The notes under the pieces are model-generated. The model was not told the DNA's origin. It was given only the letters and a program-made list of their open reading frames with translations, and did not search any database. Shown in pieces: positions 1 through 64,000 of a stretch of 64,000 nt of DNA. How positions within the stretch are numbered: position 1 is the stretch's first letter; each line of letters starts with the position of its first letter. The position numbers and the translations under genes are program-made. Source of the stretch: Octopus sinensis (lineage: Eukaryota); assembly GCF_006345805.1 (NCBI RefSeq), contig NC_043003.1, positions 18,910,001-18,974,000 of the forward strand, in the 5' to 3' direction.

Positions 1-279
1 TTGATGGGTCAGTTGGTAATATTGGCTAAATAATTGTATTTCTCCCGTCACTGCTTCTTATCTGTTGCTACAGTTTACTTCACTTCTAGACTGAATAAAC
101 ATTTGTATCTAACTACATTATTTGTGTACACATGTACACATCTATCTTTTGCTTAATAATTAACATTCTCTTTTTTTTTTGTTGTTGCTTGTTTTAAACT
201 CAGCAGGTTAGATTTTGTTGGGTTTTTTTTTTTTTTCTCCAGTTTTCCTCCTATGCATTTTTGGGGCAAAGAAATATAT

Positions 280-560
280 TCAGATCAGGTATGGGGACAT
301 GTGTTGTTGCAGTGTGTCACTGCGTCCACCGGTCACCAGTAATCTGCTTGGGTCATCCCAGGCAAATCTCCTAACAGTGTCCCAGTCAGTCCCTATCTCC
401 GAAAGATATATCCCCATCCATCATGACCGTGAGGCATGTGGCCAACCAACACAAGCCATCACCCCAACTGGATCCTCACAGAAGAGAACACAGTACACAG
501 GATCCAGCTCAGTAAATGTTACAGGGCAACCCTGCTTCTGTTGAAGCCATAACAGAATAT
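280..560 (-). mobile_element. RTE-type LINE 3' end, degenerate
   Basis: Minus-strand translation gives FTELDPVYCVLFCEDP..GWPH.. and, after a frameshift, VDAVTHCNNTCPHT*, resembling the RTE ORF C-terminus (DPAHRIL..EDP..GRPR..VDAATRC). Confidence 0.6.
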
Positions 561-689
561 AACTACCACAGTCTGTAAAGTGGTTAGCAAACAAGTGGAG
601 ATTACATAGGGTCTAAAAGGTTTCTTTAGTCTTGTCAAGGACACAGCTACCTTTCTAGTGTAAGTGCTATGATAAAATATGCACCCAGT

Positions 690-950
690 CATGTGATCAC
701 ATGACCCACCTGGCTATCAGGTGTTGTTACACATCGCTTGTCACAATGCACTTTTGCATTGTTTTAGCCTTCAAATAATGCCATCCCAATGGCTAGGCGA
801 GGCAGGCCAACATTCCCACTGATTGAAATGGAGGCTGGAGCAATGTGAAATGAAATGTTTTGCTCAAGAACACAACACACCGCCCAGTCAGGGAATTGAA
901 CCCGTGATCTAGCTATCATGCGTGCAACAGCTTAACCACTAGGCCATGCA
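690..950 (-). mobile_element. tRNA-derived SINE (family D-related), degenerate
   Basis: Left part is the reverse complement of the 3' part of the SINE at 11723-12025; tRNA-like head (atggcctagtggttaag..ggttcaattcc) at the right end. Confidence 0.6.
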
Positions 951-2099
951 TCCAGCACACTATGTAAAGTGTTTGGTGATAAGAAGGGCATTTCAAACTT
1001 ATAATCGAGTTCAAAAGGAAATATACTAGCAAAATGTAATCCTCCAACCTCTCTTAGTGGGCAGCAATTCCCAAATAAGAACTGACTCAGTCTGTGACAA
1101 CCTGCCAACCCATTCTAGTTTGGAAAGCAGGTGCAAAACAACAAAGTTGTATTATAGAAATGTAAAGTTGACTCCAGTATTCGGTTGGCACTTATTTTGG
1201 TGAGCCTAAAAGGTGAAAAAAAATAAATATATAAATGCGCCCTTTTAAAGCCTAGCCAGGCTCATGGGCCTGGTTTCTATGGCGTATGTGTTCCCCCTGC
1301 TGGACAGGACGCCAGTCCATCGCAGCGTTACTCATTTTTGCCAGCTGAATGGACTGGAGCAACGATAGGAAAAGGAGAGGAAGGAGAGAGAGTTAGATAG
1401 ATACACTTACTAGATTGGGAGAGAAATAGATGGTGAAGGAGATGCATTAGAACATACCCACAAAGTACAGTGGGGGGAACATAAATAGTACAAAGAGGAT
1501 ACAGGGTTTCATAAGAGTGTGTAGGAAGATGTCTAGAGAGGGCGCCTTCATTTATTTTTACACTTTTTCAAAGACATGCACAAACTAAGGCAGATGAAAC
1601 TGATAGATTAGAGTTGTATGAGATATTATTTTTACAGCCTTACATTTCTGAATTGAAATACTATCAAGCATATCTTTAGCGTTCACTATCATTATTTTGT
1701 GGTTGAATAAAATAAGGTGAACTTGAGTAACCAGCGCTTTGCAATTTAATCAAAGTGTTGATAGTAATACAGTGTCTTTTTTATGACTTGTCAGTTCAAA
1801 AGATATTTTGTATGTTAGATAAACTGAAGTAGAGTTTTTTCTTTGTCAAGGTTTGTCATTATTGGGACACAAATATTTTTAATAATTGTTGCGTGAGAAC
1901 AGGTGAAAAAGCTTTATGGTTAGATATTGAGACAGTTCAGAGAACAACCATAAAAACTTCATGATGCATTTATGTAAATAAGAGAATTTTTCTGGTGAAA
2001 ACTAAACTTCACAGCATTTTTAAAATATTTTAATTCATCAAAATATTTTCTGGGCCATCCTGTACAACAAATGGGGACACATAACTTACCTGTCAACTG

Positions 2100-2219
2100 C
2101 TGTCTTCTCTAACCTAATTACTGGTGGATGTGAATGCTTTGAACTCATTGTAGCCAGAGTAAAAGTAAGATGGAAAAATTTCGAAGAGCTATTACCCCTC
2201 TTAGCAGCAATAATGGGAT

Positions 2220-2225
<6 letters not shown>
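2100..2225 (+). mobile_element. RTE-type LINE RT C-terminal remnant
   Basis: Translates LITGGCECFELIVARVKVRWKNFEELLPLLAAIMGFSL, matching the RTE motif GGC..VARVR.GWKKFRELLPLL; runs into a (CT)n tract. Confidence 0.65.

Positions 2226-2293
<68 letters not shown>
2221..2293. repeat. (CT)n microsatellite
   Basis: Directly visible. Confidence 0.95.
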
Positions 2294-2296
<3 letters not shown>

Positions 2297-2859
2297 TCCA
2301 CTTCCCCGTCCCCCGTGTTGTATTGTGCTTGTGTAAAAAATGTGACTGCATAATAGTGAAATATTGATTTCAAATTTTAGCACCAGGCCAGCAAGCTTAG
2401 GTGGGTAAGATCATTGCATGACCCCAGTGCTCAACTGGTATTTATTTTATCAATCCCAAAAGAATGAAAGGCAATTTGAACTCAGAACATAAAGATGGAC
2501 AAAATGTCACTAAGCATTTTGCCTGGCTTGCCAATGGTTCAGCCAGCTCACTGCCTCAGTAGCGAAATATTTATTTCGAACTTTAGCACTAAGGCCAGCA
2601 ATTCCAGGGAGAGGGATTGTCAATTATATTGATGCCAGAACTCAACTGGCACTTATTTTTATCAATGTCAAAAGGATGAAAGGCACAATCAAACACAGCA
2701 GAATTTGAACTCAGAACATACAGATGAACAAAATGCTGCTGAGCCTTTTGCCTGGTGTGCTAACGATTCTGCCAGCTCACCACCCTATATAGTAGTAAAA
2801 TATTAACATTGAATTTAGAGGATGTATAAAGGTTGAAAAGAAATCAGGTGAGTATGCAG

Positions 2860-3090
2860 TGAACTGGCAGAAACGTTAGCACGCCAGGTGAAATACTTAG
2901 TGGTATTTCATTTGTCTTTGCGTTCTGAGTTCAAATTCCGCTGAGGTCAACTTTGCCTTTCATCCTTTCGGGGTCGATAAATTAAGTACCAGTTACGCAC
3001 TGGGGTATATGTAATCGACTTAATCCCTTTGTCTTTCCTTGTTTGTCCCCTCTATGTTTAACCCCTTGTGGGCAATAAAGAAATAAGAAA
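2860..3090 (+). mobile_element. tRNA-derived SINE family B
   Basis: A box (ctggcagaaacgttag), B box (gagttcaaattcc) and conserved core gactttgcctttcatcctttcggggtcgataaattaagtacc; degenerate minus-strand copies at 2385-2785. Confidence 0.85.
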
Positions 3091-3099
3091 TCAGGTGAG

Positions 3100-3420
3100 T
3101 ATACTCTGCCCATGTCCATGCGCCATGAATAACAGCAAAAATGAGCTCGGGGAAAATATTGGGTGTAAAATGAACCGTCTGCATTGTGCAACAGTGTAGA
3201 CTTAAACTGTGCCGATATGCAAATTGGATGCATATGGAAGATAACAGGTAAAGTAGTGCCAAGTGGAAGGAGTCTAAAGCTGAGGAAGATGTAAGATATG
3301 GGTAAAGGCAGATCTCTAATTGCTGAACCTCATGAAGATGACAATGGACTACAATAAGCTGTGAGATGCCATGCTGGATAAAACCCATTCAACTTATGCA
3401 AGCACAGAGAAACATAGAAT
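3100..3420 (+). mobile_element. RTE-type LINE 3' remnant (likely continuation of 2100-2225)
   Basis: Degenerate ELGEILGV..VQQCRL..VKADL motifs ending in a (GAT)n tail. Confidence 0.45.
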
Positions 3421-3491
3421 GATGATGATGATGACAACAACAATGTTGTCATCAATGTCATCTCTACATACTCTGAATTCAAATTTTGTTA

Positions 3492-3866
3492 ACTGGCTTC
3501 TGTGGCGGTGGCGTGTAAAAAGCACCATTTGAGTGTAATTGTTACCAGTAACATTTGACTAGCCTTACTGGCACATGAAAAAACGTTCGAGTGAGGTGAT
3601 TGCCAGTGCCGCTGGACTGGCTCCTGTGCAGGTTGCATGTAAAAATCACCATTTGAGCATGGCCATTGCCAATACTGCCTGACTGGCCTTCATGCCGGTG
3701 TCATGTAAAAGCACCCACTACACTCTTGGAGTGATTGGCGTTAGGAAGGGCATCCAGCTGTAGAAACTTGGAGCCTGGTGCAGCCATCTGGTTTGCCAGT
3801 CCTCACTCAAATCGTCCAACCCATGCTAGCATGGAAAGCGGACGTTAAATGATGATGATGATGATG
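3492..3866 (+). mobile_element. Family C repeat (RTE-type 3' tail, (GAT)n end, internal ~70-bp subrepeats)
   Basis: gcacccactacactc..gttaggaagggcatccagctgtagaaac..catggaaagcggacgttaaa(tga)n; recurs at ~10273-10550, 14580-14924, 17140-17396, 18870-19190, 25630-25906, 36412-36650 and 60180-60405. Confidence 0.85.
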
Positions 3867-5351
3867 TTGTCTCTGCTTTTCATTTCCCTGATGTTGATGA
3901 GATAAGTAGCAAGTAGTGACCACACTCTTCTATAACTATTTGTTGAACAGGGGGTAATTCAAGAAATCATTATGTTTATGGGTGCAGAAAGTACTAATTA
4001 AGGAAATGTTCGTTATTTTGTCAAGAGCATTGGAGTTGGTACTAAACAGAAGTGCCTGAATTGCACTTATTGTTGTAGTGTATGTTGTATTTGATGGCAT
4101 TATAGAAGCTTGAACATATTAGACATGTGCCAATTTCAGCAGTGCATATTCAAGAAAAAAGTTTTTAGTGTATTAAAGCATGTAATATAAGGCCCAACTT
4201 TGCAAAAGGACCCAGGGTGAGATTTTTTTTTTAAGACTTTTTTTCTTTGTAGGGAGTGCATCTTATATGCCATCAAATAAGGTAGTCTTGAACCTAAAAG
4301 TTGCAAGTTCAAACTGCACCAGGGAAGACTTTGCCTTTCATCTCTCCAGGAGTCAGTGATCAATAGAACAGGCTCTGTTTAGCATACTATGGTGAAATTA
4401 TTTCACTATACTGTCTTCCCTTACAAGGTTGGCATTGTGCCTAGTCAATCAGAAAGGACATTACTGAGAGGAAAAATATATTGGCTTGATATCATTAAAA
4501 ATAAATAAATTCCTATTATCAGAAACCTTTCAGTATAATATTTTATGTAAAAACAAAAATGAAACAAAATTTCATTGCTTCATAGATTTTAGGTCAACCA
4601 GATAATAACAACAACATTATTATATTCGTTTATTTGGTTAGTACATTTTGTATTTGTGTTACTACTCTAAGCCCTATTCTTTTACCAACCATAAAAGAAT
4701 GCTGAATTCAATGACCTGAGTAAAACATGAGAATTTCGAAATAGCTCTTTCTTTGTTTAAACATTGGAAATTATTTAAATTAAATTATATCAGAAAGCAA
4801 TGTTCATTGTTACCAGTAAGACATTAACTGACAATCATGTGAATTTGATTTCAGTGTTTATCTGGAAATGAAATTTTTATCTTTTGTATCTCCTATGTGT
4901 CCTTTAAAGAAAGTTGCTGAAATTGCTTTAAAAAAATTAATAATTTCTCCCTTTAGTTCTATAGTTTTTCAAGGTAAAACTCTATATTCAAGAATAATGT
5001 GTATTCAGTTAAATTACCTAGTTTAATATTGTTGTCGATGGTATTTTATTTCATAAATTATTTTATATATCCACAACTGAAGAAAATAAAGTTGACAGTT
5101 GACCTTAACAATACTATTGAAAATTATTATTACCATCATCGTCATTTAATGTCTACTTTTCTGTGCTTGCAATGAGCCACACGGAATTTAATCAGGCAGA
5201 TTTTCAATGGTTAGATGTCTGTCCTGTCATCAACCCTTTCCTGTTTTCAAGTAAGGTAATATTTCCCCGTTGCTGGACCTTTTTCACTGAAGTCTGGAAA
5301 CAAACAACACGCTCAGTTATAACTATCACAAGATGTCAAGACAAGGATGTA

Positions 5352-5585
5352 CCTATTTCTTTACTACCCACAAGGGGCTACACACAGAGGGGACAAACAA
5401 GGACAGACAAACGGATTAAGTTGATTACTTCGACCCCGGTGCGTAACTGGTACTTAGTTTATCGACCCCGAAAGGATGAAAAGCAAAGTCGACCTTGGCG
5501 GAATTTGAACTCAGAACGTAACAGCAGACGAAATACTGCTAAGCATTTCACCCAGCGTGCTAATGTTTCTGCCAGCTCGCCGCCA
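5352..5585 (-). mobile_element. SINE family B
   Basis: Near-exact reverse complement of the family B copies. Confidence 0.9.
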
Positions 5586-6396
5586 ATAGACAAGGGTATT
5601 CCCCAACATATGTGCAATGGGCTCCTTTCAGTTTCTATCTGTCAAATACAGTCACATGGTTTTGGTCATCCTGGAGCTATGGTAGAAGACACTTGTCCAA
5701 GGTGCTGTGCAGTGAGACTGAACCTGAAATCATGTATTTGGGAAGCAAACTTCTTAATCACACATTTAGGAAGGAGGGCAGTAGCCATAACTTTTTCAAG
5801 GCCTCCAAGATAGGTGGAAGAAAGGGTCAGAGGGTATTCTCAAACTGGAGATCTGACCCAAGGACTTACCACAAAGGGAACTTCTATCTAAGATGTCAGG
5901 TAGTGGTGTTGAATAAAATGACTCAGTTTATCACCCAAATAGGGATGGCAGGATTTGAACTCAGATCACAAGGAACAGGAACAAGTATCACAAGGCATCT
6001 GGTCAGACATTCTTACACTTCTATTAGTTAAATGTCCTGTGTTGGTACTCTTTTCATCAGCCTTTGAAAGAATGAATGACAAACTTGATGTTGGTAGCAT
6101 TTGAACTCAGAACGAAGACATTCAGAACAAATTCTATCCACTGCTCTAACAACTCAGCTATTTCTCTGTCTATTGTGAAGTATTGAAGTAGATACTAGAA
6201 AGAAATTTATCAGGCTTATCCCAGCATTTTTCCCTAAGAGTAGGTTAATATTTCATACTTAGTCTTCATTTTATCTCTTTGCCATAAGTATTCTCTATCA
6301 TGTTACTTGTACACCTAGTGTATGCATTATTATTACAGTTGTATCAACTGCTGTATAGATTATACACTGATATGTGAATCAGATTGTGTATAGTTC

Positions 6397-6760
6397 TATA
6401 TTTAAGAGATGAGGAATTATGTACATTATTTACAATTGATGGATATTTGTCCTTATCTTGTTTGTCGTTAACACATTTCAGCAGATATACCCTCCAGCTT
6501 TCATCAGGTCTCTTGGGGAAAATTTCGAACCTGGGTTCTCATTCCTAAGGTATTCTTCGATGTTGTTGTTATTATTATTATTATTCAGGTCATTGCCTGG
6601 AATCGAACTCAGAATCTTGGGGTTAGTAGTCCATGTTCTTAACAACTACGCCATATGCCCACGGGCATATGACGTACTGGTTAGGGTATATCAGCTGAAA
6701 CGTTGTGTTAACAACAAACAAGATGAGGACAAATATCCATCAATTGTAAATAATGTAAAA
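6397..6760 (-). mobile_element. tRNA-headed repeat with hammerhead-like motif; head-to-head inverted partial dimer
   Basis: Minus strand: tRNA-like head 6660-6590 (tggcgtagttgtta, gagttcgattcc), then CTGATGA-aagctg..ctgct-GAAA at 6507-6476. 6421-6493 is inverted relative to 6683-6757. Confidence 0.65.
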
Positions 6761-8148
6761 AATGTACAGAATGTATATATTCACCTTTAACCCTTTTGAA
6801 ACTGACCCATCTTAGATTGCTGCTTCTTCTTTTATTCCATAATACAAAACAACCCTTATTTAAAATGACTGTATTTAAACCAGCCATATCCGGTTAAAGC
6901 ATTCTGCCTGTTTTATGTTCAAACTGGCCAGATCTGGCTTCTCACACCAACCCTACAATATCATTCTAAAAATTAACAGGTACCTCATCAAAATCTCATA
7001 GCTACAAGATAATGCATGGTTAGTTCAAAACCATGTGAATAAAAAAGTATTACTTATGACAGAATAATGTGAATACTAAAGGGTTAGGTAAAACCTTTTG
7101 TCAATATTTTATCGAGGACCTTTTTTGTTAATTTATGTTCCAAGCACCAACTTCATAATGGAAAAGCGTTTATTTGTTGAAATAAACATCAGAGATGCTT
7201 TACTTCACACAGAAACTGCAGGAGCTACTCAGAGGTTTTGCAATCTTTCTGGAATCCATCGCAATGTTGGAAATCCTTTGATGTCATCAGCGGGTATCTC
7301 AGGGTGACAAGTGCTTCATCCTTTAGCCTGTACACTTCACCTTAATAGTATAGTGAGGACTAAATTAGTCTTTGCTTGCAGAAGGGTTCTACTTGTGGTC
7401 TTTCATAAACTTGTAAACAATAGCCAGCTTGAGCTCTCAGTTGTTGAATATTTTCAAAATTAATTTAAACAGATGGACCAGTATGTTACTTTTAAAATGT
7501 GGTCCTGAATGGACTTGAAAGGTCATCTATTAATTACTGTACGTTGCCAAACCTTAAAATTTGGTATACACTAATAGACCTCTCAGCAAATTTCTGTGGT
7601 AAGTTATATTGTCTATGTGATACCCCATAAGTAAGACAGGATTTAGACATGTTTTATGTTCTAACATCTTATAAACCTTATCATCATTAAACCTTACTGC
7701 ATGGGAACCAAGTATACTTGGCTCCATATATCTGCACTTGAAATACAGGAACCAAGTTCAGTCATGTTTGATATAGAGGGGTACATTCCAGAATTCTTCA
7801 CATTTCATATCATGTTGTATGCACTTTTTTTTTTTTTTTTAACTGGCCATTAGAAATAGATTATGAGAACTGGTTTGCATATGATTAGCATATTATACCA
7901 TCAGCAGTAATTTAATCAGCACAGTGAAGGTTGACACTTACATTACCAGTAAGGCAGCTCTATCAACAATGTGGGGCTGCTCTCCAATTACAGAAATACA
8001 TTGCTTGAGCTTCGTTTCTTTTTCATGTCTCAAATTGGTGTTTCACAATATAGGATTAAATTCCATGTGTTGTGTAATGTTACATTTACTTGGTAGCAAT
8101 CGTAGCCCCAACACAGAGTGCTACCTCTGTCTCTCTTTTTTTTATTAT

Positions 8149-8533
8149 TATTTGTTTCAGTCATTTGACTACAGCCATGCTGGAGCACTGCCTTTAGTCG
8201 AGCAAATCGACCCCAGGACTTATTCTTTGTAAACCTAGTACTTATTCTATCGGCCTCTTTTGCCGAACTGCTAAGTTACGGTGATGTAAACACACCACCA
8301 TCGGTTGTCAAACGATGTTGTGGGGACAAACACAGACACACAAACACACACATATATATACATATACACAACGGGTTTCTTTCAGTTTCCATCTACCAAA
8401 TCCATTCACAAGTCTTTGGTCAGCCCGAGGCTATAATAGAAGACACTTACCCAGGGTGCTACACAGTGGGACTGAACCCAGAACCATGTGGTTGGTAAGC
8501 AAGCTACTTACCACACAGCCACTCCTGCACCTA
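8149..8533 (-). mobile_element. tRNA-derived SINE family A (CORE-like), full length
   Basis: Head ggagtggctgtgtggtaagtagcttgc..ggttcagtccc, CORE-like caccctgggtaagtgtcttct, central (TA/TG)n tract, tail ending actgaaacaa. Confidence 0.9.
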
Positions 8534-9030
8534 TTTTATTATTTGATATCTTCTATTTTTCTAGTGCAATGTCAGTTTCTTTTATATTCTTGTTTCACTC
8601 ATCGAGCTGTGGCCATGCTAGGGCACCAGCTCGAAGGGTTCTGATCAAACAAATCAACCCTAGTACTTTTTTTTTAAACTCTGGTATTGGTCTTCTGCCA
8701 AACCGCTGAGTTATGGGGATATAAACCAACCAACATCAGTTGTCAGGCTTTTGTGGGGAACACACACAGAAATATTTGTAGCAGGCTTCCACACAGTTTT
8801 TGTATCCCAAATTCACTCACAAAGCATCAAGGTATTAGCTAGCCTAGTGCTATTGTAGAAGACACTTGTTGAAGTTGTCACACAATAGGACTGAACCCAA
8901 AATCCCAGAGTTGTAAAGCAGGATTGTTAACCACACAGTTTGCCTCCTTGCCCATCTTAAATTCTATGATTACTATTGTAAAATAAAGCACTTGAAGCTA
9001 ACTAGATGGTGTATTGATTAAACCAAAGAA

Positions 9031-9395
9031 AAGTAGCTTGCTTCCAAACCACATGGTTCCGGGTTCAGTCCCACTGCGTGGCACCTTGGGTAAATGTCTT
9101 CTATAGCCTCGGGCTCACCACAAAGCCTTGTGAGTGGATTTGGTAGACGGAAACTGAAAGAAGCCCGTTGTATATATGTATGTATATATGTTTGTGTGTC
9201 TGTGTTTGTCCCCCCAACATCGCTTGACAACCGATGCTGGTGTGTTTACGTCCCTGTAACTTAGCGGTTCAGCAAAAGAGACCGATAGAATAAGTACTAG
9301 GCTTACAAAGAATATGTCAATTTGCTCGACTAAAGGTAGTGCTCCAGCATGGCCACAGTCAAATGACCGAAACAAATAAAAGAGTAAAAAGAGTA
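9031..9395 (+). mobile_element. SINE family A
   Basis: Same consensus, 5' end slightly truncated. Confidence 0.9.
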
Positions 9396-10549
9396 TGAAA
9401 CTGTATGAATTTAATGCATTTATTCTCTGTGTGTGTATGTGTGTATTTGAGTATATATCTCTTGATAACACTAAAATGATATGGTGTTTATAAACAAGGT
9501 GAAAAATCTAACATTAAAGAAGAAATGATCTCATATCTTTCACTTGAGTGCAAAGTCAAAATAACATTCCTCTTTATTTTTTTTATTGTAACCTGTTTAC
9601 TCAGTATTTATTTATTAGGATGTTTTTGATGGGATTTTTAATGCATTTGTGTCTATGTGTACAAGGTTATGCTTATTGTGTGAGCAACACTCCACTGGTT
9701 GTGCTGGAATGTAGAAGATATTAGAATATTATAAACACATATTTGAAGTAGTGATGAGCAACAGGACCACTGATAGCATTTGAACCATGTATCTGTTGCT
9801 TACTTTAGGGATCCCCAACCACCATGCCACAAACCAGTGCCAAACCCATAGATCATTTGGTACTGGACTTCATTTATCTCTTACTTGTTTCAGCCATTAG
9901 ACTGTGGCCATACTGGAGCACTGCCTCAAATTTTTTTTTAGTCAAATGGATCAACTCCAGTACTTATTGTTATCTTAAACCTGGTACTTATTCTGTCATT
10001 CTCTTTTGCCAAACTGCTAAGTTACAGGGATGTTAGACACCAACACTTGTTGGTGGTGGGGTACAGACATATATGTACATATGCCGAAGTTATTTTATTT
10101 AATTCTTCCTTGTTTTAAGAATTAATTGAAATAAAGGCAAACCATTTTAATAGAAATAAGGTGACAAAAGGGTTAAATTTGGTTAAGTCAAAGTATAAGA
10201 TATCTAAAAGTTTTGTTAGTGTTTTCTCTCCTCATTTCTCTTTTTTTTAATAAAATTTTTTCTGCACCAGAAGACGTTTGGCATTATGTCGTACTTGAGA
10301 AGACCCATCAAGCCGAGCAAAATAGCAGTCGTAGCAGATATTGGTGTCATACAAATGGCACCTGTACTAGTGACACATAAAAACACCCATTACACTCTCA
10401 GAGTGGTTGGCATTAGGAAGGACATCCAGCCATAGAAACCATGCCAAATCAGACTAGAGTCTGGGGCAGCCTTCCAGCGTGTCAGCCCAGTCAAACCATC
10501 CAACTCATGCCAGCATGGCCAACGAACGTTAAATGATGATTATAGTGAT

Positions 10550-10587
<38 letters not shown>

Positions 10588-10774
10588 TAGTAAATGGTAC
10601 AACAAGGTACCAATATTTACTGGAAAATAGCAATCGATATAAATACGACGCTATTGTATAGCTTCACTGCGTATTTACTAGCAAAGACGTGTGTGTACCA
10701 TTTATCTACTTTTATATGTATACTTTTACCCTTATTGGGCTATCCTTTACTGGGAAGTAATACATTTGTATTGC

Positions 10775-10805
<31 letters not shown>

Positions 10806-11554
10806 ATGGGCTTCATTTAGTTTCTGTCTATCAAATCCACTCACAAGGCTTTGGTCAGCCTAAAGCTATAGTAGAAGACACTTGCCCAAGGTGCCATGCA
10901 GTGGGACTGAACCTGGAACCATGTGGTTGGGAATCAAACTTCTTACCACACAGCTATGCTTGCACAGAAAGAATATGTTTTTTTAATTTATGTCTATTTT
11001 ATTGATTATTGCAGTCTGCAGGGTGTTTATGCATTATATATATATTATATATGTAATACATATCTGTTGTATATATAATAATTAAATTATACATTATGCA
11101 CTTTGTTTTTTTTATTATACATGTGATCCCTCAGTCTGCGGGGAAAATTGTCTCACATGAAACCAGTCAGTGGTGCAAAAAAGACTGGGGCCACTGCTTT
11201 ACTGGTAAGATTATTGTTCACGTGGTTGTCCATCAAGCAGATGGACACAGATTCATGGTTTCTGTCTTATTAAGCTTGTTTCTTTTACGTCTCAAATTAA
11301 TCTGCTTCTTCATCATTTTTGCACATGCTGGCAAAGGTTGGTCAGCTAACCTTCCTGATGCCTAACCCTCTATGTCTTCTCATAACAAACCACTGCTGGA
11401 TGTTTTGCTTATCGGAGATGTAAACAATAACACCACCAAAATGTTATCAAGCAAAGACATGCAAATACAAACATGCATGCATGCACACACATAATGGTCT
11501 TCATACAGTTTCTCTGTACCAATTTCTCAAGACATTCATCAGTCTGAGGTCATT

Positions 11555-12023
11555 CTCTTTACTCTTTTACTTGTTTCAGTCATATGACTGTGGCCATGCT
11601 GGAGCAGCGCCTTTAGTCGAGCGAATTGACCCCAGGACTTATTCTTTGTAAGCCTAGTTCTTATTCTATCGAGACAAACACAGACACACAAACATATACA
11701 CATACATATATATATATATATATGGAGGCGCAATGGCCCAGTGGTTAGGGCAGCGGACTCGCAGTCATAGGATCACGATTTCGATTCCCAGACCGGGCGT
11801 TGTGAGTGTTTATTGAGCGAAAACACCTAAAGCGCCACGAGGCTCCGGCAGGGGATGGTGGCAAGCCCTGCTGTACTCTTTCGCCACAACTTTCTCTCAC
11901 TCTTTCTTCTGTTGGCCTGCTCGCTTAGCCAGCAGGATGGTGTCATTTGAAGGCTAAAACAATGTGAAGCGCATTGTTACCAGTGATGTGTAACAACATC
12001 TGATAGCCTGGTTGGTCACGGTG

Positions 12024-12058
<35 letters not shown>

Positions 12059-12175
12059 ACACACACACACACACATATATACGACGGGCTTCTTTCAGTT
12101 TCCATCTACCAAATCCACTCACAAGACTTTGGTCGGCCCAGGGCTATAGTAGAAGACACTTGCCAAAGGTGCCAT
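11555..12175 (-). mobile_element. SINE family A interrupted by a family D SINE
   Basis: Tail 11555-11700 and body 12080-12175 flank an insertion in the central (TA)n. Confidence 0.85.
11723..12025 (+). mobile_element. tRNA-derived SINE family D, full length, inside (TA)n
   Basis: ggaggcgcaatggcccagtggttaggg (A box)..tttcgattccc (B box); (TA)n on both sides. Confidence 0.85.
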
Positions 12176-12579
12176 CTAATAGTCATACCCAGAACCAAAA
12201 GTTTTGCCTGTAAATTTTATGATATTTATTATCATTTTCGTTAAAATCTCAACAGTTTATTCATAAACATTGTACAAGTTGTACATTTTCAATAGGTGTA
12301 ACCACTGCAAGACAGAAATTACATTTCCAATACAAGTTTTATGTATTTTCTAAAAAAAGATTATTCTGTCCTTGTGTTGAGGTTAAACAACTGTTTATCT
12401 TTCGAAATGTTATCAAGTATTGAATATTTGTTTATATCTTTGTATCTTTGTCAGAATGGAATACCAAATTCATATCAACATTGTCATAATTGATTTAGTT
12501 TTCGTTAATGAAATAGAACGTCTTGACAGTTTCTGGTTTTGATAGCATAACATACACAAAGAGTGTTTTTTTATAACTT

Positions 12580-12780
12580 ATCTATTATATAAAATCCGTT
12601 CTGTCTGTCTGTGTGTGTCTCCTAGGATCTCAGGCATCCTCCATCCGATTGCGCTCAAATTTGATATGTAGATACCGACAGTATCAGGGCATGTATAAGT
12701 CTTGAAAAAATTACAAAAATCGATTCCAAGTGAGAATGTGATCGATAAAGTCGTGGGAACGTGCATTTGTACGTGCAAGT
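12580..12780 (+). mobile_element. Non-autonomous Helitron-like 5' part
   Basis: Starts a|tctattatataaaa, then (tctg)n and ccgattgcgctcaaatttg, a layout typical of small animal Helitrons. Confidence 0.55.
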
Positions 12781-13021
12781 ACATCAGCTGTTGCAATCGA
12801 TACTATGCGTACGTGAGAAAAATGTACGTGCAGTTTGCGCAAAAAAAGCCGGCTGGCTTGAAATAATGCCCTATTTCAGCCCTATTTTACTCCGTGAGTT
12901 GTATCCTCATAACCATTCAATATCTAAAAATACTTTGTATATTTTTATGATTAATTTTTTACGATTTATGGAGATGTACTTGCATAGCAACTGACCTAAT
13001 CTGAGATTGTGTGCTGAAACC

Positions 13022-13321
13022 AAAACAATTGCAGCATGGAAGGTGTTTATAAGCCATTTAAAAACACACAAAATCTTTTAGATTCACTTCAACATTTAAT
13101 TTTTATTTGGCAAAATATTTCCATCGCTTTGAGACCACGACCTGTTCACCGACAAAATTCCGTGCCATATCTGATGCAGCACAGAATTTTGTCAGTGAAC
13201 AGGTTGCAGTCTCAAAGCGATGAAAATATTTTGGCAAATTAAATTTAAATGTTGAAGTGAATCTAATGATTTTTGTGTTTTTAAATGGCTTATAAACACC
13301 TTCCACGCTGCATTTGTTTTT
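13022..13321. repeat. Fold-back inverted repeat, ~145-bp arms
   Basis: aaaacaattgcagcatggaaggtgtttataagcc.. pairs with ..ggcttataaacaccttccacgctgcatttgtttt; the ORF track shows mirror ORFs (MEGVYKPFKNT) on both strands. Confidence 0.9.
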
Positions 13322-15612
13322 ATTAAGAATTGTATATTCAAATGTTTTGTGTATATTTTAGAAATATAACCAGTTTATTGTGCACAAATGTTAACAAAAT
13401 CTTTTATTGGACCCTAGTTGAGAACCACTGATATAAAGAATGGTAGGATTTTTATTGGAGACTTTCTGTTTTTCTCCACTGGTGCCTGCTTGATGCTTTC
13501 TTAGCCACCAGTAAACCAGTTTATGGCTTTACTATTAGCTGTGAGCCAAATATAATTTATCTGCCCTCTGGTGATACAATCTTAGATTAGAAGGTTCAAT
13601 CTCTCCCCACCCCTCCACTTACCCTCTTTATTATCTCTAATCCTTTTTCCTCTCTCTCATTACTTCTCTTAATTCTCTTTCACCTTCTCCATCATTACTA
13701 CTCTTTCTCATTCACTCACTCTCACATCTCTGCTTCATCTGTGTTGTATCTCCCTTGGCTGCTATTTGTTTTGTTTTGTTTTTTTATTATTCCAAGAAGT
13801 AAAAAAAAAAAAACACTCCAGTTCCTTCTTTCTTTCTGTCTTTTTTCTTGTATACTATCTCATTTACTGAACTCCCCTCTGCAACATCAGTTATCTTAAC
13901 AGGCTAACCTTTCTTATCTGTTCTCAAAATTCCTGATGGTTTTATTTTTCATGGTTGGGCTATATGAATAGAACTGGTACCTGCAGTAGATGATATTTCG
14001 GGGCTGGGTATGAGATAGTTATTTAGGTTGTTTGAATTCATTCAACTTGAAGCTTAGTAGTTTGCACTAGTGACCTATAGAGTATTTCCTTTCTTACCTT
14101 ACTACCTAACAGGCCTTCATCAGGTGCTTGAGTGACTTAAAAACTAGTATCACTGACACAATATCACAAAATTTGAGAGAGGATCAGTTTTTTGTTTTGT
14201 TTTCTTTCATTTTCTCGAGCTTGGTTTCCATGACATATAAGTGACTGAGATCACAACATTCACCCTGAACAGGGTGCCAGTTTGTTACAGGGCTCAAAGC
14301 CAACAATTCTTAAGGAAAGGGACAAGTCTAGTACATCTACCCCAGTAGCTAAGCAGGGAATTTTATTTTATCAACCCCGGTGGGATGAAAAGCATAGCTG
14401 ACTTTGGTTGGGGTTGAGCTCAAAGCATAAAGAGCCAGAAAAAATGTCGCTAATGATTCTACCAACTCACCTCCTAAATGTGAACGGATTACATCAGTCC
14501 CAGTATTTGAAAGCTACTTTTATCGACCCTTGGAGTGTAAAGAGTAAAGTTGGCTCTAGCTGGATTTAAACTCAGAATGTGACTGGCTTCCGTGACTGGC
14601 TTCCATGTCGGTGGCACGTAAAAAACACCATCCGAATCGTGGCCGAAGCCAGTGCCGCCTTGACTGGCTTCCATGCAGGTGGCACGTAAAATGCACCAAT
14701 CCGACCGTGGCCGTTGCCAGCCTCGCCTGGCACCAGTGCAGGTGGCACGTAAAAAGCACCCACTACACTCACGGAGTGGTTGGCGTTAGGAAGGGCATCC
14801 AGCTGTAGAAACATTGCCAGATAAGACCGGAGTGGTGCAGCCTTCTGGCTTCCCAGATCCCCGGTCGAACCGTCCAACCCATGCTAGCATGGAGAACGGA
14901 CGTTAAGCGATGACGATGATGATGAATGTAAAGAGATGCCACTAGCACTTTACTGATTCTGCTATTCCACTGCCCTAATAATGATATTAGTTTCAAACTT
15001 TGGTACGAGGCCAGCAGTTTCGGGGAGGGTTTAAATTGATTACATCAACCCCCAGAACTCGGAATGTAAAGGGCTGTCATTAGCACTCTACTGATTCTGC
15101 TGGTCCACTGCCCTAATAATGTCAATATTAGTTTCAAACTTTGGCACTTATTTTTATCGATCCCAAAAGGATGAATGAAAGGCAAAGTCAACCCTGGTGG
15201 AATTTGAACTCAGAACATAAAAACGGACGAAATGCCACAAAAGCATTTTGCCTCCTAAAACTTAAGAATGTGTAACTTGGTAATAAGACCAACTACATTT
15301 TCATTTGTTTCTTTTTCCGAACATGTTTACAAATTTTTCAATGAATAATTAACACCAGAGTGAAACGATGTTTATGAAATTTCATGAGAAGGAAATAAAT
15401 AAATGGGAAAGCATAATTGAAACCAGGAAAACAGAAGAAACAGACAAGCAAACTTAGTAATTAAAAATAATGGAATATTTTTTTTAAAAAATGTATTTTT
15501 AGTTTTAGTAATAATGAGTTATATGAATTTACTAAACCATCAACACATACTATGTAGGGTTTTATTGAGGGAAGAATACATGTGTAGGCGAAAACTATTC
15601 AGCTAATTTAAA

Positions 15613-15652
<40 letters not shown>

Positions 15653-15959
15653 AGTATGGACATACTGAAGTTAATTGAGATATATATCAATGTAATTAAC
15701 CCTTTTGTTACCACTTTCTTTTGAAAGGTTAATACAACCTTTGTTTCAATTAATTTTGAAAATAATGAAAAATTTTGTAAAATAACTTTGTCATTATTAA
15801 GGCGGTGTTTGGAGCATAAATTAAAATAGCATTGTATGAAAGGTTTTAATTGTAGATCACTCCCAAATGGGAAGCTTGTATCACAAATCAGACTTGGTCT
15901 CAGATGGGTTGGTATCAAAAGGGTTAAGGTTAGCTGTAGATGTTTTGATTTCATTAATC

Positions 15960-16750
15960 AGTTGCTGTTTATATTAGTCAGAATATGAGCGAGTGATATC
16001 CAGACCGGTGAAGATGATACAGTTGATGATCTGCTCAAACTTTCCTTGGGTTGCTGTTTGTGGGGAAAAGAAAAGAAAAAATAAGTGTGCTTGGAGAGAA
16101 ATCGATACAGTTGTAGTTCTGAAGGATTGATCAAAGTATTTAGCATGTGGGTTTGGTAAGTGAAACTTGTATTAACTACGAGAGGATGGGCAACTAATGC
16201 ATCGAGTGCGACAGGGTGAAAGTGGTACACAAGATAGCTAGTTCGGAAGAGCAGAAGTCATTATTTGTAGCTTTTATGATTTTAGCAGTATGTTTTTCAT
16301 ACACAGGGAGTGTAATACAAACTGTTTCTTTTAACATCTGTAGTTATTTGAGTCTTGGTGGTGGTGGGGTTGTTGGAAGTTGATTAGGTTGTCTGGAGGA
16401 TGTTTTTAAATTATTTATTCACGTGAATAGGGCAAGGTGTTCAAGTTGTACTTGGTAGATGTCTTTGTGCAAATGGTTAAGGAGTGATGGATGGTATTGT
16501 CTATCAAGGAATGTATGCAATTAGAAGTAGGTTATTAATGTATGAAAGGAGGAGTTAGCTGAACCCTGAGGTACGCAAGAGTTGATATTGGAAGCAGGAT
16601 AGATCCTTATCAAAGCATACTGCAATGGAGTGGTTACAGAAGGAACACCAAATTGAAACTTTAGTTTGGTTCTTTACCACTGCACCATCTGGCATTGAAC
16701 TATTTCTAGTCAAAGTTGAGGTCTCATGGAAGTTGAGATACATTACATAT
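15960..16750 (-). mobile_element. Degenerate LINE reverse transcriptase (CR1/L2/Jockey group)
   Basis: Minus strand WCSFCNHSIAVCFD then INSCVPQGS, a decayed form of the RT motif W..SFL..R...V..GVPQGS; many stops and frameshifts. Confidence 0.6.
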
Positions 16751-18408
16751 ACACAAAATAAGCTTTGAATTTGTAAAGGAGGTGAAGCATTAGCTGTGTA
16801 TTTGTGGCATTCATGTATTTCTCAAAATCAGCAACAGATCTATGTGATATGTATACATCTTGGAGTTGAAACTAAATCACAGATTCTTCTCCAATACTCA
16901 CCACTAATTCTCTGATGCTCACCAATGTAATCTTATTGCATGTTATTATGCTGTGGTTAATTCATGGATCATATAAAATATATGTAATCATAACATTTGA
17001 ATTAGATCAAATATGAGAGCAATTAATTTGGGTTGGTTTTTTTTTTAGTTTGTGTTTTAATCTTTGGATTTGTTTTAATTATTGTTGCTTACTTTCAGGA
17101 TGGGGAAATATTTACAGTTGGTTTCAGTCTAATGTTTTAGGAGCCTCGTCTGGCCCCTGTGCTGGTGGCACGTAAAAAGCACCATCCGATCGTGACCGTT
17201 TGCCAGCCTCATCTGGCACCTGTGCAGGTGGCACGTAAAAAGCACCCACTACACTCACGGAGTGGTTGACATTAGGAAGGGCATCCAGCTGTAGAAACAC
17301 TGCCAGATCAGACTGGAGTCTGGCGCAGCCTTCTGGCTTCCCAGACCCCAGTTGAACCATCCAACCCATGCTAGGTTAAACGATGATGATGATGATTCAG
17401 ATTACTCTGTCAAATATAATGCTTATTTATTCACATTGTTTTGAACTGATCATGCATTAACTTGTAACTTTGAAATTTCAAAGCTGTGCTTGTTCAATTT
17501 TAGAATGACACTGCTGGGTAGGTGTAAAAGGCTGGACTGTAGCCAGTTTGAACACAAAATGGTTAGAATATTCAGGCCAGATGTGGTCAGTTTAAATTCT
17601 GAAGGATTAAACATCTTGATTTTTGACTTAATATTTGAGGATTTGAATAAAGTACTTGTGTCACTTGGAGTTGTTCTCTTGAAATAGATACCTGTTTATT
17701 TATTCTTGATCCATTTCCATTTATTGGGAATGTTTTAATCTTGTTTGGTTTTTATTATATATTTATTTTTATTTTTCCTCTCAAAACTAAATATTCAACT
17801 TTGTATTTGCTGGGTTTATTAATCCATTGCTGTTGGTTTGTTGTTGATGTGACACCTAATGTATATTGATTGTCAAATCATACTAACCAATGAGGTCAGT
17901 TCCATAATTCCTGAAATCCATTATTACATAATGATCTGCTGCCAATCTTGAGAAATACAAAACCTGTTTGATGCATCTCTCACCAAAGAATTTATATTTA
18001 CTTTGTCTAGGCTCCTAATAACATATGAGAAGAAGTGTAATCTTCCCCACTTTGTTTATTATTTTCTTTTGCAACTAAAGAAATGGTAAAATTTCTATCA
18101 AGAGTACAAATTTCATCTATAATTTTCAAGTCGCAAACTTGTCTTTATATGCAATTTGAATAATTAAGAATTTTGTTTACCTAAACTGAGAGACTCATGA
18201 AAGGTATTGGTTATTCAGATTGAGTTGATGAGACAACACAAGATTTAAGTGCCAAGACAGGCTGTGGTGCTGATCCTTTCAACTCTTACTTGCTGGGAGT
18301 AAAATAGTTCTGTATGTTATTTGGTGCAGGGTCTTTGAGATGTCATATACTGATCGCAACTGGAGACAAAAATGGAAAATCTTATTTATATATAATAATA
18401 ATAATAAT

Positions 18409-18839
18409 AATAATCCTTGAATGGAATTTATAAACATTTAATGCATTGCTATGTGCACTTCCACAAATCACATGATTCTTAAGATCTCTATTTATATTCC
18501 TGGGATGAATGGTGTAGTCTGTTGTAGCCATGGGCATCTGGTTCACCATCATCTTTGATTCATTCTTTCAGGCGATATGCCATTAGCGGATGTACCACTG
18601 AGGGATGTTTATCCCATTTTTACCTGTAAAAAGGGATAAACATCCCTCTGTGGTACATCCGCTAATGGTATATCACCTGAAGAAATGAATCAATGATGAT
18701 GGTCAACCAGATGCCCATGGCTACAACAGACTACACCATTCATCCCAGGAATATAGATTGTGATCTTAAGAATCATGTGATTTATGGAAGCGTACATAGC
18801 AATGGATTAAATGCTTATAAATTCCATTCAAGGATTATT
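18409..18839. repeat. Fold-back inverted repeat, ~210-bp arms, tiny loop
   Basis: aataatccttgaatggaatttataa.. pairs with ..ttataaattccattcaaggattatt; centre ttttac-ct-gtaaaa at ~18624. Confidence 0.92.
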
Positions 18840-20824
18840 GCTGTTATTCTATCTATCCTACATTATCTTGTGCCGGTAGCATGTGAAAAAACATTCGAGC
18901 AAGGTCGTTGCCTGTGTCGCTGGACTGGCTCCTGTGCAGGTGGCACGTAAAAAACACCATTTGAGTGTGGCAGTTGCCAGTACCACCTGACTGGCCCTCA
19001 TGCCGGTGGCATGTAAAAGCACCCACTACACTCTCGGAGTGGTTGGCATTAGGAAGGGCATCCAGCTGTAGAAACTCTGCCAGATCAGATTGAAGCCTGA
19101 TACAGCCATCTGGTTCACCAGTCCTCAGTCAAATCGTCCAACCCATGCTAGCATGGAAAGCGGACGTTAAACAACGATGATGATGATGATTATAGTGGGA
19201 CAACTTCATGCAACCCTGAAAAACTAGCTCACTAGTCGACATCATTAGACAGTGGTTGGCATAATAAAATGGAGCTTTATCTGCATATTCAAAACGTTTC
19301 CCATGAACAAATTTAAATGATATATATCATCATCATCATCATCGTTTAACGATATATATATATATATATATATATATGATACAATTAGCAAAAGAATGAT
19401 ATGACATGTTGGGGAAACTGGCGGCCGATAGGTGTCATTGAACGAAGAGCAAATGCCAATTTGTGAATATCAAATTAGGATGCTTATCTATAAATTAGCT
19501 AGACTAAATTAAACAGCTTTTTTTTTTTTTTTTTTCACTTCACTGAAATTAAAATGAAAAATCCTTGTCTGTGGTTGTTATATATCACCATTTTGTCATT
19601 GAAATAAAATCAATGTTCTGTTTGATTTAACATTTCAAAATGAAGTAATGAAATTCTCTGTTAAATGTATAGTAAATTCTGACATCTAAATAACAGATTA
19701 TAGTTTTTGAATACTTTATATACAAAAAACACTAAACAGAACAGGTTTTTAATTGTATTTACTCTTCTCATTACTTTGAAAATATTGTGTACACAACACA
19801 CATGGCTACTACACCCATCTCTTTTCAGGAATACATACTTTTAACATGCTAACTTTTGCAAACACAACCGTTTTTTTCTGACACCTACATTCAGGTATAT
19901 ATATTCACATACACCTGCCTTGTAACATAGACAAAAGTATGTCAAAATATATTTATAAAATTCTTGATTTATAAAATGTGTAATGATAGCATCAAAACTA
20001 CCAATACTATGTTCACTTACCTAAGATACACTTTTTTGGAACTGTTTTATCTATTTCTTTCCTTGAAGTCTTATCTCTGACTATCTGCAAGAGATGGCCT
20101 GGATTTAGGCAGTTTTGTATATGTTTGTGTCTGTGTGTTTTATGTATGTATGTATGTATGTGTGTATCTCCAGATATATATGCATATATCAAATCAAGTG
20201 TGTGTGTGTGTGTGCATACTTCTGAGTACGTGGGTGTATACATATAAATAAATGGATGCATGTATGTACATATGTATTTACCTGATACCCTGCCTTTGAT
20301 AACACTCAGCTGGAGTATTATTTTGTTGTGAGACCAAAACCTCCCATTCTTTTCTCATGAGAAATGGCTGAATACTTTTTACAAAATATTTAGTGAAATT
20401 CACCGGCTGCTAACTTACCAAATGTTCTCAAAATTAATACTTATTTTCTTCCCCCTTTTTCCTTTTACTCTTCTATTAACTGAATTAGATTGACAGGGTA
20501 AAGAAGTTGGGATAGAAACTCTATCAGAGTGGGTAGTTAGGTAATTATGCATAACAATGCTGCAGTAGCTATAGATCTCTGAGTATATAAGTTTAGTTTG
20601 GGATTTTGGATGCAGGAGCATCATGAATTACTAGAAAGTTAGAGATTTTAACTAGAGAGAGACTTGCATGAGACAGAAGACTTACAGGCGACTGGTGATA
20701 ATGGACCAAGTAGAGAAAGTGGTACAAAGAATAAAGTATAGCAAACTTTTAGTACAAGACAGTTACATTGAATTGGACCCAAAGCTAACATATTTCTAAA
20801 GAGATAGGCGTAAGAGTGGCTGTA

Positions 20825-20988
20825 TAGGTGTAGGAGTGGCTGTGTGGTATGTAGATTGCTTATGAACCACATGGTTCTGGGCTCATTCCTACTGCATGGC
20901 ACCTTGGATAAGTGTTTTCTACTATAGCCTCGGGCCGACCAAAGCCTTGTGAGTAGATTTGGTAGACGGAAACTGAAAGAAGCCCGTC

Positions 20989-21024
<36 letters not shown>

Positions 21025-21170
21025 CATCATCATCATCATCATCGTTTAACGTCCGCTTTCCATGCTAGCATGGGTTGGACGGTTCAACTGGGGTCTGGCA
21101 AGCTCGAGGGCTGCACCAGGCCAGTCAGATCTGGCAGTGTTTCTACAGCTGGATGCCCTTCCTAACGCCA

Positions 21171-21203
<33 letters not shown>

Positions 21204-21415
21204 ATGTATATATTTGTGTGTTTGTGTTTGTCCACCCAACATCGCTTGATAACCGATGCTGGTGTGTTTACATTCCCGTAACTTAGCGGTTTGGCAAAAG
21301 AGACCGATAGAATAAGTACTAGGCTTACAAAGAATAAGTCATGGGGTCGATTTGCTCGACTAAAAGTGGTGCTCCAGCAGGGCCACAGTCAAATGACTGA
21401 AACAAGTAAAGAGAT
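20825..21415 (+). mobile_element. SINE family A with an inverted family C tail nested in its (TA)n (21023-21171)
   Basis: Head, body and tail of family A flank (cat)n..gttctacagctggatgcccttcctaacgcc-like sequence. Confidence 0.85.
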
Positions 21416-22257
21416 AACGGTGAAGTAGTAGTTAGTGCTCAGATATGAATAAATAAATAGCTTCACTTTGGTTTTCCAATCTAGAAAATACCATTGAATC
21501 CAACACTCTAAGTTTATATGGCAATGTCGGGCCAATATTACATGCTTTATTGCTCTAAAAGTCTTTTATCCTGAATATGTGCTGCTGAAATTGGGGTGTG
21601 TCTAATGTACCCATGCATTTTTTATGCCATCAAATATTGTAGGTGTAAAGTGAATGGCTTGTGAAAGCCATTTAGTTCATGTATGAGGGCGAGGTTCAAA
21701 GAGGAATGACCTGGGGAATTTTCACCAGGGATCTACTTTTGGTTTTATTCTCTTCATCGTAGTCTTTAAGAAAATAGTTCACACATGAATGCCCTCAGTA
21801 ACTTCTGTATGGTTCTCATTGCAGAATCTTTTGAAGACATGCAGACAAAAATTCCCAAACCTGGGAGAGTGATTAGCAATGAAAAGCCAAAAGCTTAATT
21901 AATATAGCACACAGCAAAGACAAAAGTTCTAATTAGTAGTAAAAAGAGACAATTTTTTTCAGTATCATTTGGAAAATATCATTGCTCAATGAGTAAGACT
22001 GGAATTGACAAAATATCAATAGCATGTGTTTTATCCAATCATTAGAGATGCAAAAAAAAACCTGGGTAACCTGGGTTATTATTATATACACCAGATGTAC
22101 ATAAGTAGTTAATACCAGGGGCACCTTTGAAATAAAGTCTTTGACATGCTCAGATGGCTTGCTTTACACTTCTTAGTTTTTTTTTTCTTATTTTTTTGTT
22201 ATACAGATAAGGCAGTAAAAAGAGCAGCGTGTGAAGTCTTGCATAACGTTTGAGAAT

Positions 22258-22297
22258 ATGGTGCTTGTTGCAACATCTAAAAAAGGGAATACATATG
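22258..22297 (+). CDS. TMEM183A: TMEM183-family gene, candidate first coding exon (MVLVATSKKGNTY+G)
   Basis: Strong acceptor (long T tract, tacag|22207), ATG at 22258, phase-1 end fits exon 2 (G+AT=Asp). The donor GTTCCC is weak. Confidence 0.45.
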
Positions 22298-22371
22298 GTT
22301 CCCTTTATTTTAACTTAAATATAATACTCCTACCTTTCCTACACACACACAAACATATTCTTTTTTTTTTT

Positions 22372-22739
22372 ATTCTTTTACTTGTTTCAGTCATTTGACT
22401 GTGGCCATGCTGGAACACCGCCTTTAGTCAAGGAAAATCGACCCCAGGACTTATTCTTTAGAAGCCTAGTACTTATTCTATCGGTCTCTTTTGCCGAACT
22501 GCTAAGTTACAGGGACGTCAAGCGATTTTGGGGGGACAAACAGACACACAAACACACACACATACATACATATATATATACATATATATGGCGGGCTTCT
22601 TTCAGTTTCCATCTACTAAATCCACTCACAAGACTTTGGTCGGCCCAAGGCTATAGTAGAAGACAAGGTGCCACGTAGTGGGACTGAACCCTGAACCATA
22701 TGGTTGGTAAGCAAGCTACTTACCACACAGCCACTCCTA
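22372..22739 (-). mobile_element. SINE family A (intronic)
   Basis: Reverse complement of the family A consensus. Confidence 0.88.
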
Positions 22740-23264
22740 AGCCACACATATATATATATGTATTCTTTTATTAATTGTGAATATTATTCACGGCTCTTGG
22801 GTCCTGCAGCTTAGTACTATCAGTTAATAAAAGATTATACTGCATATGCTTCCTTGTAGTCTAGTTCTCTTTTTTTCCTTTTATAAAATTAAACTTCTCT
22901 CTCTCTCTCCCTCTTCTCTCTTTCTTTCTCTCTCATCATCATTGTTTAACATCTGTTTCCCATGCTTGCATGGGTCAGGCAGAATTTGTTGAGGCAGATT
23001 TTTCTACAGCAGGATACCCCTGCTGTCACCAACCTTAACCCGTTTCCAAGCTTGTATGATGGTGAGACCTGTTTACAATTGTCACATGATTTAAAGAAGG
23101 GCACACATACAGCGGACCTCTTTCAGTTTCCATCTGCCAAAATTAAGTCAAAAGGTTTTTGGCTCACTCCAGGGCTATTGTAGAAGATACTTTTCCAAGG
23201 TGGCATACAATGGGACTAAACCCAAAACTACATGGTTGGGAAGCAAGCTTCATGACCACCAACC

Positions 23265-23324
<60 letters not shown>

Positions 23325-23897
23325 GGTGTAGATATGGCTGTGTGCTAAGAAGTTTGCCTGTCAACCACATGGCTCTGAGTTCAATCCCACCGCACAATAT
23401 CTTGGGCAAGTGTCTTCTACTTCAGCCCCAAGCCAACCATAGTCTTGCGAGCAGATTTGGTAGATGGAAACTGAAAGAAGCCCATCGTGTGTGTGTGTTT
23501 TATCTTTCCTTGTCTTGACGTCACATGACAGACGTAAATGATTGTCTCTGTCATACAAGCAGTGTCATTCATTTGTAATATCCTGTGCGAACATATCTGA
23601 TGATGGCTAAATATTACCTTTCTTGGATACAGGTGAGAGTTAGCAACAGAAAAGATATTTAGGCCCTGGAATATATTCCTCAGTTAACTTTGTTCAACTC
23701 ATTTGAACATAGAAAAATAGATGCTAAAATGACAACTTTTTTCATCTGAACATTTGGAGTAGCATTGAAGTCTATCATTAACTTTAAATGCTTTAAATGA
23801 ATAAATAAATTCTATTACTTGTTTTGAGAACTCTTTATTCTGTTTGTACATCCAATCACACACATCATTTCTTTCTTTCTTTCTTTCTTTCTTTCAG

Positions 23898-23969
23898 ATT
23901 TTACCCTCCATGATTATTCGGCTTCTGGAAGATTCAAGAAAGCACATATCAATGCTTTCCATAAAGAAG
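23898..23969 (+). CDS. TMEM183A: TMEM183-family exon 2 (DFTLHDYSASGRFKKAHINAFHKE)
   Basis: (ttct)n-cag acceptor, gtaaga donor, phase 1/1; resembles the TMEM183 N-terminal VTVADYANS..SGRVKKA motif. Confidence 0.88.
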
Positions 23970-24302
23970 GTAAGAAGAAAGAATTTATGAATGTTCCAAG
24001 AGGGAGTAAAAACCTTGGAATGTATTCATTTAATTTTTCAGTATTTTGGGTCTGTGGATATAGCAAGCATAGGATGAATGGCTTGACAGAATATGACCAG
24101 TTGAAGAATTGGTGTCATGCTCCAATATCTGCTTTGGTTTGTGAAGCTGAACGCCTTTCTTAATTCTGACTGCTATACAGAGAATACTGGATGTTTGTTT
24201 GATTTGTTTTTTCTTTGTTCATAGTATGAGCTTGAGTAAGGTCCCCTTATAATTCACAAGACTAACATACTAAATGAGTTAAAGGTATGGTAGAGAGAAG
24301 GT

Positions 24303-24710
24303 AAAGCGGCAAGCTGGCAGAATCGTTAGCACTCCGGGCAAAATGCTTAGCGGTATTTCATTCTGAGTTCAAATTCCTCTGAGGTCGACTTTGCCTTTCA
24401 TCCTTTCGGGGTCAATAAATTAAGGACCAGTTACGCACTGGGATCGATATAATCGACTTAATCCCTTTGTCTGTCCTTGTTTGTCTCCTCTGTGTTTAGC
24501 CCCTAGTGGGTAGTAAAGAAATAGGTATTTCGTCTACCGCTATGTTCTGAGTTCAAATTCTGCCGAGGTTGACTTTGCTTTTCATCCTTTCAGGGTCGAT
24601 TAAATAAGTACCAGTTACGCACTGGGGTCGATATAATCGACTTAATCCGTTTGTCTGTCCTTGTTTGTCCCCTCTGTGTGTAGCCCCTTGTGGGCAGTAA
24701 AGAAATAGGT
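24303..24710 (+). mobile_element. SINE family B with tandem duplicated body
   Basis: B box/core/tail block present twice; same layout at 32834-33230, 34175-34572 (-), 47830-48265 and 49488-49890. Confidence 0.88.
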
Positions 24711-26344
24711 ATGGTAGAGAGAAGGGTGGCTTTATGTTAGGTGTTGTGAAGTTTAAAGTACGATAGGAAGGACTGGAACCAGAGATATTGGCTACTTTAC
24801 ATTGTAAGTAATTACAAAGGTAGGAGTAATTAAGGTGGAACTGGAGAGAGATAAAACTCGCATCATTGAAATATTGTTACCTATTCCTGTTCACTAGGAG
24901 AACATGTAGAATTACATGTGTTGCTCAGAGCCAGAATAAAACTCTTGCAGAGAATTGGCAATCCAATATATTTAATTTCCTTGACTAGTTCCAGACATAG
25001 CTGGTATTTGTATATCTAGTTATGCAGACTGGGGAATGTCAAATTAAGCAGACCATTCAGTGTTTATTAACAAAACAACAACAAAAAAACCCACTTGTTT
25101 GAGTGTTTGAACACTCATCAGACTTGAATCAACCTGCCACAAGTTACTGTGCAAGATCTACAATACATTTTAACATTTTAGTATTTGAACTGGCCATATC
25201 TGACCCAAATATTCTACCTGTTTTATGTTCAAACTGGTCGGATCCAGCATCTTACACCTACCTTACAATGTCGTTCTAAAAATAAAAAATCTAAAAATTC
25301 TACATTGGTGCATCAGCATGGCCACAGCTCTGAGCTGAAACTACAGAAAAAAAAAATCACATAGCCAAAACTTCAAAATAAAGAATGATTAATTCAAAAC
25401 AATATGAATAAATAAGCATTATATTCGACCGAGTAAGCTGGATGCTAAAGAGTTAAATTCACTCTCAGAGCATTAATTAGCACAGGGTTTAGTAGAAGAT
25501 GCTTTCCCAAGCTGCTGTTCAGTGGAACTGAACCCAAGACTACATAGTTGTAAAGTGAACTTCTGAACCATACAGTCATCCTACACGTAATATAGTGTCT
25601 AGTTTAAAAAATGGAATAAGACACTCATCATGGCCGATGCCAGTACTGCTTGACTGGTTCCTGTGTTGGTGGCATCTAAAAAGCCCCATTTGAGTGTGGT
25701 CGATACCAGTGCCGCCTGACTGGCTCCTGTGCTGGTGTCACGTAAAAAGCACCCACTACACTTTTGGAGTGGCTGGCGTTAGGAAGGGCATCCAGTTGTA
25801 GAAACCTTGCCAGATCAGATTGGAGCCTGGTGCAGCCTCCTGGCTTGCCAGTCCTCAGGCAAACCATCCAACTGCATGGAAAGCGGATGTTAAACGATGA
25901 TGATGACGTTAGCATGCAGGGTGAAATAGGTATAAGTGATAAGATACATTAAGGTAACCCTTTCGTTACTGTATCTATTTTGAGATGCTCTGTGTTTCTT
26001 TAAATTACTTTAAATATAACAAAGAATTTAGTAAAATAACTTAGCTATCATTCAGCTAGTGTTTGGAACATAAATCGTGACTAAGGTTTGGTGGAAAATT
26101 TTAATTCAAAACTTATGAAAACAAGACATTTGTACTCAGGACCAGAGCCGGTTTCAGCTGGGTTGGTTACAAAAGGGTTAATAATGGACCTGTTGCTTTT
26201 TTTCCTTTTCATTGATGTCCACTTTATATATTCAACTTGTCCTAAATTTCCTACTGCAATTCTGTTTTTGCTTTGTTTTTTTGTTTTGTTTTGTTTTTTT
26301 TGTTTTTTTTGTTTTTTTTTGTTATTTTACTTTTCTTTCCGTAG

Positions 26345-26506
26345 CTAAACAGTTACAAACAATTCCAACTTTAGTTCAAGATGTTGTTGAAAATTGGTTT
26401 GAAAAAGATGCAGATGACTTCGATACAGACACAGTTTCTTCAAAAGGAGAGGATGACGATGAAGAGGAAAAGAAAAAAATAATTAACGATGAAACAAATA
26501 AATCAA
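26345..26506 (+). CDS. TMEM183A: TMEM183-family exon 3 (acidic region)
   Basis: Polypyrimidine+tag acceptor, gtaaga donor, 162 nt, phase 1/1, open frame AKQLQTIPTLVQDVVENWFEKDADDFD..EEEKKK. Confidence 0.88.
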
Positions 26507-26727
26507 GTAAGAACATCATATGAGTTGTAGAAACTTTGAGAGATTAGAAATAAGCTTCTTTTTTTTTAAAGTGGAGCTCAAAGCAGATAAAGCTATAAGA
26601 AGCATACATAATATTGGTTTAAAACATCATATTTCTGCTGAAATATCCTGCCTTTGTTTCACTTAAAATGAAGAATTTAGTAAAATAACTTTAGTCATCA
26701 TTAAGCAGTTTAGAATATAAACTAACA

Positions 26728-27113
26728 TAGGTGTAGGAGTGGCTGTGTGGTAAGTAGCTTGCTTACAAACCACATGGTTCCAGGTTCAGTCCCACTGCTT
26801 GGCACCTTGGGCAAGTGTCTTCTACTATAGCCTCGGGCCGATCAAAGCCAAGTGAGTGGATTTGGTAGACGGAAAGTGAAAGAAGCCCTTCGTATATATA
26901 TATATATATGTTTGTGTGTCTGTGTTTGTCCCCCCAACATCGTTTGACAACCGATACTGGCGTGTTTACATCCCCGTAACTTAGCGGTTGGCAAAAGGGA
27001 CTGATAGAATAAGTACTAGGCTTACAAAGAATAAGTCCTGGGGTCGATTTGCTCAACTAAAGGCGGTGCTCCAGCATGGCTGCAGTCAAATGACTGAAAC
27101 GAGTAAAAGAGTA
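26728..27113 (+). mobile_element. SINE family A, full length
   Basis: Matches the family consensus end to end. Confidence 0.9.
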
Positions 27114-27583
27114 ACATGAAATTTTAATGGAAGATTTTAATTTAAAATAAGAAATGTGTGTCATAGAATTAGGAGCAGTCTCAGGCAGGATGGTATTGAA
27201 AGGGTCCGTAAAAAAATACTTGTATGGGAAAAAAGTTGAAGGCTGCCTGAGGGGGTATGGTTTGGTGGTGGAGTGGAGGTGGGGGTTAACCCAATATTTT
27301 TCGTGCTGTTATTTTAGCTTTATCTAGTTTCACCTTTTAAAACGATTTAATATCAAGTAAGAACATTTGAATTAATTACCATAGTTCATATTTACAAAAT
27401 AATACTCACCCTGCTAATTTATAAAACAGACATTGATAAATAATCTTAGCTGAGGCCTCTTAGAAACTTTTTAATTCTTTGATGATTGACTGACCACATA
27501 GTGAGGGTGATGACAGTGAGCCTCTATAGATGTACTTAAAACCTTGCCCACTACTCATGGCCCCTTGATGCTTTAGATTAGAT

Positions 27584-27995
27584 TGTAGTGACGCCATCTT
27601 GGAAATCTCCAGCACGCATGCGCAGGGTTGGAATCTTCCGGAAGGCCTGCCAGAAGATCCCTCATGCACATGCACTGAAAACTAGCAGCAGCGAAATTCT
27701 CTTGTATCTTACCCTTTGACACGAGCAGTTGAACGATACAGACATGTCTCCAGCAGCTCTCTCAAGCTGCTACCTTGTGGCGCATCCCCGCTATGCTTGA
27801 ATGGGCAGGATTGACTCACTCCACTTGACTACTGCCGATTCACCCAGAGGAAGGAAATGTTTATATTGCGAATCAAAGAATAAATATTTATACTATTGAA
27901 GTTAACGGAAAATCTTGACTCTTTCTTCAGTTAATATTTAATGTTAAGGATGCGAGCAGCGCCCATCCAGTGCGGGAATCTCTCATCCTGTTACA
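27584..27995 (+). mobile_element. Solo LTR (Gypsy-like, 4-bp TSD)
   Basis: TGTA..TACA termini, AGAT on both flanks (27580-27583, 27996-27999), internal AATAAA at 27879, GC-richer than the flanks. Confidence 0.85.
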
Positions 27996-28472
27996 AGATA
28001 ATTAACTAATTTAGCTGTTTGATAAATTACAGTTTTTAGTTGAATCCTACCAAAATTGGCTTCATTGTGGTTTCCTTTGATGCTGACAAAATTTAGTACC
28101 AGTATCATATTGGAATATCTGGGTTATGAACACACTCTGGGAATTGAAACAGTAAGCATATGATCATGAATGCAACACCCTAATGACAAGGTCATGTGAC
28201 CTTCACCATAGTACCTACTACTGTTCACAAAGTGAGCAACAGCTGCTGAGTTGGGAGGGTGCCATACTAGTGGCCCAGTGGTCCACCAACAAAAAATGTG
28301 TACCTGGTTGTTATAATAATAATATAGTGCAGCTTACCACGAACACCAGCAGCGCTTTATTATTGTTGAGTATTTTGTTACAATACTGATTCTCTTGTGA
28401 CAAATTCTCTTGCGTAACTCCCAATGAAAGATGGACTTTATTTAAATGACATCCTTTTAGACAGACTTTATA

Positions 28473-28701
28473 TTGGGTTGGTGCATAATTATTGTGGCTT
28501 TTTTTCAACAAATTTTATTCAATAAAAACATCTTTAAATTATGATCTGTCCATCTGCCAAGCAAATGGGAAGCAGTAATTGAAGTAGATGGTGAATATGC
28601 TCCGGAATAATCATTTAAAGATGTTTTTGTTACATGTTGTTACTGTTTTCGTTGAATAAAATTTGTTGAAAAACAGCTGCAATAATTATGCACCCACCCA
28701 A
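28473..28701 (+). mobile_element. Mariner-derived MITE
   Basis: TIR ttgggttggtgcataattattg / caataattatgcacccacccaa, TA TSD, internal LPSKWEAVIEVDGEYAPE* resembling a mariner transposase C-terminus. Confidence 0.88.
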
Positions 28702-29106
28702 TAGATCCAAGCATAACTGTGTGGTAAGATGTTCGTTTCTCAACCACATGGTTTCTGGTTCAGTCCCACTGCATGACACTTTGGGAAATGCCTTCTACTA
28801 TAGCCCCAGACCAACCAAAGACTTGTGAGTGGTTTGGTAGAAAGAAACTGAAAGAAACCTATCACATATATGAGTGTGTGTATGTATGTGTGTTACTATC
28901 TCCTTGACATAATAGTTGTAAACAAGCATCACTGTCATACAAGTGGAGCCTTTGGTTTCCAATCTTCAGTGAAAACATGTCTGGGCTGGGGAAATATTAC
29001 CTTACTTGGTGACAGGTATGGGTTACCAACAGAAAGGGCATCCAGCAGTAGATAATCCACTTCATTAAATTCCATCTAACCCATGTGAATAAAGAAAGGT
29101 GGATAT

Positions 29107-29422
29107 GTGCCGGTAGCACATGAAAAAACATTCATGCGAGGTTGTTGCCAGTGCCACTGGACTGGCTCCTGTGCAGGTGGCACATAAAAAACACCATTTG
29201 AGCATGGCTGTTTCCAGTACCACCTAACTGGCCCTCATGCCAGTGGCATGTAAAAGCACCCACTACACCCTCAGAGTGGTTGGTGTTAGGAAGGGCATCC
29301 AGCTGTAGAAACTCTGCCAGATCAATATTGGAACCTGGTGCAGCCATCTGGTTTGCCAGTCCTTAGTCAAATCGTCCAACCCATGCTAGCATGGAAAGCG
29401 GACGTTAAACAATGATGATGAT
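29107..29422 (+). mobile_element. Family C repeat
   Basis: Family consensus with (GAT)n end. Confidence 0.85.
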
Positions 29423-29552
29423 GGACATTAAAATAATGATGATGATGATAATTATGTATATAAACAAAAGTCTTCAAATAGTGCTCCACTGATTCAGTGG
29501 AGTATAAGAATTACTTAATTTACAAAAAAAATTACTCTGTTCTTTATTTCAG

Positions 29553-29751
29553 GTAAATCTGAAAATATCAGGAGAAAAACAAAATTGAAAAACGTTGTAC
29601 CTGATGATTCTGGATTTATTTATCCTGCTGATGTTTGGCATATTCTATCATTGTATATCCATCCTGAAGATGTTTGGCGATTTGCTTCTATCTGCAAATA
29701 TGCAAATATTGCAATCCATACTGTAAGCTTTTGGCGTCATCTCTATCATAG
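29553..29751 (+). CDS. TMEM183A: TMEM183-family exon 4 (F-box-like motif)
   Basis: tttcag acceptor, gtttgt donor; YPADVWHILSLYIHPEDVWRFASICK..FWRHLY aligns with TMEM183A [32 protein letters not shown]. Confidence 0.95.
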
Positions 29752-30466
29752 GTTTGTATTCTAATTTTCCCTGTATCATTAATCTATCTTCAGCTACTCT
29801 AGTCTGAAATACGTCTATTTTCTAATGCCATATCAGCTATTTTATCGGATATCACATAAAAAGCACCCTTTGCCAGCGCCATGTAGAGGGTACTTGTGCC
29901 GGTGCAATACAAAAAGCACCCATCCTGGCACCACATAAAGCACACCCTACTACACTCTATTAAGTGGTTGACATTAGGAAGGGAATCCAATCTTTGATAC
30001 CATCCCAAAACAGAGGACTGGGGCCTAGTACAGCTCACCACCTTACCAGTTGTTGTCAAACCATCCAACCCTTGGACATTAAATAATGATGTATTTTGTG
30101 AACAATAGTATTATTGGTTACAGGTTTCCAATGGAGCAATCAATGACTTGCTACAATTACAAGGGGCTGGCTTACTAGCTTCTTTCAGTTTTCATCTACC
30201 AGATCCACTCACAAAGATTTGGTGGTGTGTGCCCAAGATGCTGTACAATATGACTGAGCCTAGACCACATGGTTAGGAAGCAAACTTCTTAATTACACAG
30301 CTATGCCTGCACAAATCTACATGTGCACACTCTTTGAGCTTCTGCACAATTTCTGCTTACCCTATTCCTTTCACACAATGCAAAAGAAAACACTTACCAA
30401 AGGTGTTGCATGATGGGGTTCAAACCCAGAACTCCACAGTTGCAAAGCCAAATTTTTTAGGTGAAG

Positions 30467-30756
30467 TCATCATCATCATCTTCATTTAATGTCCATTGTC
30501 CATGCTGGCATGGGTTTGACGGTTTGACTGTGCTGGCACACTGTGAGGCTGCGCCTGGCTCTAGTCTGATTTGGCATGGTTTTCTACAGCTGGATGCCCT
30601 TCCTAATGCCAACCACTCTGAGAGTGTAATGGGTGTTTTCACATGCCACCGGCACAGGTGCCATTTGTGTGACATCGGTATCTGCCCCGATTGCAATTTT
30701 GCTCAGCTTGATGGGTCTTCTTCTCGAGCATGACATAATGCCAAAGGTCCTCTGGT
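30467..30756 (-). mobile_element. Family C repeat, inverted
   Basis: (cat)n start, then the reverse complement of the family C consensus. Confidence 0.82.
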
Positions 30757-33628
30757 TTAGCATGTAGCTAAGAAATTTCTTTCGAACCTTATACTCAAGG
30801 GTGAACCTGTGACTATTGTAGAAATCCCCAGTCAATGCACAGATACTATAGGTTGCTGTCTTTTACCTACAATTGTTGCAAGATGATCAATGTCTTGTAA
30901 GTGAAAGTTGATAGATGGAAAGTGAAAGGAGCCCTCTTCTTGGTTGAGTACATTAATTGTAAACAAATGTCACTGCCATGCACTTTCCAAGCTGGTGTCA
31001 ATTGCAGGGGTCATGAACATAAGGATTTTTCAATTTTTGGTTGATGAATGCTATAGACTGTGAGTAATCATACATGAACATACACACACACACACATGCT
31101 TTAGTGTATCAAGTCTTCAAATCAAAATCAGCTTCAGGTTCTAATCATTCCAACAATTTGTTTAACAACCTTAGGAAAAAGCAGAAACATAATATTAAGT
31201 TACTGAGGACTAATCAGACATTGAGTGACAGTGTTGTTTATGAATAATAATCAAGCATTGAATTTTGAATAATGATTAAACATTAGATGAAAGTAAAATA
31301 ATTCGCCAATTTCATCTTGAAGATTAGGCTATAGGAGTCTTGTGATTGTGAAGTTAAGATGCTTGTCTGCTGGACCACATGAGTGAAGGCAGATCTTGCT
31401 GCAGCAGATAATTCAGTTGTGAACAAAGGCAAGGTACATTACTCTGTTTGCCTTAGACTGCTTTGTTGAAAAAAAAAATTACAGTCTCTATCACAGTTGA
31501 TTGGGTGGCTGTATGAAGAGCATTCAGCTTTAAATAAAACTTACTTCATCTGTTGATATTCACATCTTTATAATGCAGAAATATGAAATAAAAAGTTTTT
31601 TTTTAATTTTCTTTTTGAAGTTCTATCATCATCCTTTAACTTCTCTTCTTTCTATGCTGGCATGAATTGGACAGTTTGACAAGAACAGACGAGCCAGAGA
31701 GCTCAGCCAGGTTCCATGTCTGCTTTGGTATGGTTTCTGCTGCTAGATGCCCTTCCTAACGCCATCCAAAGTAATTACATTATGAAAGAGTCATTTAATA
31801 ACACCCATAAACTGTTAATTTCACCTTGAATTTTTTCCATGAAGTGTTGAAATTTTTGTTGTTCAGGCGCAACCTGGTTATTGACACAGTTTCAGTGAAA
31901 CTGTCAGTGACCAGGTCACAATTGTACAAAGAATATTTTGACATATGAAAATTTAAGGTGAAATTGTAGGTAGCATAGCTACATGGTTAAGAAGCTTCCT
32001 TTCCTAACCATGTGGTCTTGGGTTCAGTCTCAATACATGGCACCTTGGGCAAGTATATTCTACTACAGCCTTGTGAGTGGATCTCTTAGGTAGAAACTAA
32101 GAGCCTGTCACCTATGCATATATGTACATACTTACATCTATATGTATATATGGGTACAGGACATCAAAAAACGTTGATCACAATGAGAAATGAAAACACA
32201 AAAACAAAAGCATGGAAACAAACTTTTTTTCAAACAACGAAAAAACAGAGTACAAGACATATATTTGTGCATGTGTGCATATCTTTGCCTAGACTTCACA
32301 TAATGGTTAGCATCACCATCACACAAGCGATGTTATTCATTTTCAGTCTTTCATGGAAAACATGTCTAGCTATGGAAAAATATTATCATACTCAGAAATA
32401 GGTGTGAGTTGGTGACAGGAAGGACAACCAGCCTTAGAAAATCCGCCTCAACAAAATTTATCTGCCTCTTGCAAGCATGGAAATGTTGATGTAAATGATA
32501 ATGATAACGATGAGAAAATTAAGTTTTGTATGTAATTAACTGAATAGAATTACTATTCTATGATGTAACATTCTGCAGCTGAAGTTGCCATGGTTTCGTA
32601 CAGCACCACCATCGAGGAAGAATTGAACTGAGGTAGAATAAAGAGGATGTGTATGAAATTACCATAAGTTATAAGATTTTTGTCTTGTCAGCCAACAAGA
32701 TAGAGCATCTGCACAGTTATTTGACCTTTTTTGGTCCTGAGTGCACTGTGTCTGTGGAATAAACAGGATGGTCATGGCTAAGCAACAAAAAGCTATTTAA
32801 CACAATGATTCCATTATTTAATTCTAACTAAGCTGGGTGAGCTGGCAGAATCATTAGCATGCCGGGCGAAGTGCTTAGCAGTATTTCGTCTGCCGTTACG
32901 TTCTGAGTTCAAAATTCCTCCGAGGTCGACTTTGCCTTTCATCCTTTTGGAGTCAATTAAATAAGTACCAGTTATGCACTGGGGTCGATATAATCGACTT
33001 AATCTGTTTGTCTGTCCTTGTTTGTCCTCTCTGTGTTTAGCCCCTTGTGGGTAGTAAAAAAATAAGTATTTCATCCATCCTTACATTCTATGTTCAAATT
33101 CCACCAAGGTCAACTTTGCTTTTCATCCTTCCAGGGTCGATGAAATAAGTACCAGTGGAACACTGGGGCCAATGTAATTGATTAGCCCCCTCCCTCAAAT
33201 TTCAAGCTTTATGCCTACAATAGAAAAGATTGTTTGATTCTAACTGGTACCCCATCAGTTATGATGACAAGGGTTCTGGTTGATCTGATTAATGGAACAC
33301 CCTGCTTGTGAAATTAACATACAAGTGGCTGAGCATTCCACAGACACGCATACTCTTATTTGATTAGTGGAGGGCTGTTTATCTCCTTGCTGCTCCACCT
33401 GATCATTCTCACCCTCTCTTCTAAATGTGAAAATTCATGCTCTGCCCACTCTGCTTTCTCTCATACCTTAACCCCTCATCTCCAAGCATAAAACCAGCTC
33501 TGCTTCTTTGGGTTATGTAGTCTTGCAAACTGCATGGTGACCATTCTTTAGTGCTAGTAGCACAAAAAAAGCAACCAGTCCATATTGTTCAGTGGTTGTC
33601 ATTAGGAAGGGCATCTTGCCATAGAAAC

Positions 33629-33885
33629 TGTTATAAACCCAAACTCGAATATCAAAGTTTAAAAGGTTTTAATCGACTAACAATACAGCAATATACAATA
33701 CAAACAAAGATTGCTAAAGTTGTAAGCAAAACCAAACTTCAACACAATAACATTTATATACAGCGAGTTGCTACCTTCTCGACTAACTAAAATCAACACT
33801 GAACAGAATTCTGCACAGGGCACTGCAGGCATATAATGGCAATCAAGACAATCAAAATCATGTAATCAAAACTAAAATCATAATA
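33629..33885. mobile_element. Solo LTR (5-bp TSD) inserted in a family C repeat
   Basis: Starts TGTTAT and ends ATAATA (one change from ATAACA); GAAAC duplicated at 33624-33628 and 33886-33890; the host repeat resumes afterwards. Confidence 0.7.
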
Positions 33886-35154
33886 GAAACCATGCAAAAG
33901 CGGACACTAGAACATGATGCAGTCCTTGGGTGCATCAGATCCTGTCAAATCATCCTGTCCCAAACCAGCATGGAACATGGACATTAAATGAGAATGAGGA
34001 TGAAATATATTACTAAGACTTATTTTATTTAAAGTTAAAGGATGGTGTGCACTGTTGATCTTAACAGGATATTAAATCAAAGCAGAAATACCAACACAGT
34101 TCAGCTATTTGGTTATCACCATCTCTATTTAGTATAAAACATTAAAAAAACTGAAAAGATTGCAGTGTATATTCTTTTCTACTCTAGGCTCAAGGCCATA
34201 AATTTGGGAGGGAGGGGACCAGTTAATTAGATCCACCCCAGTATGCAACTGGTACTTAATTTATCGACCCCGAAAGGATGAAAGACAAAGTGGACCTCGG
34301 CAGAATTTGAACTCAGAACGTAAAGACAGACTAAATACCTATTTCTTTACTACCCACAAGGGGCTAAACACAGAGAGGACAAACAAGGACAGACAAATAG
34401 ATTAAGTCAATTATATCGACCCCAGTGCATAACTTGTACTTATTTAATTGACCCCGAAAGGATGAAAGGCAAAGTTGACCTTGGCGGAATTTGAACTCAG
34501 AATGTAGCGGCAGATGAAATACCGCTAAGCATTTCACCCAGTGTGCTAATGCTTCTGACAGCTCGCCGCCTTGAATGCATTGTATATTATTTTAGTGCTA
34601 TAGAAGATCAAGTTATTAAGATGTACTTTTCACACAAGTTTATAAATGTACAGGTATTGCTTAATGTCAGTTGTGTCTTTCAGTCACATTCTCATTTTTC
34701 TGTTTTTCCTTCATTTTTTAATCCATCTTGTAGAACATTAACAACAACAGATTTATGCCCAGAGAAACCTGATATATGATCATTGTGTAATTCGCAATTA
34801 AAATTTATTGAAATTAAAAATTTTCCTTTTAACTTAGGAATTGTTTGATGCCAAATAGAGAAATACAAAGGTGATATGAACTGCTGCTTAAACAGATGCA
34901 CCATATTTCATGACATTAATTAGATGTACTTTTTTTTCCAAAATTATGTCTCAAAATATGACCTTGAATCTATATACATGTGAAGTTGGGCATCCCATTA
35001 ACATTAATGCACAAAAAAAAATTTTCTTTAATATGGGCTGCTGAAATTAGGGTGCCTCAAATATGCCTGTGTCTCTTTTGCGCCTTCAAATTCTCATATT
35101 TCACACATTAACTGCTTCATGTGCTTTGCCAATAACTTGAAATAACCTAAACCT

Positions 35155-35540
35155 TGACACCCATAAAATTATTAACCATCTTACTAACAATAACTCTGAG
35201 CACCTTTTCAAACTCCACCTGTCTAACAACCCATGGACATGTTTACAAAGTCAGGAAACAGCACAGCTCCCATGACTTTCGGAAACATTTTTTCACGCTA
35301 AGTATGGAACAAACTGCCGGCATCAGTTGTTAGTTGTCAGAGCACTGCATCCTTCAAAACTTCCATGCTTCCTGAGATTCGCCAACACTACACCTGATTT
35401 TCTCCCCTCCATACACACGCAAGCATGTATCTGATTCATACACTGTTCACTTTCCAGACATTTGTACATTACTGCATATACTTTATACGCACTTTCTGAC
35501 AAGTTGTGGTGCACCTGAGCATTGTATACAATAATTTTAT
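35155..35540 (+). mobile_element. CR1/L2-group LINE 3' end
   Basis: HGHVYKVRKQHSSHDFRKHFFTL..WNKLPASVVSCQSTASFKTSM matches the RGH..K..R..FF..WN.LP..VV..FK C-terminal motif; followed by a 3' UTR. Confidence 0.8.
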
Positions 35541-37078
35541 TATATATTATATATAAATATATCTTGTTAGAATTTTTATTAGTTTTTAATACTTGACAAT
35601 CAATGAAATATATAACATTTGATGGGGTTGTGAAAAATACAAGTAATACTATCTACCTGAAAATAGAAATGAAATGAGAGCATAGCCTCTGCAAGATTAT
35701 TCCGTTGATGAACCTATTAATTTCGATTTGAAATTGTGTGCGTCTAAACCTTTTCAAGGGAAGCAACTTTTACTTCTCAAATGCAGAAATTACATTGCAA
35801 TTTTCATTTAGATATTTCACACCACGAAGATTTATCGTCAGCACTTTAATATAATAAATTTGTGAATGAAAGCATCATTAATGACAAGGTTCCATTTGAT
35901 CAATTATTGCTTTGCTGCATTTCTGACAAGGGAGTTACTGTAACTCAATACAAAGGACATCTTTCAAAGAACATTGCCCTTTCACTGATGTTTACATTCC
36001 TTTACCAGTATTACATCAGTGAAAGCTACACATAGGCACACACACACACACACACTCATTTATTCATTCAACATCCATTTTCCATGCTAGCACAGGTTGA
36101 AAAGGGACCTATTTGCTGCAAGATTTCATGGCTAAATGCTCTTTCTGTTGGCAACATTTGTGTTTCGCATGTAAGGAATTTTTCATTCCATAAGTCTTTG
36201 AAAGTGTAAAGCAGTCAGTCACAAGGAACCATCATCATTTTAATGTCCATTTTTCCATACTTGCATGGGTCAGACAGATGCCCTTCCCGTTTCCAAGCAA
36301 GGTATTTTTTTCACATAGCCAGACATATTTTCATGGAAGACTGGAAACAAACAACCCCACTTGTATGACAATGATACTCATTTACGGCGTTCAGATGATG
36401 ACTTGACATGGGTAAAGCACCATTCAAGCATGGTCAATGCCAGTGCCGCCTGACTGGCCCTCGTACCGGTGGCTTATAAAAAGCACCCACTACACTCTGA
36501 GTGGTTGGCATTAGGAAGGGCATCCAGCTGTAGAAACCTTGCCAGATCAGATTGGAGCCTGGTGCAGCCTTATGGCTTGCCAGTCCTCAGTCAAACCGTC
36601 CAGCCCATACCAGCATGAAAAGCAGACTTTAAACGATGATGATGATGATGAGAGAGATAGATTGCGATGAGCTTCTTTCAGTTTCTGTCTATCAAATCCA
36701 TTCGTAAGGCTTTTGTTGGCCTGGAGCTATTCTAGAAGACACAACAGGCACACAAAAATGCCGAAAACAATCTCAAGATACACAGAACTCTATGAAATGG
36801 TTACAGTCCAGGTACTACAGAACAGAAAATGTTATTTGTACATGCACTTTAATACATAATTTTAAAAACTAGATACTCAACTGATACTCCAGGAATTTTA
36901 AATGTACTTTTTAGAGATTTCAAATGTTGCCATAGGAGATGCTAATTCCTTCCATCTGGCTTCATATGGCAGTAATAACATTGGTAAACCTTTGTCAGCA
37001 GATTTCTACAAATTTACTCTCTCATTTTTATTTTTATTTTTTGAAATATTTCTTTATTTTTTTCTTTCTTTTTTTCAG

Positions 37079-37664
37079 GCATTGTTATGACTTGACTCTG
37101 CTTCCAAGGAATCTGATGCCTTTTAATTTGGAATGTATCCATGGACTTCGAGCTCGAGTTATACGGTCACTTCATCATGCATATCCACCTCTCTTGAACA
37201 AGACCATCAAATTCTCTGTAGATGATATTCCAAACCAACTTGAAGGGCAACGATGCATTCTTTTCTGGCAAACTCAAATGGCTGACAATCAAAGCTGGAA
37301 TTTCTACTTTAAGTTCAAAAGGGACTCTACATTCTCGAACAAACTAAGCCATTCTCGTAAACGCAATGATTTCTTGAATGGCTATGATGACATGTTTCAC
37401 AACCCTGAAAAAGATTGTACAGTACTTTTAGTAACTTGTAAGAACTATTCCTTTGTTCCTGTTGTCATGGGCTATGTACTAAACAAACTAAGTGTAGCGG
37501 TCAGCCAGACAATGCGCTATCATAGGATGAAACTTAGTTTCAATACTCGTTTTTTTAATAACAGCAATTCTTCAGGAGGTCCCGGAGAAGAAATGATCGT
37601 CTTAGATCCTGTGATGAGCTGGCAGTGTATGGGATGGTGGCATCGTAATTATCCCAGTGTGTGA
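37079..37664 (+). CDS. TMEM183A: TMEM183-family last coding exon
   Basis: T-rich cag acceptor, phase 2 (AG+G=Arg); LRARVIRSL, WNFYFKFK, NPEKDC, VMG, MRYHR, VLDPV, WWHRNYP match the TMEM183 C-terminal half; TGA ends at 37664. Confidence 0.96.
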
Positions 37665-37714
37665 AATCTGTTTTATTGGCCAAGGAACTCATATCGTCTA
37701 AGAACATTATAGAA

Positions 37715-37727
37715 AATAAATAATAAA
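37715..37727 (+). promoter_or_regulatory. Candidate polyadenylation signals (two AATAAA)
   Basis: AATAAA at 37715 and 37722, ~50 nt after the stop, followed by a TG-rich stretch. Confidence 0.5.
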
Positions 37728-38236
37728 TATTGTTGTGAAACTGTGAAACCCAAAGAAGCTATTTTTGATCTCTCTCTCTCTCTCTTTCTCTCTCTCAGCA
37801 AATAGTTGAGACACACTGTTCACAAGTTCAAATAAGCTTAGTTTGCCCTGAGGAAGAGGAGCAGTCTGACATCTTCAGGTAGGGCATTACATCAGAGGGT
37901 GAAAAATTACTGCAGATGCTAAATCAGATACAGTGCTGAGTATGTGGTGAAGTGGGGGCGGCGGGGGAAAAGAATCAGTTGCTATTATTGTATGAAGCGT
38001 AACATTGTTGTCATGTATGCTTCATGCAATAGCAGCAGCCCATACGCTACTCGTTCAACTCATTCATCCGTTTATTCATTTTTATGTCAATTTTTTCCAT
38101 GCCCGAATGAGTTGGATGAATACATATCATCAAGGCATTGTTCTACAGCAGGATGTCCGTCCTGTTGTCAGCCCTTACTTATTTTACAAGTAAAGGGGTT
38201 TTTGTTTTTTGTTTTACCTTATTCCACACACTCACA

Positions 38237-38318
38237 TATATATATATATACATATGCATATATATATGTATACACATATGCATATATATATGTATACACA
38301 TATGCATATATATATGTA

Positions 38319-38362
<44 letters not shown>

Positions 38363-38390
38363 GCATATATATATATATATATATATATAA

Positions 38391-38425
<35 letters not shown>

Positions 38426-39019
38426 CATATATATATATATATATATATAAGCATATATATATATATATATATATATAAGCATATATATATATATATATTA
38501 TATATATATATAAGCATATATATATATATATATATATAATATATAAGCATATATGTATACGTATATAAGCATATATATATATAAGCATATATGCATATAT
38601 GTATACGTATATAAGCATATATATATATAAGCATATATGCATATATGTATACGTATATAAGCATATATATATATAAGCATATATGCATATATGTATACGT
38701 ATATAAGCATATATATATATATAAGCATATATGTATATATATATAAGCATATATGTATATATGCATATATGTATACGTATATAAGCATATGTATATATAT
38801 ATAAGCATATATGTATATATGCATATATGTATACGTATATAAGCATATGTATATATATATAAGCATATATGTATATATGCATATATGTATACGTATATAA
38901 GCATATGTATATATATATAAGCATATATGTATATATGCATATATATATATATATAAGCATATATGTATATATGCATATATATACATATATATATATAAAT
39001 AAGCATATATATATATATA
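38237..39019. repeat. Compound (TA)n micro/minisatellite
   Basis: (TA)n punctuated by recurring aagc, tgc and gtatacg words. Confidence 0.95.
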
Positions 39020-40208
39020 GATGATGGGCTTCCATACAGTTTCTGTCTACCAATTCCACTCACCAGGCATTCATCGGCTCGAGACTATTATAGAATATAC
39101 TTGCCCAGGGTGCTACATGGTGTGATTGATCTCAAAACCACATGGTCTCATAGTGAACTCCGCCTCCATACAGCCAAACATCTGCACCCGCATATATTTA
39201 ACTTGGTATTGGTATTTTAGTTCTTGTCCCTCTGATGAAAAAACTCTGCCCTGAAATGCGAAAGACCCTTCCCCACGTCTTTTCTTCACAGCAAACTATC
39301 TTCTTGTATTTTGTGAACAGTTTATTATTGGCAGTACAACTATTACTTATATAGAATTAATTAAAAGCCTCTTTAAATCATACAGGCAATTAATGTGACA
39401 GTTAACTATTTAAGGGTCTTAAAGGAGCATAACTAATAGGTAACTGCAATAGAAAATGAGCTGTGTAAATGTTATTACAGCAATAAAATTAGTTATAAAA
39501 ATAATAAGATCAATAATAATGACTACAATATCAATGGTAATAAGTTATACTAAACAATTTATATGATTATACAATATTTTCAAATAAACATGAGTTTCGC
39601 CAATGTGACCATATGGACTTCAACTTTCAGAGCCATTTTAGGCTTAAATTATTATTATTATTATTATTATTATGATTATGATTATTATTATTATTAATCC
39701 ACTTGTGTTGTTGTTTTGTTGTTTTTTTCTACTCACTCATATTTACTATTTACTGATTTAATTCTGCTTGCTTTCTTTATTTGTTCCTTAAACCATCGAA
39801 TTATTTTACTGAGGTACCGAGTTTTGAACTACAAAACTTACCCTTAATTTAATCATTAAGGGCATAGTACTATCTGGTAAGTTGTATCATATAAACTTCA
39901 GTCATCTTAACAAACGGTAATACTAAAGACTCCTGGTTATTTTTGCTGTGTCTGTCTTAATTAACCTCTAGAAAGGGTTGTTTTTTTAGACTGGTGGGTG
40001 TTTCTTTAGGAGTGCAAAATGCTTGAAAGTAAGATATATTCTAAAAATAGTGTTATCTAACAATTTTGGTGATTAAAAAACGTTTATTTTTGTGTGAATG
40101 AACATGGCATGTGTGCACATAGCCACACATTTTTACATAAACAGTTTTCTATTTAACACTAGTTTTTGTATGTGTATGTATGTATATATATGTATGTGTG
40201 TGTGTATA

Positions 40209-40253
<45 letters not shown>

Positions 40254-40456
40254 CAGTAGGAACCATGCCAAAGCAGACATTGGTGTTTGATGCAGCTCTC
40301 TGGCTCATCAGTTTGTGTTGAACCATCCAACCCATGCTAGCATGGAAAAAGGAATGTTAAATGATGAGGATATATATATATATATGTATGTGGATATATG
40401 TGTGTATGCTTATATACACATAGACACAGACATAAATATACATGGATGTGTGTGTG

Positions 40457-40489
<33 letters not shown>

Positions 40490-41165
40490 TATTTTTTGTA
40501 TTAACAGAATTTTGTCATAACCCTTCAACGTAGCTACATCCAGAAATACATTTATATATTAATAGTTTACAACATTTTTTCCCCCTAAATGATAAGTGTT
40601 ATTTTGGACAAAGGCAACAAACCTTGGTACAGGTGATAGAAGTATAATGAAAGTCTTTGCTAGCTTAAGAAAAGAATAATAATTATTCAAAAGCACACTT
40701 TCTAAAACAATACTTCTTACAAACTCATGGTAAACAATTAAAACAGAAATCTCTTTCAAGGAACTGCATTCTTCCCCAAAAAACATGGCAGTTATCAACT
40801 ATTCTCAATGTAATATGTCCACTTGAACTTGTAACTTACTGGGTGAAACTTGGGCTCATACAAACATTAAGCAGAATCTGAACATTGCAATAATAATAAT
40901 AATAGTTTTGGTGGGAATGTTCAAGAAACAGGCAGGCAAATACAGAACAAAAATCTCAGGATTTACAAATATGCATGACCTACAGAAAATGACATTGCTA
41001 GGCACCACGCACACACATTACAAAGAGCATTTTCAATGAAGGAAGGTATGATAAAAACAAGACAAAACAAAACACTTCAAACATCCAAGGCAAACAGAAT
41101 GCTCTCTGTAGTGCAGTGAAAGCATGCAATAAAAGCAAGACTACTGGGGAAAGTAAAAATAATTA

Positions 41166-41564
41166 TAGGAGTGACTGTGTGGTAAGTAGCTTGCTTATGA
41201 ACCCACATGGTTCTGGGTTCAGTCCCACTGCGTGGATCCTTTGGCAAGTGTCTTCTACTATAGCCTCAGGCCAACCAAAACCTTGTGAGTGGGTTTAGTA
41301 AACGGAAACTGAAAGAAGCCCGTCATATATATGTGTGTATATATATATGTATGTGTTTGTGTGTCTGTGTTTGTTCCCCCCCCCCGAACATCGCTTGACA
41401 ACCGATGCTGGTGTGTTTACATCCCTGTAACTTAGTGGTTTGGCAAAAGAGACCGATAAAATAAGTACTAGGCTTACAAAGAATGAGTCCTGGGGTCGAT
41501 TTGCTTGACTAAATGCGATGCTCCAGCATGGCCACAGTCAAATGACTGAAACAAGTAAAAGAGT
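41166..41564 (+). mobile_element. SINE family A
   Basis: Full consensus. Confidence 0.9.
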
Positions 41565-42251
41565 ATAGTAATGGTTTCAAATTTTGGTACATAACAAGCA
41601 ATTTTAGATGAAAGAGTAAGTCAATTATGTCGACCCTCATCCTAAACTGGTACTTATTTTATCAATTCTCGAAATGATGAAAGGAAAAGTCAACCTCAGC
41701 AGTATTTGAACTCAGAATGTAAAGATCTTGGAAAAAACACCACTAAGTGTTTTGTCCAGTGCAGTAACAATTCTGCCAGCTTGCTATGTTAATAATAATA
41801 ATAATAACAATAATGGTTATTTCTGACCTATGCCTTCTTATTTTGGGAGCCTGGTGTCTTTGATTATATCAACTCCAGTACTTCACTAACTCCCTTCAAA
41901 AATTGAAGGGCAAAACTCGCTTTGACAGTATTTGAATGCAGAACATAAAGGAGGCGTTTCTAATTTAGGCATAAGAGCAACAATTTGTTAGGGGTTAGTC
42001 AATACCATCAATCCTAGTACTTAGTTAGTATTTTATTTCGGTAGTTCAGGAAAGATAAAAGGCGAAGTTGACCCAAGCAGAATTTGAACTCAGAACATAA
42101 GGATCTGGAATGAATTCTGTGTCATCTCTTCCAACACTCTGTCCATCCATCTATTCATTTTCTCCTCTCACTCCTCCCGAGAGAGTCATTTGGGTAGAGT
42201 TCTGAGGCACCTCCTCCTATAGGATCCTTTCAAAGGCAACTGTCATTAGTC

Positions 42252-42669
42252 ATAGGCGTAGGAGTGGCTGTATGGTAAGTAGCTGCTTACGAACCACATG
42301 GTTCCAGGTTCAGTCCCACTGCGTGGCACCTTGGCCAATTGTCTTCTACTATAGCCTCAGGACAACCAAAGCCTTGTGAGTGGATTTGGTCGATGGAAAC
42401 TGAAAGAAACCCATCGTATATATATGTATACATATATATATGTATGTGTGTGTATATGTTTGTGTGTCTGTGCTTGTACCCCCAACATCACTTGACAACC
42501 AATGCTGGTGTGTTTACGTCCCTGTAACTTAGTGGTTCGGCAAAAGAGACCGATAGAATAAGTACTAGGCTTACGAAGAATGAGTCCTGTGGTCAATTTG
42601 CTCAACTAAAGGCGGTGCTCCAGCATGACCACAGTCAAATGACTGAAACAAGTAAAAGAGTAAAAGAGA
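42252..42669 (+). mobile_element. SINE family A
   Basis: Full consensus; the anticodon-like loop reads ttACGaa. Confidence 0.9.
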
Positions 42670-43167
42670 CTCTATGGCTGGATTCCTAGGCATAACCAAC
42701 TGACACTGTGAATATTATCCAGTCACTTTGTTCTTGGTCAACCTCTAAGTCTGCTGTTGGTTGGCTTGACTTTAACAATCTGTTTTGTGATTATCACCTG
42801 CAATATTCTAATTGCACGTCCATAGTACCAGAGCTGTAACTTCTTCATTCGGAGAAGTAGCTATGAACTCTTTAACTATTCTCAATTTGTGCCTATATTA
42901 AATTATTGACAAATATAACTCTTCCTGAATCGCATAATTGGAATTTTTAAAGAGTTGTTTTGTTTTTAGAAATTTAAGCATAATAATCAAAAATATTAAT
43001 ATTTAGTTCCTAACATGGTTATGGCTGTGTGGTAAGTTTGCTTTCCAACCACATGATTCCAGTTTTAGTCTCATTGCGTGACACCGTAAGCAAGTGTCTT
43101 TTACTATAGTCTTGGGCTGAACAAAACTTTGTGAGTGAATTTGGTAGTCAGAAACTGAAAGATGCCC

Positions 43168-43169
43168 TA

Positions 43170-43242
<73 letters not shown>

Positions 43243-43379
43243 TATATTATATCATATATATATATATATAATATATATATACATATATATATATATTAAT
43301 ATATATACATATATATATATAGATATATATATATATACATTATATATATATAATATATATATATATACATATATATTAT

Positions 43380-43449
<70 letters not shown>

Positions 43450-43463
43450 CATACATACATATA
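43168..43463. repeat. (TA)n tract
   Basis: Directly visible; a further pure (TA)n lies at 43799-43864. Confidence 0.95.
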
Positions 43464-43794
43464 TACATTATATAAAAGGGCTTAGTAAAATAAATTACTT
43501 TGCCGCATACTGAACTCATTAGAAATAGCAGCTAAAAACTTTTTTAAGGCTATTTCTAATACTTAAAGAAAATCTCTCTCATATATATGAGAGAGATTTT
43601 CTTTAAGTATTAAAATAGCCTTAAAAAAGTTTTTTAGCTGCTATTTCTAATGAGTTCAGTATGCGGCAAAGTAATTTATTTTACTAAGCCCTTTATATAA
43701 TGTAATAATTTGAATTCGCCTTGAATGGTCCCTTTGCATACTGAACACTTGGTGAAATTGATTAATAATTAATTAATTTTGCCCTCAATTGTTG

Positions 43795-43800
<6 letters not shown>
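43464..43800 (+). mobile_element. Truncated fold-back relative of the 51790-52743 element
   Basis: 43464-43704 is a near-perfect palindrome; 43679-43800 matches the terminal direct repeat of the 52-kb element; (TA)n on both sides. Confidence 0.85.
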
Positions 43801-43862
<62 letters not shown>

Positions 43863-43866
<4 letters not shown>

Positions 43867-44266
43867 CGTAGAAGTGGCTGTGTGGTAAGTAGCTTGCTTA
43901 TGAACCACATGGTTCCAGGTTCAGTCCCACTGCGTGGCACCTTGGCCAAGTGTCTTCTACTATAGCCTCAAGCCGACCAAAGCCTTGTGAGTGGATTTGG
44001 TAGATGGAAACTGAAAAAAGCCCATCATATATATGTATATATATATATCTGTGTGTGTATACATTTGTGTGTCTGTTTGTTCCCCCAACATTGCTTGACA
44101 ACCAATGCTGGTTTGTTTACATCCCCATAACTTAGCGGTTCAGCAAAAGAGACCGATAGAATATGTACTAGGCTTACAAAGAATAAGTCCTGGGGTCGAT
44201 TTGCTCAACTAAAGGTGGTGCTCCAGCATGGCCGCAGTCAAATGACTGAAACAAGTAAAAGAGCAA
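43863..44266 (+). mobile_element. SINE family A
   Basis: Full consensus. Confidence 0.9.
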
Positions 44267-45489
44267 AATACCCTAAACACCAAGCCATGCGCCTCCACTG
44301 TAGAAGTATTACCAGTTTATTGCACATAATTTTTAACCACAAAATCTTATGGACCCACAAGGGTCTCATCAATCGAGAACCACAGGACTAAACCTTTCAA
44401 AGCAGTACCCTGGCATGGCTGCAGTCCAATGACTGAAACCTGTAAAAACAAAATGAAAAAGAAATATAGACAGAAGAGTTCATTAAAAACACTTTTTTTA
44501 AAAATGCATTCTGGTTCTTTGGTTTTCTTGGTAATTAAGACTTACATAGTATATAAAGATGTATAAATATATTTATTAAGCGTAGTATAGCTAATAATGA
44601 AGCTAATGACACCAATGTTCTTTTAATGAGATTTTCATTTTAACGATAAGTGATGAGAAAATAGAACCTGATAAAAATTGACTGACAATGATAATGCTGA
44701 GTATGTTAAGAAGAAAAGAGCAAATAATGAAGAACATCAAGTGAAAGATAGATGATGACAGTAATACTAACACTGACAGTATGGATGACGATTATGATGA
44801 TAATAAATTATAATAAGGCTTAATTAGATAATGATAGCTATAAAATTTTGTTATTTTTATTGTCAGAGGTAATAGCTTTTTAACTATGGCAACTATGTTG
44901 ATTATGATGAATCTGTTAAAAAGTAATTTAGTAATTGTAAAAAAGGAAATTTAAAAAAAAATTATTATTATCCTGATTATTTCAGGTGGCTAATTGTTTC
45001 AGGAAAATTCCATAATAATAATAATAATAATAATAATTTCAAAACCATATCAACTTATTTGACAAATTTAAAAATATATTTTTTTTCCTTTTTAAAAATT
45101 TTTTGTTGGTAATTAAATTGGTTTAATTCGTTTAATGATCTCTCTGTTCCCCACTCTCACCCCATTCCACATTCTTCATTGTTCAATATTTTAAAGGTCA
45201 TCCTTGTTTTTTTTGTTTTGTTTTTTCTTTCTTTCATATAAGCACAACACTTTCAGAGTTATCATTGGATTGAAAGATGGATAGGCCTGTCTAATAGTTC
45301 ATTGATTTCTGCTTTTTTGTATTTATATACATACGTATGTATATGTATATACATGCTTATTGTATGTGATTGCAAAGTCATACATACAGGTTGAATGCAG
45401 TCAGTATTACGCATTTATTAAAAGACAAAAACTTGAAAAAAAATTCACTATATGCATTTTTTTATGCATGTATATATATATGGAGGCGC

Positions 45490-45831
45490 CTACCTCAGTA
45501 AAGCTGGACTCAAGAGTTATCTTCGTAATCATAAAACGAGACAGATGAGTGACAACCTGGCCACTGGTGGTGGTGTAACACACCATACTAATCATATCTG
45601 TCGGGCATGTGGAAGAGAGTATAATTCGACAGGAGGACTTAAACGACATGCAAAGGTACATGAAGTCCAGTTACAACTACAGCCGACTATTACCAGTAAA
45701 GGTTTTAGTTGCCAATTCTGTACAAGACATTGTAGATCCTTAGCTGGGCTAAAACGTCACATTCGATCGCAGCACCAGTAACAGTTAAGCTTCGTGCAAT
45801 GGCCATACTCGATAACGTGGGGGCAGCCATA
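45490..45831 (+). mobile_element. 5'-truncated LINE (RTE-like) 3' end encoding C2H2 zinc fingers
   Basis: Open frame with one partial and two complete C2H2 fingers (CRAC..HAKVH, CQFC..HIRSQH*), ~50-nt 3' UTR, 12-bp TSD atatggaggcgc (45478-45489, 45832-45843). Confidence 0.8.
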
Positions 45832-45835
45832 ATAT

Positions 45836-45950
45836 GGAGGCGCACTGGTCCAGTGGTTAGGGCAGTGGACTCGCGGTCAGAGGATCGTGGTTTCAATTCC
45901 CAGACCGGGCATGTGTGTGTTTATTGAGCGAAAACACCTAAAAGCCCCAC
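45836..45950 (+). mobile_element. SINE family D head
   Basis: Matches ~11723-11840. Confidence 0.8.
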
Positions 45951-47554
45951 ATGTGTATGTGTGTCTGCATGATTTGCAGCTAGAAGTATCTGCTTGGATT
46001 CCACTGTGGTACTTAGCTGTAATATCAAGACCTCTTATTGCAAAAAAATATATTTTGCCCACTAAAATATCAATTCTTTAACGTGACTGTTAATGAAAAT
46101 TTCTTGTTACATACATAATTAACTATCCAGTCACAGTATTTCATTTATGTATAGAACTACAGTTGTGAAGGCACACGGTTTAGTGATTGGGGTATTCAAC
46201 TGACCAATGCTGTGTGAGTGAATTTGGTAAATGGAAGCTGTGGAAGCTCGCTATATATATATTTATGCTTATGTCTTGTTGTTTGTTCCCACCACCACTT
46301 GGCAACAGGCATTGGTATGTTTACAACGCAATAACCTAGTGGTTTAGCAAAAGGGATCAAGAGAGTAAGTTTCAGGTTTAAAAAATAAGTTCTAAGGCTG
46401 ATTTGTCTGACTAAACTTTACAAGGCAGTGTCCCAGCGTGGCTGCAGTCCAATGACTGAAACAATTAATAAAAGATGAAAAATGAAATGGATCAAACTGA
46501 ATAAGCTCCAGGGTACCATTACTTTGAAACAATGGAAATGTATGTCCATGAAGAGACCTTTGAATGGAGGCCAGAAAGGAATAAAGGTGAGGCAGATCTG
46601 TCGAGTAGAAGCACATGGCTTAGTGGTTGAGGTGTTGGATTCGTGATTGTAAGATTGTGGTTTCAACTCCTGGACCAGGTGGTACCTTGTGTTCTTGAGC
46701 ATAACACTTCATTTCACATTGCTCCAGTCCACTCAGTGTGGCTTAGTGGTTAGGGAGTTGGACTCATGATTGTAAGATTGTGGTTTCAATTCCTGGACTG
46801 GGCGATGCATTGTGTTCTTGAGCAAAACGCTTCATTGCATGTTGCTCCAGTCCACTCAGCTGGCAAAAATGTGTAACCCTGCGACGAACCAGCATCTTGT
46901 CCAGTGGAGAATATATATGCCAGAGAAACCAGGAAACCAGATTTTTGAGTCTATATGACTCAGGAAGAAACAAGATTGATTAATGATTATAGATAAGGAC
47001 TTGAAAGATATGGGCCTGGCCTCGTCATGAAGCAAATTCATGGCAAATCTTGCACCATGCTGGGTGAAAAATCTATCATCACGCAATGCTCCAAAAGCAC
47101 TAAGTCAGCATACAAGACACACACATGCATCCTACATACACATACAAAAACAGTCGTACAAACACATTCCAATATGCAGTGTCACTAAAGTACAAAAGCT
47201 AACATATCCAGTCATGTATAAACACACACACACATAATAATATAAACATATGCATACCTATACGTTTGTATATATCACAATATAAATGTACACAATCTTG
47301 CATACAAAGACTCCAACCTATGGAAACAGTAAAATCCGAACACAAACACACATGCTCACATACTAGTCACATATACATTCATACATAGTGACATAGTCAT
47401 TTATACATAGTCATATGCATACACATTCATATATAGTCACATATATATTCATACAGTCGCATACATATACATAATTACATAGCAGCTGGTGACAGGAAGG
47501 GCATCCAGTTTGTAAAACAATGCCAAACTCATGCAAAGCTCCAACTTAGTTTGA

Positions 47555-47735
47555 CAGGTGGGTGAAGAAATGCCAGCAGATTCGTGTGGAATGAATCTGT
47601 ATAGAAGGGAAAGACCAAGGAAGACAGGCAAATTTTGTTGAAAGCTGATCTCGAGAAACTAAACCTCACAAAGAAATACAAATGCAGAGATGCTATGTTG
47701 ATGTGAAGCTGTCCAACACATGCAAGCATGTAAAA
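47555..47735 (+). mobile_element. RTE-type LINE 3' remnant
   Basis: WVKKCQQIRVE..RPRKT..LLKADLEKLNLTK motifs with frameshifts. Confidence 0.6.
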
Positions 47736-50194
47736 CACAAGCAGAAAAATTATTTCACACATACACATATGCATATATTATTATTATTATTATTATTATG
47801 AAATTTGATAATAATATATGTGTATGTGTGAGGTGGCAAGCTGGCAGAAACGTTAGCATGCCGGGCGAAATGCTTAACAGTATTTCGTCTGCCATTACGT
47901 TCCGAGTTCAAATTCAGCCGAGGTCGACTTTGCCTTTCATCCTTTCGGGGTTGATAAATTAAGTACCAGTTACACACTGGGGTCAATGTAATCGACTTAA
48001 TTCCTTTGTCTGCCCCTGTTTGTCCCCTCTATGTTTAGCCCTTTGTGGGCAATAAAGAAATAAGAAACATTAGCACGCCGGACAAAATGCTTAGCAGTAT
48101 TTCATCTATCTTTACATTCTGAGTTCAAATTCTGCTGAGGTCAACTTTGCCTTTCTTTTTTTCAGGGTTGATAAATTAAGTACCAGTTGCATACTGAGGT
48201 CAATCTAACTGACTGGGCCCCCTCCGCAAAAATTTCGAGCCTTGTGCCTAGAGTAGAAAAGATTATGAAATGTGACAAAGTGGCAAGCTGGCAGAATTGT
48301 TAGCAAATCAGACAAAACACTATGCAATATTTCTAACAGCTTTGCATTCTGAGTTCAAATTTCGCTGAGGTTGACTGTGCCTTTCATCCTTTCAGGGTTA
48401 ATGAAACAAGTACCAGTCAAGTACTGGGGTTGATGAGATCAACTAGCCACCTCCCCCAAAATTCCTGGCCTTGTGCCTATAGGAAAAATGATTACTATGA
48501 AATGTGATACTTGAATAATTCTACTTGTTAACAATCAAATTTCAAATTTAGAGGGAATTTGAAGGAAAAAGGGGTTGGTTTTAGTTATTTATTTTCTTTT
48601 TATTATAATTTTCTATATTGCTATCATTCCTGGCCATCTATCAATCCTTTACCCAATCACATATTTATGGGGGGAAAAATAACCCAAAATTTTAAATTTC
48701 TGATGCCCTTTTTCAGATTTCATCAATCTCCCATTTGGTTCTGTAGCATGTTTTATTAATTATTCTCTTTCATGTTATTGCAATTTTTCATTAAAAAAAC
48801 ATTGGAACTTTATATATTTTTCTTTTTTATTTTTTCTATAAAATCTCTCTTTCTCTCTCTCTATCTATCTGTCTGTTTGCCTGTCTGTCTGTCTTTAGCT
48901 AGCTATCATTTATTATTCCCCACTTTTTTTTTAACCTGCTCTTTAAGTCAGCATCTTCCTCTTCAATTTTCTTCTCTTTTACTCTTTTCTAATTTCTCCT
49001 CTGTTTTGCTCAGTCTCTCTCTTTAAATATCTTTCAATCTCTTCTCCCCCACCTCTCTCTCTCTCTTACTCACCGTCTCTCTCTCTCTCCACACACACAC
49101 ATACTTTTAAATCACATAGCTTCAGGTTGAGTTTCACTCCATGGTACCTTGGGTAAGTGCCTTCTGTTACAGCCATGGGCTGACCAATGTCTTGTGAGTG
49201 AATTTTGTAGACAAAAACTGTTGAATCCCATTGTGTGTATAAATATATAATAGAAACCAAAGGGGTCCACAGGAAAAAGATGGCTGAGAACCATTGATTG
49301 AAACATTCAAACATTATCGCTTCCTTTCCAAGTCTTGTAGCATTTCTCATGGAACTTTTGGTCCTCCAAAAATGTCTTGGTGTATAAATCAACCTATCTC
49401 TTTCTTTTGGCTGTAAATTTAGGTCTGGCAACTTCAACTTGTCTGCCAGAAAATATGGTGTTTATGCCATAGATTTAAACATCCCAATGGCGGCGAGCTG
49501 GCAGAAACATTAGCATGCTGGGCGAAATGCTTAGCTGTATTTCATGTGCCATTACATTCTGAGTTCAAATTCCGCCAAGGTCGACTTTGCATTTCATCCT
49601 TTCGGGGTCAATAAATTAAGTACCAGTTACGCACTGGGATCAATATAATCGACTTAATCCATTTGTCTGTCCTTGTTTGTCCTCTCTGTGGATAGTAAAG
49701 AAATAGGTATTTCGTCTGCCATTACGTTCTGAGTTCAAATTCCACTGAGGTCGACTTTGCCTTTCATCCTTTCGGGGTTGATAAATTAAGTATCAGTTAC
49801 ATACTGAGGTCGATTTAATCGACTTAATCCGTTTGTCTGTCCTTGTTTGTCCCCTCTGTGTGTAGCCCCTTGTAGGCAGTAAAGAAATAAGATTTAAACA
49901 TCCCACATTTTTGTTTCATTAACTCCCCTTACTCATTCAGGTAGATAATGTTGTGCACAAATAACTTATTGACTAGTATTGTAGATACATCAACTTATTA
50001 AAGACATAGTGTTAAGTGTGAGAATGTAACATGCGAGAAGAAACAGCCAAATTGCTATCAAATTACTCAAGATATGAACTAGTAGTTAATGATGAATGCA
50101 AAATACTTCTTTAATACCCTAGTTACCCAACCTATTGATTCTACTTTACCTCATTTCATCTAAGTGAAGATTGTTATTAATTCACTGTGATTTA

Positions 50195-50760
50195 ATCACC
50201 CAACCAGATGCAGTCATTGTACACTACCTTTGTTCACCCAACTATGAACAGTTCTTATTTCTGCATTGTCACTGTTCACCCAACTATGGACAGTCCTTAA
50301 TTCTACATTGTCACTGTTCATCCAACTATGAACAGTCCATAATATACATTACCTCTAATCACCCAACCATGAACAGTTCTTAATTCTACATTGTCACTGT
50401 TCACCCAACTATGAACAGTCCTTAATTCTACATTACACCTGTTCACCCAACCATGAACAGTCCTTAATTCTACATTGTTACTCTTCACCCAATTATGGAC
50501 TGTCCTAAATTCTACATTGTTACTGTTCACCCAACTATGAACAGTCTTCAATTCTACATTGCCTCTGTTCATCCAACTATGGACAGTACATAATTCTACA
50601 TTGTCTCTGTTGACCAAGCTGTGAACAATTCTAAATTCTATATTACTTTAATTCACCCAGCTACCAATAACTTTCATCAATACCATTACCTCAACTGACC
50701 CATCAATGGACAGCTCTTAATTCTGTATTGCTTCAGTCAACCCAACTGTGAACAATCCTG
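50195..50760. repeat. 42-bp minisatellite, ~13 units
   Basis: Unit tcacccaactatgaacagtccttaattctacattgtcactgt; 14-aa periodicity in the ORF track. Confidence 0.92.
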
Positions 50761-51789
50761 ATTCTTAAATTCATTTGTGGTGAAATGTCTTTAACATGCT
50801 AACCACCACATATACCACTGGTTGTTCATCACGAACTTCACGCAAGTGCCATATGCACCATCTGTGATACATTTTCATAATTTGATAAAATATTTTATTC
50901 AGTATCTTTTACATGGTTTTGAGGAATATTTTAAATAACATGAGTGCTAAATATTAAAGTTTAATTATAAAACATTGTAAAAATGCAAAATTATATCTCC
51001 TTGCAATTATGCAGTATGCAGTGTGATTGGAAATGCATAGTGGCTCTAGTATGTTCCAGTAACAGGTCATGGCAGTTAACGTGTTAATTCTACATTAAGG
51101 AATTTTTCAACAAAACTGATGGCTTTCCCCTCATTGATCAGGGCAGTCACAGAAAACTAAATTGCTGAAAGGATGGCCTAATGTATTCACTGTTTGTTAT
51201 ATAAAACATAAAAATAAGAGCAGTTAAAATTTTGTACACTGTTTGATAGAAATAGTGGAGGTGCATGGCTTAGTGGTAAGGGTGTCAGCATCATGATCGT
51301 AAGATTGTAGTTTCAATTCCTGGACTGGGCAACTCGTTGTGTTCTTGAGCAAAACACTTCATTTCACTTTGCTCCAGTCAACTCAGCTGGCAAAAATGAG
51401 TAACACTGTGATGGATTAGCATCCCATCCAGCTGGGGAACACATACGCCATTGAAACCGGGAAACTGGGCCCATGAGCCTGGCTAGGCTTTAAAAGGATA
51501 CATTTTTTTTTTTTGATAGAAATACCAGATGTGGATTAATGTCACTAATATCAAAAGTTGACACAAGAAGTTTTGGTTTGTGGGATATGTTGCATTGGAC
51601 ACATGCACAGTTGTGTGGTTAAGAAGCTCATTTTGCAACCATGTGCTTTCTGGTTCAGTCCTACTGCATGGTACCTTAGCCAGTTGTCTTCTACTATAGC
51701 CCCAGGTCAACTAATGCCCAGTGAGGGAATTTGGTAGATGGAAAGTGTCTGGAAGCCTACTGTATGTATGTGTATATATATATATATAT

Positions 51790-52741
51790 ATTGTATAAAA
51801 GGGCTTAGTAAAATAAATTACTTTGCCACATACTGAACTCATTAGAAATAGCAGCCAAAAAAAGATTTTTTAGCCATTTCTAATACTTAAAGAAAATTTC
51901 TCTCAGATAGTGTTTACTCAAAATAACCCACGAAGGTATGGGGGTAAAAACATTAAAAAATCACAAGTGCAAAGATTATTTGAGAACGTACGTTTCTAGA
52001 TCAGCCAAATACAATTCGACATTTCTTTTGTCAGCCCAAAATTTCTTAATTCGGATTTTTTACTAAGCCCTTTTATACAATGTAATATTTTGAATTCGCC
52101 TTAAATGGTCCCTTTACATACTGAATACTTGGTGAAATTGATTAATAGCTAATTCATTTTACCCTCAATTGTTGAAATTATAATTCATTTCTCTCTGTTT
52201 AATGCCTCGGTTTTCACCGATAAAATATGGTGTTTACTAGTCTGACCCACGTGGGTGGAAGGGGGAGAGCAGGAATTTTTCGCTTGCATATTTTGAATTT
52301 GTTGGCACTGTTAGTTTGAACGGATCTTCTGAGGTGAAAAGTCGCCAAAAGGGTATGCTCCTACTTTCAGTGTTTCCAAATCCGAATTAAGAAATTTTGG
52401 GCTGACGAAAGAAATGTTGAATTGTATTTGGCTGATCTAGAAACGTACGTTCTCAAATAATCTTTGCACTTGTGATTTTTTAATGTTTTTACCCCCATAC
52501 CTTCGTGGGTTATTTTGAGTAAACACTATCTGAGAGAAATTTTCTTTAAGTATTAGAAATGGCTAAAAAATCTTTTTTTGGCTGCTATTTCTAATGAGTT
52601 CAGTATGTGGCAAAGTAATTTATTTTACTAAGCCCTTTTATACAATGTAATATTTTGAATTTGCCTTAAATGGTCCCTTTACATACTGAATACTTGGTGA
52701 AATTGATTAATAGCTAATTAATTTTACCCTCAATTGTTGAA

Positions 52742-52743
<2 letters not shown>
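51790..52743 (+). mobile_element. Non-coding Penelope-like/retrozyme-like element with inverted 5' copy and terminal direct repeat
   Basis: 51790-52056 is the reverse complement of 52380-52646; 52058-52178 is directly repeated at 52623-52743; (TA)n on both sides; contains a hammerhead motif. Confidence 0.75.
52396..52457 (+). ncRNA. Type I hammerhead ribozyme candidate
   Basis: Stem I TTTGGG/CTCAAA, core CTGACGA (52402-52408), stem II AGA/TCT, GAAA (52440-52443), stem III AC-gtac-GT, cleavage triplet GTT (cut after 52451). Confidence 0.65.
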
Positions 52744-52774
<31 letters not shown>

Positions 52775-53296
52775 ATATATCATCATCATCATCATTTAAC
52801 GTCCGCTTTCCATGCTAGCATGGTTTGGACAATTTGACTGAGGACTGGCGAACCAGATGGCTGCACAAGGCTCCAATCTTCTCCCATATTCACTCTTTTG
52901 ATCATGTTGCTTTCAATGAAAATATATAACAAAAAATAGGGTAGAGATGACTGTTACATCTTATTGGAGACAAGGGACCCTCTAGTATGGGTGCCACAAT
53001 AAAATGTTTCTATCACACTCAATAGAAAAACAGACGACATAGATTAGAGAGAACTCTTTAGTTCTCTATACAATGGTCAAAACAACCTCTCTTGCACTGA
53101 TGCATGAAGAAGGGCATCCAGCCATAGAAACCATGTCAGAAAGTAGTGTGTATGAGCAAAAACATTGATTGGTTTCCCAACTCACCTATGAAGGTAGTAC
53201 CTTCAAATAAGATCTCACTCAGATAGTGATGACCTGTGTAATGCATGCTAGCAGGGAAAAATAGATGCAAAATGATATTTGGTGGTTGTGGAGAAG

Positions 53297-53368
53297 GCGG
53301 TGGTGGTGGTGGTGGTGGTGGCAGCTGTGGTGGTGGTGGTGGCAGCTGTGGTGGTGGTGGTGGTGGTT
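53297..53368. repeat. (GGT)n microsatellite with two gcagct interruptions
   Basis: Directly visible. Confidence 0.9.
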
Positions 53369-54285
53369 GGGAAATTAATTATATACCTGCTGGAAAAATA
53401 AATGATTTGAGCGAATAAAACATCGGAGACCACCATTTCATTGGTTGTGCATTTATAACTACAGCAAGTGTTTGTAATTAACCCACCGATGCATGAATTT
53501 TAATTTTTATTCTGCGAATTAATTACAATTCAATAACAACAAGAAATATAAAAACAATATGAATGAAAGAAAAGAAAAAAAGAAAAATAATCATATAAAA
53601 GTATGATTATAACAATAGTTGAGATTCATGAAAAGTTAATAACAAATGAACAGAATTTGAAATTGAAATAAATACTTCATATAATATTGTATTCTGACTG
53701 CTCCATTTTTGAAACACTCTGCATTAATGAGTTAATAAGATTATCATTTTCTGGATTATTAATCTCATCTTTAGATCATATATTTACAATGTTTACATTT
53801 ACACAACGTTTTGATCTCTGATTGCAATTATTCATTTTATTGCTGGATGCATTTGTAATCCCAGACTAGATTCAAACTAGAAAGCTTTATTTCTATATTA
53901 AGGGTGATAGCATTTTTATTCAGAAGGCCGCTGATGTGTATACAGTTATTGGTGTAAATTTAAATCCAAAGATATTTAAAATTTTTTTATATTTCATCTA
54001 GTTTCAGCTCACGAGCTGTAGCCATGCTGGGGCACCGCCATTAAGTAAATGCGAGCTCACCAGGATATATACCAGATTTATTAGATTTGATGGTCAGAGA
54101 AATTTCTGTCAGATCTTATTGTAATGGTACAGTTTGGTAGACAGCTGCTGAGTATGGACACAACAATTGGATGTTGCCCAGATCAGGATGTGAGACGTTT
54201 CGGCATAGCTGTTTTGGCACCGCCTAATTGGCATCATTGATTTGATGCTGACTTGACATTAGATATTTTAATATTTCTCTTTCAT

Positions 54286-54318
<33 letters not shown>

Positions 54319-54781
54319 GTTTATGTGTGGGAACATTTAATTATGCTTGTATGTATCTTTTACCATTTACTTGTTTCAGTCATTTGACTGTGGCCATGCT
54401 GGGGCACCACCCTGAACAATTTTTGGTCAAATGAATCGATTAAAGTACTCATGTTTTTTTTAAGCTCGGTACTTATTCTATCAGTCTCTTTTGCTGAACT
54501 GCTAAGTTACAGGGATGTAAATATACCAACATCAGTTGTCAAGTGGTCGTAGTAGGGGTCAAACACAGATACATAATCACACATATATTCTTTTACTTGA
54601 CTGTGGCCATGCTGGAGCACCACCTTTAGTTGAGCAAATCGACCCTAGGACTTATTCTTTGTAAGCCTAGTACTTATTCTATTGGACTCTTTTTGCCGAA
54701 CTGCTAAGTTACAGGGACATAAACACACTAACATCAGTTGTCAAGCGATGGTGAGGGGACAAACACAGACACAAAAAACAA

Positions 54782-54843
<62 letters not shown>

Positions 54844-54997
54844 CATATATATATAGAACAAGGCTTCTTTCAGTTTCCATCTACCAAATCTACTCACAAG
54901 GCTTTGGTTGGCCCAAGGCTATAGTACAAGACACTTGCCCAAGGTGCCACGCAGTGGGACTGAACCTGGAACCATGTGGTTGGGAAGCAAGCTTCTT

Positions 54998-55459
54998 TAT
55001 TTCAGTACATTTGCCATAAAGGCAGTACATAGAGTAAAGTAGCTTTGCAGGCTGGACAAGGACATTAATGAAATGAATGGTAATGAAAGAAAGATGATAA
55101 GGATGGGAGAAGACAAAAAGCGCCTGCTTCTCTAAAACATTGTTCTTTAAAACCAATCACAAAACGAGGTACAACTTTTACAACTTTTCAATTTTTGGAC
55201 TTAACAGTCCATTACAAACAACAACATAGTTCAATAATTACATATAATATAAATACAATACACAAAGCCCCTCCTCCCAGACCTGGCTTACACTTACCTT
55301 AGGAATGCGCCAGCTCTAGGTCGGGGCCCCTCAAGTTGTATCTAAACATGTCCTTTGAGGTGTTCATTACCCTGACCATAGCAACATCCGATATGATCTT
55401 CGTAGTCACCTGCGAAGGCCACTCCTCATCCCCCATCCAGGGCATGGGCTCCTCCCTCC
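54998..55459 (-). mobile_element. 5'-truncated retroelement, diverged sibling of 55476-57553
   Basis: 16-bp TSD gggaagcaagcttctt (54982-54997, 55460-55475); ORF end ..EPMPWMGDEEWPSQVTTKII..FRYNLRGPDLELAHS* (stop 55299-55301); ends in AATAAA at the junction. Confidence 0.8.
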
Positions 55460-55475
55460 GGGAAGCAAGCTTCTT

Positions 55476-57553
55476 TATTTTATCAAATTAGCCATGGAGA
55501 CCTTACACTTACATAAAAATCAACAAGTCAATCAAACATAAAAAATACACTATCACTTTTCCCTTCCTCCTCTTTCCGGACCTCCAGTCAAATATCTAGC
55601 TGCCTGTAGAGCAGACCACGTTGACAGCTGGGGAGTTCAGAAAGAAAGCGAAGTGCCTATTATCAAATGTTTGTGTCACACAGTGCCACAATTTATAACT
55701 CACCCTCAAAATAACTTGTGCCCGCATCCTCTGCCATCCTCCACGCCTCTTTCAAAGCCGAATCGAGTTCCGTGTCAGCATTGCCCAGGTACAAGCGATA
55801 TTCCTCATTGAGCCCCTTCAGCCCAAACGTCACGTCAAACGTTATGGCCTCCACAGCTATCTGAGAAGGCTATTCGGGGTCCTGTGTGAAGGCTAAAGGT
55901 GCTCCCTTATGGTGCTTTTCCATCTCCTTTTCAATTTCTCCGCCTTTATAGAAGAAGATCAATACATCATCTTCCTCTGGGGGCGGGATACCCAATTATT
56001 TCATTGGTGGCACAGTTCCCACCAACGGTGTTTCTTCTCCTGCCAGTAGCACAACCCCAACCGACGTTATTCCGGGACATTCCGGTACTATGTCCCGTTT
56101 CTCTTCCTCTTCCTCTTTTTTTCTTTTCAACAGAGGGAGGGTGCGTCTCCTCCGTGGCCGGAAGATTCGCCTTCATTCCTCATCCCTAGGATCATTCGGT
56201 GAGCACCCATTGTTGCTCACCTTCTTCCTCTTACGGCCCCTGTTTGAGGAGTCCTCTGCTTCCTCGGCCGCCTTCATTCCCTCTTCTACAGGGGTCTCAC
56301 TCAACTGCTCCGGGACCTTATTTTGTTCCCGGGGACAGTTTTTCTTTATATGGCCAGACTCCAGGCACCGATGACACCTGGGGGGGAAACCCTCAAGTAT
56401 CACTGGGTACCTGCACCCAGCCATTTAAAAAAAATCTGGAAAAACCAGATTGGCTGATTGGGTCCAAAGGGTCAAAACAGCTTTTGACCCAACCCAATCA
56501 GCCACAGGAAGAACTTTCACATTAAGAAGCTTGGTCCCGCTGCCACCCAGACCCCGGCGGATAGTCTCCTCTATCCACTTGGGTTTTATCCCGGGTGGCA
56601 ACCCGCAGACCTAAGCTTTCATCAACCTCTTTCCATAATACATGGGAAGGAACAAAATTTCCTCACCCTCCAAGGGTTGACTAGCAAATTTGTGAGCCTC
56701 TTCAGGGGTATCAAATAGCAACCAAACCGTTGCATATCTGAAACCCCTGGAAATTAATTTAATTGTTGGCAAATACTCTGCCAACTTCTTTTCAATTGCC
56801 GTCTTTTCGAATAGGGCGATGGTGTTGAGTGACTTGGAGTAGGTTCTCAACACCACTGTCCTATCTTCATGGTCTTTCAACCACTTTTTAGGCGGTATAA
56901 TCTCCCACTCCAAAATTTTGTCTTTTTTCATTGCCATGTTTCTTTTTTTTTTTTTTGAAATATATTCAAAATAAAACTTAAAAAGCGAGAAGAAAAAAGA
57001 AATCAAAAGAAAGTCACAATAAACAAAAAGGAGAAAGTCAAATAAAGTTTAGAAGAAAGTCAATAGCTCAGGAACACAGCAAAAAAATCTTCCGGCCATT
57101 TGGTACTCCCGGCCTAGGTTGAACCCGGAATGCCACAACTGGAACACAACTTCCACAAAAATTGATATACAAATTGTTCAATCTTCGGAGGCAAAACACT
57201 CCCCCAAACAGCAGTTCTCACAATTATTAAAGTTCTTCAAAAGGCACAATACAAGCAATAATTCTCATAATTAAGTGAGAAAAACATAAACCGAAGACGA
57301 ATACATCCCCAAACAAAAATTCTCACAATTCAGTGAGAAAAATTATTTGCCCCATGTCGGCAGAACTAGAATTCTGAATCCAGTAGGACTTCCTGCCTGT
57401 ACAAAAACAATTCTCAACAAAAATTCCCACTGGACCCAAAAAACAGAATCTTACCTTACAATGGAGCTTCAAAATTTTTCAATTCGAGACGGCTTCAAAA
57501 GCATATCTCACCTCTTTGGTGCCGAACACCACAATTATTCGCACATACGCAGT
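55476..57553 (-). mobile_element. ~2.1-kb ORF1-only non-LTR element (Tx1/L1-like ORF1)
   Basis: 15-bp TSD (55461-55475, 57554-57568), ~615-nt 5' UTR, single disrupted ORF, ~215-nt 3' UTR ending AATAAA; no EN or RT sequence seen. Confidence 0.8.
55693..56937 (-). pseudogene. Disrupted gag-like ORF1: RRM-like N-terminus, CCHC knuckle, unknown C-terminal domain
   Basis: MAMKKDK..VWLLFDTPEEA..*VCGLPPGI.., CHRCLESGHIKKNC (56335-56376); in-frame stops at ~56612, ~56426 and ~55871, plus frameshifts between 56180 and 55990. Confidence 0.8.
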
Positions 57554-57606
57554 GGAAGCAAGCTTCTTACCACACAGCCACCCCTGCACCTATATACATA
57601 CAAGTG

Positions 57607-57820
57607 AAGGTGGCAAGCTGGCAGAAACGTTAGAATGCTGGGCAAAATGCTTAGTGGTATTTCATCTGTCTTTACATTCTGAGTTCAAATTCCGCCTAGG
57701 TTGACTTTGCCTTTCATCCTTTCAGAGTCGATAAATTAAGTATCAGTTGCATACTGGGGTCAATCTAATCGACTGGCCTCCCTCCCCAAATATTTTGGGC
57801 CTTCTGCCTAGAGTAGAAAA
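57607..57820 (+). mobile_element. SINE family B
   Basis: Family consensus. Confidence 0.85.
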
Positions 57821-58733
57821 GTATATACATACAAGTGTCTTTCAGTTTCCATCAACCAAATTCACTCAGAAGTCTTTGGTCAACCTGAGGCTACAGTAGA
57901 AGACACACACCTGCCCAAGGTACCAGACAGTGAGACTGAACCTGGAGCCATGTGGTTGGGAAGCAAGCTTCTTACCACACAGCCAGTTTCTCCCTTTATG
58001 GTATGTGTATATTTCTGAAAGTGCTTGCATGTCTGTGTGTGTGATTGCCTCTGGTACCAAAATACATTGTCACCAAAACATATTGAATGTCCAATCGGCC
58101 ATACCAAATCATCACCATCCTAACATCTATATCCGATCCTCTCATTCCAACCAGACCATCTGTGGAGTTAATTTGGTTAAGGAATTTTTATGGCAGAGGC
58201 CTTTGAAGTTTTGTTGACGTTAAATGAAACGACATTGCTTTCACTGAAGGTCTGATAGGTATAAACCTTTGGTGACTGGCATATGGGTGCTAGTTTCAAG
58301 TAGCTCTGCTCTATAGAAGCTATACCTGCTTGTGATTACTGAGGAAGGCGAGAAAATCAAGGTGATTGCTAGTAAGGAGTTTCGTTCCTGTTGGTATGTG
58401 GAACAAGAATGTGGTCAGACAAATGGATCTTTTTGGAGACAAGACACATTGTAGTGGGTCCCCTTAGATTGGAATAAATTTCTGGAGAGAGAGAGAGAGA
58501 CAGAGAGACAGAGAGAAAGAGAGACAGAGACAGAGACAGAGAAAGAGGTGGCAATTCACAGGCAGAGTCCACCTCAGTTTCTTCTAATTATTTCAGAGAA
58601 ATAGTCAAATGATTATTTTCTTAAAGTCATTTATATATTCTTCAACTACATCACAAACTAAATCCACTCTTTAGAGACAATAACATCAGAAGATGATGCG
58701 AAAAAAAGGATTTTGATCTATTTAATGTTTTCC

Positions 58734-59020
58734 TTATTACCTCCACCTTCACTAAGGTATTGTTTTCAGTTGTGTTTGATTGTTTGTTTGTCTGTGGACA
58801 AGATATCTCGAGTACCACAGGATGGATTCAGATGAAACTTTCAGGGATATTTAGCCTTATGTCTGGCACAGACCAATTAGATTTTGGGGTCAATCCAGTA
58901 CCAGACAAGGATTCTGAATTATTTTTCCTGTTTTTTCACTTAATTTTTAAGAGCGACCAGGTTCATTTTTAGTATTCTCATTTGTGAGAGCAGTCAAGTT
59001 TATTTCAGATATTCTCATTT
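58734..59020 (+). mobile_element. Helentron/DINE-1-like non-autonomous element
   Basis: ttattacctccacc..aggtattgttttc..(gttt)n gtctgt..ggatggattcagatgaaactt layout typical of such elements. Confidence 0.5.
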
Positions 59021-59405
59021 TAATAGAGAATATTGCTAAAAAATAGAAGTCACAAAATACTTCTGTACAACTGAATAGTCACAAATCTATTACATACATG
59101 ACAGGAAAAAATATCAGTGAACAATAATAATGTCTTACCTCTACTGGGTCAGAACAAGTAAATGCTGGTCAACTTGGTACCAGTTTCGAAATTTAGCACC
59201 AAATAGGTGTCCGATTGATATTTTCCTATCATGTCTGTAATAGATTTGTGACTATTCGGTGGTACAGAAGTATTTCTTTACTTCTATTTTTAGCGATATA
59301 AGTACTCATGTAGTACCCTTGTGTATATATGCACATATCGAATATTGTATGTATATATTTTATTAATTTGCCTGTACTGTTATATATATATATATATATA
59401 TATAA

Positions 59406-59812
59406 CAAGCACAGGAGTGGCTGTGTGGTAAGTAGCTTGCTTACCAACCACATGGTTCTGGGTTCATTCCCACTGCATGGCACCTTGGGCAAGTGTCTTC
59501 TACTATAGCCTTGGGCCGACCAATGCCTTCTGAGTGGATTTGGTAGAAAGAAATTGAAAGAAGCCTGTCATATATATGTATACATATATATATGTATGTG
59601 TGTGTATATGTTTGTGTATCTGTGTTTGTCTCCCCAACATCACTTGACAACCAATGGTGGTGTGTTTACATCCTTTAACTTAGCGGTTTGGCAAAAGAGA
59701 TTGATAGAATAAGTGCTTACAAAGAATAAGTCTTGGGGTCGATTTGCTCGTCTAAAGGTGGTGCTCCAGCATGGCTGCAATCAAATGACTGAAACAAGTA
59801 AAAGAGTAAAGA
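59406..59812 (+). mobile_element. SINE family A
   Basis: Full consensus. Confidence 0.88.
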
Positions 59813-59818
59813 GAGAGA

Positions 59819-60158
<340 letters not shown>

Positions 60159-60989
60159 CACCACACACACAGGTACCACTTAAAAAGCACCTGTGCTAGT
60201 GCAGCATAAACACACCCGTGGCAGTGACATGTAAAATGCACCCAGCACTCTCTGTGAAGTGGTTAGCATTAGGAAGGGCATCCAACCATAGAAACTATGC
60301 CACAACAGGCAGTTGGAGTCCAGGCAACTCCCTGGTAGCCAGCTCCATGTCAAACCATCCATGCCAGTATGGAGACCAGATGTTAAATGATGGTGATAAT
60401 AATGATGTCTATACACGCACACACATGATGGGCTTCTTTCAGTTTCTGTCTGTTAGATTCATTCACAATTGTTTGGTTGATAATAAAAGACATTTGCACA
60501 GAGCACAATGCAGCTGGACTGAACCTGAAATCACATGGTTAGTAACCACATATTCATGCTTGCATACGCGCACATGTGAATTAGTTGTAAGGATTTAAAC
60601 TGAACCTAGGCATATCAACATGTAGGATGTCACAAATGGCTTGGTACTATAACATTAAGTTCACAGATAAACAACAATGATATTACCACATTGGTAGGAA
60701 TACTGTAGATATGTAAGTACCAAATCCAATTTAAACTGTAGATCTGACTCAGTGTTGGTTCCAGGTATAAAAAGAAAACATGAATGGCATTGTGTGTATA
60801 TGTGTGTGTGTATGCTTCAAAGTATTGTTCAAAGAACACTTAAAAAATACAATTCAGCTAAATCAAAAATAGAATGAGAAATGCTGGAGACAAAAACCAA
60901 AAGCAAACTTCAAAACAAGCAAACACTTCTTTTAACATATTTTCAAAATATTTCACATTTTGATTTAGAACCATTATTTTCATCATTTA

Positions 60990-61540
60990 TTGGGTTGTCC
61001 GGAAAGTTTGTGCTTACCTTTCGACTTATTTTAGAACATGGTTGAGTCCATAAAATAGGATTTGACTACACCTCCATTTAGAGCACAGTTTAAGCTATCT
61101 TTTCGCGGAAGAAGGTTTATGTTCCTATAACCTGTATTAATTCTATAACCCTTTAAAATGGAAGATAAGAAAGTTCATTTCGGCACTTTATGCTTTGGGA
61201 ACCAGTCAAAAATTGCTGCAGCTCGGCTGGGATGTGTTACCCCACCCTCCATATTCACCAGATATTGCTCCTTCAGATTTCCACTTATTCAGGTCTCTGC
61301 AGAATAGTCTTAATGGTAAAAATTTCAATTCCTTGGATGACGTAAAAAGATACTTTGATGAATTGTTTGTCATGAAACCACCTCAGTTCTGGGAAGAGGG
61401 TATTTTCAAGTTAAAGGAAAGATGGAGATGCATTGTGCTACAAAATGGTTCATAATTGGTTGATTAAAAATTTAATGGCAAGTATTTATTGACCTTTTTC
61501 TTTCCTTTAAAAATCGGCACAAACTTTCCGGACAACCCAA
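60990..61540 (+). mobile_element. Internally deleted mariner transposon
   Basis: TIRs ttgggttgtccggaaagtttgtgc / gcacaaactttccggacaacccaa, TA TSD; MEDKKVHF start fused to the C-terminal LGWDVLPHPPYSPDIAPSDFHLFRSLQNSL..ERW. Confidence 0.95.
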
Positions 61541-61817
61541 TAGATTTTGTTACTGGTGTTGCTGATTATTAGTTAAGATAATATACATATTGTTACTATT
61601 GTGCAAAAGTGTTTAAGTCCAAAATGTTGCTTTTTCAGAAAATGGAAAAAGTTTCACCATTCCATAGCAAAACTGTTGTACTAACCTTTGACAATTTTTG
61701 ATATCTTGGAATCTGAGGCAGCTGGAGATATGATAGTTTGACCAAGCAAAAATAAATATCGAAAAAACGCATTTGGCCAAATTTGGACATATGACAGTTT
61801 AACATATTAACAACGAT

Positions 61818-62142
61818 ATGCTGAAACTCCCTTTGGTCCTGACTGACTGTGGGATTGCACCTAGAAAGTTACCCTCCCAGGCACAAGTCCGGGCAAGGTT
61901 GTTTATGGAAGACCAGCAGTTGCCCATTCATACCAGCCTCTCCTCTCCATGCCATCAGCCTCATCCAAGAGAAAGGCAAAGGCCGATACAGCTTGGCACC
62001 AGTGACGTCGCAACTCACTTCTACAGCTGAGTGAACTGGAGCAATGTAAAATAAAGTGTCTTGCTCAAGAAGACAATGCACCACCCGGTCCAGGAATCGA
62101 AACCACAATCTTACAATCATGATGCTGACATCCTAACCACTA
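61818..62142 (-). mobile_element. tRNA-derived SINE (further family)
   Basis: Minus-strand head agtggttaggatgtcagc..ggtttcgattcctgg, then cttgagcaagacactt..ttgctccagttcactcagctg; related heads at ~46605-46900 and 51257-51500. Confidence 0.75.
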
Positions 62143-62260
62143 GTACCAGGCTTTAAAAAATAAGTTCTGGGGTCAATTTAATTAAATGAAACCTTTCAAA
62201 GCAGTGCTCCAGTATGGCTATAGTAAAAAATAACTAAAACAAGTAAAATATAAAAGATAA

Positions 62261-62660
62261 ATAGGTGCAGGAATGGCTGTGTCGTAAGTAGCTTGCTTAC
62301 CAACCACATTGTTCCAGGTTCAGTCCCACTACGACACCTTGAGCAAGTGTCTTCTAATATAGCCTCGGGCCGACCAAAGTCTTGTGAGTGGATTTGGTAG
62401 ACGGAAACTGAAAAAGTGCAACGTATATATATATGTATGTGTGTGTGTGTGCATATGTTTGTGTGTCTGTGTTTGTCCCCACCAACATCACTTGACAACT
62501 GATGCTGGTGTGTTTACGTCCCCGTAACTTAGTGGTTCGGCAAGAGAGACTGATAGAATAAGTACTAGGCTTACAAAGAATAAGTCCTGGGGTCGATTTG
62601 CTTGACTAAAGGCGGTGCTCCAGCAAGGCCACAGTCAAATGACTGAAACAAGTAAAAAAA
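62261..62660 (+). mobile_element. SINE family A
   Basis: Full consensus. Confidence 0.88.
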
Positions 62661-62979
62661 AAATGTATATACAGTATATCTTGTGTTACAGTTAGATGTA
62701 CTAATGCTACTGCTGAGCTTACTACTGTACTTAGCTGTACTACTGGTTATGATATACAGAACAAACGTAGGAGAAATTATGATAAACACAAGCTTATATC
62801 ATTTGTTCCCTATGTACATTTCACCACTGTGGTTATTGGCAATTTCTGCATTGGTTGTTTTATAGGCAATTATATGCTGACCCACATCAGATCATCAGGG
62901 GAACACTTTATTGCATTTTGTTACAGATCAAATGCCAAAAGGCCAATGAATACTGTGTTGTTTATCATAATTTCTCACA

Positions 62980-63592
62980 TATATTCTGGTGCAGCCACTG
63001 AGGAGGGCTATAAATTTCATTATTGAAGCTGTGGAGAAGGCTACTAGGTGGATAAAGAGAGCAGACCAGTGGTTTACTACTACTGGGGTGCAAGCTGGTA
63101 CTTGATCAACCCTGGCTGGGGTCGACACGGTGATGGGAGTCTGATGTTGAAAGACCTGTAACTCTTTGAGGCCCCAGAAACAAGACTGATGATGCATCCC
63201 AAAAAGGTGGTTATGTGGAAACTGACTGTGCTCTGGGAGAAACAGATAAAAGAAGCTCAAGAGAAGTTTGCCAAATACCAGGAACTGGTAGAGCGGTGCA
63301 GGAGTCAGGACTGGCAGGCATGTTGTGAGGCAACAAAAGTGGGCTGTTCATTCTAGAAAGCTCTAATTGGGTTTGGAATTACTGATGCAGTAAAGAGGAG
63401 GGCTAAAAATTCCACCATTTAAGATGCAAGGAAGACCACTAGATGGCTTGGATGAAGAAGACAGACCAATTGTTTGTTGCTACTGGGAAGTATACTGGGA
63501 TCAATTCCAGCTTGGTCAACTGGGCAAGGGGCCAAATATTGAAACACCTGTAACCCCTAAGACCCCAGAAACATCACTAACAATGCATCCCA
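62980..63592 (+). mobile_element. Two tandem 3' fragments of a Hero-clade (restriction-like endonuclease) LINE
   Basis: EAVEKATRW..KRADQW plus 3' UTR (to 63200), then VVMWKLTVLWEKQIKEAQEKFAKYQELVERCRSQDW..KVGC plus a second homologous 3' UTR ending atgcatcccag. Confidence 0.8.
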
Positions 63593-64000
63593 GATCACCT
63601 ACAACTATATATGTACTGACTTCATCTTAACTTTTCATTGATTTCACTTTATTTTTCATTGATTTCCCTCTATTTCTATTTTCATTTTTCGGATCTTTTC
63701 GGTTTGAACGGCAGTTTTTTAAAAATAACTTCCACGTAACTAAACACTTTTAAACTTTGTATACTGGTAGAATGTGTTTATAAAACATCTTTCTCTCTTG
63801 GCTTTATTGAGAAAATTCTATAGTTTGTAAGATATTTGTTGTTTTTTTTCCTTCAATTTCTGCAATTTCAACCAATCAATGACGTCTATTGAGGTGAATA
63901 CATTCTGTGCTGTATGAATATTTCACTCGTTTAAGAAACAGATTGGGTATATTTACATTTGTGAAGAAAAAAAGATACCCCCCCAACCCTAAAACAGATT

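Follow-up and report, generated by a model that had tools for sequence, protein, structure and literature searches.

The window, a stretch of 64,000 nt of octopus DNA in which all coordinates given here are positions, carries two insertions of a short repeat family, the larger of which (copy 1, 51790-52743) contains a hammerhead motif. A long coding exon of TMEM183 lies at 36936-37664 (plus strand); it has no Pfam match, and its frame at 37059-37661 is 99% identical to TMEM183 of Octopus vulgaris and 79% identical to that of Argonauta hians. These identities place the source of the window in O. vulgaris or in a species very near to it. A C2H2 zinc-finger frame (45437-45778, plus strand; Pfam, E 5e-8) is located between the two insertions, and broken minus-strand frames with a C-rich knuckle and no Pfam match, similar in appearance to a retrotransposon ORF1 of the L1 type, extend over 55700-57500. 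Of 54 segments tested, 56401-56767 has the strongest self-pairing (z -9.1), and short inverted repeats occur near 56415-56610. A 42-nt minisatellite of 9.9 copies (50231-50644) is found ~1.1 kb upstream of copy 1. Both insertions sit in TA tracts adjoining abundant host repeats, which have several copies in the window (51612-51747, 43021-43165, 43865-44050, 52781-52882) and which resemble octopus SINE-type repeats; insertion may therefore have taken place in the microsatellite tails of these repeats. An unrelated palindrome at 18400-18848 has 221-nt arms, 91% complementary, a 7-nt spacer and a short AT-rich tract on its left side only. A scan with a relaxed descriptor found no hammerhead there, and the palindrome could be another foldback insertion of the Penelope-like element (PLE) type or a MITE.

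Architecture of the insertion

Copy 1 lies between a left (TA)n target tract (51768-51789), at the tail of a common host repeat, and a right one (52744-52780), and consists of an inverted arm of 269-272 nt followed by a forward piece of 686 nt, the latter made up of a 565-nt unit and a 121-nt repeat. The inverted arm (51790-52058, minus strand) is a 5'-truncated reverse complement of 52378-52646/9. The forward piece opens with a partial upstream copy of 121 nt (52058-52178, plus strand) and continues into the non-coding unit (52179-52743, plus strand), which has 34% GC and is strongly self-paired. When aligned, the inverted arms (51787-52058 and 52378-52649) show three differences in 272 nt, and the direct repeat (52058-52178 and 52623-52743) two differences in 121 nt at a spacing of 565 nt, a partial tandem of pseudo-LTR-like form. 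These alignments confirm the initial annotation, which had described a monomer of ~565 bp with a repeat of ~120 bp at its end and an inverted copy, all inside (TA)n. The outermost 3 nt of the arm could equally belong to the (TA)n tract, the start at 51790 being right, and inverted arm and forward piece are joined via a 1-nt T overlap at 52058. Target-site duplications are unreadable inside (TA)n.

Two end points can be placed in the unit. The inverted arm ends at 52646-52649, the first end point and putative start site 1 of reverse transcription (RT), which is situated in a predicted open loop closed by the helix 52598-52608 : 52681-52691. The forward piece alone continues through a tail of 94-97 nt (52647-52743, plus strand) to the second end point, 52743, a putative RT start site 2. 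The low number of internal differences, five in 393 nt, suggests that the insertion is recent. Three of the five are CpG transitions (52407, 52418 and 52097/52662), the change that CpG decay produces. One of them accounts for the mutated hammerhead core CTGACAA that had been noted in the inverted arm and is indeed present there (G8>A at 52029). Because three of the five differences are CpG transitions, we regard CTGACAA as ordinary decay, and the loss of G8 was rejected as a sign of selection.

Coding capacity and search for a partner element

The longest stop-to-stop frame inside the element has 52 aa, and no protein relatives were found for two of its frames (49 and 40 aa), a weak search with such short queries; the element thus appears non-coding, as first proposed. 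Comparison of the element with phage records by blastn gave no match, and a bacterial promoter scan is uninformative for animal DNA. Across the window, after low-complexity frames had been filtered out, none of 192 non-repetitive frames of at least 65 aa matched an RT or GIY-YIG family in Pfam. The linked RT and GIY-YIG reading frame for which a search had been proposed was thus not found in the window, and none was recognised among the published Octopus consensus ends of Hydra and Naiad elements. Octopus does have hammerhead-bearing, (TA)n-targeting PLEs such as Hydra-1_Obim, according to the accessible text of PMC8557442. The ends of Hydra-1_Obim, Naiad_Obim and Naiad_Ovul show no resemblance to the unit by eye, which is a weak comparison. 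Five short motifs looked for in the available part of the PMC8557442 supplement gave no match in two cases and a single match in unrelated text in three. An 11-nt word common to the unit and the 5' end of Hydra-1_Obim was rejected as being at chance level by a rough estimate.

A second insertion with the same footprint

A blastn comparison of the element with the window revealed a second copy at ~43465-43799 (plus strand), composed of an inverted arm (~43465-43584) and a forward arm (~43585-43799). Both arms begin at the same element position, giving a near-perfect palindrome with an ATAT centre, and the copy lacks the hammerhead through 5' truncation. Long TA-rich tracts flank it on both sides (43168-43474 and 43799-43864). 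Copy 2 differs from copy 1 by 19 substitutions in 208 aligned nt (~9%), and of the six substitutions seen in the inverted arm of copy 2, five are found again in the forward arm, indicating that the two insertions were made from different source templates.

In both insertions, the inverted arm ends at the position of 52646-52649 and the forward arm at that of 52743, so the end points lie 94-97 nt apart and leave a one-sided tail. All four insertion ends are bordered by TA-rich tracts, in a window where (TA) tracts of at least 6 units occupy 1362 of 64,000 nt. The 5' truncation points differ between the copies, as do the arm lengths (~270 nt in copy 1 vs 110-120 nt in copy 2). According to the accessible text of PMC8557442, PLE insertions combine fixed 3' with variable 5' ends, are targeted to microsatellites or (TA)n, and show a tail, a partial tandem and an inverted 5'-truncated copy. 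With identical end points, an inverted 5' arm and a (TA)n target in a second copy, PLE-type mobilisation is now supported more strongly than the initial annotation could support it. The interval 52179-52526 is covered by one copy only, and one insertion alone shows the 565-nt unit and the hammerhead.

The hammerhead motif and its published relatives

At 52396-52457 (plus strand), a type I hammerhead motif can be drawn with predicted cleavage after U52451. Its stem I (52396-52401 : 52452-52457) has six pairs, one of them G.U, and its core consists of CUGACGA (52402-52408) and GAAA (52440-52443), every position of which is intact in the forward copy. In hammerhead position numbering, N16.2-U16.1-H17 is GUU (52449-52451). 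Helix III is a perfect palindrome, ACGUACGU (52443-52450), and is suited to a dimer. Stem II comprises three pairs, a 3x3 internal loop and seven pairs, is rich in G.U, and has an A.A opposition (52409/52439) at its base; being long and interrupted, it does not fit the 'minimal' hammerhead that had been suggested.

In 200 dinucleotide shuffles of the 64 kb, scanned with a descriptor written after the motif had been seen, the core with a stem I of at least four pairs and a palindromic helix III did not occur (0/200). A six-pair stem I together with a three-pair stem II occurred once (1/200), and a six-pair stem I alone eight times (8/200). With a relaxed descriptor on both strands of the window, 52396-52457 is the only site, in agreement with the motif first drawn there, and only two near-identical versions of it exist within the window. 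The word CUGAUGA at 14123 (minus strand), which begins a PLE-like helix II, was rejected as it has no valid rest of a hammerhead. The covariance-model search proposed in the initial annotation gave no hammerhead match in Rfam, either for the whole window at the gathering score or for the element at E up to 10, and the Rfam matches obtained for element and window were chance ones to AT-rich families. The G10.1-C11.1 pair that closes helix II in the consensus of PMC4209133, as far as its available text goes, is missing here and replaced by A.A, making for a poorer consensus fit that is compatible with the class, 15 of 25 Hydra motifs being without the pair too.

Published motifs soften part of this picture. 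Counted from the accessible portion of PMC8557442 File S2, with one antisense duplicate row and the Chlamys rows left out, 10 of 25 Hydra-clade hammerheads have U17, including that of Hydra-1 of Octopus bimaculoides, and 15 of the 25 have a mismatch flanking helix II (14 U.U, one U.C and no A.A). U17 likewise occurs in 24 of the 56 PLE-type rows and in all three mollusc rows of PMC4209133 Fig. S3, in the form available. In the same figure, the Drosophila willistoni row appears like the octopus motif, with a mismatch, AGA:UCU and a 4-nt palindromic loop, and one row, by count that of Cotesia, has an extra A before GAAA that is a possible A.A case, tentatively so given that the columns are not kept in this version. 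An axolotl hammerhead with U.U at the base of helix II is described in the available source as cleaving. The two caveats attached to the motif at the outset, U17 and the mismatch at the base of stem II, therefore weaken, both being common in PLE hammerheads, but the A.A opposition itself has no counterpart among the 25 Hydra motifs.

The predicted energetics do not favour the active fold. In isolation it has -2.2 kcal/mol vs -6.6 kcal/mol for the preferred fold, and forcing it in the unit has a predicted cost of 4.5 kcal/mol. Stem I has a probability of 0.56 on its own, which falls to 0.17 within the unit and to 0.0 within the full insertion, in which the hammerhead is paired with the inverted arm; copy 1 would thus likely be disabled when transcribed through as a whole. 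The inverted arm has C at the position of 52418, which creates a C-G pair and raises the predicted probability of helix II from 0.02 to 0.35. A double hammerhead sharing an 8-pair helix III is predicted at -19.0 kcal/mol vs -13.2 kcal/mol for two monomers; another dimer fold (-22.6 kcal/mol) lies 3.6 kcal/mol below it. Dimeric variants of PLE hammerheads are reportedly the subject of a paper by Lunse et al. from 2017.

Predicted structure of the 565-nt unit

Folded as a circle, the unit reaches -154.1 kcal/mol vs -116.5 +/- 6.2 kcal/mol for 100 shuffles (z -6.1). As a linear molecule, the strand carrying the hammerhead has a z of -6.9 vs -3.2 for the other strand (25 shuffles). Ranked by self-pairing, the 5' domain of the unit is fourth among 54 segments of 367 nt, and two of the three segments with a lower z are (TA)n tracts. 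The dominant predicted feature is a rod in which 52187-52265 pairs with 52492-52540 (plus strand; helix probabilities 0.83-0.98), enclosing the hammerhead domain and starting 8 nt from the 5' end of the unit; its alignment support is modest, the score being reached by 11 of 500 shuffles. Downstream, three further helices are predicted between 52551 and 52728 (plus strand; 52551-52596, 52598-52608 : 52681-52691, and 52696-52728), and rod and 3' helices together have probabilities of 0.83-0.99. A 6-pair hairpin across the unit junction (52167-52185) was rejected as evidence for a circle, its predicted probability being 0.17.

Copy 2 preserves the three 3' helices, its compatible changes being one double and three single ones. 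Twelve of the 19 substitutions in that copy fall at unpaired positions, five keep a pair, one breaks a pair and one has its partner outside the alignment. A naive null, which overstates the case, produced this outcome in 117 of 20,000 runs; with a stricter one, in which mutated copies were refolded, 52 of 1000 runs did so for each of two starts, a marginal result. The double change (U-A to C-G) was rejected as proof of selection, a single double-compensatory change occurring in 313-323 of 1000 null runs. Selection on the structure of the unit is suggested by these comparisons with a predicted fold. At 52245-52256, a palindrome of 12 nt is built around CACGTG, with a G-rich run after it; the palindrome coincides with one strand of the predicted rod and is a possible internal promoter. 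Two Octopus Naiad consensus 5' ends, in the portion of the supplement available, carry a CACGTG or near-CACGTG word, which may be chance.

Discussion

We think it probable that the octopus repeat, which has no reading frame and whose two (TA)n insertions share the same end points and have head-to-head arms, is a non-autonomous unit copied in trans by the reverse transcriptase-endonuclease of a PLE. As a plausible mechanism, the unit RNA would be bound by the PLE protein via its 3' structured domain, and the GIY-YIG endonuclease would nick both strands of a (TA)n tract. Each nick would then prime RT from a fixed position inside the unit, either 52646-9 or 52743, and the two cDNAs, stopping at variable points, would be joined there to give inverted arm, forward arm and tail. 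The 1-nt T overlap in copy 1 and the self-complementary ATAT centre in copy 2 would represent these joints. In copy 1, the forward cDNA would have run 121 nt past one unit on a tandem or circular template or after a template jump, three possibilities that one locus is unable to separate. The hammerhead, with its palindromic helix III predicted to work as a dimer, would release monomers from multimeric transcripts by cleavage after U52451, if weakly and either as a dimer or assisted by protein.

Nicking, dual priming and cDNA joining are carried over by analogy from the Poseidon element PAc of the lizard Anolis carolinensis (Frangieh et al. 2024, PMC11167929). In the accessible text of that study, PAc, which favours AT-rich DNA, acts on both target strands by cleavage and extension, and its RT begins in vitro at two internal sites that define the tail; no explanation for inverted copies is given in it. 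The octopus repeat resembles PAc in having two fixed end points downstream of a hammerhead and an AT-rich target. However, as that text describes it, PAc is an autonomous element with a tail of 30-40 nt, and its two sites are found within the ORF, in an AC-rich stem-loop.

Among known elements, the EN+ PLEs, and the Hydra clade in particular, come nearest to the repeat in the style of the hammerhead and in target (Craig et al. 2021, PMC8557442, as far as available). The likeness extends to (TA)n targets, the inverted 5'-truncated copy, the partial tandem and the tail at one end, and to a type I hammerhead in which helix III is nearly palindromic and U17 and a flanking mismatch of helix II are frequent. 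In contrast to these elements, the octopus unit has no RT or GIY-YIG frame, its tail is 94-97 nt vs the 30-40 nt described for PLEs in the same source, its hammerhead is 195-292 nt from the end points, and it has A.A where the Hydra motifs listed have U.U. Neptune and Naiad elements likewise favour microsatellites, according to the same text. The non-autonomous Chlamys PLEs (such as MRC1 of Chlamydomonas), also treated in PMC8557442, are comparable in being non-coding dependants with pseudo-LTRs and head-to-tail copies; unlike the octopus repeat, they belong to a green alga and are mostly described there as lacking hammerheads. They have 3' sequence in common with a known autonomous family, for which no counterpart was seen among the Octopus consensus ends compared.

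Metazoan non-LTR retrozymes offer the other comparison. In the available text of PMC7229834 and bioRxiv 10.64898/2026.07.22.740005 they are, like the octopus unit, non-coding, below 45% GC, self-paired, furnished with a type I hammerhead and inserted at more than unit length. The length of the octopus unit falls within the 51-972 bp range of the retrozyme survey (Li et al. 2026, bioRxiv 10.64898/2026.07.22.740005, main text), and exceeds the 170-400 nt of those retrozyme circles that have been measured in the sources available. Its hammerhead is of PLE style rather than canonical as in retrozymes, and the texts searched describe no retrozyme with an inverted arm, a pair of fixed end points or (TA)n as target. 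Retrozymes are recognised in the text of the bioRxiv survey by at least two hammerhead-bearing units in tandem. Copy 1, with 1.2 units and one intact sense hammerhead, has no such tandem, and the retrozyme membership proposed in the initial annotation is unsupported at this locus. The 121-nt overrun is explained equally well by a tandem transcript as by circular RNA. We hold as rather doubtful an elaboration in which the 565-nt unit exists as a circular, viroid-like RNA. In it, the dimer-dependent hammerhead of the unit would do both the cutting and the closing, and a PLE enzyme would copy the circle on both (TA)n strands from two fixed starts.

The hammerhead may also be vestigial or dependent on protein, with no part in spreading, which would be compatible with copying of the unit in trans by a PLE and is a serious possibility, if a less than even one. 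A.A in place of G10.1-C11.1, an interrupted G.U-rich helix II and the preference for inactive folds all fit such a reading. So does the PAc hammerhead, which cleaves only with protein and whose mutants insert normally in vitro (PMC11167929, accessible text), and so do the Xenopus retrozyme dimers, of which one of nine tested cleaved and eight did not (bioRxiv 10.64898/2026.07.22.740005, text). Copy 2, too, was inserted without the motif, though by 5' truncation. However, the core of the forward copy is wholly intact, U17 is found in 24 of 56 PLE-type and 10 of 25 Hydra motifs in the material available from PMC4209133 and PMC8557442, the axolotl motif with U.U is described as cleaving, and the C at the 52418 position in the inverted arm improves helix II to the extent given above.

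The main rival, a real but clearly less likely possibility, is that the repeat is instead the non-coding 3' end of an autonomous PLE, a 5'-truncated piece of 565 nt with a long 3' UTR. The 121 nt would then have arisen when the reverse transcriptase jumped to a new RNA and began again at its usual start site. All the evidence from the PLE layout fits this explanation equally, and the 565-nt period is seen once. Most genomic PLE hammerheads are single motifs of truncated elements (PMC4209133, available text), and Naiad_Ovul has a long non-coding 3' end (PMC8557442, accessible supplement). By eye, the coding frame of hammerhead-bearing Hydra elements in the same material ends ~100-400 nt before the hammerhead, so the 217 nt present here are compatible with a PLE 3' end. 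TATA at 52179-52182, directly behind the 121-nt repeat, may be left over from the target. Against this, 565 nt contain no coding remnant, and the rod near the 5' end of the unit closes a self-contained domain, which suits a complete unit over a random stop.

Foldback, MITE and DIRS-type elements typically have long inverted arms and insert in TA, and the internal complementary region of DIRS is the complement of its joined ends. A DNA-level element of one of these kinds inserting in TA, with a chance hammerhead look-alike, would fit such arms and targets, the near-perfect palindrome of copy 2 and the further 221-nt palindrome at 18400-18848, but is very improbable and largely refuted: the arms differ in length between copies and are not terminal, a tail of 94-97 nt follows the right arm in both, the internal 121-nt copy is direct rather than a DIRS internal complementary region, the fold is strand-biased, and the hammerhead descriptor was matched in 0 of 200 shuffles.

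The class to which a PLE-mobilised octopus repeat would belong is already known, since PLE hammerheads, inverted pseudo-LTRs, non-autonomous PLEs and the proposed dependence of animal retrozymes on PLEs are all in print. The octopus family is unusual in its tail length, its helix II and its rod. No description of it turned up in the literature searched, and Repbase or Dfam may hold it as an unclassified repeat; octopus, cephalopods and molluscs are unmentioned in the text of bioRxiv 10.64898/2026.07.22.740005, whose supplements list families of 35 species. PLEs have been named the likely mobiliser of retrozymes (Cervera and de la Pena 2020, PMC7229834, accessible text), and the text of bioRxiv 10.64898/2026.07.22.740005 argues that animal retrozymes derive from PLE pseudo-LTRs. 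There the link rests on co-occurrence in vertebrates and pseudo-LTR homology in Xenopus. The octopus family joins a non-coding, self-paired hammerhead RNA with PLE insertion footprints. If the unit is complete and circular, it would become testable which enzyme copies animal retrozymes and how the inverted copies of PLEs arise. Should the circular-RNA reading be true, the insertions would be direct genomic footprints of PLE-mobilised circles of the retrozyme type, and the octopus unit would provide a small, protein-free substrate for studying the inverted arms and tails of PLEs.

Follow-up and report, generated by a model that had tools for sequence, protein, structure and literature searches.

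Does a SINE that is broken within its tRNA-like head and accompanied by three copies of one target word record two independent retroelement insertions or one, and is that head a specific landing site? The question is raised by a locus of Octopus sinensis at which the word GGAAGCAAGCTTCTT occurs exactly at 54983, 55461 and 57554 of the window (the whole stretch of 64,000 nucleotides that was analysed) and a fourth time at 57959, in an adjacent intact SINE copy. The window holds 21 matches to the target word with three or fewer mismatches, compared with 1.8 expected from shuffling. On the minus strand the SINE head stops at 57569 (..TGTGTGGT) and the SINE body picks up again at 54997. The span between the outer target words is 2,556 bp, an element of ~2.6 kb. 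The outer duplication is 15 bp and the middle target copy 16 bp (55460-55475). The three words and the split SINE of the first-pass annotation are real. The 3' junction that it described as common to both inserts (57553-55476 and 55459-54998) is also present, AAATA standing at the end of each immediately before the target word. Beyond the last ~35 nt, DNA similarity between the two inserts is insignificant (best BLASTN E 0.4; their common start is repeat D8). The features of the locus are as follows.

57569..57590, minus strand: host SINE head, 5' portion, containing an A-box-like word at 57569-57580 (from the sequence; the same head precedes full-length copies elsewhere; box read by eye against a consensus)
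57554..57568, minus strand: upstream copy of the 15-bp target-site duplication (host-specific variants are common to the outer copies at loci L122 and L136)
56938..57553, minus strand: 5' UTR of the composite, 616 bp, with short internal repeats at 58 and ~105 nt spacing (D7, D12, D13; same 5' end at 30 loci)
55693..56937, minus strand: ORF1, ~420 codons, broken here by stops and frame changes, with a CCHC knuckle near 56330-56380 (tblastn, profile and model)
55476..55692, minus strand: 3' UTR of the ORF1-only unit, ~100 nt or more shorter than in the stand-alone parent family (short tail in 15/15 composites, long tail in 5/5 parent copies)
55460..55475, minus strand: internal 16-bp target copy, a fossil duplication within the composite (same junction in 14/19 fetched regions and 15/22 exact pattern matches)
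54998..55459, minus strand: 3' stub (462 bp) of a sister ORF1-only family, which provides the working 3' end; a 4-bp hairpin is predicted at 55012-55024 (sequence match)
54983..54997, minus strand: downstream copy of the 15-bp target-site duplication (sequence)
54857..54982, minus strand: host SINE body, with a B-box-like word at 54956-54966 (80-91% to better window copies)

The host SINE is present ~30 times in the window, as 33 BLAST pieces, and its downstream ~350 bp are a high-copy repeat. The A and B boxes of its head were read by eye against a consensus. Neither ARAGORN nor Rfam matched the SINE head as a tRNA at normal settings, and no Rfam tRNA match was found for the SINE copies in 41000-44200. 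A tRNA origin of the head is weakly supported: under relaxed ARAGORN settings, run without a control, three of three near-consensus heads were called as tRNA, with discordant isotypes. The stretch at 54360-54780 is probably the 3' half of the host SINE past a (TA)n tract, with a partial duplication at ~200-bp spacing (repeats D3, D6 and D10). Just upstream of the element lie a second SINE-like repeat (57606-57830) and the intact copy of the target SINE (57838-57985), and a tandem array of about ten 42-bp units occupies 50231-50644.

A single composite insertion

The locus is one insertion of a composite element, not two. When the final 225 bases of the long insert were searched against the genome, 79 candidates resulted, of which the best 40 were scored and 30 fetched. 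Stub sequence adjoins the 3' end of the long insert in 29 of these 30 best loci (the window copy included); 17 of the 29 have the middle target copy as here, 11 are deletion derivatives without it and one is inverted. The remaining locus, L027, is a copy of the parent family with a longer tail. Among 27 longer regions, seven gave a single alignment over 1-2556 at 88-93% and one more over 1-2531. The middle junction was the same in 14 of the 19 regions L122-L140, absent in three and unmatched by the script in two. Searched as an exact pattern, the 3' end of the long insert had 22 matches: 15 with the shortened tail, every one followed by the stub; five with the long parent tail, leading directly into SINE body (four) or an off-target site (one); and two belonging to other families. 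Host-specific changes at L122 are common to the two outer target copies and absent from the middle one, and at L136 such changes are likewise common to both outer copies. Because the unit recurs and the outer copies share host-specific changes, the outer pair is the duplication and the middle copy is internal.

The first-pass annotation had read the middle copy as the trace of a second, independent insertion and had named as the alternative that it is an internal part of one larger element. That alternative was looked at and is what was found, with the same junction at many loci. Two insertions into this very SINE copy would account for the three target words, the 16- and 15-bp duplications and the two similar 3' ends; true tandem arrays of different families occur elsewhere, and a stand-alone stub exists. 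They are nevertheless very unlikely, because many loci, on different contigs, have exactly this stub start and middle junction and a short-tailed long unit lacking the stub occurs in 0 of 15 cases. The stand-alone stub (L051) has the same 5' junction, so stub-only alleles exist, perhaps as founder, by truncation at the internal copy or by recombination. That the insertion here was a single step is deduced from sibling copies. More generally, a target word lying between two others can be a fossil enclosed in a single element.

Coding content of the composite element

ORF1 of the window element matches the intact sibling ORF1 of L135 over residues 1-422 at 77% (tblastn), and the frame is open in siblings L019 and L135. 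The zf-CCHC profile on the window ORF1 gave E 0.002, which is below the cut-off. A structural model (29-sequence alignment, AlphaFold2, pLDDT 82) matches tandem RRM proteins at E ~1e-4 with low TM scores of 0.2-0.3 and ends in a CCHC knuckle; two RRMs plus CCHC are the predicted content of ORF1. The ORF1 profile matched a fish ORF1 with ZCCHC3-type domains (probability 81%, E 1e-5), and no direct match to PF23057 or PF23058 was obtained. A tblastn match to ORF2 or reverse transcriptase (RT) was absent from the window element and from 26 of 27 fetched regions, the lone match lying at the edge of L123, outside the element. The stub resembles the ORF1 end and 3' UTR of the sister ORF1-only families L093, L109, L140 and L149 at 72-77% DNA identity. 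The possibility that it is the end of an ORF2 was ruled out, since its matches are to sister-family ORF1 ends and not to ORF2. Searches of the 5' ends found no ribozyme or known RNA family, Rfam giving only low-complexity matches below gathering scores. The window element is HAL1-like, in that it carries ORF1 only, has full 5' and 3' ends and is present as many dispersed copies with duplications. It departs from mammalian HAL1, which is defined by an ORF1 of the mammalian L1 type, since its ORF1 is RRM plus CCHC and homologous to that of the local autonomous family.

Target specificity across the genome

Across the genome, hundreds of related elements sit at a single SINE-head nucleotide, and sequence-specific insertion there is confirmed. 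The queries used for this test contained no SINE flank, and only the best 40 candidates of each search were scored, which biases the counts to well-preserved copies. In the window family, this nucleotide is where 42 of 46 distinct copies end, with the SINE body continuing in 38 of the 42; four copies are off target, and four of 50 candidate loci lacked the 3' end. A young autonomous family ends at the target in 29 of 30 copies, the thirtieth being one base off (SINE body continuing in 27/29), and older autonomous copies do so in 30 of 30 (SINE body in 26/30). The same word test was passed by 83 of 127,968 window positions. The specificity for the SINE head that had been proposed from this one locus is borne out in all three groups. 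Their shares of 42/46, 29/30 and 30/30 also lie above the >20% of flanks taken as preference for a multicopy target in the available text of PMC4494074. Random flanks at other copies, which would have spoken against it, are not the rule in the window family, 42 of its 46 copies being at the target. Of the proposed endonuclease specific for the head, the targeting to a single base stands and the enzyme is missing from the window element, which encodes none.

A 35-letter junction pattern had 196 exact matches in the genome, the matching intact pattern 20,076 and the reversed controls 0, and occupancy is ~1% among near-consensus SINE heads. The first 30 junction loci listed comprise many distinct families. 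Copies truncated at the 5' end keep the SINE head upstream (L023, L049 and L051; 10 of 30 junction loci), and the off-target copies L010, L013 and L166 have duplications of their own starting AAG(A/T)AG. Tandem arrays are also present, at L121, L122, L123 and L140, and reach four units at L121.

A family of tRNA genes might be the real target and the SINE a bystander, since the site lies within a tRNA-like head and, in the accessible parts of PMC3706591 and PMC8869645, Dewa and Dada are described as hitting tRNA loci. This is unlikely, because the flanks run on into SINE body (38/42, 27/29 and 26/30) and a default ARAGORN run over loci L001-L279 called no tRNA gene; a tRNA gene as the ancestral target is possible. 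Joint movement of SINE and insert by hitchhiking or segmental duplication, with no targeting, would place SINE on both sides as seen at nearly all copies, but it is effectively excluded because element ends in the window family are 95.0% alike and SINE flanks 79.1% (99.3% and 89.6% in the young autonomous family), the sequence past the head differs at every locus, truncated copies retain the head, many unrelated families occupy the same site and off-target copies have their own duplications. In the older autonomous set the element ends (82.6%) are not more alike than the flanks (85.5%).

Other arrangements were observed as well. At loci L105, L108 and L115 the same site is used by another group of short ORF1-type elements, which is more distantly related, and the ORF1 pieces of L105 look closer to the autonomous ORF1. 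The four related ORF1-only units at L121 (G000:C11:43935000-43944999) form a head-to-tail array within one SINE; two of these units share their alignment pattern and are spaced 2,096 bp apart. One copy at L016/L114 (G000:C2:153055000-153058000) has an inverted 5' part, as twin priming would give.

An autonomous family at the same site

The end of an ORF2 was found at one junction locus. The full element at L141 is 5.45 kb long and has an ORF1 with zf-CCHC and an ORF2 with Exo_endo_phos (apurinic endonuclease, APE), RVT_1 and zf-RVT (PF03372 1e-12, PF00078 1e-28 and PF13966 7e-9). Both frames are open at L189 (G000:C8:54102350-54108450), with ORF1 of 467 aa and ORF2 of 1130 aa; an ORF1-only element from a different family lies immediately downstream of this copy. 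Together they supply the autonomous element with APE, RT and the same 3' flank that had been suggested as a check on the targeting. The best 40 listed copies of this young family are 99-100% identical over the last 356 bases, and the family is ~98% alike over its full length (copies 98-99% alike).

L141 and L189 belong to the L1/Tx1 group, their ORF2 having an N-terminal APE, RT and a C-terminal zinc motif. The best solved relative of ORF2 is human L1 ORF2p (E 3e-65, versus 1e-19 for R2). A Tx1-type ORF1 is described in the available text of PMC5203782 as type I RRM plus CCHC, not Transposase_22, and zf-CCHC together with the RRM-like model agrees with this. No named Tx1 reference occurred among the 120 listed matches or in the clusters examined, and Argonauta, at 63%, was the best species-named protein relative among the matches listed. 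The domain plan and targeting fit those of Tx1-clade site-specific LINEs, as far as these are set out in the accessible portions of PMC5203782 and PMC4494074.

ORF1 of L189 is homologous to that of the composite family (28%, E 2e-21). Autonomous and ORF1-only families have in common the target and the last ~35 nt (hairpin plus GAAATA). The 4-bp 3' hairpin is predicted with changing pairs in most of 19 ends, folded family by family and without a shuffled control. From the shared target and 3' end, the autonomous lineage likely supplies the copying enzyme to the ORF1-only elements. At L141:3420-3470 and in sibling copies, target-like words flank a short inverted repeat at the 5' end of the young family, with no Rfam match. 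The start of another APE-type ORF2 (44% to L189) was observed at L123:5-454, near a tandem pair of ORF1-only elements.

Choice between target variants

The target word occurs with A or T at its fourth base. AAGTAG was found in 93 of the first 100 intact sites listed, that list coming from one region. Whether SINE copies with the variant AAGTAG..TACC are avoided had been posed earlier as a check; they are not, AAGTAG standing in 75 of the 100 occupied exact sites listed first. Among the 42 target copies of the window family, base 4 is A in 34 and T in seven. One clade (99/95) consists of six copies, every one AAGT-type, and among the remaining 36 target copies A stands at this base in 34; the AAGT subfamily is the younger (97.5% versus 95.1%). 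Of the autonomous copies, 10 AAGA-type rows lie inside one clade of 12 rows, and 29 of the other 30 rows are AAGT-type. The variant used follows element lineage, even in elements without an endonuclease. The AAGAAG-type autonomous clade is likely the helper lineage of the composite. End branches are 0.03-0.09 in AAGAAG autonomous copies versus 0.01-0.03 in most composite copies, different sequences being compared.

At the 5' junction of full-length young-family copies in hosts reading ..TTA.., ..TAACC was found in seven of eight, and an extra T was found in eight of 20 young-family copies; because of this, part of the upstream 'duplication' is often templated by element RNA. In a separate observation, the 5' junctions of L080-L089 belong to an AAGTAG-type subfamily whose 5' end bears a further target-like remnant, ~10 nt long.

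Variant choice could be set by successive helper endonucleases only, RNA-target pairing having no part, an alternative that concerns the mechanism and not the identity of the element. In its favour, the variants sort with lineage among the autonomous elements too, the window family has a younger AAGT subfamily, and specificity set by the endonuclease is the textbook view (as given in the available text of PMC4494074). Against this, a subfamily that lacks an endonuclease and is only ~5% apart changes cleanly to the other variant, A-type preference exists despite the dominance of AAGT at intact exact sites (93 of the first 100 listed), and ..TAACC in seven of eight young copies indicates that element RNA has target-like sequence, at least at its 5' end. 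We give endonuclease succession an even chance; it accounts for the pattern about equally well as RNA pairing does.

Proposed mechanism

It is highly probable that the 2,556 bp are one composite ORF1-only retroelement at the SINE-head nucleotide usual for its relatives, likely copied in a single step by the APE and RT of an autonomous L1/Tx1-like family. The helper APE would nick the bottom strand where the A-box-like word meets the duplication (TCTT/AC), and reverse transcription would be primed at the last base of the element (target-primed reverse transcription). A second cut 15-16 nt downstream would give the duplication. Each insertion would regenerate the target, and tandem arrays could therefore form. 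The composite would have a single origin, in an ancestral source copy that held a full ORF1-only element in tandem with a 462-bp sister stub, transcription reading through the first 3' end into the second; the tail deletion could have come before or after this fusion.

The element end and the target together spell AATAAA at the junction, and the junctions listed have no variable poly(A). A transcript might end just inside the downstream target, keep ~15 target bases and pair with the nicked strand, a step that we judge slightly on the doubtful side. Such RNA-target pairing would explain the tail-less exact junction. A joint reading, more tentative still, is that of a long-lived guild of L1/Tx1-like elements and their ORF1-only dependants in one base of the commonest SINE, in which each lineage would preserve, by way of its RNA, the SINE subfamily of its origin: the junction would make the poly(A) signal, ~15 nt of host target would be kept in the RNA and would guide the next priming, and targeting, programmed in part by RNA, would be handed down from the source locus.

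Novelty and implications

The finding is larger than the first reading and simpler at the locus: a single composite insertion within a single-base SINE-targeting system. Site-specific LINEs are already known, and the SINE head as target appears to be the new aspect. The literature search found no SINE-head-specific Tx1/L1 element, no ORF1-only Tx1 derivatives, no site-specific LINEs in cephalopods, no lineage-bound choice between SINE subfamilies and no swarm of ORF1-only dependants; Repbase, the O. vulgaris library, supplements and subscription papers may hold such families. With a young family that includes one copy with both frames open, the roles of endonuclease and RNA pairing in target choice are directly testable, because endonuclease-less subfamilies switch variant. 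For cephalopod transgenesis, the system could be turned into a tool that integrates at a single base and has at least 20,000 repeat copies to land in. Its effect on SINE activity is probably small, because only ~1% of near-consensus heads are occupied.

Comparison with known systems

Targets reported for the Tx1 clade in the accessible portions of PMC4494074 and PMC3706591 include Tx1D (for Tx1L), U2 (Keno), microsatellites (Kibi and Koshi), tRNA-Leu spacers (Dewa) and Mariner-N4_AMi (Tx1-Mar). The octopus elements share with this clade an ORF2 with APE, RT and a C-terminal zinc motif, an ORF1 with RRM and CCHC, one multicopy target, short duplications, tandem insertion and the use of another transposon as landing site. 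They differ in that the target is one nucleotide of a tRNA-like SINE head present in tens of thousands of copies and that variant choice follows lineage. Tx1-Mar, as presented in the available text of PMC4494074, has a regional preference for two regions, whereas 91-100% of copies of the octopus elements are at one base. For O. vulgaris, a repeat library with 13 recently active L1-Tx1 families has been reported, and the word 'target' is absent from the main text as available (PMC13282606).

The DNA transposon Dada resembles the octopus elements in inserting in or beside the pol III A box. Dada elements, however, hit real tRNA genes and not SINEs, and the available text of PMC8869645 does not contain the word 'SINE'. 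R1Bm is cited in the accessible part of PMC7265360 as needing downstream target sequence for accuracy, and for R1Bm and SART1Bm, as here, a target-like 3' end of the RNA is proposed to anneal to the nicked strand. Unlike the octopus elements, these belong to the R1 clade and have rDNA or telomere targets, and the octopus pairing would follow from genomic patterns alone.

HAL1 is described in the available portion of PMC5753468 as a non-autonomous L1 derivative that encodes ORF1p only. The octopus families are similar in having a 5' UTR, ORF1 and a 3' tail without ORF2 and in comprising several independent families. They are unlike HAL1 in their RRM and CCHC ORF1 in place of Transposase_22, in their site specificity, in lacking variable poly(A) at the junction and, for the family in the window, in being a tandem fusion with a fossil target site. 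The crocodilian SINEU elements and Tx1-Mar, in the account that PMC4494074 makes available, offer a parallel in which non-autonomous elements share the target preference of their helper and insert sequentially in tandem. SINEU elements are, however, non-coding and have snRNA heads; the tandem SINEU-3B was judged there not to be a family, whereas the octopus tandem became a mobile family.

What the first reader, a model, noticed from the sequence alone, without database searches (positions are those of the whole stretch)
55299..56937. ORF1-only family with a conserved, unrecognised C-terminal motif shared by both stacked inserts
Seen: the long insert looks complete (5' UTR, ORF, 3' UTR, TSD), yet its only ORF stops ~215 nt from the 3' end, leaving no room for EN/RT. 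Its C-terminus APLAFTQDPE*PSQIAVEAI..YRLYLGNADTEL (TAG probably from TGG) aligns with the short insert's EPMPWMGDEEWPSQVTTKII..FRYNLRGPDLEL although the DNA is very different. Both 3' UTRs contain gtaagtgtaag and have similar last ~30 nt. Inference: this is an old, diversified lineage of RT-less gag-like elements (analogous to HAL1 or HeT-A), not a one-off deletion, and the P[LM]x[FW]xxDxEWPSQ motif has been conserved at protein level.
Basis: partly seen in the sequence, partly recalled or inferred. Interest (0 to 1): 0.8.

Follow-up and report, generated by a model that had tools for sequence, protein, structure and literature searches.

The report
Octopus half-LINE stacked inside a SINE
Two retrotransposon inserts sit stacked at one spot inside an octopus-type SINE; the complete-looking one encodes only a decayed RNA-binding ORF1 protein, so it likely borrowed a partner's reverse transcriptase, but whether it forms a family is untested.

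Summary
The anatomy is real. A ~390-nt SINE is split at one site by two minus-strand inserts (2,078 and ~462 nt), bounded by three identical 15-bp target copies. The long insert has a 616-nt 5' UTR, one 414-codon ORF with five internal stops and a 217-nt 3' UTR, leaving no room for endonuclease or RT. The ORF is a type I LINE ORF1 (two predicted RRMs, one CCHC knuckle) of a cephalopod family; it is 68% identical to an Octopus sinensis protein. The two C-terminal peptides align modestly (15/48; shuffle p about 0.001-0.009). The last 32 nt match 22/32 in register. The shared GTAAGTGTAAG is out of register and near chance. Best reading (0.55): ORF1-only, non-autonomous derivatives of a target-specific Tx1-like LINE, mobilised in trans, working like HAL1, HeT-A or TRE5-A.2. 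Not settled: no related DNA could be reached, so family status and ORF2 linkage are untested. Neither peptide scores against the C-terminal domain of distant ORF1 homologs, so the motif could be an ORF2 tail fused in frame. Verdict: a likely new variant of a known kind.

The parts
54597..54997 (-). Host SINE, body and 3' part of the head (interrupted copy of a ~380-400-nt family)
   Evidence: blastn to another window copy, 75% over 401 columns; 36 hits of this family cover 7,511 of 64,000 nt
54982..54997 (.). Target copy 1 (16 bp shared with copy 2; 15-bp core shared by all three)
   Evidence: (D4)
54998..55298 (-). 3' UTR of the short insert (301 nt); the last ~32 nt resemble the long insert's end and are predicted to fold a hairpin
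   Evidence: (48 nt, -8.4 kcal/mol, z -2.3)
55299..55460 (-). Last 53 codons and stop of an ORF in the 5'-truncated short insert (P0002)
55460..55475 (.). Target copy 2, sandwiched between the inserts
55476..55692 (-). 3' UTR of the long insert (217 nt), no poly(A) tail
   Evidence: no RT/EN-sized frame
55693..55983 (-). C-terminal ~95 codons of the long ORF holding the shared motif; no family assigned
55984..56331 (-). Low-complexity E/K/R-rich linker, with two stops and possible compensating frameshifts
56332..56379 (-). CCHC zinc knuckle (residues 187-202)
   Evidence: Pfam zf-CCHC E 0.017, below the curated cut-off; the knuckle residues are conserved across the family
56380..56937 (-). N-terminal part of ORF1: two predicted RRM domains
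   Evidence: 68% identical to P0003; model of P0003 has mean pLDDT 80.8; Foldseek hits are tandem-RRM proteins; atlas neighbours are RRM/CCHC and ZCCHC3-type clusters
56938..57553 (-). 5' UTR of the long insert (616 nt, 41% T) with degenerate 58- and ~105-nt spaced subrepeats
   Evidence: (D3, D5, D6)
57554..57568 (.). Target copy 3
57569..57590 (-). 5' end of the host SINE head
   Evidence: 94% over 34 nt to another copy

Best explanation
The long insert is a TSD-bounded element that encodes a decayed type I ORF1 and no ORF2, and it is likely a copy of a non-autonomous, ORF1-only derivative of a target-specific Tx1-like LINE, with the short insert likely the 5'-truncated end of a second, diverged element of the same build. 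Shown: one SINE split at one site, three identical 15-bp target copies, ORF1 then a 217-nt UTR, similar last ~32 nt, and a modest C-terminal peptide match. Inferred mechanism: (1) the element's RNA makes ORF1p, which coats its own transcript through the two RRMs and the knuckle; (2) an APE-RT protein from an autonomous partner elsewhere in the genome recognises the conserved 3' end; (3) it nicks the SINE head at CTTCTT/AC on the window's + strand and primes reverse transcription directly at the element's AT-rich end, with no tail; (4) a second nick 15-16 nt away gives the duplication; (5) the site is regenerated and hit again, giving the stack. The order of the two events is not fixed by the TSDs; short-first is favoured if the nuclease needs the native SINE flank. 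The shared motif would be part of the small C-terminal domain that octopod ORF1s carry behind their linker.
For: Anatomy. ORF1 identity: two-RRM model plus knuckle; type I is defined as RRM(s) then CCHC (PMC4120745 passages). Five distant homologs share their own C-terminal domain behind the same linker: leave-one-out 0 of 500 shuffles for each of 4 tested, and P0033 0 of 1000. The window ORF runs 218 residues past the knuckle, against 225-298 in P0006, P0023, P0024, P0039 and P0008, so its length fits an ORF1 alone. 0 of 48 phmmer hits have a best stretch beyond query residue 310, where ORF2 tails might have appeared. If the peptide match is real and ORF1's own, both diverged inserts lack ORF2, which two separate accidents would hardly give. 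The nick resembles the L1 consensus 5'-TTTT/AA (PMC1950540 passages). A partner class exists: O. vulgaris has 13 recently active L1-Tx1 families, 421 insertions, 2,288,644 bp, about 5.4 kb each by my division (PMC13282606 Table 1). Precedent for tandem inserts sandwiching a TSD in a Tx1 target: SINEU-3 (PMC4494074 passages).
Against: No second copy was seen. The window's two peptides do not score against the homologs' C-terminal profile (93 and 99 of 1000 shuffles; hhalign probability 0.3%). Pairwise, the best of 6 comparisons of the long ORF's C-terminus with homologs is 49 of 1000 (P0006). The peptide match itself is modest. The long insert's 3' hairpin is no more stable than shuffles (z +0.4). 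A type I ORF1 occurs in many clades, so 'Tx1-like' rests on target behaviour, not on an RT. Site specificity rests on one locus.
Confidence: 0.55

Rival explanations
1. The shared motif is the tail of ORF2. The short insert is an ordinary 5'-truncated autonomous Tx1-like LINE, and the long insert is an internally deleted copy in which ORF1's front was joined in frame to the last ~95 codons of ORF2 (a family or a single event).
For: Neither peptide fits the ORF1 homologs' C-terminal profile. P0003 ends at 281 residues and its tail matches another frame of the window weakly, so the linker's continuity is unsure. Short 5'-truncated LINE copies normally end in ORF2 plus 3' UTR (established knowledge). 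An in-frame join has a 1-in-3 prior.
Against: ORF length past the knuckle fits intact ORF1 homologs. The last 95 residues hold no Cys and match no Pfam family. No hit to this part among 48 phmmer hits or among 311 candidates of 169-2000 aa (which the tool calls weak evidence).
Confidence: 0.25
2. The peptide match is chance. The long insert is an ORF1-retaining deletion product (possibly one-off), and the short insert is a related Tx1-like 3' end that shares only the terminal recognition signal and the target.
For: Raw score 41; 27 of 3000 shuffles reach it against the whole ORF. The second half of the alignment needs gaps. The 11-mer is near chance.
Against: The match falls in the last coding stretch of both inserts (3 of 3000 there). 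The first 20 codons align without gaps, with third-position changes at 4 of 7 identical residues and TAG facing TGG.
Confidence: 0.15
3. The stack arose in one integration: the RT jumped end-to-end from the short RNA to the long RNA, whose 3' end carried read-through target sequence. The middle target copy would then come from RNA, and strict site specificity is not needed.
For: Both inserts end without a tail, directly on the target, as expected if transcripts run on into the target. Only one locus was seen.
Against: It needs two diverged RNAs at one nick and a template ending exactly at the TSD boundary. Sequential insertion is the published reading of the same build.
Confidence: 0.05

Closest known systems
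ORF1-present bipartite non-autonomous LINEs: HAL1 (L1 clade), HeT-A (Jockey), Ag-Sponge (CR1) (PMC5786205 passages; PMC5753468 passages)
   Same: 5' UTR, ORF1 and 3' end with no ORF2; needs a partner's RT.
   Different: Type I ORF1 (two RRMs, one CCHC) rather than the mammalian type II; cephalopod; sits at a fixed site in a SINE; no poly(A). The passage read lists no Tx1-derived example.
Dictyostelium TRE5-A.2 (PMC3159450 passages)
   Same: ORF1 kept, ORF2 largely deleted, mobilised in trans; a short 3'-terminal segment is essential; targeting relates to Pol III genes.
   Different: TRE5-A inserts ~50 bp upstream of tRNA genes through ORF1p-TFIIIB contact. Here the inserts lie inside the SINE head at one nucleotide, which suggests sequence recognition.
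Tx1 clade target-specific LINEs: Tx1L in Tx1D, Keno in U2, Tx1-Mar and SINEU-3 in Mariner-N4_AMi (PMC4494074 passages)
   Same: Insertion into another repeat at a fixed site; 16-nt TSD reported for SINEU-3; tandem copies sandwiching a TSD; RRM/CCHC ORF1s are consistent with Tx1 (PMC5203782 passages).
   Different: The target is a SINE head. The passenger keeps ORF1 instead of being non-coding. No RT is present to place it in the clade.
ZCCHC3-type and other RRM-RRM-CCHC proteins
   Same: Same predicted domain set in the N-terminal 200 residues; feature scores 0.87-0.92.
   Different: These are fold-level neighbours; the window ORF lies in a TSD-bounded insert and is decayed.

Membership tests
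ORF1-only non-autonomous LINE (HAL1/HeT-A/Ag-Sponge kind) | Element between TSDs encodes ORF1 and no EN/RT | tested here: met
ORF1-only non-autonomous LINE (HAL1/HeT-A/Ag-Sponge kind) | Many copies share the same ORF1/3' UTR junction (amplified as a unit) | not testable with these tools
   No genome held; 3 of 3 answered locus scans empty
ORF1-only non-autonomous LINE (HAL1/HeT-A/Ag-Sponge kind) | Shares 5'/3' ends or target with an autonomous partner | not testable with these tools
   No partner sequence reachable; the two inserts share their last ~32 nt
ORF1-only non-autonomous LINE (HAL1/HeT-A/Ag-Sponge kind) | ORF1 kept under purifying selection in the source lineage | tested here: inconclusive
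   68% identity to P0003 over 257 columns, but no DNA for dN/dS; only 20 codon pairs between the inserts
HAL1 proper | Derived from mammalian L1 with type II (Transposase_22) ORF1 | tested here: not met
   No such Pfam match; fold is tandem RRM plus CCHC
HeT-A | Jockey-derived; head-to-tail arrays at chromosome ends | tested here: not met
   Interstitial, inside a SINE, with TSDs; one knuckle, whereas Jockey ORF1s have three
Tx1 clade | RT/APE phylogeny groups with Tx1 | not testable with these tools
   No ORF2 in either insert; none in 21 other window ORFs scanned
Tx1 clade | Target-specific insertion (over 20% of copies in one flank type, the criterion in PMC4494074) | tested here: inconclusive
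   2 of 2 inserts at one site, but one locus only
Tx1 clade | RRM/CCHC-type ORF1 | tested here: met
   not exclusive to Tx1
tRNA-derived SINE (host) | Head homologous to a tRNA | tested here: inconclusive
   ARAGORN found 0 genes; no Rfam tRNA match. Likeness to Pol III A and B boxes is by eye against a recalled consensus.
LTR retroelement / gag remnant | Terminal direct repeats, 4-6-bp TSD | tested here: not met
   No long terminal repeat in 54800-58100; TSD is 15-16 bp

The most novel reading that the evidence does not exclude
Octopuses host several old, diverged families of ORF1-only Tx1 derivatives that parasitise an autonomous Tx1 and home to one nucleotide in the head of a very abundant SINE: a three-tier parasitism that disables SINE promoters. 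Their ORF1p keeps a fast-evolving, uncatalogued C-terminal domain needed to recruit the partner's ORF2p or to find the target.
Probability: 0.35. Interest if true: 0.65.

Novelty: new variant of a known kind. Interest (0 to 1): 0.42.

Why it matters
If it holds up, it adds a target-specific, Tx1-like case to the short list of LINE derivatives that keep ORF1 while dropping ORF2. It would give a natural test of why ORF1 is kept: packaging in cis, recruiting the partner, or choosing the target as in TRE5-A. A LINE that homes to a SINE head would use a very abundant safe harbour (this SINE covers about 12% of the window) and would likely inactivate each copy it hits. If the ORF2-tail rival is right, what remains is an ordinary but apparently undescribed SINE-targeting LINE family. 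Not found in 8 full-text searches. Repbase, Dfam and the Zenodo library of PMC13282606 could not be consulted and may already hold it.

Tried and rejected
No whole genome is held. Locus scans found nothing: metagenomes with alignment A1 (131 pattern matches, 0 confirmed) and with P0003 (595, 0); viral contigs with P0003 (146, 0). Two alignments were too diverged to give patterns. The search for longer, ORF2-fused forms scored none of 8000 candidates and missed its own known positives over 523 aa (P0008, P0021, P0024, P0033, P0039), so it says nothing. The C-terminal pair found 0 of 311 candidates. Sequencing runs: 20 of 24 listed rows in 10 studies and 4 organism labels hold part of the long insert (best share 0.45); no RNA holder is listed; none was laid, so this is not used as evidence. 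A model of a homolog's C-terminal domain failed (P0039, pLDDT mostly under 50 there). Atlas search of that domain: no usable hit. P0002 against PDB sequences: 0 at E up to 10. Rfam and ARAGORN gave nothing relevant. TRF found only a 10-nt unit in the 5' UTR. Earlier scan findings: nothing in 4 look-ups. Rejected: the GTAAGTGTAAG argument; LTR/gag remnant; HAL1 or HeT-A membership. By-eye likenesses to recalled Tx1 ORF2 tails could be forced in several frames and were given no weight. A beta-alpha-beta-beta-alpha reading of the C-terminal domain is by eye only and is unsupported. The original HAL1 paper is not held. Supplements of PMC4494074 could not be read and may bear on Tx1 targets.

Full report
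Setting. The window is AT-rich animal DNA, dense in one ~380-400-nt SINE family (36 blastn hits covering 7,511 nt). Protein relatives place it in an octopus. No whole genome is held.

Anatomy. One SINE copy on the minus strand is split: body at 54597-54997, first ~22 nt at 57569-57590. The 15-mer GGAAGCAAGCTTCTT stands three times, identical, at 54983, 55461 and 57554; copies 1 and 2 share a 16th base. Between them lie a ~462-nt and a 2,078-nt insert, both in the SINE's orientation. The long one has a 616-nt T-rich 5' UTR with degenerate subrepeats, an ORF of 414 codons (56937-55693) with stops at codons 109, 171, 255, 314 and 356, and 217 nt of 3' UTR. The short one holds 53 codons, a stop and 301 nt. 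Neither has a poly(A) tail; both end directly on the target. Of 19 other SINE heads listed, 18 keep recognisable, partly decayed head sequence 5' of this site and one (9031) breaks at the same nucleotide. Only one of them carries the exact 15-mer.

The ORF. It is 68% identical over 257 columns to an O. sinensis protein, P0003, and 87% over 46 residues to a piece inside a second gene model, P0004. phmmer gave 48 hits. 32 were looked up; 15 carry a species name, all cephalopods (O. sinensis 5, O. vulgaris 4, O. bimaculoides 4, Argonauta 1, Sepia 1); 17 have none and 16 were not looked up. Pfam found no endonuclease or RT family in the 25 hits scanned; P0004 carries an integrase piece. A model of P0003 (26 sequences, mean pLDDT 80.8) shows two RRM-type repeats. 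Foldseek's listed matches are tandem-RRM proteins, best E 3e-5, with low TM-scores of 0.2-0.3. The atlas returns RRM/CCHC and ZCCHC3-type clusters. This is a type I ORF1, which occurs in several clades (PMC4120745 passages; PMC5203782 passages). In a tree of 27 core domains the window ORF pairs with P0003 (100/100) on a long stem of 1.95 changes per column, at 21-34% identity to the rest: an old, distinct lineage.

The shared motif. The two peptides align at 15/48. Shuffles reach the score 3 of 3000 times against the last 100 residues and 27 of 3000 against the whole ORF. The first 20 codons align without gaps at 34/60 nt; 4 of 7 identical residues differ at the third base, and TAG faces TGG. 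I take the homology as likely but not proven. Whose C-terminus it is matters more. Distant homologs do carry a shared C-terminal domain behind the same linker: each of 4 left-out sequences beats all 500 shuffles, and P0033 beats all 1000 (P0021 22, P0014 56 and P0031 802 of 1000). The window ORF runs 218 residues past the knuckle against 225-298 in five octopod-type homologs. But the window's peptides score no better than 93 and 99 of 1000 shuffles against that profile, and the fold attempt on P0039 failed in that region. So 'ORF1's own domain' is inferred from position and length, and an in-frame ORF2 tail is not excluded. Against the tail: no phmmer hit reaches past residue 310 (0 of 48), and the targeted search found 0 of 311 (weak).

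The 3' ends. The last 32 nt match 22/32 in register (0 of 20000 shuffles). Without the last five bases, which could belong to the duplication if the short insert came second, it is 17/27 (3 of 20000). Both 48-nt ends fold a 4-bp stem with a 5-nt loop in the same place, but only the short one beats shuffles (7 of 200 against 127 of 200), and the hairpin is lost in the long one's 80-nt fold. GTAAGTGTAAG is out of register and near chance (107 of 3000).

Mechanism. Target-primed reverse transcription in trans is inferred. The junctions put the priming nick at CTTCTT/AC, a relaxed form of L1's 5'-TTTT/AA (PMC1950540 passages), with the second nick 15-16 nt away. Most target-specific LINEs with an APE nuclease are Tx1 or R1 (PMC4640811 passages). 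Tx1 families target other transposons, and tandem SINEU-3 copies sandwiching a TSD are read as sequential insertions (PMC4494074 passages). O. vulgaris has 80 L1-Tx1 families, 13 recently active (PMC13282606: parts 1-2 of 3 of the text and a search of its one supplement); what I read there does not discuss targets or ORF1-only forms. Tail-less, identical 3' junctions would fit priming on read-through target RNA; this is untested. The order of the two insertions cannot be read from the TSDs.

What could not be done. The decisive test, whether close copies carry ORF2 and whether this junction recurs, needs cephalopod DNA. Three answered locus scans were empty, the fused-form search failed its own positives, and no reads were laid. 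Family status therefore rests on indirect argument: if both inserts end in ORF1, two diverged elements lack ORF2.

Comparison and novelty. It works like HAL1, HeT-A, Ag-Sponge (PMC5786205 passages) and TRE5-A.2 (PMC3159450 passages), but is not a member of HAL1 or HeT-A. Tx1 membership cannot be tested without an RT. Eight full-text searches (listings only, except the papers cited here) showed no report of an ORF1-only Tx1 derivative or of a LINE targeting a SINE head in cephalopods. Subscription papers, Repbase and Dfam were not searchable. Passages of PMC5753468, PMC4758252, PMC8967140, PMC3747384, PMC11203168, PMC13534243 and PMC8869645 were also read and added context only.

Verdict. Observation partly confirmed; interpretation partly supported; likely a new variant of a known kind; interest 0.42.

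Noticed in passing
window 9031-9395 (+): Another SINE copy loses its 5' part at the same nucleotide as the stacked inserts; no TSD was seen by eye. It could be a third event at this site or a chance 5' truncation.
   Followed up: partly
window 57545-57553 (-): The first 7 nt of the long insert, with the two target bases before them, equal a 9-nt word lying about 25 nt downstream in the SINE head; possible microhomology at the 5' junction.
   Followed up: no
SINE heads across the window: Heads come in variants at the target (AAGAAG versus AAGTAG, among others); the occupied copy is of the AAGAAG type, which gives the more L1-like nick word.
   Followed up: partly
window 55291-55302 (-): The short insert's stop is followed by AG/GTAAGT, which resembles a 5' splice site (recalled consensus), within three TAAG repeats.
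   Followed up: no
window 45437-45781 (+): Frame with C2H2 zinc fingers (Pfam zf-C2H2_4, E 5.4e-8), probably an exon or remnant of a host zinc-finger gene.
   Followed up: no
P0021 and P0033 clusters: Distant ORF1 homologs of about 800-860 aa lie on unnamed contigs of up to 5,720 and 6,159 bp, sizes that would fit ORF1 plus ORF2; the contigs could not be fetched.
   Followed up: partly
P0004: An O. sinensis gene model fuses 46 residues of this ORF1's start to an integrase piece, probably a chimeric annotation across nested repeats.
   Followed up: no
window 18570-18679: A long hairpin that scores below threshold on both strands against miRNA models; likely a palindromic repeat.
   Followed up: no
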